Virus record (IMG/VR): IMGVR_UViG_3300022538_000930
Source of the DNA: a virus
Length of the DNA stretch: 12,178 bases
Strand: one strand, 5' to 3'
Shown: positions 1 through 12,178 of the stretch, piece by piece
Numbering within the stretch: position 1 is the stretch's first letter
Layout of the letters: each line of letters starts with the position of its first letter
Program-made: the position numbers and the translations under genes
The notes under the pieces: generated by a model
Told to the model about the DNA's origin: nothing
Databases searched by the model: none
The model's input: only the letters and a program-made list of their open reading frames with translations

Positions 1-141
1 ATAGTTATAGAGGAAGCAAACACTCTTTAATGAATTTCTTCAACATAACAGAAGAGGAGATAGCATGAAACACATAAGAGCATCATTTGAAGATGAAGAA
101 TTTAAGCCAATTAGTAAGCTGAAAGACAAGCTCAAAAAAGG
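1..141. repeat. Terminal overlap, copy 1 (identical to 12038-12178); the contig closes into a ~12,037-bp unit
   Basis: Base-by-base comparison: atagttatagaggaagc...gacaagctcaaaaaagg is present at both ends, 141/141 identical. ORFs read through the junction undisturbed (1-68 is the 3' end of the ORF seen at 11857-12105). Confidence 0.95.
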
Positions 142-208
142 GCAGGAGAAAAAGACTTTCAGCTGGAGAAAATTTATAATTAAAGTTTGTAAAGCATATA
201 AAAAATGA
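65..208 (+). CDS. 47-aa small protein, ribbon-helix-helix-like putative DNA-binding regulator
   Basis: ATG 65 overlaps the stop of the preceding ORF (ATGA), and stop TGA 206-208 overlaps the next ATG (ATGA). The sequence MKHIRASFEDEEFKPISKLKDKLKKGQEKKTFSWRKFIIKVCKAYKK fits a strand-helix-helix pattern by eye. It is below the ORF-track size cutoff. A partial duplicate lies at 12102-12178. Confidence 0.5.
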   Translation: MKHIRASFEDEEFKPISKLKDKLKKGQEKKTFSWRKFIIKVCKAYKK

Positions 209-387
209 AAAAAGAATATAATTTCACAGAAGAAGAAGCATGGATGTATCATTTTTTTGGTGTTCTTCCGACGAGGATAAATCCTATAATCGGAAAGAAG
301 ATTGCTGATGCTGTTGATAAACAAATCTTTAAGGAATTATCAAATAAATTTGAAAGGAGGTGTGAAGATGGAAGAAAAATATCTTAA
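205..387 (+). CDS. 60-aa hypothetical protein
   Basis: ORF-track entry. The ATGA overlap with the upstream ORF places it in the coupled mini-ORF chain. No recognisable motif. Confidence 0.55.
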   Translation: MKKEYNFTEEEAWMYHFFGVLPTRINPIIGKKIADAVDKQIFKELSNKFERRCEDGRKIS

Positions 388-493
388 AATTATGAAAATA
401 AAATTTAAAGATTTGAGCGGATGGCTTAAGTTAGCTGCTATTGCTGGCTGGGTTTATAGCGTCGCTGTGATTTATATAATCTTAACATGGTAA
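368..493 (+). CDS. 41-aa single-pass membrane mini-protein
   Basis: Internal ATG 368 of track ORF 302-493 is preceded by a strong SD, aggaggtg (355-362), 5 nt upstream. The hydrophobic segment is LKLAAIAGWVYSVAVIYIIL. The stop (491-493) overlaps the next ATG (487). Confidence 0.55.
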   Translation: MEEKYLKIMKIKFKDLSGWLKLAAIAGWVYSVAVIYIILTW

Positions 494-837
494 AACAAAA
501 AGGAATATGCGAAGAATGTAAGAAGGAGTATGAATATGATTATAATCCAAAATTCCCTCGGAAGTATTGCTTTGAGTGTTCAGCGAAGAAGAAGGCTGAG
601 TTTGAGAACAGACCAGCAGAAACAAGCGCAGAAGTTAAGCCTGAAAGAATTAAGCAGGAAGTTGAAATGGGAACAACACCCTACAAAGGACGCCCTGAGA
701 ACAACTCAAGAGATGTGATGATGCTGACGAGTTATGCAAAGGATTTGATGGTTGATGCTAAACACATAAAGTATAGTGCCCAAGAAGCTGCAGATATAAT
801 CTTGAAATTGCATAAAATCATCTCAGAGGGGATATGA
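487..837 (+). CDS. 116-aa zinc-ribbon protein (CxxC-x17-CxxC N-terminus, helical C-terminus)
   Basis: ORF track. The motif is MVKQKGICEECKKEYEYDYNPKFPRKYCFECS. It is followed by a charged linker and a helical tail. Confidence 0.7.
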   Translation: MVKQKGICEECKKEYEYDYNPKFPRKYCFECSAKKKAEFENRPAETSAEVKPERIKQEVEMGTTPYKGRPENNSRDVMMLTSYAKDLMVDAKHIKYSAQEAADIILKLHKIISEGI

Positions 838-947
838 TGAGTTTAGTGAAGATGATCAGAGAAAGTGACCCTGTGACAATCGGGGGCCTGGCGATTGGGA
901 TTGGTCTGTTTGGAGCCTTCCTTTTTGGCTTCTTCTTTGGGTTTTAG
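834..947 (+). CDS. 37-aa membrane mini-protein
   Basis: Hand translation gives MMSLVKMIRESDPVTIGGLAIGIGLFGAFLFGFFFGF*. ATG 834 overlaps the stop at 835-837 (ATGA). A Gly/Phe-rich TM helix is present. It competes with the antisense track ORF 843-1055. Confidence 0.45.
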   Translation: MMSLVKMIRESDPVTIGGLAIGIGLFGAFLFGFFFGF

Positions 948-948
948 A

Positions 949-1065
949 ATGAGATTTAACATAGCAGATTTTTGGCCTGAAGAAGCTGAGGAAAAGATGA
1001 GAGATAATGTTACTCCTGATGAAGAATATACAATTTGGGATTTTCTTGGCATCAACGAAGCTTAA
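949..1065 (+). CDS. 38-aa acidic mini-protein, last gene of the mini-ORF operon
   Basis: Hand translation gives MRFNIADFWPEEAEEKMRDNVTPDEEYTIWDFLGINEA*. It starts 2 nt after the previous stop and is followed directly by a hairpin plus T-tract. Confidence 0.4.
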   Translation: MRFNIADFWPEEAEEKMRDNVTPDEEYTIWDFLGINEA

Positions 1066-1066
1066 A

Positions 1067-1099
1067 GCCTCGCAAGAGGCGTTTTATATTTTTTAATTT
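1067..1099 (+). terminator. Hairpin (gcctc-gcaa-gaggc) followed by a T-rich tract
   Basis: A 5-bp GC stem with a GNRA loop lies at 1067-1080, followed by gttttatattttttaattt. It sits at the end of the + strand mini-ORF chain. Oligo-T tracts terminate archaeal transcription. Confidence 0.55.
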
Positions 1100-1104
1100 A
1101 TCAG

Positions 1105-1160
1105 GGAGATGCGATGGAACTGGATGAAGTCTGGCGCAGGTTCGAATCCTGCCGTCTCCA
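1105..1160 (+). other. tRNA-like acceptor/T-arm minihelix (tRNA gene fragment, not a complete tRNA); possible att core or processing signal
   Basis: gcagg-ttcgaat-cctgc (1136-1152) is a canonical T-arm with a GTTCGAATC loop. It is followed by a 7-nt acceptor 3' strand cgtctcc and discriminator a (1153-1160). ggagatg (1105-1111) can pair with that strand using one G-T pair. Only 24 nt separate the two strands, no D or anticodon stem can be drawn there, and position 8 is C rather than T. Confidence 0.6.
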
Positions 1161-1225
1161 TTGGGGGGTAGACGCTGCTGAATAGTTAGTGGTCGCCTCC
1201 CGCTAACAATCCGGAAAGACGGGGA

Positions 1226-1420
1226 TTATTTTAATTTAGTTTTGCACTGCACAAAGGCAACAAAACAGATCTTCTTCATTTGAGAACTCTCTTTAATCAG
1301 AATAACATCAAATGGGCTTTTAGAGCCAGCTGTTCTCACAGCAATCCAGCCTTTTTCTTTAAAGATATTTACAACTTCTTGTTCAAGTCTTCTTCCTCTT
1401 TCATAGTTTTTGTTTGGCAT
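1226..1420 (-). CDS. 64-aa Hjc-type (archaeal Holliday-junction resolvase / PD-(D/E)xK) mini-nuclease, C-terminally short
   Basis: YERGRRLEQEVVNIFKEKGWIAVRTAGSKSPFDVILIK....FVAFVQCKTK parallels the Hjc pattern from memory: ER..V..L...GF.VVR...SGSK..PDIIA....IEVKS. The conserved E, the R..GS motif and the D are present. The final motif reads Q-C-K instead of E-x-K. The ORF ends 5 residues later, whereas Hjc proteins are usually ~120-140 aa. Confidence 0.6.
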   Translation of the reverse strand: MPNKNYERGRRLEQEVVNIFKEKGWIAVRTAGSKSPFDVILIKESSQMKKICFVAFVQCKTKLK

Positions 1421-1783
1421 ATTTTAAGGGGCAGGATGAAAAAGATGGTATCTAATGAATTGTGCATTTGAAAGCAGAACTCGCCTGCCCTATATTTAGA
1501 AGGGGCCTGTCTATATATACTTTTGGATTTCCGTCTATAACAGGAAATTATAGATTGCTCTAAAATGCTTGTTGAGGCAGCAATCCAGCTGCTCCGAATG
1601 GAGCCCTTGACGCTGAAACGAGCTTTTTCGGCTCATCTAAGCTACCTAAGGACAGGCATGGCTTAAGATTAACACAACTTACAGCCTGTGATTCTTCCCT
1701 TAATTAATTAAATTTGCTCCCTATGGACTTAACCAAACCCCACCTTTCGATACTGATGACGATAACGGGAACTTCGAGGCGCC

Positions 1784-1945
1784 TTACACGTGACTTTCTT
1801 TTGTATATTGACCTTTAGATAACTCAGGAAACAATAATTCTCCATTTTGTTTTCTAATTTGAGAGTACTTAAGTTTCTTTAACTCTTCCTGCTCCCACTC
1901 TTCTAATTGATATGCATGAACTGAGAACGGAAAGTTAAAAGCCAT
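1784..1945 (-). CDS. 53-aa hypothetical protein (shorter start preferred over track ORF 1784-2053)
   Basis: The sequence is MAFNFPFSVHAYQLEEWEQEELKKLKYSQIRKQNGELLFPELSKGQYTKESHV. The ATG (A at 1945) lies 30 nt downstream of the palindromic TATA box ttatataa (1968-1975), the same spacing as the other promoters. The longer N-terminal extension would overlap a predicted + strand promoter at 2019. Confidence 0.4.
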   Translation of the reverse strand: MAFNFPFSVHAYQLEEWEQEELKKLKYSQIRKQNGELLFPELSKGQYTKESHV

Positions 1946-1967
1946 GAATAATAGAGGGGATTGTTGT

Positions 1968-1975
1968 TTATATAA
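1968..1975 (-). promoter_or_regulatory. TATA box (ttatataa) for the minus-strand 53-aa ORF
   Basis: The distance from the TATA start to the ATG is 30 nt, matching the 27-30 nt rule seen at the other promoters in this genome. Confidence 0.4.
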
Positions 1976-2018
1976 GGTGTTGAGTACTTGAAAATAACAG
2001 CACTCTAACGAAGAAAGA

Positions 2019-2026
2019 TTTATATA
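2019..2026 (+). promoter_or_regulatory. Orphan BRE/TATA-like promoter (agaaaga-tttatata) with no substantial ORF downstream
   Basis: gaagaaagatttatatag closely resembles the capsid-operon promoter cagaaagatttaaatata at 8626-8641. The only ATG at roughly the right distance (2044, 25 nt) opens a 24-codon ORF. The next real gene starts at 2454. Confidence 0.4.
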
Positions 2027-2120
2027 GATAGAAGACTTTAGAAATGTACTCATTTCTACATACCAACATACATAAGCCCTCTTTGTTAGAGTGCATAAAG
2101 GCTCTCACGGCCACATAGAC

Positions 2121-2224
2121 CCCGCGCCTTCCCTTCTTAAGAAGTATGTGCAGTCTAAGCTTAGCTTACATAGTCTCTTGGGAGCAGAATTATTTAGGTA
2201 CACGCGAATTAAGAAGACCGCGGG
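2121..2224. repeat. Interrupted inverted repeat (cccgcg..cttcttaa / ttaagaag..cgcggg) enclosing two perfect palindromes
   Basis: 2121-2126 is complementary to 2219-2224, and 2133-2140 to 2209-2216, giving 14 bp with an asymmetric internal loop. Inside are cttcttaagaag (2133-2144, a 12-bp perfect palindrome) and ctaagcttag (2155-2164, a 10-bp perfect palindrome). Confidence 0.6.
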
Positions 2225-2230
2225 CTAATT

Positions 2231-2278
2231 GGGGTGTAATCACTACTAATCAGTAGTGACACCCCTTTATAGTAGTGA
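2231..2278. repeat. 14-bp bulged hairpin plus a third copy of its arm motif (agtagtga)
   Basis: ggggtg (2231-2236) pairs with cacccc (2260-2265), and tcactact (2240-2247) pairs with agtagtga (2252-2259). The loop is aatc and the bulge is taa. agtagtga recurs as a direct repeat at 2271-2278. Confidence 0.6.
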
Positions 2279-2314
2279 TTTGTTCACTTAGGTCACCTTA
2301 GTGCACAACAGAAT

Positions 2315-2436
2315 AATTCCCGGAAATTTTCACTTGAAAAAAAGCGGGAAATTTAAAAGAACGCGACATTCAAATTCCTGCATATATAAGTTCGCTTATC
2401 CCGACCGACAAAATTTTAGAAAATTATTTAAATTCC
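2315..2436. promoter_or_regulatory. Cluster of GGAAATT / AATTCC half-sites across the terL upstream region
   Basis: aattcc occurs at 2315-2320, 2373-2378 and 2431-2436, the last overlapping the TATA box. ggaaatt occurs at 2322-2328 and 2347-2353. The first two sites form an imperfect palindrome, aattcc-c-ggaaatt. Confidence 0.3.
2427..2434 (+). promoter_or_regulatory. TATA box (tttaaatt) for terL, leaderless spacing
   Basis: It lies 27 nt upstream of ATG 2454 in an AT-rich context. Confidence 0.5.
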
Positions 2437-2453
2437 AAAATATTATAATTATT

Positions 2454-3770
2454 ATGGAAATCAAGCTCGACAAGTGGCAGCAAGAAATCTTAAATTATGA
2501 TGGAGACATTCTTTTGTGCAAAGGGCGAAGGATTGGCGGCACTGAAATCTTTTCAATAAAAGCAGCAGAAAGAATGATTAAGAAACCCGGGGTTAAAATT
2601 GTCTTTGTTTCACTAACAGAAGATCAAGCCAAATTATGCATATCTGTTGCCCATGAATATTTGATAAGGAATTATAAGAAATTCATTGGAAAAGGCAAGA
2701 AAAAGCCACAATTAGGAGCATTATTCTTAACAAATGGCTCGTCTATGATAGTGAGGGCTGTTGGGGACACTGGAAAGGGTGTACGGGGCTTTGATGGGGA
2801 TGTATTAGGAATAGATGAAGCTCCATGGCAACCTGCGGCAATGTGGAGAGCTGCACGACCGATTATAACAACTAATGATGGGGAGATATGGATGTGGGGA
2901 ACCCCTGCGGAAGATAAAGGCTATTTTTATGAACAATATGATAAAGCATATAATAAAAAAGACCCAGACGCGCGCTTTAAGGTCTGGCATAAGAACACAG
3001 AAGAGGTTTTGTTTAATAGACCTGTCTGCGCGAGTTGGACACAGAAACGGAAGGAAGGAGCAATAAGAATTTTAGCAGAAGAAAAGAGAGACATGACAGA
3101 CATAGAGTACGGAAATGAATATCTCGGGCTCTTCCTCTCTGAACTTAAGAGATTCTTCGACGACGATTTAATAAAAAAGGCGTGCATCTTAGAAAAGGAA
3201 CCAGACATGATCGGAAAGAGATATTTAGGAGTTGATGTTGGGAGAATGTTTGATCCAAGCACATTTGAAGATGTCTGTAAGAAAGGAAATATAGTTTATC
3301 ATGTGGATAGTTATACAACTCACAAAACCTACACAAATGAAACTCAGGATAAAATAATAAAACTTAATGAGGCTGTGAATTATAAGAAGATTGGGATTGA
3401 TGCGGGCTCTGGCGCGTTGGGGGTTGGTGTCTACGACAACCTCATGGTAGTTTCAAAAATAAGGGGGAAGTTAGAAGCGATGAATAATAGATCAATAGCA
3501 TTAGATAAGGAAGGAAAAAAGAAACAGAGAACAAAGAGATTAGATTATTATAACAATCTGAAAGCGATGATGCAGAACGTAGAAATTAAACTTTTAAAGG
3601 ACGATGAAGTAATTGCAAGCCTTCGTTCTGCAAGATGGGATATTGCAGATGAGAATGATCCTAATAGCAAAATGGTGATCATGGGCAACAACCTCCATAA
3701 AGTAGAGGCTTTGATGCGCGCAGCAGAGCTTGCCAAAAAAGACAAAAGTTTAAATATATGGGTTCGTTGA
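2454..3770 (+). CDS. terL: Terminase large subunit (438 aa)
   Basis: The ATPase domain has a Walker A-like LCKGRRIGGTE, a Walker B DVLGIDEA, and a coupling motif WGTP. The nuclease domain has the acidic motifs YLGVDVGR, IGIDAGSG and LLKDDEV. Start moved to ATG 2454 (MEIKLDKWQQEIL), because the GTG-2301 extension is low-complexity and contains the promoter. Confidence 0.9.
   Translation: MEIKLDKWQQEILNYDGDILLCKGRRIGGTEIFSIKAAERMIKKPGVKIVFVSLTEDQAKLCISVAHEYLIRNYKKFIGKGKKKPQLGALFLTNGSSMIVRAVGDTGKGVRGFDGDVLGIDEAPWQPAAMWRAARPIITTNDGEIWMWGTPAEDKGYFYEQYDKAYNKKDPDARFKVWHKNTEEVLFNRPVCASWTQKRKEGAIRILAEEKRDMTDIEYGNEYLGLFLSELKRFFDDDLIKKACILEKEPDMIGKRYLGVDVGRMFDPSTFEDVCKKGNIVYHVDSYTTHKTYTNETQDKIIKLNEAVNYKKIGIDAGSGALGVGVYDNLMVVSKIRGKLEAMNNRSIALDKEGKKKQRTKRLDYYNNLKAMMQNVEIKLLKDDEVIASLRSARWDIADENDPNSKMVIMGNNLHKVEALMRAAELAKKDKSLNIWVR
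3749..3756 (+). promoter_or_regulatory. TATA box (tttaaata) inside the terL 3' end, serving ORF 3777
   Basis: acaaaag-tttaaata lies 28 nt upstream of ATG 3777. Confidence 0.5.
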
Positions 3771-3776
3771 AATATT

Positions 3777-4139
3777 ATGGTAGATACACTCTGTTCGAGC
3801 TACGCTGTGATTAATAAAGCTGGTGCAAACGCAAACACAACAGCAAGCTCTTCGGCAACAATAATCTCGCAGTTCATAAATGAGGCAGAAGGATTAATTT
3901 GTTCTGAAACAACTTATGACTGGGTTACTAATCATTCATCCCTTAGCAGCTTCGCTAAACATGTTGTCGGACTTGCTTGTGCGAATTTCGCAGCGATGGG
4001 GGTTATAAATTATGACCCTGACGCATGGCAGTTGGCAGTTGCAGAGACCAAGCTTGACGTCCTATGGAATGGGTATCTGGCAGCGATGCGACCACTATCA
4101 GATAAAGCAAATAAACAAGTCTTCATAAAGAAACCTTAA
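3777..4139 (+). CDS. 120-aa protein, possible head-tail adaptor/connector (gp6-like)
   Basis: ORF track. The gene lies between terL and the portal. The segment IISQFINEAEGLICSETTYDW resembles the N-terminal helix pattern of head-tail connector proteins, a weak by-eye match. Confidence 0.35.
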   Translation: MVDTLCSSYAVINKAGANANTTASSSATIISQFINEAEGLICSETTYDWVTNHSSLSSFAKHVVGLACANFAAMGVINYDPDAWQLAVAETKLDVLWNGYLAAMRPLSDKANKQVFIKKP

Positions 4140-4140
4140 A

Positions 4141-4803
4141 ATGCCAAAACATCCAATCCTATTCAGAGATACAGCGAAGAAGATAATCATAACTTATAAT
4201 TATTTAGATATTGCGGAAGGGACTGGGGTAGTTGTATTTTATGGAAATCATCTGCAAAGAGCAGGCAGTAGTTATTATAAGCTATTAACAACAGCGATAT
4301 ATTCTCACAATATCCAGCAGACCCCTGTTGTTTTTACAGATACTTCATGGACTCAAAAGTTTGATTTAGATTTTGAGGTTGTGTTTAATATTCCCAAAAC
4401 TATTAAAGGATTAGTTAAAGCATCTATCCCAATCTGGGTTGAGAGCAACGACGACGGCAATGTATCAAGCGGGAAAGCATATGTAAGAATCTATAAATTA
4501 AAAGGGGGGGTTGGGACACCAATTTTATTAGGGGAGAGAGAGAGTGGGCCTGTTAATGTAGATCAAACCCCAAGAGATTTCGCAAAGAATGTATTAACAG
4601 ATGTCTTAATTCCCCTAACACATTTTTCAAAAGGAGATATGTTGAGAATAAAAGTTGAAGTGTGGGGTATTGTTGCTGCGGGGGTTCTATCTAAGATTTC
4701 CGTCGCGCACGACCCGGTCGGGAGAACAACAACAGAGTTTCCCGGAACAGAGGGAGACACCACCATAATAAGGTTTGACATTCCTTTCTTAATTGAGGTA
4801 TAA
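4141..4803 (+). CDS. 220-aa beta-rich hypothetical virion protein
   Basis: ORF track. It is tightly packed, starting 2 nt after the previous stop, with its own stop abutting the portal ATG. The composition suggests an all-beta fold. It contains a G7 tract at 4504-4510. Confidence 0.7.
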   Translation: MPKHPILFRDTAKKIIITYNYLDIAEGTGVVVFYGNHLQRAGSSYYKLLTTAIYSHNIQQTPVVFTDTSWTQKFDLDFEVVFNIPKTIKGLVKASIPIWVESNDDGNVSSGKAYVRIYKLKGGVGTPILLGERESGPVNVDQTPRDFAKNVLTDVLIPLTHFSKGDMLRIKVEVWGIVAAGVLSKISVAHDPVGRTTTEFPGTEGDTTIIRFDIPFLIEV

Positions 4804-5949
4804 ATGGGAGATTTAGATATAGGCACAGCAAAAGCAAGCGACATGGAGAATTGGGAGAAGACAGAGATGCCCTCACTGAGCACCGACGGCATTTCAGACC
4901 AGAAAGAAACAGTTTATACCAATCCTATCTGGGAAAAGAACTGGGGGGCATTCCTCACCCATCCCGAATTGAAAACAGCTCTCCTTATGAAAGCGGTTTG
5001 GAATGTAGGGAAGGGCTATACAGCAGATGCACGAACAACACGAATTCTTGACAACATCACAGGAGCGGGAGGCGACAGCTTCACAGATATTTTATTTAAT
5101 ATGGAATTAGTTCGCAGAGTTGGAAGGGATAGTTTTGCAGCAATTATGAGAGATGTGGAAAGCGGAGAGTTAATAAATCTTAGGACTCTTGACCCGGGCA
5201 GTATGAGAATCATATATGGACCCCAAGGAATGATTATAAGATATGAGCAGATGAAGAAATTTCCAAAAAAAGGAGTATGGAACTGGGTGAGAAATGCAGT
5301 AGGGAAAAAAGATGTTATTCCTTTCAGACCTGATGAGATTTTTCACTTAACACTTAACAGACTCGCCGACCAAGTGCACGGCATCTCTGACATTGAAAGC
5401 TTGGATGATACACTCATAGCTGAACTTGAGAGCTTTAATGATATGGTTAAAATATCACACAGGCAGGGTAGACCATTTATAGTTTTCAAATTAAAGACCG
5501 ACGACCAAACCAAGATAGATGAGATTATTTCAAAGGTTAATGATTTAAGAGAGAAGGGAGAGGATTTTTGGATACCTGACGACGAAGATGTATTTAGTTT
5601 TGAGGTTGTTAGCACAACAATCTCACCATTAATAATGGACTGGAGAAGAGAGGTGCTTGAACGCCTTTACAGAGCCTTGGGTATGCCCTTAGTTTTATTC
5701 GGGAGCACAAAATCCACAGAGAGCGGGGGCAAGATGGAAGTCTTTGCACACGAACAGATATTTCAGCATGACCAGAAATATATAGAAGAGCAGGTTTGGA
5801 ATCAACTGGCATTAAGAATAGACTTAATCCCCCCTCAATCTATTGCACCCGGTTTAGCTACCGACGAGAAAAAGGACTTAGGAGCAGAAGGCGCACCTCA
5901 GGGTTTAGAAACACAACCAGCAGATACAACTGCGGGAGTAGGAGAATAA
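4804..5949 (+). CDS. Portal protein (381 aa)
   Basis: The SD gaggt lies 4 nt upstream. Size and position fit a portal. The core RPDEIFHLTLNRLADQVHGISDIESL...GRPFIVFKL...MDWRREVLERLYRALGMPLVLFG resembles HK97-family portal proteins by eye. Confidence 0.75.
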   Translation: MGDLDIGTAKASDMENWEKTEMPSLSTDGISDQKETVYTNPIWEKNWGAFLTHPELKTALLMKAVWNVGKGYTADARTTRILDNITGAGGDSFTDILFNMELVRRVGRDSFAAIMRDVESGELINLRTLDPGSMRIIYGPQGMIIRYEQMKKFPKKGVWNWVRNAVGKKDVIPFRPDEIFHLTLNRLADQVHGISDIESLDDTLIAELESFNDMVKISHRQGRPFIVFKLKTDDQTKIDEIISKVNDLREKGEDFWIPDDEDVFSFEVVSTTISPLIMDWRREVLERLYRALGMPLVLFGSTKSTESGGKMEVFAHEQIFQHDQKYIEEQVWNQLALRIDLIPPQSIAPGLATDEKKDLGAEGAPQGLETQPADTTAGVGE

Positions 5950-6980
5950 TGCCAAAGAAAAAAGAGGAAGAAGAAGAGAAAAAGAAAAGATTTAGAATGA
6001 TAAAAACAACAACACCCGGGGGAATTAGACCGACGAGATTTGGAATTGGCGGTAGAGAAGTTTCACCAGAAGAATTTAAAAGCCGTCAGCAAGAAGCCAG
6101 AATATTAGCAGCAGGCGGCCATAAAGCCAGAACAACAGCGGAGTTAATACGAGCGGGATTACTCCCTGGGGAAGCGCCCATTGAAGGAGGGGTAGCCCCA
6201 GAAGAAGTTCCTGCCGAAGTCTCGCCAGAGGAAGCAAGAGCAGATGAAAGCTTTAGAGTTGCAATAAATAGAGAGAGAGAAAGGCAAGGAAGAGCACCAA
6301 TCACCGACGAGGAATTTGCGGCGGAAGTTGAGAGGCGAAAGCCATTTGAGACTATTGGCGGAACATTAGGGGGTTTTGTAGAAACCCTAAAAGAAGACCC
6401 TTTAAAAATAGTTGAAGACATTCCTCTTGCGTTAGGTATGGGTGCAATCCCGACTGCAATAGGTTCTTCTGTTATGGCAACTCCCGGAGCCACAGCCCAA
6501 GCATTAGTAGGCTTAACTTCTGAATTAGGGAGATGGACAAAAATTATAGCAGGGGGAGCTATAATTGGATTATTAACTGCAAGCGCCAAGAGAATGGAGT
6601 CACAAGTTTCTAAGGCTGGAGAATCATTAACAAAACTCGCTGAGAGTGTGGTATTAGGATTTTACTTAGATGATGATGGGAATATTGCCGAGTACACTGA
6701 GGAGATGGGTTTAAGAGCAGTAGATGAAATTGAAGCTGGACTTAATGAAGCAGAAAGCGAATTAAAGCGAGGTTCAATTGGGAACTCTGCCCTAAAAATT
6801 TCAGGATTTTACAAGAACGCAGTAGGTGAAATAGAAAAACAAAGGAAAGAAATAACTGTCGCAAGGGGAAAGATAGTAGCCGTGCAGTTAAATCCGAGTG
6901 AGGAATTACTTAAGAAGAGGGCAGCATTTAGATCTTTAGAGTTCTTAGAGCAGCTTAAAAAACTGGGAGAATTGAAATGA
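5949..6980 (+). CDS. 343-aa protein with a K/E-rich N-terminus, Gly/Ala-rich hydrophobic core and coiled-coil C-terminus (possible internal/ejection or minor head protein)
   Basis: ATG 5949 overlaps the portal stop (TAATG), with aggag upstream. The N-terminus is MPKKKEEEEEKKKRF. The hydrophobic stretches are LALGMGAIPTAIGSSVMATPGATAQALVGL and IIAGGAIIGLLTASA. The 5796 extension in the track overlaps the portal and is rejected. Confidence 0.7.
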   Translation: MPKKKEEEEEKKKRFRMIKTTTPGGIRPTRFGIGGREVSPEEFKSRQQEARILAAGGHKARTTAELIRAGLLPGEAPIEGGVAPEEVPAEVSPEEARADESFRVAINRERERQGRAPITDEEFAAEVERRKPFETIGGTLGGFVETLKEDPLKIVEDIPLALGMGAIPTAIGSSVMATPGATAQALVGLTSELGRWTKIIAGGAIIGLLTASAKRMESQVSKAGESLTKLAESVVLGFYLDDDGNIAEYTEEMGLRAVDEIEAGLNEAESELKRGSIGNSALKISGFYKNAVGEIEKQRKEITVARGKIVAVQLNPSEELLKKRAAFRSLEFLEQLKKLGELK

Positions 6981-7150
6981 AAAATAAAATAGACTGGAGA
7001 ATTGTAGTTACAGGAATGATTTGCATAACTGTAATTGAATTGTTTGCTCTTTCTGAAGGTATGAACGGAGTTCTGCTTACAATTGTGATTGGCATAATTG
7101 CAGCTGCATGCGGTATTGCAGTCCCAAAGCATAAAGTTTATAAAGAGTGA
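6977..7150 (+). CDS. 57-aa two-TM membrane mini-protein
   Basis: Hand translation gives MKNKIDWRIVVTGMICITVIELFALSEGMNGVLLTIVIGIIAAACGIAVPKHKVYKE*. It has an ATGA overlap with the upstream stop. It is below the ORF-track cutoff. Confidence 0.55.
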   Translation: MKNKIDWRIVVTGMICITVIELFALSEGMNGVLLTIVIGIIAAACGIAVPKHKVYKE

Positions 7151-7165
7151 GTGAGTGTATATTCT
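7123..7165 (+). promoter_or_regulatory. BRE/TATA promoter (tttataaa at 7137-7144) plus conserved spacer; paralogue of the promoter at 11355-11397
   Basis: The TATA box is 29 nt upstream of ATG 7166. The 21-nt spacer gagtgagtgagtgtatattct matches gtgtgagtgattgtttattgt at 17/21 positions. The upstream 14 nt match at 10/14. Confidence 0.6.
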
Positions 7166-7486
7166 ATGGAAGACGAAAAAGCCAAGTCAGAAGTAGACAA
7201 AGCTGCGGAAGATGAACAACCTGCAGATGAAACTTCTGACGACAAAACAGCTCAAGAGGACGCCTCGAAAGAGGCCTCTTCTACTTCTATGATTGATGCT
7301 GCAACTCAGGCAGCAGAGAGGCTTGAGAAAGTCAACGAAGCTCTTTCTAAGAACCTTGACAGGCAGGAGAAGCTTGATGCCCGAAGAATGTTAGGCGGAA
7401 GAGCAGAAGCAGGGCAGGAAGTTAAGCCAAAGACCCGGGAAGAGAAAGATCAGGAAGTTGCTGATAGCTGGATGAAGGAGGAGTAA
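7166..7486 (+). CDS. 106-aa highly acidic, helical protein; scaffolding-protein candidate
   Basis: The N-terminal stretch is MEDEKAKSEVDKAAEDEQPADETSDDKTAQEDASKE and the central stretch is AAERLEKVNEALSKNLDRQEKLDARR. It is low-complexity and acidic with coiled-coil character, and lies upstream of the capsid genes. Start chosen at ATG 7166 by the promoter spacing rule, whereas the track uses GTG 7151. Confidence 0.5.
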   Translation: MEDEKAKSEVDKAAEDEQPADETSDDKTAQEDASKEASSTSMIDAATQAAERLEKVNEALSKNLDRQEKLDARRMLGGRAEAGQEVKPKTREEKDQEVADSWMKEE

Positions 7487-8085
7487 TGTCAAGCTTAATT
7501 TTTGGAACAAGAGGGGCTTATCATATGTCTGAACTTTTTAAAACATTTGCACAGGCACAGATGTTCACTTGGAAACGGAAAAATCTGAATGTTTGTGAAT
7601 GCGGGCAGGAAAAGAAAGGACATAAAAAAGGGAAGAAGTATATTAAAATGATTTCTAAGGATTTTGTTAAATTTATCAGCAAAGATGAAAAAATATTATG
7701 CCGAAGATGTATTAAAAAGGAATTAGTATGCAACAAATTTAAACCCCGGGAAGAGCTGACGTCTGTTCAGGCATCACTCCGCCCTATTCAGTTATGGGAA
7801 TATGTTTTTCCCGACGAGAGCATGGCAGATGTATTTTCTGCATTAGGTTTAACTGCAGAGGACGGAAAGCCTGAAGCTACAAAGCACTGGCCTCTTTCTA
7901 AAACTAAAATGTGGGCGCTGAGAAAAGCCTTAAAGTGTGAACCAATCCCTGATGTCAAATGGCAGAGACCCCAGAGATTTATTATGCATACGGGGATTTC
8001 ACTATACCCGATTGGAATAAGAAGAGATGAAAGGGGAGAGATGTCAGCACCGGGAGAAGGACACTGGCAGCAGGAATTAATATGA
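7486..8085 (+). CDS. 199-aa zinc-ribbon-containing hypothetical protein
   Basis: The SD aaggaggag lies upstream, and there is a TAATG overlap. The zinc-ribbon segment is CECGQEKKGHKKGKKYIKMISKDFVKFISKDEKILCRRC. The C-terminal ~110 aa have no recognisable motif. Confidence 0.7.
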   Translation: MSSLIFGTRGAYHMSELFKTFAQAQMFTWKRKNLNVCECGQEKKGHKKGKKYIKMISKDFVKFISKDEKILCRRCIKKELVCNKFKPREELTSVQASLRPIQLWEYVFPDESMADVFSALGLTAEDGKPEATKHWPLSKTKMWALRKALKCEPIPDVKWQRPQRFIMHTGISLYPIGIRRDERGEMSAPGEGHWQQELI

Positions 8086-8348
8086 GGTTTTTGAGAAGAG
8101 GGTCCGCCAACTGGAAGAGAAAAATAAAGCAGCTGCCAGCTGCTACTATTATTATGCTTATTATTGGATTAGTAGTGGGCGGTGTAAGTGCGTATGGAAT
8201 GGGCTTTTATGATGGGGTGAAATGGTCTGTTAATTTTGCTATCACTTATTTAGATCTTAATGTTGATGCAGAAACAATAACAGCAGGATTAATAATATAT
8301 GGAAAGCACATAGATCCTTCAATGGTGGGGGCTAATATTACAGAATGA
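8082..8348 (+). CDS. 88-aa N-terminally anchored membrane protein
   Basis: ATGA overlap with the upstream ORF. A basic N-terminus, RRGSANWKRKIKQ, is followed by the TM segment LPAATIIMLIIGLVVGGVSAYGMGF. Confidence 0.6.
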   Translation: MRFLRRGSANWKRKIKQLPAATIIMLIIGLVVGGVSAYGMGFYDGVKWSVNFAITYLDLNVDAETITAGLIIYGKHIDPSMVGANITE

Positions 8349-8638
8349 AAATAATAGAATTACTTGCAGAAGTAAAAATAAGATTATCAATAGGGCAGCA
8401 GTGGTTTTATGAGCTTAGAAACGCAGTTTTGATCGGCGCGGGTTTGAAAGTTCTCCTTGATTTATCTTTAAAGAATGCTATAATCCTTACAGCTTTTATT
8501 TTAATGGGTTTCTTTGTCGTCGGTGCACTTGATTTAGACTGGCTTAGGCTCGCTCAAAAGATGGCAGAATTAACAACCTCCAAATATAATCCTCATTTGA
8601 ATAAAATTAGCCGTTTAGTGAAGAACAGAAAGATTTAA
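8345..8638 (+). CDS. 97-aa membrane protein (one to two TM segments, basic C-terminus)
   Basis: ATGA overlap with the upstream ORF. Hydrophobic segments are AVLIGAGLKVLL and AIILTAFILMGFFVVGAL. The architecture is holin-like, but no homology is claimed. Confidence 0.6.
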   Translation: MKIIELLAEVKIRLSIGQQWFYELRNAVLIGAGLKVLLDLSLKNAIILTAFILMGFFVVGALDLDWLRLAQKMAELTTSKYNPHLNKISRLVKNRKI

Positions 8639-8662
8639 ATATAAGGTATACCCCGGTATACC
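8634..8662 (+). promoter_or_regulatory. Capsid-operon promoter: TATA tttaaata (8634-8641) plus two tandem GGTATACC palindromes (8645-8652, 8655-8662)
   Basis: cagaaaga-tttaaata lies 29 nt upstream of ATG 8663. The spacer taaggtataccccggtatacc holds two copies of a self-complementary 8-mer spaced 10 bp apart, abutting the start codon. Confidence 0.65.
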
Positions 8663-9079
8663 ATGGCTATTGCCGCACTTCAACCAATCAAAGTTTTTCT
8701 TAGGGGAGCTCAGAATGACGGGGAACCTCTGACCTGGTCCTGCGCATCCGGAACAGCGATTGCCAAGTGGACTTCTTTAAAATTTGCAGACGGAAGGATA
8801 GTTTCAGAATCTGGAGCTGCAGGAGATTTCTTTGCAGGATTTGCAGCTGCAGATAAAGACGGCACAGACCACTCTACTCAAATCGCAGTAATTCAAAACT
8901 CAGTTATGAATGTTGTTTGTTCACTCGGCTGCCTTGCAGGAGACCTTTTGGCAACAGCTTCACCATCAGGCACTTTCGCACCAGTAATTAATAATACTTC
9001 TTCGCAGGCAGTTATTGCAGGGGTTGCTATGGATAGTGTTGGCGCTGGTGAAAGAGTAAATATGAGGGAAAATCTATAA
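8663..9079 (+). CDS. 138-aa head decoration / capsid cement-like protein (DUF2190-like pattern)
   Basis: The gene lies immediately upstream of the MCP gene. It is Gly/Ala/Val-rich with a beta pattern: FAGFAAADKDGTD..IAVIQNSVMNVV..LAGDLLATASPSGTFAPV..VIAGVAMDSVGAGERVNM. This is typical of small decoration proteins encoded before HK97-type MCPs, a by-eye call. Confidence 0.45.
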   Translation: MAIAALQPIKVFLRGAQNDGEPLTWSCASGTAIAKWTSLKFADGRIVSESGAAGDFFAGFAAADKDGTDHSTQIAVIQNSVMNVVCSLGCLAGDLLATASPSGTFAPVINNTSSQAVIAGVAMDSVGAGERVNMRENL

Positions 9080-9080
9080 A

Positions 9081-9977
9081 ATGGCAACTGGAAGCGCGGG
9101 TTCAGTATGGGCTGGTGATGTTGAGGTAGGCGGAACTGAGCTACGAAAGGAAGTTGTTGATATTGTTATTAAAGGACGAGCAGACCCAACTTATAAGTGG
9201 AAGCAAGCTGTTGCTATTTCTAAAACAAATGCTAATAAAAATACATTCTGGCGGGAAGACCCTGACTCTTTGGATGAGCCAGCAGGCGGGTCAATTAAGG
9301 GAATTCCAAGAGGTGGAGATTTCCCTCAGGGAACTGTTCAGTGGGAAGAACACACTGCGGTCCTGCAGAAATACGGCTTCCGTGACTTTGTTTTCTGGGA
9401 AGATATCAGAACAAATGATATTAATGTTATGAAGAGGACAATCTATAAGATTACTGATAAGACTATTAAAACGGTTGATGAGGAGATTAAAGATATTCTA
9501 TCAGAGGGGGGAACTCCGGTTGATATTCAAAGCGTGACAATAACAGGCTCACGAAGATGGGCAGCTTCAAGTGCAGCTATCATGGATGATATGATGCATG
9601 CCAAGCAGTTGATTGGTGAAAAGGATTATGATACTTCAAACCTTATGATGTTTATCAGTGAACAAGACCATAGAAACATGGTGAACTATATTTATGAAAA
9701 GGGAGCACAAGCGCCTTCTTTCGGCACTGAAGTGGCTAAGAATGGACGTGTGGGGGGTTTAGCAGGCATTAAGAATATAGTAGTAACAAACTCATTAAAA
9801 AACGCATCCTTTGCTCTTGTTGTAGTTCCAAAAGTATGTGGAACATGGAAAGAGAACTTTGCTCTCTCATCAGATTTAACAAGTGAACCTTTCAAGGGAA
9901 CAAGGGTGACAGTCTGCGAAGTTGGAGTCACACAACTGACAGACCCTAAAGCAATTTGCATGATTAAAGACACTTAG
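9081..9977 (+). CDS. Major capsid protein, HK97-fold-like (298 aa)
   Basis: Size and synteny fit (scaffold-like, then decoration-like, then this gene). The long helix RTIYKITDKTIKTVDEEIKDIL is spine-helix-like. The C-terminal beta-rich core is GGLAGIKNIVVTNSL...ALVVVPKVCGTWKENFAL...GTRVTVCEVGVTQ. Confidence 0.65.
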   Translation: MATGSAGSVWAGDVEVGGTELRKEVVDIVIKGRADPTYKWKQAVAISKTNANKNTFWREDPDSLDEPAGGSIKGIPRGGDFPQGTVQWEEHTAVLQKYGFRDFVFWEDIRTNDINVMKRTIYKITDKTIKTVDEEIKDILSEGGTPVDIQSVTITGSRRWAASSAAIMDDMMHAKQLIGEKDYDTSNLMMFISEQDHRNMVNYIYEKGAQAPSFGTEVAKNGRVGGLAGIKNIVVTNSLKNASFALVVVPKVCGTWKENFALSSDLTSEPFKGTRVTVCEVGVTQLTDPKAICMIKDT

Positions 9978-9982
9978 AAAGT

Positions 9983-9990
9983 TTTAAATA
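9983..9990 (+). promoter_or_regulatory. TATA box (tttaaata) for ORF 10012
   Basis: tagaaag-t-tttaaata lies 29 nt upstream of ATG 10012. The spacer is pyrimidine/T-rich. Confidence 0.6.
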
Positions 9991-10011
9991 TCTTCTTTCT
10001 TTATTATTTCT

Positions 10012-11064
10012 ATGGCAGGTTGGACTTGTCCGGATAAATACTGGAACATTTGGAAAGGCGGATTAAAAGCTGATGAGTTGAAAATAGAGAATGATATTAT
10101 TGGGGGCTATTTTGCAACAACAGATGTTCAACCATTCACTAACAAGCCGATTGCTCTTTTTGTAGAAGATGGAGTTACTCCAGAGCAGACTGTTTTAAGC
10201 ACAGTAAATAAAGGAATAGCAATTCAAGCAGATGGGGCAGCTTATTATTCTGCGAGAGATGTGACAAATGACATAGAGTTTGTTATGGGTACTTCAAATC
10301 AAGGAGTAGGTTTCTTCTCTACTATGACAGACCACAGGATAGAAATAAGACCAAATAACCAACCCGTCCATAGATTTGAAACAGGGAAATACGTCGGGGC
10401 CTATAATGGTGTTAGCACTTTGGGCCCTCATTCCCTTGTGAAATTAGGTTGTGCAATAAATACTGGAAACATTGCAATCGGAATGAGGGGAAGCGATACA
10501 TCATTTCAGTATTACATGTTCGGAAGTGCAACAGACAGTTACATTGGGGGATTAAGGTATGATTGCTCAACAGACACCATGGATATACAGGTTGCTAATG
10601 CTGCACAATGCACAATCTCAGCCACAACCTTTGACTTTAAAGACAATGAACTACACAATGAAAAATTTAAAATCACAAATACAGGAGCATATTGCATCAA
10701 GCTCACAAATAAAACAGGAAGTAATACCGTCGCTGGGCAAATAGTGAAGACCTTGGCAGGAGTGGGGAATCCAGATGATGCAGTTGCATTGGCAGGAGTG
10801 AGTGAGTTGCATCCAATCGGAGTGTTCTTAGAATCTGGTGTTACTGATGGCAGTGAAGCTTGGATTGTTGTTTCTGGTATTGTCAATGTTCTTGTTGACG
10901 CTGGGGGTTGTGCCAGAGGGGATAGATTAATCACAGGGGCAATAGGAGGATTCGCAACAGTAAATAATGCCCCGTCGGTTGCGGTTCATTTTCAAGAGAT
11001 AGGACACTGCATAGAAACAAGAGCAGGCGCGGGATTAGCAAGAGCAGTATTACATTTCAATTAG
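10012..11064 (+). CDS. 350-aa structural protein with an N-terminal beta-rich region and a C-terminal decoration-protein-like domain (possible capsid-anchored fibre/adhesin)
   Basis: ORF track, with its own promoter. The C-terminal ~110 aa align by eye with the 8663-9079 product. VTDGSEAWIVVSGIVNVLVDAGGCARGDRLITGAIGGFATVNNAPSVAV pairs with DKDGTDHSTQIAVIQNSVMNVVCSLGCLAGDLLATASPSGTFAPVINNTSSQAV. Confidence 0.7.
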   Translation: MAGWTCPDKYWNIWKGGLKADELKIENDIIGGYFATTDVQPFTNKPIALFVEDGVTPEQTVLSTVNKGIAIQADGAAYYSARDVTNDIEFVMGTSNQGVGFFSTMTDHRIEIRPNNQPVHRFETGKYVGAYNGVSTLGPHSLVKLGCAINTGNIAIGMRGSDTSFQYYMFGSATDSYIGGLRYDCSTDTMDIQVANAAQCTISATTFDFKDNELHNEKFKITNTGAYCIKLTNKTGSNTVAGQIVKTLAGVGNPDDAVALAGVSELHPIGVFLESGVTDGSEAWIVVSGIVNVLVDAGGCARGDRLITGAIGGFATVNNAPSVAVHFQEIGHCIETRAGAGLARAVLHFN

Positions 11065-11065
11065 A

Positions 11066-11073
11066 TTTATAAA
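11066..11073 (+). promoter_or_regulatory. Weak TATA-like box (tttataaa) after the 350-aa gene
   Basis: It matches the TATA at 7137, but no ATG lies 27-30 nt downstream. A transcript would start near 11095 and carry the G6/C6 hairpin as a leader to ATG 11153. Confidence 0.25.
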
Positions 11074-11124
11074 GTTTGATTTCTTAGATAACATACTCGT
11101 GGCGTATTGCGTTGGCTACGGATA

Positions 11125-11144
11125 GGGGGGTGCGCAAACCCCCC
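11125..11144. other. GC hairpin gggggg-tgcgcaaa-cccccc
   Basis: A perfect 6-bp G:C stem with an 8-nt loop sits in an otherwise AT-rich intergenic region, 8 nt upstream of ATG 11153. Confidence 0.6.
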
Positions 11145-11152
11145 ACGTTATT

Positions 11153-11302
11153 ATGGCAAGAGAAATAGACAATCACAAAAAGGCAGACTTGGAGAAAGTT
11201 TTATGTGATAATTATACATGCGTTCTCCGAGGAGATATTGCAAGATGCTATCTTCATATCTATGTAGAATGCCAGAAATATCACAAGCGCCCCAGAAAGT
11301 AA
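11153..11302 (+). CDS. 49-aa Cys/His-containing mini-protein
   Basis: Hand translation gives MAREIDNHKKADLEKVLCDNYTCVLRGDIARCYLHIYVECQKYHKRPRK*. It has 4 Cys and 3 His and a basic tail. It is below the ORF-track cutoff, and coding status is uncertain. Confidence 0.35.
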   Translation: MAREIDNHKKADLEKVLCDNYTCVLRGDIARCYLHIYVECQKYHKRPRK

Positions 11303-11356
11303 TATTTATACTATTTATACTATTTATACTATTTATACTATTTATACTATTTTACC
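11303..11356. repeat. 9-bp tandem repeat tatttatac x5 perfect plus one degenerate copy
   Basis: Perfect copies lie at 11303, 11312, 11321, 11330 and 11339, and tattttacc follows at 11348. The array sits between the 49-aa ORF stop and the mini-ORF operon promoter. Confidence 0.9.
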
Positions 11357-11397
11357 AAAAGCGAAAGGTTTAAATAGTGTGAGTGATTGTTTATTGT
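11355..11397 (+). promoter_or_regulatory. Promoter of the mini-ORF operon (TATA tttaaata at 11369-11376); paralogue of 7123-7165
   Basis: gcgaaagg-tttaaata lies 29 nt upstream of ATG 11398. About 80% identity to the 7123-7165 promoter over 43 nt. Confidence 0.65.
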
Positions 11398-11574
11398 ATG
11401 GCTGAAAAAGAATTTGTTTTAAGTGAGAAATTATTTATTAAGCTGTTGAAAGAAGAATTTTGCACGGGAAAAGAATATGATACAACAATTAAGGAATTTT
11501 GTTCTAAAGGAGACCATTTTTATTGCGAGAATTGTGAGAAAATAGATAAATTAGCAGGGGGTTTGAGTGGATGA
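11398..11574 (+). CDS. 58-aa Cys-containing mini-protein (first gene of the mini-ORF operon)
   Basis: The sequence is MAEKEFVLSEKLFIKLLKEEFCTGKEYDTTIKEFCSKGDHFYCENCEKIDKLAGGLSG. Start set at ATG 11398 by promoter spacing, whereas the track uses GTG 11383. It has C..C..CxxC spacing. Confidence 0.6.
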   Translation: MAEKEFVLSEKLFIKLLKEEFCTGKEYDTTIKEFCSKGDHFYCENCEKIDKLAGGLSG

Positions 11575-11729
11575 AAATAAAACTAACACGTGAAGATTTT
11601 AAAAGTTTCATAGAGCAGGTTAAGGAAACGCAGAGAAAGAGAATGTATGCGCAGCTATTTGATAATATACTTTTAGCGTCGCTGTTGAAAGAAATTAAAA
11701 AGTTTCCGAAAGCAAAGGTGAAGAAATGA
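11571..11729 (+). CDS. 52-aa helical mini-protein (possibly RHH-like)
   Basis: Hand translation gives MKIKLTREDFKSFIEQVKETQRKRMYAQLFDNILLASLLKEIKKFPKAKVKK*. It has ATGA overlaps at both ends. Confidence 0.5.
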   Translation: MKIKLTREDFKSFIEQVKETQRKRMYAQLFDNILLASLLKEIKKFPKAKVKK

Positions 11730-11860
11730 AAGTCGGAAATACATCTATTGAAAATGAACACGGATTGTTCGAGCAAGAATGTGATTGTAATATGTTTCCT
11801 TGTAATTGTTATTATCAAGATAATAAAGGTCATTGGAAGAAGAAAGAGGATAAAAAATGA
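11726..11860 (+). CDS. 44-aa Cys-knuckle mini-protein
   Basis: Hand translation gives MKVGNTSIENEHGLFEQECDCNMFPCNCYYQDNKGHWKKKEDKK*. The motif is CxC-x4-CxC. It has ATGA overlaps at both ends. Confidence 0.5.
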   Translation: MKVGNTSIENEHGLFEQECDCNMFPCNCYYQDNKGHWKKKEDKK

Positions 11861-12105
11861 AACTTAAAACTTTGAAGGACTTTATAAAAGGATATGAAGG
11901 ATTTGGCAGCTATCCAAAAGATAAGCACATTTCTGTGTGTATTATTAGAGCATTTGATGAATTAAAACAAGAAGCAATCAAGTGGATGAAGCATTTTGAT
12001 GGTTGTATGAAAAACACCAAAAGTGATACTGCTTGGCATAGTTATAGAGGAAGCAAACACTCTTTAATGAATTTCTTCAACATAACAGAAGAGGAGATAG
12101 CATGA
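11857..12105 (+). CDS. 82-aa hypothetical protein
   Basis: ORF track. It has ATGA overlaps at both ends. Its last 68 nt are repeated at 1-68 because of the terminal overlap. Confidence 0.65.
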   Translation: MKLKTLKDFIKGYEGFGSYPKDKHISVCIIRAFDELKQEAIKWMKHFDGCMKNTKSDTAWHSYRGSKHSLMNFFNITEEEIA

Positions 12106-12178
12106 AACACATAAGAGCATCATTTGAAGATGAAGAATTTAAGCCAATTAGTAAGCTGAAAGACAAGCTCAAAAAAGG
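12038..12178. repeat. Terminal overlap, copy 2 (identical to 1-141)
   Basis: See copy 1. The partial ORF beginning at ATG 12102 is the same gene as 65-208. Confidence 0.95.

Follow-up and report, generated by a model that had tools for sequence, protein, structure and literature searches.

The segment at positions 1105-1160 of the window (the whole stretch of viral DNA analyzed here, 12,178 nt) carries a tRNA-like minihelix which belongs to a family of elements present in about 30 low-GC viral contigs. In all of them, the T-arm is constant and the acceptor stem is paired, whereas the middle varies freely. As judged from covariation, the minihelix is shown to be under selection at the RNA level. 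Together with the adjoining sequence, up to position ~1239, it may form a small non-coding RNA gene, the tRNA-like 5′ domain of which would be a handle cut by RNase P and tRNase Z; we give this reading about an even chance of being correct. Elements of this general kind, namely tRNA-like processing elements and tRNA mimics, are already known. By contrast, a conserved family of viruses' elements that swap their acceptor stems, leave the insert free and form tandem arrays appears undescribed, as does the coupling of this family to a widespread hairpin motif that is absent from Rfam.

The minihelix and its genomic setting

The window represents the complete closed genome (~12 kb, with a direct terminal repeat of 141 nt) of a small tailed virus, is represented in run SRR7716471 and encodes the large terminase (TerL; true start at 2454), the portal and the major capsid protein. 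The terminase falls within a clade of more than 300 proteins, the largest contigs of which are 11-13 kb in length. Because TTTAAATA-like boxes are located 27-29 nt upstream of the ATG of operon-first genes, Shine-Dalgarno sequences are lacking and an Hjc-like resolvase is encoded, the expression signals and gene content point to a host of archaeal type. One related element sits on a contig binned as Pacearchaeota. None of the larger ORFs of the window matched an integrase in searches against PHROGs and Pfam, consistent with the sequence-only reading, which had recognized none.

All coordinates given in that reading were reproduced (Table 1), including the complementarities between 1153-1157 and 1170-1174 and between 1104-1114 and 1193-1201. 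The canonical tRNA parts retained within 1105-1160 are a 7-bp acceptor stem (six Watson-Crick pairs and one U.G pair), a 5-bp T-stem with a GTTCRANYC loop, and the discriminator; absent is the cloverleaf, for which a D-arm and a 7-nt anticodon loop on its own arm would be required. Indeed, as had been proposed, the D and anticodon arms are missing, with only 24 nt separating the acceptor strand from the T-stem. This insert can form a weak hairpin of 5-6 bp at 1120-1134, the loop of which (3-5 nt) is too short for an anticodon arm. The minimum-energy fold of 1105-1160 computed with RNAfold is exactly the minihelix (-19.3 kcal/mol); since the energy z-score is only -1.4, thermodynamics alone is indecisive.

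Table 1. Features around the tRNA-like element, in coordinates of the window
Feature	Position	Strand	Basis or remark
G+C-rich hairpin GCCTC GCAA GAGGC	1067-1080	+	sequence and fold
T-rich run after the upstream hairpin	1081-1096	+	contains the TATA-like ttttatat
5′ acceptor strand GGAGATG (RNA GGAGAUG)	1105-1111	+	pairs with 1153-1159
Insert in place of the D and anticodon arms	1112-1135	+	24 nt, hypervariable; fold
T-arm: GCAGG / T-loop TTCGAAT / CCTGC	1136-1140 / 1141-1147 / 1148-1152	+	sequence, Rfam, fold
3′ acceptor strand CGTCTCC (RNA CGUCUCC)	1153-1159	+	sequence
Discriminator A (A73)	1160	+	sequence; CCA not encoded
Second module: stem-loop closed by GGGGGG (1163-1168) / CCUCCC (1196-1201)	1163-1201	+	centroid structure
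Conserved hairpin motif: CUAACA / stem AUCCG	1203-1208 / 1209-1213	+	comparative
Conserved hairpin motif, continued: loop GAAAGA / stem CGGGG	1214-1219 / 1220-1224	+	comparative
U-rich tail AUUAUUUUAAUUUAG	1225-1239	+	likely 3′ end of a plus-strand transcript
Hjc-type resolvase ORF (short)	1226-1420	-	

Several lines of evidence support the earlier view that the element is not a functional tRNA gene. ARAGORN identified no tRNA genes in the window, and thus no full tRNA at the site, as had been anticipated; the predicted fold has no anticodon loop; and the sole Rfam match of the window is a sub-threshold one to the tmRNA model (RF00023; 22.3 bits versus a gathering score of 47, E = 9e-6), in which both ends of the minihelix are joined and 316 model positions are replaced by 9 nt. 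In a purpose-written scan, a site had to combine the T-loop consensus with a T-stem of 5 bp and a 3′ strand of 7 nt, the complement of which lies at most 110 nt upstream. The window contains one such site, whereas dinucleotide-preserving shuffles contain 0.017 on average (five of the 300 shuffles had one). It is thus confirmed that the minihelix is real rather than a chance match. The evidence that we consider decisive is comparative, that is, the occurrence of the same architecture, with compensatory changes, at about 30 other loci.

The hairpin and T-rich run located upstream of the minihelix constitute the sole terminator-like site in a scan of positions 900-2500 and represent a terminator-like end of the small-ORF operon. 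In the closest relative, L183, a co-varying hairpin, CCCTC AATTA GAGGG, lies immediately upstream of both its elements. On the other side of the Hjc-like gene, the ORF-free region at 1421-2453 displayed no homology to the non-coding RNA arrays of the relatives.

Family of tRNA-like elements and covariation of the acceptor stem

A scan of metagenome contigs for the exact 22-mer GGTTCGAATCCTGCCGTCTCCA yielded 32 loci. About eight of these are ordinary tRNAs of high-GC bacteria or belong to phage tRNA arrays, and about 24 are located in low-GC viral contigs (0.29-0.36). In the latter, the 5′ strand GGAGACG or a wobble-compatible variant thereof occurs 38-83 nt upstream of the 22-mer; it should be noted that the 5′ acceptor strand was not included in the search pattern. 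The contigs carrying the tRNA-like family are viral, encoding D5-type primase-helicases, terminases and Laminin_G tail-fibre proteins. Inserts range from 21 to 66 nt, are unrelated in sequence between loci and share no conserved motif, the shortest ones (21-24 nt) having little structure. Several contigs contain two to four copies (four in L037, two each in L021 and L183), and in the arrays of L021, L037, L038 and L183 the units are arranged head to tail. Such arrays merge into arrays of true tRNAs. Furthermore, some members (L038, L019/L037a) retain D-arm-like pieces, which suggests that their ancestor was a genuine tRNA, perhaps a class II one, and the same acceptor and T-arm sequences are present in class II tRNA-Ser/Tyr of bacteria and phages.

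Two other readings of the element were rejected. Translation of a peptide with a conserved ATG-GAG-ACG start and a constant 3′ end is at odds with the element lengths, which are evenly distributed over the three reading-frame classes; hence, the conserved ATGGAGACG is not a translation start. Nor do the elements represent split or intron-containing tRNAs, since the inserts do not restore a cloverleaf. ARAGORN did produce "calls" on four family members; these had four different anticodons and odd loops.

Closer relatives of the window virus were gathered via the terminase, leaving out the IMG/VR relatives L002-L006, which are too short upstream of TerL. In L029 (12,049 nt; TerL 37% and portal 28% identical to those of the window virus), a 72-nt element is syntenic with that of the window: it lies on the same strand, about 1.2 kb before TerL and after a small-ORF operon that includes a homolog of window positions 11857-12105. 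In L016, the major capsid protein of which is 26% identical, the element measures 55 nt and shows a double change, U6-A67, relative to the C-G pair of most members. Of particular interest are the close relatives (69-78% identity in TerL), in which the T-arm and A73 are kept and the acceptor helix is entirely changed yet fully complementary. Thus, L182/L183 (TerL 78%) contain two tandem units with the stems GGCAGAG/CUCUGCU and GGCAGAG/CUCUGCC, and L177 (TerL 69%) has GCCCCGU/ACGGGGC, whereas L175/L176 (TerL 70%) carry a partly degenerate copy at the syntenic site. The element is absent from some close relatives (L173/L174 and L179/L180) and is therefore accessory.

In an alignment of the constant parts of 31 sequences, 98.1% of the cells are paired, and changes on both sides are found at all seven acceptor pairs (16 cells). 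Not one of 500 shuffles matched the observed pairing and covariation values, and slid controls, in which the partner was shifted by 1-3 columns, were only 37-56% paired. A73 is invariant in all 31 aligned members and the T-arm is nearly so, with the T-stem displaying only wobble-compatible single changes; variants of the 5′ strand are either wobble-compatible (U.G, G.U) or confined to the terminal pair. Because most members were found with the exact 3′ 22-mer, the apparent invariance of the 3′ strand is partly a matter of ascertainment. Conversely, the members with variant stems were found by a scanner that itself requires complementarity; a perfect 7-mer complement within ~100 nt is, however, expected by chance in well under 1% of cases, and these members sit at the expected genomic positions with flanks typical of the family. 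Given that the acceptor stems differ and yet pair, with double changes at every position of the helix, the selected object is an RNA helix and not a DNA att core. Among the possibilities raised earlier for this site, acceptor-stem covariation thus favors the third, a transcribed minihelix that would act as a processing signal.

The downstream module and the GAAAGA hairpin

The minihelix is only the first part of a composite unit. Across the family, the discriminator is followed by the trailer consensus AU(U/C)GGG and by a variable stem-loop, which starts 2-4 nt past the discriminator and ends just before CUGACA; next comes a hairpin with a GAAAGA loop. This layout recurs in L018, L019, L020, L021, L027, L033, L034/36, L037, L038, L049, L175 and L182, with the GAAAGA hairpin located 44-91 nt past the discriminator of the tRNA-like element (11 loci). 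The hairpin stem co-varies (12 double-change cells; 98.8% paired, compared with 12-54% in slid controls). Within arrays, the next tRNA-like unit or true tRNA begins 5-7 nt past the hairpin, and family members continue after it with AUUUAU or AUUUAUUUU. In the window, the corresponding U-rich tail overlaps the stop codon of the convergent Hjc-like ORF. The existence of a larger structured RNA of ~100-130 nt, regarded as conceivable in the sequence-only reading, is supported by a conserved stem-loop and hairpin downstream of the minihelix.

The motif is defined by an invariant GAAAGA loop on a 5-bp co-varying stem, with CUGACA before it and A after it. The window hairpin falls under this definition and nevertheless deviates in detail: it is preceded by CUAACA (one change) and forms four of the five stem pairs, supplemented by flanking A-U pairs, before the A. 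Many family members carry no hairpin at all, and L175 combines an intact hairpin with a decaying tRNA-like part.

The hairpin is distributed far beyond the tRNA-like family. A scan of IMG/VR with the pattern CTGACANNNNGGAAAGACNNNNA (CUGACA-N5-GAAAGA-N5′) returned at least 120 matches, of which 109 have a perfect 5-bp stem, against an expectation of ~2% if the free positions were random. Among the matches listed, the contigs span a G+C content of 0.32-0.68; a tRNA starts 4-8 nt downstream of the motif in 10 of 99 unique cases, often as the first tRNA of an array, and in a similar number a tRNA or a T-arm-bearing fragment lies 35-140 nt upstream. The motif is also found in lambdoid prophages of Escherichia coli (452 of 5,426 genomes), where it occurs twice in an unannotated leader stretching from a PL-like promoter, which follows the repressor gene, to the first early ORF. 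Both leader copies precede an intrinsic terminator. This hairpin is worthy of attention in its own right: abundant in phages, present in hundreds of E. coli prophages and located at the heads of tRNA arrays and in early leaders, it is unannotated and has no counterpart in Rfam, no family of which covered the motif in the window, the arrays or the bacterial-phage examples. A literature search for the hairpin sequence as a string recovered a random synthetic sequence as the sole match.

Known RNA classes were considered for the downstream module and the hairpin, and none was retained. In the window, the arrays and the bacterial-phage examples, the module had no Rfam match to hammerhead, HDV/theta, twister, pistol or hatchet ribozymes, and manual threading through HDV and hammerhead cores failed. 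A CRISPR-repeat mimic was rejected as an identity for the hairpin, the copies being 100-250 nt apart and the site having no match to CRISPR direct repeats. The layout of the E. coli prophage leader is put-like, and the put RNA of HK022 (cf. PMC9378689) was compared by layout and blastn and set aside; in the phage collection, a blastn search for the put-like leader recovered only two Stenotrophomonas phages, and not HK022.

Putative processing, alternative readings and known analogues

The reading that we favor treats 1105-1160 as a tRNA of which only the acceptor stem, the T-arm and discriminator A73 are left, with a freely evolving insert in place of the D and anticodon arms. The element would be transcribed jointly with the adjoining sequence, and host RNase P would cut 5′ of G1105 and tRNase Z 3′ of A1160. 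These two cuts would free the tRNA-like piece and set the 5′ end of the downstream RNA. In the window, this RNA is predicted to be a two-hairpin small RNA of ~75 nt (1161-~1239), ending with the GAAAGA hairpin and the U-tail, whereas in relatives it would be either an mRNA with a short leader or, within an array, the tRNA(-like) unit that comes next. RNase P, tRNase Z and the CCA-adding enzyme require no more of a substrate than an acceptor stem with a T-arm and a discriminator. The parts needed by the ribosome or by most synthetases have been discarded in the tRNA-like elements, and their positions correspond to RNA boundaries, from ORF to ORF, from ORF to small RNA and from unit to unit. A processing handle is best supported because selection keeps precisely the minimal enzyme substrate and because the elements sit at such boundaries.

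The context of the family would also fit co-transcription. An ATG follows 10-40 nt after the element, with no T-run or TATA box between the two, in L007, L016, L023, L025, L029, L032 and L048; in L029, G1 comes immediately after the stop codon of the upstream ORF, and the following gene begins with an ATG 25 nt past A73. No consistent position of a TATA box was found upstream of family members, most of which have neither a suitably spaced box nor a promoter immediately before the element. Should the mechanism hold, a very small virus of ~12 kb would cut its own transcripts by means of host tRNA-maturation enzymes, with a bearing on the production of leaderless or short-leader mRNAs from operons where expression is of archaeal type, and the family would provide a natural set of candidate minimal RNase P/tRNase Z substrates.

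Certain features of the window speak against the handle. The TATA-like ttttatat noted in the sequence-only reading is indeed present at 1082-1089; its spacing to G1105, however, is 22-23 nt as opposed to the 27-29 nt typical of this genome, so that the box is 5-7 nt too close for a transcript starting at or before G1105. Moreover, the T-run ahead of the element should terminate read-through from the operon. Certain DPANN archaea (Nanoarchaeum) are known to do without RNase P, which is a further point against the handle. More generally, a pure processing signal accounts neither for the near-invariance of the T-arm sequence, as opposed to its structure, nor for the dominance of GGAGACG/CGUCUCC across very different viruses, even though part of this pattern is due to ascertainment.

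The near-invariant T-arm and the dominance of a single acceptor sequence leave room for a role in trans, in which the processed and CCA-tailed minihelix would itself be the effector, as a tRNA mimic or as a small RNA built on a tRNA scaffold. It could serve as a decoy or competitor for host factors recognizing the acceptor/T-arm half of tRNAs, among them the CCA-adding enzyme, elongation factors, aminoacyl-tRNA synthetases and toxins that target acceptor ends; alternatively, the constant minihelix would stabilize and present the hypervariable insert as functional cargo. The wholesale swaps of the acceptor stem between close relatives, with T-arm and A73 unchanged, look more like a change of specificity than neutral drift, and the variable inserts between constant ends, the different copies within single genomes (up to four in L037) and the occurrence of the same acceptor and T-arm in class II tRNAs are all in line with such a role. 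The inserts, though, have no common motif, and the shortest are hardly structured. An exact 24-mer search across 185,579 species genomes yielded no matching host tRNA, and the role overlaps with that of a handle in that processing would still be required; on balance, we consider it possible, if rather unlikely. A broader version, which we deem unlikely, is that of a tRNA-scaffolded viral small RNA system coupled to an undescribed CUGACA-stem-GAAAGA-stem hairpin with a function of its own. In this system, the T-arm and A73 could supply processing and stability, and the acceptor stems and inserts could supply specificity, for example, as decoys for host enzymes of tRNA-directed defence or toxicity or as guide-like RNAs; the hairpin could function in processing, antitermination or catalysis in bacterial-type and archaeal-type viruses alike, marking tRNA arrays and early leaders. 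Improbable, in our judgment, is the reverse arrangement, a cis-acting regulatory leader in which the activity would reside in the GAAAGA hairpin, which might, for instance, mediate antitermination in the manner of boxB or put or protect the 3′ end, and the tRNA-like part would be secondary. The hairpin is far commoner than the tRNA-like element, as the 109 perfect stems attest, the E. coli leaders have two copies after the PL-like promoter, each ahead of an intrinsic terminator, and L175 preserves the hairpin alone intact; yet many family members have none, the window copy is off consensus, and only the U-tail and a convergent gene come after it, so that in the window there is nothing downstream to antiterminate.

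The attachment-site explanation advanced earlier, in which the block from the T-arm to the 3′ end would be an attP core matching a host tRNA gene, fares less well. A stretch of 25 nt that exactly matches the 3′ part of a tRNA is the classic form of an att core, the block is shared by many otherwise unrelated elements, and tandem copies are present; the recombinase, of helper or host origin, would have to come in trans, as no integrase is encoded. But every element has the 5′ strand, which changes in step with the 3′ strand up to complete stem swaps, and DNA recombination has no need for such covariation. Much of the apparent identity stems from the exact-pattern search, and what lies between the tandem copies, which are spaced at 100-250 nt, is structured RNA modules rather than element remnants. 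No archaeal tRNA with the 24-mer was found in a set comprising one genome for each of the 185,579 species, in which the host is possibly unsampled; the matches were confined to ordinary tRNA-His/Tyr genes of bacteria and a single contig of viral or plasmid character in a Pacearchaeota bin. No recombinase was matched among the ORFs scanned against PHROGs and Pfam, and no contig contains a virus-host junction at the element, both flanks being viral and the window genome closed. Among the ~45 related loci, which lie on short contigs, no integrated copy flanked by a tRNA and a direct repeat was seen. The attP reading is largely refuted and, in our estimate, very unlikely. The companion suggestion of a scar left by a past integration, or more broadly of a functionless, decayed tRNA gene, is less likely still. 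It would agree with the failure of all tRNA detectors on the element, the D-arm-like pieces in some members and the decaying copy of L175; both helices, however, have been perfectly kept, with 12 of 12 base pairs preserved in about 30 independent loci while everything between was randomized, and the acceptor pairs have undergone compensatory double changes throughout, whereby, on comparative grounds, decay is refuted as a general explanation. Scarcely credible is a miniature tmRNA-like molecule for ribosome rescue or as an SmpB decoy, although the tmRNA covariance model provides the best Rfam match for the window and several relatives. The score is less than half of the gathering score, there is neither a tag reading frame nor a pseudoknot, and pair 3:70 is A-U (A1107-U1157) instead of the G.U that is needed for alanylation and that is found in only one family member (L026). 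Furthermore, the expression signals of the window genome look archaeal and, to our knowledge, archaea have no tmRNA or SmpB.

Handles of the favored kind, i.e., tRNA-like elements that direct processing, have precedents in one herpesvirus and in a small number of cellular systems (Haloferax t-elements, MALAT1/mascRNA). For small prokaryotic viruses, our literature search returned no account of such elements as a conserved, multi-copy family in which acceptor stems are swapped and inserts are free. A further parallel is the punctuation of polycistronic transcripts by tRNAs, as in mitochondria, and the processing of tRNA-mRNA and tRNA-sRNA co-transcripts by RNase P/Z. The viral elements likewise lie between ORFs with no promoter or terminator (e.g., in L029), but the punctuation marks are not functional tRNAs. 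The tRNA-like domain of tmRNA resembles the family in that its acceptor stem and T-arm are joined by non-tRNA sequence; unlike tmRNA, the window element, with its sub-threshold score, lacks the G3:U70 pair, an mRNA-like domain and pseudoknots. HDV-like theta ribozymes adjoin phage tRNAs (PMC10879173) and, similar to the modules described here, are small structured elements located directly after the 3′ end of phage tRNAs in arrays, with a presumed role in tRNA or transcript maturation. These ribozymes are nested double pseudoknots which begin at the tRNA 3′ end and carry a catalytic C in J4/2, past P4. In contrast to them, the window hairpin is followed by AUUAUU... and has no catalytic C, the order P1/P2/P3/P4 could not be fitted, and Rfam ribozyme models had no match in the window, the arrays or the bacterial-phage examples.

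The closest analogues of the window element are the t-elements of Haloferax volcanii and the TMERs (tRNA-miRNA-encoded RNAs) of murine gammaherpesvirus 68 (MHV68). According to two papers that cite the original studies (Hoelzle et al. 2008, 2012, as cited in PMC4326828, PMC7714728), t-elements are tRNA-like and are cut by RNase P and tRNase Z; one of them sets the 5′ end of 5S rRNA, and they have been used experimentally as portable processing handles flanking a cargo RNA. As far as these citing papers describe t-elements, the viral elements, the acceptor/T-arm minihelix of which is selected as RNA, share with them a non-decoding tRNA-like fold, an archaeal-type genetic context and a location next to another RNA, the end of which they would define. 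By the same accounts, t-elements are cellular and few, whereas the elements described here are encoded by viruses in multiple copies, combine a hypervariable insert with a T-arm that hardly varies and are in many cases linked to the CUGACA/GAAAGA hairpin, their cleavage being a prediction. Compared via those papers, the two show no sequence relationship beyond generic tRNA features.

A TMER comprises a tRNA-like element and, downstream of it, two hairpins, which are freed when tRNase Z cleaves at the end of the tRNA-like part (PMC4838037). The window unit is similarly virus-encoded, with a non-decoding tRNA-like element, two stem-loops and a U-run, and in both cases there are several tandem units. 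However, TMERs are 200-250 nt long as compared with ~130 nt in the window, are transcribed by eukaryotic Pol III and have hairpins that are Dicer substrates. We know of no such Pol III/Dicer pathway in prokaryotes. The resemblance is architectural and convergent rather than homologous.

The CUGACA/GAAAGA hairpin motif

On the 3′ side of the tRNA-like element, the window carries a copy of a hairpin motif in which CUGACA precedes a 5-bp stem that co-varies, the loop is always GAAAGA, and an A follows. The motif is widespread, being present at approximately 100 IMG/VR loci among the matches listed; it corresponds to no Rfam family and carries no annotation at the sites checked. It is found ahead of tRNAs and tRNA arrays in phages, and E. 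coli lambdoid prophages have two copies of it in the early-left leader, each followed by a terminator. Additional GAGGAAAGACC half-sites repeatedly occur close to the motif. In the phage contig L230, the motif is located at the head of the tRNA genes, and the same contig contains a Twister-P5 ribozyme.

Coordinates of features in the window and in the loci compared with it
Feature	Sequence	Coordinates	Strand	Details
Direct terminal repeat	window	1-141 and 12038-12178		141 nt
Hairpin motif	window	1203-1224
Hjc-type resolvase ORF	window	1226-1420	minus	64 aa
ORF-poor stretch, Hjc-like gene to TerL	window	1421-2453		~1 kb
Hairpin motif, E. coli prophage early leader	L305	3110-3320
Further degenerate tRNA-like element; tRNA-Ala with acceptor mismatches	L021	5355-5414; 5514-5584
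Twister-P5 ribozyme	L230	9653-9730		42.7 bits, above Rfam gathering score
Region with T-arm/acceptor 25-mer and direct repeat	L001	5769-5900		high-GC IMG/VR contig

Genome organization of a very small tailed virus

The direct terminal repeat identifies the window as a complete genome with approximately 12,037 bp of unique sequence. Contigs of its TerL clade, which has more than 300 members, are 11-13 kb at most, and the clade is a large group of very small tailed viruses from sediments. The first ATG of the operons (2454, 3777, 7166, 8663 and 10012) is preceded, 27-29 nt upstream, by TTTAAATA or TTTATAAA boxes, and none of these five starts has a Shine-Dalgarno sequence, which indicates archaeal-type promoters and leaderless mRNAs.

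The Hjc-type resolvase ORF spans only the N-terminal portion of the Pfam model. A similarly short form (63 aa) is encoded by the relative L175, and in another locus, L027, the short form begins directly after the ncRNA array; the ORF is either a minimal nuclease or a truncated or recoded gene. The adjoining ORF-poor stretch, in which no ORF on either strand exceeds 90 aa and which includes a long perfect hairpin (2232-2266), could be an origin or packaging region. In relatives its sequence is conserved only at 2363-2460, although these, too, are poor in ORFs ahead of TerL.

tRNA-like sequences in other loci

The viral array of 12 tRNAs in L021 includes a further degenerate tRNA-like element (25 bits) with a different acceptor and T-arm, as well as a tRNA-Ala with two acceptor-stem mismatches. 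Contigs L025 and L032 share a conserved leader, GCACAUAAUCUGGG..UUGCGAGUGCAAAAUAAAAU, abutting G1, the first base of the tRNA-like element, although the inserts of their elements differ. The T-arm/acceptor 25-mer recurs in L001, with a 16-nt direct repeat (ccaccgcgctccccta) flanking it; this site resembles the att junction that an unrelated actinobacterial prophage would have at the 3′ end of a tRNA or tmRNA.

Follow-up and report, generated by a model that had tools for sequence, protein, structure and literature searches.

A non-coding stretch upstream of terL in a 12-kb tailed virus as a candidate DNA-level control module

Positions 1946-2453 of the 12,178-nt stretch analysed here (the window; IMG/VR record IMGVR_UViG_3300022538_000930) separate a small leftward ORF from the large terminase gene terL. 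We assign a probability of roughly one half to the reading that they form a genuine control region common to the relatives of this virus, composed of promoters and putative protein-binding DNA repeats and not of a structured RNA, and that this region would serve as the virus's main DNA-level module for switching and maintenance. In relatives whose terL is 42-79% identical the module has the order TTTATATAG promoter, start-site palindrome, 200-400 nt of fast-evolving ORF-free DNA, 24-bp palindrome and a conserved box at -53. The combination of an orphan promoter and an ORF-free stretch is kept across a large virus family, which indicates that the region is functional.

Organization of the region

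The features of the region and its flanks are listed by coordinates and strand.

1784-1945, minus strand: 53-aa ORF, divergently transcribed, a candidate regulator only
1969-1976, minus strand: TATA box CTTATATA for the ATG at 1945, predicted start 1947, leader of about 2 nt by the +22 nt rule (see below)
2000-2014 and 2080-2094, unstranded: 15-nt inverted repeat around the rightward promoter and the start-site palindrome, arms 93% complementary
2012-2026, plus strand: BRE/TATA of the rightward orphan promoter, AGAAAGA followed by TTTATATA (TATA 2019-2026), predicted start A2048
2039-2058, unstranded: perfect 8+8 palindrome TAGAAATG-TACT-CATTTCTA, proposed operator, centred 22 nt past the TATA on the predicted start
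2121-2140 and 2209-2224, unstranded: interrupted inverted repeat of the GC-richer core, enclosing the next two palindromes
2133-2144, unstranded: 12-bp palindrome CTTCTTAAGAAG
2155-2164, unstranded: 10-bp palindrome CTAAGCTTAG
2231-2280, unstranded: bulged hairpin (2231-2265) and third repeat, an iteron-like array of GTAGTG-type sites at 2238-2248 (inverted), 2251-2261 and 2270-2280
2308-2320, plus strand: right-arm remnant of the 24-bp dif-like palindrome, ACAGAATAATTCC versus ACCGAATAACTCC, no left arm
2315-2436, unstranded: GGAAWTT half-site array at 2315-2321 (minus, GGGAATT variant), 2322-2328 (plus), 2347-2353 (plus), 2372-2378 (minus) and 2430-2436 (minus)
2357-2446, plus strand: the sole part of the region for which relatives have nucleotide homologues, containing the next two elements
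2401-2415, plus strand: conserved box CCGACCGACAAAATT, found in 14 family contigs
2424-2431, plus strand: terL TATA TTATTTAA
2454-3770, plus strand: terL, here the first gene of the late operon (Pfam Terminase_6N, E = 9.4e-9; 349 homologues)

Almost all sequence features named in the initial annotation were recovered in place. It had overlooked the 8+8 palindrome, the 15-nt inverted repeat, the minus-strand TATA box and the TATA of terL with its box. Nor had it considered that ordinary transcription control, by divergent promoters, a palindrome resembling an operator and the conserved promoter of terL, takes up a large part of the region.

Coding capacity, composition and conservation

The region had been said to encode nothing larger than 24 codons. 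This is true of ATG-initiated ORFs near the promoter, but past the predicted start the longest such ORF has 36 codons (2146). GTG-start ORFs of 45 aa (2091-2228, plus strand) and 48 aa (1968-2114, minus strand) are present as well. No homologues of the region's ORFs were found, and 1946-2453 contains no conserved ORF. A recoded or hidden gene was rejected, because stop codons of all three types cut all six frames of 1946-2453 and all three types terminate real genes. In tblastx searches the nucleotide-conserved block 2357-2446 gave the sole signal, matching in several frames and on both strands. Decay of a relative's gene to a pseudogene was therefore rejected too, and a weak 45-aa match was spurious, being antisense within a portal-like gene.

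A G+C content higher than in the flanks had been noted. With 36.2% GC against 39.6% in the genome this does not apply to the whole region, but it does to 2100-2300 (45.3%), a modestly GC-rich core; 16.5% of all 200-nt windows reach 45% GC. The module makes up about 500 nt of a gene-poor span of about 1.4 kb (1066-2453), or about one tenth of the genome, and the equivalent span in the relative L019 measures about 1.1 kb. Two perfect inverted repeats with 8-bp arms lie in 2030-2290. In our scan, which counts each repeat twice, these correspond to 4 entries versus 0.28 expected from the genome-wide density (13 entries).

GenBank phages contained no DNA relatives of the region, and for 2050-2300 no nucleotide homologue was detectable even in relatives with a terL 71-79% identical.

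Divergent promoters and the start-site palindrome

The rightward BRE/TATA element had been described as nearly identical to the capsid promoter. GAAAGATTTATATAGA (2013-2028) and the promoter of gene 8663 (AAAGATTTAAATATA) are identical in 13 of 15 positions, and the element also matches the promoter at 11364. The 15-mer class comprises three sites in the genome (2014, 8629 and 11364). With its TATA 8-mer, a purine-rich BRE and its resemblance to these sister promoters, the element has the make-up of an archaeal BRE/TATA promoter. In the leaderless genes 8663 and 11398 the distance from the TATA 8-mer to the A of the ATG is exactly 22 nt. All start sites given here are predicted from geometry by this +22 nt rule, calibrated on these two genes of the genome. 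The rule places the rightward start at A2048 and leaves the ATG at 2044 upstream of it, so that the promoter appears to be truly orphan. The TTTATATAG promoter element is also present in L016, L019, L071 and L073.

A dyad over the start site at a conserved position is found both in the window (+22) and in relatives. Perfect palindromes with arms of at least 6 bp occur at 11 of the 34 distinct TTTATATAG sites in the family, versus 9% of shuffles. Nine of the 11 are centred 21.5-23.5 nt past the TATA, and the sequence is different each time. A further start-site palindrome was read by eye in L303. After 8 of the 9 start-site-palindrome promoters having downstream sequence, at least 376 nt follow that contain no ORF as long as 50 aa, and a dif-like arm usually lies 180-335 nt downstream of such TTTATATAG promoters.

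L016 has a 10-nt repeat whose positions relative to its own TATA match those of the 15-nt inverted repeat. A long hairpin spanning the whole promoter was rejected as a conserved structure: its arms pair in the window, but inspection of L016 by eye gave no extended pairing.

The N-terminus of the divergent 53-aa ORF resembles, by eye, an uncalled minus-strand ORF of L016 (about 2027 to 1881). The 53-aa ORF was rejected as an identifiable repressor, having no Pfam match, no protein-database homologue and no recognisable DNA-binding domain. No candidate repressor showed a recognisable fold. The small proteins of the genome also include a 116-aa zinc-ribbon protein (487-837). The divergent gene order is not universal, the upstream gene of L019 being on the same strand as the promoter.

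Late promoter and repeat arrays

The conserved box lies exactly 53 nt upstream of the first late ATG in the window, in L016 and in L073. T-tracts of five or more are absent between the predicted rightward start and terL (2048-2453).

The inverted repeats reported earlier for the core could all be verified: the interrupted repeat, both palindromes, the bulged hairpin at 2231-2265 and the third copy of its arm, AGTAGTGA (2270-2280). The C-tract ACCCCGCGCCTTCCC within 2121-2224 corresponds weakly to the CCCC-N-CCCCC tracts seen in relatives. GTAGTG occurs four times in the genome, three times within 2241-2277, and GTAGTG-containing repeats are also found in L016, L103 and L295. The 35-nt hairpin is absent from IMG/VR and its exact palindrome from the other IMG/VR viruses. 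A relaxed form of the palindrome gave 4 IMG/VR matches, all in unrelated contigs, and the hairpin was therefore rejected as a widely shared host-type site.

The GGAAATT/AATTCC half-sites also proved to be real. GGAAWTT occurs 9 times in the genome, 4 of them within 2322-2436, and none of 300 shuffles placed 4 within 130 nt. The middle three sites of the array are spaced at 25 nt, and the array brackets the late promoter. As arrays, the GTAGTG and GGAAWTT sites are private to the window genome.

Host-like sites in the module of relatives

The 24-bp family palindrome was found in 97 IMG/VR contigs, about 66 of which carry a terL relative. Four MAGs, of which three carry an archaeal annotation and one that of Patescibacteria, have its host counterpart at a distance of 80-420 nt from xerA; in DPANN genomes this site takes the form TTCGG-N3-ACCGAATAACT. 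As the family palindrome matches this site adjoining xerA, it looks like dif, which is an 11-6-11 inverted repeat (PMC2958812, PMC8371274; for the Xer/dif background see PMC2958812). In terms of sequence, a dif-type match to the xerA-side site of DPANN genomes is present in most close relatives (L006, L016, L103, L295-L297 and L303).

A PWM scan of the window gave no intact dif-like site. In an nhmmer alignment, window positions 2279-2422 correspond to positions 77-215 of L097, a span that includes the palindrome of L097. The window has lost the dif-like palindrome except for one arm; L019, too, retains the right arm alone. In some relatives the family palindrome is located beside the capsid promoter, about 6 kb from terL. 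It could accordingly be a transcription-factor site shared with the promoter region of host xerA and not a recombination site.

Boxes of the type TTCC-N3-GGAA are the second host-like element. They are about 6-fold enriched near the module in the family (34 boxes), have the forms TTCCAnnGGAAAy and TTCCAnnGGAAA and occur in about one quarter of the family contigs, with 1-4 boxes per module that are often paired in inverted orientation. Their sequence agrees with that of the Pyrococcus mini-ORB TTCCAGTGGAACT (PMC1904270).

The leader of relatives thus holds a host dif-like site and, in some, mini-ORB-like boxes, and the genome is without a replication protein; the module is therefore probably also a site for host machinery.

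A proposed switch and maintenance module

The elements themselves are observed, as are their geometry, their conservation and the non-random way in which they cluster. From these we infer transcription itself, a repressor and roles in replication initiation and Xer recombination. Two back-to-back promoters about 45 bp apart would fire in opposite directions, one leftward into the 53-aa gene. The rightward one (TATA 2019-2026) would start at about 2048 in the middle of a palindrome that is flanked by a further inverted repeat. We take this palindrome for the operator at which a dimeric, virus-specific repressor would keep RNA polymerase from being recruited, a known mode of action of archaeal repressors. 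Once the promoter is open, the transcript would cross about 400 nt without an oligo-T terminator into terL. On its way it would pass the putative protein-binding GTAGTG and GGAAWTT arrays and then the late promoter proper, where the box at -53 and the TATA at 2424-2431 would give a leaderless terL mRNA.

Maintenance may depend on Orc1/Cdc6 for initiation and on XerA for multimer resolution or circle formation, possibly aided by transcription. In the window genome, where the dif-like site has decayed and no ORB is present, the private repeats may fill these roles. The maintenance part is probable and is drawn from synteny, the window lacking both linking elements. A point against the switch reading is that regulation alone does not explain why a genome of 12 kb should bear the cost of an untranslated leader of 400 nt.

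The divergent-promoter immunity or switch region of lambda, PR/PRM with its operators, and the archaeal repressors bound over a start site, such as the SSV1 and SIRV1 regulators, LrpA and Phr, are the closest counterparts of the switch part. Shared with these systems are the back-to-back promoters, a dyad exactly over the rightward start, fixed in position but varying in sequence between related viruses, and a rightward transcript that would run toward structural and lytic genes. The region differs from them in that its candidate repressor gene has no recognisable fold and about 400 nt after the promoter are free of genes. Nothing points to a temperate virus: it has no integrase, and the DPANN MAG contigs fetched held no provirus copies at the dif-like site, just small co-binned viral contigs.

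For the Xer part, cer in ColE1, psi in pSC101 and the dif-like attP of IMEX elements such as CTX-phi are known sites that exploit the host recombinase. Like these, relatives without a recombinase of their own carry a near-perfect copy of the chromosomal site beside xerA, with about 200 nt of non-coding flank and a promoter nearby. The likeness is one of sequence, the dif identity of the host site being presumed. The differences are that the hosts here would be DPANN archaea with a single XerA, that no integration was seen and that the window is without the site.

The module is likely to be key to cycle control and copying in a 12-kb tailed archaeal virus without replication genes, and a promoter gate that is fixed in position and virus-specific could define immunity groups. 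The ORB-like boxes of relatives point to recruitment of host Orc1. The literature searched yielded no earlier archaeal virus that makes use of the host's Xer system, and the copy of the xerA-side site may thus be the first such case; it also provides a sequence-based means of linking these viruses to DPANN hosts. A wider proposal is speculative, and we would not expect it to hold in full. A very large undescribed family of head-tail viruses of about 12 kb, probably living on DPANN archaea and devoid of replication and recombination enzymes, might have all of its genome maintenance gathered in a single non-coding module that is transcribed, gated by a repressor and built in imitation of host sites (the dif-like XerA site and the mini-ORB). 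The hypervariable start palindrome would then be a new virus-specific gate coupling transcription, replication and multimer resolution or circle formation, and the lineage of the window might have replaced the borrowed sites by private iterons.

Alternative functions of the region

A replication origin as the primary function is rather unlikely. Host Orc1/Cdc6 or a small viral protein bound to the GTAGTG/GGAAWTT repeats would open the AT-rich stretches 2326-2360 or 2405-2453, with activation by transcription from 2048, much as the PR promoter of lambda activates the origin of that phage. In its favour, the 12 kb contain no recognisable replication gene: outside the structural block there is no ORF of the size of a replication protein, and apart from the Hjc resolvase none of the small early proteins had a significant match in Pfam. 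The iteron-like clusters, the position at the divergence point of transcription and the large gene-poor span of window and L019 also fit an origin, as do the mini-ORB-like boxes enriched in the same module of relatives. Archaeal origins of the oriC type have ORB and mini-ORB boxes bound by Orc1/Cdc6 (PMC1904270), and the boxes of relatives resemble these also in having AT-rich stretches nearby. However, about three quarters of the family contigs are without such boxes, among them the window and its closest relatives (L016, L019, L296, L297 and L103). A PWM scan placed none in the window's non-coding DNA, and the best score anywhere in the window, 9.4, was below the mean shuffle maximum of 11.2. 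An adjacent orc1/cdc6 gene is likewise missing, no ORF beyond the structural block being of suitable size and Pfam giving no match. GC skew is uninformative as an origin marker because nearly all genes are on the plus strand. The origin reading is thus supported through the relatives and only indirectly for the window, not through sites of its own.

A pac or cos site, which the initial annotation favoured since it saw no small-terminase gene, is doubtful. Here the terminase, by itself or together with a small subunit that has escaped recognition, would bind the arrays before its own gene and cut nearby to start headful packaging, after the viral Hjc resolvase has cleared branched DNA. The location just upstream of terL is typical for pac sites, and the arrays (GGAAWTT five times, GTAGTG three times) are similar to the pac sites of P1 and SPP1, which are flanked by repeats. 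The assembly maps as a circle of 12,037 bp with a 141-nt overlap, which is compatible with headful packaging. Contig ends of relatives are over-represented close to the module, with 10 of 67 lying within 2% of the contig's extent versus 4% expected, but ends near palindromes may be assembly artefacts. Furthermore, the repeats are private, yet a terL conserved at 71-79% identity should read a partly conserved signal, and only the promoter block is conserved. Several relatives have part of the module about 6 kb away from terL, and the distant position of the family palindrome speaks, for this element at least, against a packaging signal tied to terL. In P1, pac is accompanied by loxP-Cre cyclisation, and relatives likewise have a putative site-specific recombination site close to the presumed packaging start of a circularly permuted genome. 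Here the recombinase would be host XerA, and the comparison is inapplicable to the window, where the site is absent.

It is very improbable that the stretch is mostly decaying DNA, in which the Hjc gene was relocated and the dif-like site lost through a rearrangement, after which the sequence between the promoters has been drifting without function. The Hjc gene is indeed on the minus strand at 1226-1420 here and on the plus strand immediately upstream of terL in L016 and L001, a single arm of the family palindrome is left, and the central 250 nt have no homologues. Set against this, the distance from TATA to box stays canonical (385 nt here versus 326-375 nt in L016, L073 and L303), repeat clusters and perfect palindromes exceed chance expectation, and pressure on size is strong in a 12-kb genome whose genes overlap.

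Equally remote is a structured ncRNA of about 220-400 nt that would start at 2048, end at the GC hairpin 2231-2265 followed by TTTAT, and act as packaging-motor RNA, regulatory RNA or replication primer. A strong promoter without an ORF behind it is what such a gene would show, and the orphan promoter and ORF-free stretch are conserved. A GC hairpin followed by T(T)TATAG is present both in the window and in L016, and folding of the plus strand beats shuffles (z = -3.4). The minus strand, however, folds nearly as well (z = -2.5). The main stems, 2039-2058 and 2240-2259 (the core of the hairpin 2231-2265), are perfect Watson-Crick palindromes without G-U pairs, and the homologous hairpin (its loop) is inverted in L071 relative to L016, which argues against constraint at the RNA level. 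An RNA starting at the centre of the start-site palindrome would hold only half of it. The lack of sequence homology in 2050-2300 leaves no alignable relatives. Rfam, including Phage_pRNA, gave no match in 1946-2453 at E <= 1 and none in four relatives at E <= 0.1, and no tRNA was found in the region.

The more specific suggestion of a packaging RNA like the phi29 pRNA is not supported by these results: no Rfam family, no homology in 2050-2300, no fold recognisably shared by relatives, two strands that fold about alike and stems that are strand-symmetric DNA palindromes. The likeness lies in a non-coding stretch adjoining the gene of the packaging ATPase in a very small tailed-virus genome. 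In contrast to phi29, terL encodes a classical Terminase_6N enzyme and not a phi29-type ATPase, and the map is circular without the inverted terminal repeat of a protein-primed genome. The present evidence does not justify annotating the region as an ncRNA gene or as a pac site. The best ncRNA candidate of this genome is located elsewhere, in a tRNA-like element at 1105-1159.

Organization of the gene-free region

With a probability of about 50%, we read the region upstream of the large terminase gene terL (positions 1946-2453) as a gated switch combined with a maintenance module. In line with the initial annotation it holds no genes: stops occur in every frame, and TAA, TAG and TGA each terminate real genes. 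Downstream of the predicted transcription start, ATG ORFs reach 36 codons at most; ORFs beginning with GTG reach 45 and 48 codons, and no homologue was found for any ATG or GTG ORF of 1946-2453. The single 45-aa tblastx match lay antisense inside a portal-like gene and was rejected.

All promoters recognisable by eye in the window are of the archaeal BRE/TATA type. Genes 8663 and 11398 each have a TTTAAATA box exactly 22 nt ahead of the ATG and are therefore leaderless. The element at 2012-2026 shares 13 of 15 positions with the promoter of gene 8663, which bears out the likeness claimed earlier, and also matches the early promoter at 11364. Just upstream of that early promoter (11364-11378), five tandem copies of the TATA-box-like 9-mer TATTTATAC occupy 11303-11347.

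Features of the gene-free region and two identified genes
1969-1976, minus strand: TATA of the 53-aa gene starting at 1945 (from sequence)
2000-2014 / 2080-2094: 15-nt inverted repeat bracketing the TATA 2019-2026 and the palindrome 2039-2058
2019-2026, plus strand: TTTATATA box; the minus-strand TATA lies about 45 bp to its left
2039-2058: perfect palindrome TAGAAATG-TACT-CATTTCTA, centre 22 nt after the TATA
2121-2224: core of higher GC, palindromes nested within it
2231-2280: bulged hairpin made by two GTAGTG sites, plus a third such site
2308-2320: ACAGAATAATTCC, right-arm remnant of the family palindrome
2315-2436: GGAAWTT array
2401-2415: CCGACCGACAAAATT box
2424-2431: TTATTTAA, 22 nt 5' of the terL ATG
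2454-3770: large terminase (Pfam Terminase_6N)
9081-9977: HK97-type capsid protein (Pfam search)

The palindrome 2039-2058 coincides with the start predicted from the spacing in the virus's own leaderless genes. All inverted repeats and half-sites listed initially were found. The region 2030-2290 has two perfect 8+8 inverted repeats (four entries against 0.28 expected in a scan that counts each repeat twice). Three of the four genomic GTAGTG copies fall within 2241-2277, and four of nine GGAAWTT copies within 2322-2436, a clustering attained in 0 of 300 shuffles. The reported GC richness applied only to 2100-2300 (45.3%, equalled by one in six windows), whereas the whole region has 36.2% GC versus 39.6% in the genome. 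No run of five or more T occurs on the plus strand between 2048 and 2453.

A module shared by related viruses

Within 1066-2453, nucleotide homologues were found only for the Hjc resolvase gene and the block 2357-2446. Despite this sparse homology the architecture is common to relatives. The contigs compared (L016, L019, L071, L073, L008, L296/L055, L295, L297, L006, L103, L303, L304; terL 42-79% identical) show the following order wholly or partly, some being cut short or without a clear TATA.

Order of elements in the module of relatives
First: TTTATATAG-type TATA
Second: palindrome
Third: ORF-free 200-400 nt, C-tracts frequent
Fourth: 24-bp palindrome AGTTATTCGGTATACCGAATAACT
Fifth: box TCCCnACYGACAAAAYT, about 80-150 nt beyond the 24-bp palindrome
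Sixth: first late gene

Three measurements firmly support this architecture. Perfect palindromes with arms of 6-11 bp were found at 11 of 34 distinct TTTATATAG sites of family contigs, compared to 9% in shuffles; in nine of the 11 the centre falls 21.5-23.5 nt beyond the TATA, and these nine all differ in sequence. Downstream of eight of the nine such promoters with downstream sequence, at least 376 nt lack an ORF of 50 aa or more. Finally, the window, L016 and L073 all have the conserved box exactly 53 nt ahead of their first late ATG. The TATA-to-box distance is 385 nt in the window versus 326-375 nt in L016, L073 and L303; the window thus keeps the canonical length of the module. The closest relatives also carry GTAGTG-containing repeats (GTAGTGAAACACTAC in L016, TGTAGTGCCTAAAA in L103 and L295). 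The hairpin palindrome of the window is not common to other viruses.

The family palindrome and its chromosomal counterpart

The 24-bp palindrome is a hallmark of the family, present in about 90 IMG/VR contigs besides those named here (L006 54-77; L016 2467-2490; L071 2503-2526; L295 502-527; L303 548-571). Scanning IMG/VR for TTCGG-N3-ACCGAATAACT yielded 97 contigs, mostly of 11-12.8 kb, about 66 of them with a terL relative. In one genome per prokaryotic species the matches were mostly due to chance (about 280 expected by our own estimate for 16 specified bases in 596 Gb), around ten being located in DPANN MAGs (Woese-, Pace-, Nano- and Aenigmatarchaeota). Host loci with a palindrome-like site are L174, L187, L203 and L211. 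In four large contigs, three annotated as archaeal and one as Patescibacteria, the site lies 80-420 nt from a xerA-type gene, with one arm conserved and the other looser; no viral genes were found near it. The NCBI XerA equivalog cut-off of 220 bits was reached or nearly so (221 and 214 bits). The Xer site dif consists of 11-6-11 inverted repeats bound by Xer recombinases, and Pyrococcus XerA recombines dif plasmids without a partner protein (PMC2958812, PMC8371274).

We read the family palindrome as copied from a site conserved on host chromosomes, the host's dif being the simplest candidate; it may be a dif mimic. Since it matches a xerA-adjacent DPANN chromosomal site, DPANN archaea are the likely hosts, an indirect assignment. 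Our literature search found no paper on an archaeal virus with a dif-like site. Alternatively, the palindrome could be a transcription factor site common to the xerA upstream region. This is favored by L086, in which two full tandem copies directly precede the capsid-operon promoter, the equivalent of the window's 8663 promoter, about 4 kb downstream of terL. The site is thus linked to promoter regions and not to terL. In the window, the capsid operon has a TATA at 8634-8641 and a leaderless ATG at 8663; the stretch separating them holds, at 8644-8662, two tandem palindromes of the sequence GGTATACC, the core of the dif-like palindrome.

A PWM scan detected no intact dif-like palindrome in the window. 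Its right-arm remnant (2308-2320) was aligned by nhmmer to the palindrome position of L097; L019 likewise has the right arm only, and neither arm was found in L039 and L022.

Proposed function and alternatives

Our results, all computational, suggest that access to the late genes is gated at the rightward promoter. Here a dimer of a virus-specific protein would occupy the start-site palindrome and, with help from the inverted repeat around it, keep polymerase from being recruited; once the gate is lifted, transcription would cross the leader with its many binding sites and reach terL. The actual late promoter, made up of the box at -53 and the TATA 2424-2431, probably receives a boost from a conserved factor bound to the box. 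These steps are proposed from sequence geometry and conservation. Judging from synteny, the module is probably also where replication begins and where multimers are resolved or circles formed, with sites diverged in this genome. No replication protein was found in the genome, and relatives carry host-type dif and ORB sites in the leader, which makes a maintenance role probable.

In its working the module would come closest to the immunity or switch regions of phages; in relatives it would be fused to a cer/psi-like Xer site plus an origin of the ORB type. The window's sequence does not conform to an ORB origin or a dif-type site, whereas it conforms to an archaeal promoter with a putative operator over the start site. 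Viral control regions are a known kind of element; what appears to be new is an orphan promoter with a palindrome whose position is fixed while its sequence varies, a long leader without genes and, in relatives, the putatively borrowed host sites in an archaeal virus.

A replication origin as the main function is possible but unlikely. In relatives, the sequence up to 600 nt from the palindrome or conserved box shows an approximately 6-fold enrichment of TTCC-N3-GGAA boxes, typically TTCCA(T/C)(A/T)GGAAA(C/T)G, with 34 sites and frequent inverted pairs. They match the archaeal mini-ORB, e.g. TTCCAGTGGAACT of Pyrococcus, whose TTCC and GAA motifs are invariant (PMC1904270). Boxes of the form TTCCAnnGGAAAy are located in L295 (312, 455), L196 (1509/1530), L113 (5177-5347), L099 (2825-3139) and L128 (50). 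ORB-like boxes occur in only about a quarter of family contigs, and a PWM scan found none in the window. Lacking this box and the dif-like palindrome apart from the right-arm remnant, the window therefore represents a derived version of the module.

A pac site, suggested initially, is a doubtful explanation, the family palindrome also standing at the L086 capsid promoter. As separate observations, 10 of 67 contigs (L080-L173; 4% expected) have the palindrome no further than 2% of their length from one end, and L002 begins mid-palindrome; the excess could stem from the assembly breaking where sequence is variable or palindromic, or from true termini close by. By eye, some relatives have a small HNH-endonuclease-like gene directly upstream of terL or the module (L019 1934-2212, L303 about 1-313); none was found in the window. 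HNH-terminase pairing is typical of cos-type packaging.

A structured ncRNA is improbable. Both strands fold better than shuffles, with z -3.4 for the plus and z -2.5 for the minus strand; each of the two main stems is a palindrome with Watson-Crick pairing throughout, and RNA from the predicted start would carry just half of the start-site palindrome. In the homologous GC stem-loops of L016 (2377-2418) and L071 (2372-2400), the loop TTCACCCCCTACCCCCTC of the former is the reverse complement in the latter, while the orientation of the flanking promoter and palindrome is kept; apparently the part enclosed by the two stem arms was inverted. Taken together, this points to DNA-level sites over RNA. 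The suggested phi29 pRNA-like packaging RNA was not borne out, with no Rfam match in the region or its relatives; among three defining features examined for pRNA family membership, two failed, and for the third, a structure kept across relatives, searches gave no alignable sequences of 2050-2300 in which to count covariation. A drifting remnant is about as improbable, the module having kept its canonical length.

Virus family and further observations

Positions 1-141 and 12038-12178 of the 12,178-nt sequence are identical direct overlaps and the assembly is therefore a circular map of about 12,037 bp true length; such an overlap is what assembly at k = 141 typically leaves when the genome is circular or circularly permuted. 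A portal gene was found at the corresponding position in relatives. Public metagenomes contained 349 terL homologues, many on 11-13 kb contigs and several with assembly overlaps, indicating a large family whose members are very small head-tail viruses; it was first sighted in marine sediment.

A Hjc-type Holliday-junction resolvase gene (1226-1420, minus strand; Pfam Hjc 22.2 bits, cut-off 21.1) has homologues in L016 and L001 on the plus strand directly between conserved box and terL, which suggests that the window's lineage underwent a rearrangement. Between the two minus-strand genes lie another 360 nt or so without an ORF (1421-1783); here two TATA-like elements in inverted orientation flank AGGGGCCTG (1491-1519), and short parts resemble L016 1670-1915 by eye. 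The 88-nt gap after the last structural gene holds the G6/C6 hairpin GGGGGGTGCGCAAACCCCCC (11125-11144), 8 nt ahead of the ATG 11153, which resembles G/C-tract hairpins in the relatives' modules. A weak snoU61-like Rfam match (C/D-box snoRNA; 7677-7758, plus strand) within a coding gene is most likely due to chance (23 bits, gathering score 55, E = 0.26).

A tRNA-like element at 1105-1159 (plus strand) recurs in L019 (34-87, 221-284), L295 (68-123), L080, L082, L089, L093 and L149. It comprises a 7-bp acceptor stem, the T arm GCAGGTTCGAATCCTGC and discriminator A, with TTGGG next in most cases; in place of D and anticodon arms there is a variable insert of 21-69 nt. ARAGORN called no tRNA there; the Rfam tmRNA model matches the acceptor and T-arm part below the gathering score (E = 9e-6). 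Acceptor stems are paired at 7/7 positions in eleven copies with at least five clearly different sequences (e.g. GGAGATG/CGTCTCC, GGCAGAG/CTCTGCC, GGGGGAG/CTCCCCC, GCCCCAG/CTGGGGC), hence real covariation. This element is the genome's best ncRNA candidate.

Follow-up and report, generated by a model that had tools for sequence, protein, structure and literature searches.

The window analyzed here is the full 12,178-nt stretch of IMG/VR record IMGVR_UViG_3300022538_000930; features lie on its plus strand unless stated otherwise. Its first 141 nt (1..141, no strand) constitute an exact direct repeat, identical to positions 12038-12178. The repeat length equals the MEGAHIT k-mer, and the terminal repeats in relatives (141, 127, 123 or 99 nt) also correspond to assembler k-mers. 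The repeat is therefore an assembly overlap that closes a circle of 12,037 bp, and the genome is complete and circular or circularly permuted. More than 120 related contigs were identified, none longer than about 13.3 kb when concatemeric assemblies such as those of relatives L002 and L097 are set aside. The family includes seventeen closed genomes of 9.4-12.5 kb with a common gene order, and the synteny of about ten morphogenesis genes is kept across the family. A search for a description of this family found none.

The window encodes the head and packaging genes of a tailed-type virus. The large terminase subunit, TerL (2454..3770), matched phrog_2 (1e-32, residues 4-421) and PF03237 (9e-9, on the N-terminal domain), and the closest deposited TerLs are 22-25% identical to it. 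The portal protein (4804..5949) matched phrog_12 (5e-12) and phrog_9232 (6e-9), with PF04860/PF06074 annotated on its orthologues in relatives. The major capsid protein (MCP; 9081..9977) matched PF25209 (8e-11) and phrog_1650 (1e-18), and has 145 homologues, with identities from 100% to 42% among the 120 matches listed. By these profiles the MCP is of the HK97 type, and the first-pass annotation, made from the sequence alone, was correct in naming these three genes. The gene set typical of Duplodnaviria/Caudoviricetes, MCP, portal and TerL with ATPase plus nuclease, is thus present at the level of sequence.

The gene originally called decoration-like (8663..9079) encodes a capsid cement/decoration protein at the family level, since PF09956 matches 17 of 29 family members (best 8e-12) and PF22758 matches 4. 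The scaffold-like protein g111 (7151..7486) is indeed acidic (pI 4.5, 28% D+E), and its conservation extends to 68 loci (cluster C7); a family search gave no match, and we infer that it may act as the scaffold.

Fibre-type proteins

The module had been described as head-only, which is not the case. Protein gp350 (10012..11064), encoded in the modular fibre/receptor-binding slot of the family, consists of a conserved N-terminal anchor (M[AG]GW.xPD...WDG..KA), a unique middle region and a C-terminal domain also found in 7 relatives. Jackhmmer searches with the separate parts gave 39 matches for the N-terminus, 8 for the C-terminus and 1 for the middle, and the mean identity is 37% for residues 1-28 versus 7% for residues 61-160. 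In relatives, the same anchor is fused to tail-fibre or receptor-binding domains. Proteins of the slot matched the Pfam families Collar (3e-21), Mtd_N (2e-18) and Laminin_G_3 (3e-28), as well as PKD, BppL_N, BclA_C and Phage_depo_C, and the tail-fibre PHROGs phrog_9942 (7 members), phrog_18345 (4 members), 4591, 1800, 8469 and 2097. A direct Pfam/PHROG-type search with gp350 itself gave no domain match. Judged from the common anchor and the gene position, gp350 is a fibre/receptor-binding protein.

The second fibre-type protein, g220 (4141..4803), is modelled as a stand-alone jelly-roll β-sandwich (AF2 pLDDT 89.7, pTM 0.84). The model resembled, in PDB, the CocE C-terminal domain (TMq 0.5), TNF/C1q-like trimers and a portal-tail chain of cyanophage A4, and, in BFVD, domains of tail fibre/spike proteins (1e-8). 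The g220 proteins form 1,949 cluster representatives at 50% identity, and in some relatives the slot is filled by a tail-collar fibre protein (phrog_1800, 6e-12). We assign g220 as a predicted fibre-type/receptor-binding jelly-roll, with high confidence for the fold. Two of the four ORFs first left unassigned are thus fibre-type, and a third (7486-8085) encodes a conserved α/β protein lacking any known structural relative.

The position of the fibre gene directly 3' of the MCP and cement genes would fit a particle with no tail at all. A tailless HK97 particle could carry gp350 and g220 on its shell like head fibres, with the DNA leaving through a bare, plugged portal. A cement protein is encoded, its profile weakly matches the "capsid fiber protein" chain 6qyy_A (E 0.075), and two members of the gp350 slot match the head-decoration PHROG phrog_2647. 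However, hhalign shows no relation between the gp350 C-terminal domain and the cement protein (probability 3.7%), so that the one test of the capsid-anchored adhesin suggested at first pass was negative. The Collar, Mtd_N and BppL_N domains of the slot are of tail-fibre or baseplate types, and the conserved core proteins g120 and g199, which have no assigned head role, are plausible vertex components. We consider a tailless particle unlikely.

Portal-vertex candidates and missing functions

The core protein g120 (3777..4139; cluster C6, 70 loci) gave no match in Pfam, PDB or GenBank phages, and may be a head-completion or adaptor protein. The core protein g199 (7486..8085; 81 loci) is modelled as an α/β protein (AF2 pLDDT 79, pTM 0.69) with no fold match in PDB. 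Its invariant or near-invariant residues are R9, G10, Q95, R99, E105, D181 and E197, the window copy carries a Cys-rich insertion, and g199 was found on 69 IMG/VR contigs, each of at most 12.6 kb.

The post-portal protein gp343 (5949..6980) begins with a charged, disordered stretch, continues with a hydrophobic middle rich in Gly and Ala, and ends in a helical C-terminus. The slot is filled in every case by a protein of 266-537 aa; homologues of gp343 are limited to a few close relatives, and the alternative post-portal cluster C11 shows weak tape-measure and tail-lysin matches. Tentatively, gp343 could be an internal/ejection or tape-measure-like protein. Hydrophobic segments mark three small membrane-type proteins: g57 (6977..7150; cluster C13, 19 loci), and gp88 and gp97 (8082..8638), which lie within the structural operon, have homologues in 13 and 25 loci, respectively, and are putative holin-like or assembly proteins.

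Searches against Pfam and PHROG gave no match in any window ORF to tube, sheath, tape measure, baseplate, protease or small terminase (TerS), nor to polymerase, primase, Rep or integrase, in agreement with the absences listed at first pass. In the window genome a lysis enzyme was not recognized, nor was any fold of the adaptor, nozzle, tube or stopper kind, and the window ORFs gave no tail profile match. The first-pass annotation would have taken nozzle, tail-tubular or fibre proteins plus a replication initiator as signs of an ordinary small podovirus. Fibre proteins were found, but a nozzle, a tail-tubular protein and a replication initiator were not, and the element is therefore not an "ordinary" podovirus either. 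Because a replication initiator, TerS, protease and lysis enzyme were not recognized, dependence on another element is possible.

Such dependence is central to the idea of an archaeal capsid-forming satellite, analogous to the bacterial cf-PICIs, which would build its own small head and packaging machinery and use a helper for tail and delivery and perhaps replication. The lack of recognizable tail tube, adaptor, nozzle, replicase, TerS and lysis genes in the window, a size of 12 kb within the range of bacterial satellites and three core proteins without assigned function are in line with this idea. On the other hand, the family encodes its own diversifying and rapidly exchanging fibre/receptor-binding proteins, and its diversity is enormous, as seen from the g220 clusters. 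Neither the window nor any of the accessory clusters sampled gave an integrase match, and none of the more than 120 contigs reaches into host DNA, the longer contigs being concatemers. Moreover, tblastn searches with portal, g120, g199, g220 and MCP gave no match among 50,697 deposited virus records, and the first four have no relatives on larger IMG/VR contigs, so that no helper-compatible connector is evident. The cf-PICI-like reading is weakened by the family's own fibres, the lack of an integrase or an integrated copy, and the lack of a connector protein in common with larger viruses, and we regard it as improbable. If correct, it would make the element the first archaeal HK97-lineage capsid-forming satellite, with its own T=3 head and host-range fibres, hijacking the tail/ejection and replication functions of a larger archaeal virus; we give this only a small chance.

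Promoters, non-coding elements and host

Several genes are preceded by BRE/TATA boxes: at 3744..3756 for the leaderless g120 (AAAAGTTTAAATA), at 8629..8641 for the cement-MCP operon (AAAGATTTAAATA) and at 9978..9990 for the fibre gene gp350 (AAAGTTTTAAATA). The regulatory region of the small-ORF operon (11300..11376) contains about five 9-nt units in tandem (TACTATTTA) and, after them, the BRE/TATA box AAAGGTTTAAATA. Upstream of TerL, a conserved non-coding element (2362..2453; GCTTAWCCC..GACAAAATTTTAGAAAAT..) has a TATA-like sequence, TTTAAAT, 27 nt upstream of the ATG; the element is conserved by blastn in relatives L068, L079, L006 and L007, and its motif is also present in L061, L062, L070, L057 and L058. 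We interpret it as a promoter, possibly with a regulator or pac site. The combination of BRE/TATA box and leaderless start was observed 4 times in the window versus 0.04 expected, and across the family 113 of 436 TATA motifs begin exactly 25-30 nt upstream of the start codon. The genes are transcribed in at least five units, with archaeal BRE/TATA promoters and leaderless mRNAs.

The ORF-free region (1421..2300, no strand; no supported ORF) contains structured hairpins at 2000-2094 and 2231-2265 with fold z-scores of -8.0/-5.8 and -4.5, which are candidate origin, terminator or packaging signals. A tRNA-like mini-element (1105..1160) has a 7-bp acceptor stem, a T-arm and a discriminator A, with about 20 nt in place of the D and anticodon arms. 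It scored 25 bits with the Rfam tRNA model, under the gathering score of 29, and covariance model R1 located copies in at least 7 genomes of the family, among which the acceptor stem comes in at least 3 different versions.

The variable early region encodes a 116-aa Zn-ribbon protein (487..837; CxxC...CxxC) with a 41% identical homologue in L068 and no Pfam or PHROG family. A short Hjc-like PD-(D/E)xK nuclease is encoded on the minus strand (1226..1420); the Hjc-like gene proposed at first pass is not fully confirmed, being a form of 64 aa with a weak match to PF01870 (1.4e-4). The conserved pattern is E...SAGS...D...QxK, the proteins of its cluster (C24) are 64-123 aa long, and the copy in L068 is 70% identical. 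Four small ORFs of 58, 52, 44 and 82 aa form one operon (11398..12105); they gave no family match in Pfam/PHROG, only gp82 has homologues (in L068), and they are putative early or regulatory genes.

The suggestion of an archaeal host from the promoter grammar holds up and is strengthened by the counts given above, so far as the host domain can be read from sequence. Below the domain level, hosts were assigned by MAG binning, and the bins of relatives are contradictory (two Woesearchaeota, one uncultured archaeon and two Patescibacteria). The two relatives in Patescibacteria MAGs (38% MCP identity) would fit a small phage of ultra-small bacteria (Patescibacteria/CPR) rather than an archaeal virus, and the 25-mer of the tRNA-like element is present in bacterial tRNAs too. 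However, both Patescibacteria-binned contigs (L013 and L015) share the BRE/TATA and leaderless arrangement with the whole family and reuse the 8629..8641 box position, as do other relatives. Three binned relatives, among them the closest one (52% identity), are in archaeal bins, and the window encodes an Hjc-type nuclease. The binned contigs are viral throughout, and the binning therefore mirrors composition and coverage only. A bacterial host is, in our view, highly improbable. A small-celled archaeon of sediment or groundwater is the probable host, possibly a member of DPANN/Woesearchaeota.

Proposed life style and comparison with known systems

Among the three readings offered at first pass, we favour the minimal podovirus-like virus. 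The window, a complete genome of 12,037 bp, is probably that of an archaeal virus with an autonomous, lytic or episomal life style, from a large lineage of Duplodnaviria (Caudoviricetes-type) not described before. The acidic g111 would scaffold a small capsid, for which the genome length suggests T=3. TerL would fill it by way of the portal with DNA cut from concatemers, probably in headful mode. The portal vertex could then be closed by a very short, non-canonical "stub" of g120 and g199, to which the fibres would attach. The Gly/Ala-rich post-portal protein gp343 may be packaged and help carry the DNA across the envelope. Replication would rely on host enzymes plus small early proteins; a RepA/DnaB-like helicase is added in some relatives. 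If the virus is autonomous, what would be new about it is a minimal vertex for DNA delivery, with g120 and g199 as candidate parts.

The archaeal tailed viruses compared here were those of haloarchaea and methanogens, the Asgard Verdandiviridae (~19.5 kb) and the Bathyarchaeia Fuxivirus (32 kb). They have in common with the window an archaeal host grammar as well as the HK97 MCP, portal and TerL. The window TerL shows distant similarity (24-25% identity) to its counterparts in HGTV-1 and PhiF1. In contrast to them, the genome is 2-5 times smaller and lacks a tail tube or other canonical tail genes, and the core proteins g120, g199 and g220 occur in this family only. The median genome of archaeal Caudoviricetes is 54.3 kb (PMC10541130). 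The first-pass view that 12 kb lies at the extreme low end for tailed viruses is upheld and strengthened, and among the tailed-type viruses known from archaea this one would be the smallest by a wide margin.

Bacterial cf-PICIs resemble the window in having genomes of ~10-15 kb and their own MCP, portal and TerL without tail-tube genes. They are reportedly integrated islands with an integrase that use helper tails, including helper fibres (Alqurainy et al. 2023, cited in 10.1101/2025.02.15.638363), and to our knowledge they have no fibre/receptor-binding proteins of their own. Unlike them, this family has fibres of its own (the gp350 slot and g220), no integrase and no integrated copies.

The "twilight" encapsulin-like mini HK97 elements of the human gut are also small, DTR-closed genomes that have an HK97-fold protein and lack tail genes (~8.9 kb, temperate, with integrase; Aguilar et al. 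2025, 10.1101/2025.06.18.659913), but they have neither portal nor terminase. An assignment to these elements was rejected, since portal, TerL and fibres are all encoded by the family and the MCP match is to the phage capsid family PF25209, not to an encapsulin.

The smallest bacterial podoviruses are Mycoplasma virus P1 (11.7 kb), Salmonella phage astrithr (11.6 kb) and the phi29-like Salasmaviridae (18-27 kb). A phi29-like protein-primed podovirus was rejected, since no window ORF matched a polymerase, and neither a protein-primed PolB nor a terminal protein turned up; the window TerL is classical, whereas the phi29 type consists of gp16 with pRNA. The window further differs from the smallest podoviruses by its archaeal promoters and by the lack of sequence similarity (tblastn, 50,697 records). 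Like them, it has an HK97 MCP, a portal and few vertex/fibre proteins without tube, sheath or tape measure, as well as a scaffold of ~100 aa and head decoration or fibres. It also falls in the same size class, its length agreeing with the 11.8 kb (95% CI 8.1-17.1) predicted for a T=3 capsid (PMC7762592).

Genome layout and family of the head genes

The 141 nt at the two ends of the window are identical direct repeats, and many relatives likewise carry terminal repeats of 141, 127, 123 or 99 nt, which are assembler k-mer lengths. The repeats thus reflect circular assembly closure, giving a window genome of 12,037 bp with almost all genes on the plus strand. Profile searches confirmed the TerL, portal and MCP-like calls made in the first-pass annotation, with TerL at 2454-3770 (+; phrog_2, 1e-32; PF03237, 9e-9), the portal at 4804-5949 (+; phrog_12, 5e-12) and an HK97-type MCP at 9081-9977 (+; PF25209, 8e-11; phrog_1650, 1e-18). 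The gene preceding the MCP gene (8663-9079, +) gave no match from the window copy alone, and PF09956 (Phage_cement_2) was matched by 17 of 29 orthologues (best 8e-12), so its earlier description as decoration-like is right and we refer to it as the cement protein. The label scaffold-like for g111 (7151-7486, +) is a reasonable one for a protein that is acidic (pI 4.5) and conserved.

None of the Pfam or PHROGs families for a tail tube, sheath, tape measure, baseplate, protease, small terminase, polymerase, primase, Rep or integrase was matched by a window ORF, in agreement with the absences that had been noted by eye. Sequence-level searches of the PDB gave no match for the portal, the MCP profile, TerL, g120 (3777-4139), g220 (4141-4803), g199 (7486-8085), gp343 (5949-6980) or gp350 (10012-11064); the sole exception was a weak capsid-fibre hint from the cement profile. 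Three small membrane proteins (6977-7150, 8082-8348 and 8345-8638) lie within the structural operon, which is unusual in a head module; they may act as holins or as membrane-associated factors for assembly or egress.

MCP homologues numbered 145 in a collection of 5.8 billion proteins, many of them on contigs of 11-12.7 kb. Scans of IMG/VR, where the family is represented by unnamed contigs only, yielded 80 loci with the MCP alignment, 69 with g199 and none with a single-sequence MCP pattern. A fused g220+g199 profile query retrieved only 5 proteins. For g220, 1,949 cluster representatives at 50% identity were found in 1.84 billion proteins, showing that the lineage is both diverse and widespread; the sources of family members include the Loki's Castle marine sediment assembly. 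The 17 closed genomes of the family measure 9.4-12.5 kb, and only 3 of 125 family loci exceed 12.7 kb. One of these (L009) is a contig of 13.3 kb; the other two, L002 (20.2 kb) and L097 (17.5 kb), were considered as integrated copies and rejected, both being concatemers with repeated gene sets.

Clustering of all ORFs revealed a conserved gene order, which runs from TerL through g120, in some cases an SNase nuclease, g220, the portal and a variable protein of 266-537 aa to the small hydrophobic protein g57 (6977-7150, +), g111, g199, small membrane proteins, the cement protein, the MCP, a protein of variable length and a variable small-ORF region. Several accessory genes of relatives are absent from the window, namely an AAA_25 RepA/DnaB-like helicase (L002-L005, L038), the staphylococcal-nuclease-like (SNase) protein between g120 and g220 (L082, L011), a SpoU RNA methylase (L009/L010) and a pentapeptide-repeat protein (L098).

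Promoters, host domain and non-coding elements

The motif RAARNTTTAAATA is present in four copies in the window (0.04 expected), each of which precedes an ATG by 23-31 nt without an intervening Shine-Dalgarno sequence. Across the family, 113 of 436 TTTAWATA copies begin at a distance of exactly 25-30 nt before a called start, with 5-13 in the neighbouring bins. This spacing is the archaeal BRE/TATA arrangement with leaderless mRNA. An archaeal host, to which the first-pass annotation had pointed, is well supported. Relatives were binned in MAGs of Woesearchaeota (L012, 52% MCP identity, and L016), of an "uncultured archaeon" (L014) and of Patescibacteria (L013, JBBTQM010000005.1, and L015, JBAZMD010000025.1). 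The last two are whole-contig family members in public MAGs; as their cement and fibre genes are preceded by this same arrangement of promoters, they are probably binning contaminants. A DPANN host is only suggested, and the family is probably associated with small-celled archaea of sediment and groundwater.

Directly upstream of TerL, at 2362-2453, a non-coding element of the form GCTTAWCCC..GACAAAATTTTAGAAAAT..TATAAAT is kept at the nucleotide level in distant relatives (L068, L079, L006/7, L061, L062, L070, L057 and L058). We take this element to be a promoter that may also hold a packaging site or a binding site for a regulator. Two strongly structured hairpins were observed in the 880-nt ORF-free region, one at 2000-2094 (z = -8.0/-5.8), which contains a TATA-like sequence, and one at 2231-2265 (z = -4.5); they are candidate origin, terminator or small-RNA elements. 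About five tandem copies of the 9-nt unit TACTATTTA are found at 11300-11352, directly upstream of a BRE/TATA box at 11364-11376, and could form a regulator-binding array for the small-ORF operon.

A tRNA-like mini-element at 1105-1160 (+) comprises an acceptor stem, T-arm and discriminator and has neither D nor anticodon arm. Further copies are present in L011 (10599-10659), L072 (9114-9168), L071 (8102-8163), L009 (964-1033 and 1053-1113), L097 (2797-2856) and L023 (10734-10788), with at least three acceptor-stem sequences, changed on both strands. The exact 25-mer of the window element recurs on 21 metagenome contigs whose upstream sequences are unrelated; some of them carry two or three copies, and in some cases the 25-mer forms the 3' end of a real tRNA. 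The 25-mer was rejected as a host marker: a matching long tRNA on contig L144 resembled an intron-containing tRNA of archaea, but L144 comes from a Chloroflexia bacterium. Thus, the 25-mer is a generic tRNA 3' end and the mini-element gives no host information; its possible roles are those of an att-like fragment, a signal for RNase P/Z processing or a decoy. On the metagenome contig L129 (5514-6731), two copies of the 25-mer adjoin an array of 12 tRNA genes, and this contig may be a large virus or mobile element with both real tRNAs and mini-elements.

Fibre proteins and candidate vertex proteins

The first approximately 60 residues of gp350 (10012-11064, +) are common to 39 proteins occupying the same slot after the MCP, the last 134 residues are common to only 7 proteins, and the middle part is unique. 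The shared anchor carries the motif M[AG]GW-x-PD...I-WDG-x-[IL]KA, which in L034 and L039 is fused directly to a phage tail-collar domain. Among 48 slot proteins scanned singly, tail-fibre PHROGs were identified repeatedly (phrog_9942 in 7, phrog_18345 in 4, and also 4591, 1800, 8469 and 2097), as were the Pfam domains Collar (3e-21), Mtd_N (2e-18) and Laminin_G_3 (3e-28), with further matches to PKD, F5/8-C, BclA_C, BppL_N and a depolymerase C-terminal domain. The mean identity of the slot proteins is 37% over residues 1-28, whereas it is 7% over residues 61-160. A conserved anchor with a divergent remainder is the hallmark of a receptor-binding fibre whose attachment module is fixed and whose tips can be exchanged. 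No direct domain match was obtained for gp350 itself, and its assignment as a fibre therefore rests on anchor and position. The C-terminal domain of gp350, suspected by eye to be a cement-like capsid anchor, was rejected as such (hhalign probability 3.7%).

The AlphaFold2 model of g220 (4141-4803, +), built from a 102-sequence alignment, is an all-β jelly-roll (pLDDT 89.7, pTM 0.84). Its fold resembles the galactose-binding-like C-terminal domain of CocE/NonD hydrolases in the PDB (TMq ~0.5), with weaker likenesses to TNF/C1q-like trimers and to one chain of the portal-tail complex from cyanophage A4. The leading matches in BFVD (best E-value 1e-8) were to domains within large tail-fibre or tail-spike proteins, including S74-chaperone-domain proteins, collagen-repeat fibres, minor tail proteins and a fusellovirus end-filament protein. 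In some relatives, the g220 slot is occupied by a protein matching "tail collar fiber protein" (6e-12).

The protein g199 (7486-8085, +) was found in 81 loci, with R9, G10, Q95, R99, E105, D181 and E197 invariant or nearly so. A PDB search with its model (pLDDT 79, pTM 0.69) retrieved no structural neighbour (best E 1.6, TM at most 0.16). Compared with the family consensus of 158 aa, the window copy carries a Cys-rich insertion (CxC...CxxC...C) of some 40 aa (7590-7740, residues ~36-85), which was modelled at low confidence (pLDDT 53-69); a shorter version is seen in L006 (6154-6639). The core protein g120 (3777-4139, +) belongs to no detectable family. In gp343 (5949-6980, +), which has only few close homologues, a charged N-terminus is followed by a middle part rich in Gly and Ala and by a helical C-terminus. 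A different post-portal cluster (C11) gave weak tape-measure and tail-lysin matches in a Gly-rich segment; homology of gp343 to such proteins was not established. The Hjc-like nucleases of the family (cluster C24, 9 loci; window 1226-1420, -) have Q-x-K throughout, where Hjc has E-x-K, and the copies of the window and L068 (64-65 aa) stop directly after it, without the C-terminal ~30 aa of the other copies.

Autonomy and comparison with known systems

The window, an archaeal genome of 12 kb, combines head and packaging machinery of the Caudoviricetes type with a vertex apparatus that is reduced and unrecognisable. We infer lifestyle, packaging mode, T-number and the host below domain level. 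A satellite of the cf-PICI type would be dependent on a helper, consistent with the lack of a recognisable adaptor, nozzle, replicase, TerS or lysis enzyme. However, the element has its own diversifying fibres, there is no integrase and no integrated copy was seen. MCP, portal, g120, g199 and g220 had no tblastn match in 50,697 deposited phage and archaeal-virus genomes, and neither the MCP-based nor the g199-based IMG/VR scan returned a contig above 12.7 kb, so that no helper-compatible connector is evident. We therefore regard an autonomous minimal virus as the probable reading and a satellite as unlikely; a tailless particle, with the fibres described here borne on the capsid, seems similarly improbable. 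The non-structural module of the family is highly plastic, and the presence of an AAA_25/DnaB-like helicase in a few relatives (PF13481, 5e-29) indicates that the replication module varies and can be replaced. The length of the genome agrees with the biophysical prediction for a T=3 HK97 capsid (mean 11.8 kb, 95% CI 8.1-17.1; PMC7762592), the T-number being deduced from length, and genome sizes end sharply near 12.6 kb, in keeping with a headful ceiling.

If the autonomous reading is true, the small HK97 capsids of T=3 size that have long been sought as the "missing tailed phages" have hundreds of natural representatives in this family. Its vertex proteins, conserved yet unrecognisable, suggest that there is a minimal way to close the portal and deliver DNA, which is relevant to tail evolution and to the degree of simplicity that an HK97 virus can reach. 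The modular anchor and receptor-binding fibre would make host-range evolution readable straight from metagenomes. Viruses of small-celled sediment and groundwater archaea, the probable hosts, are almost unknown.

We found no description of the family in the literature; nearest are the "twilight" mini HK97 elements (Aguilar 2025), a different group, without portal and terminase. Archaeal satellites so far described are plasmid-derived and tied to spindle-shaped viruses or one siphovirus, none with an HK97 capsid gene. The smallest isolated tailed phages are bacterial podoviruses of 11.6-11.7 kb (PMC7762592), and the median genome length among archaeal Caudoviricetes is 54.3 kb, 32 kb being described as small (PMC10541130). 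The window TerL shares 22-25% identity with the TerL proteins of Meiothermus phage MMP17, HGTV-1 and Methanobacterium virus PhiF1. To our knowledge, the smallest archaeal tailed-type viruses are the Verdandiviridae, at about 19.5 kb, and an autonomous virus of about 12 kb would set a new lower size limit for this group.
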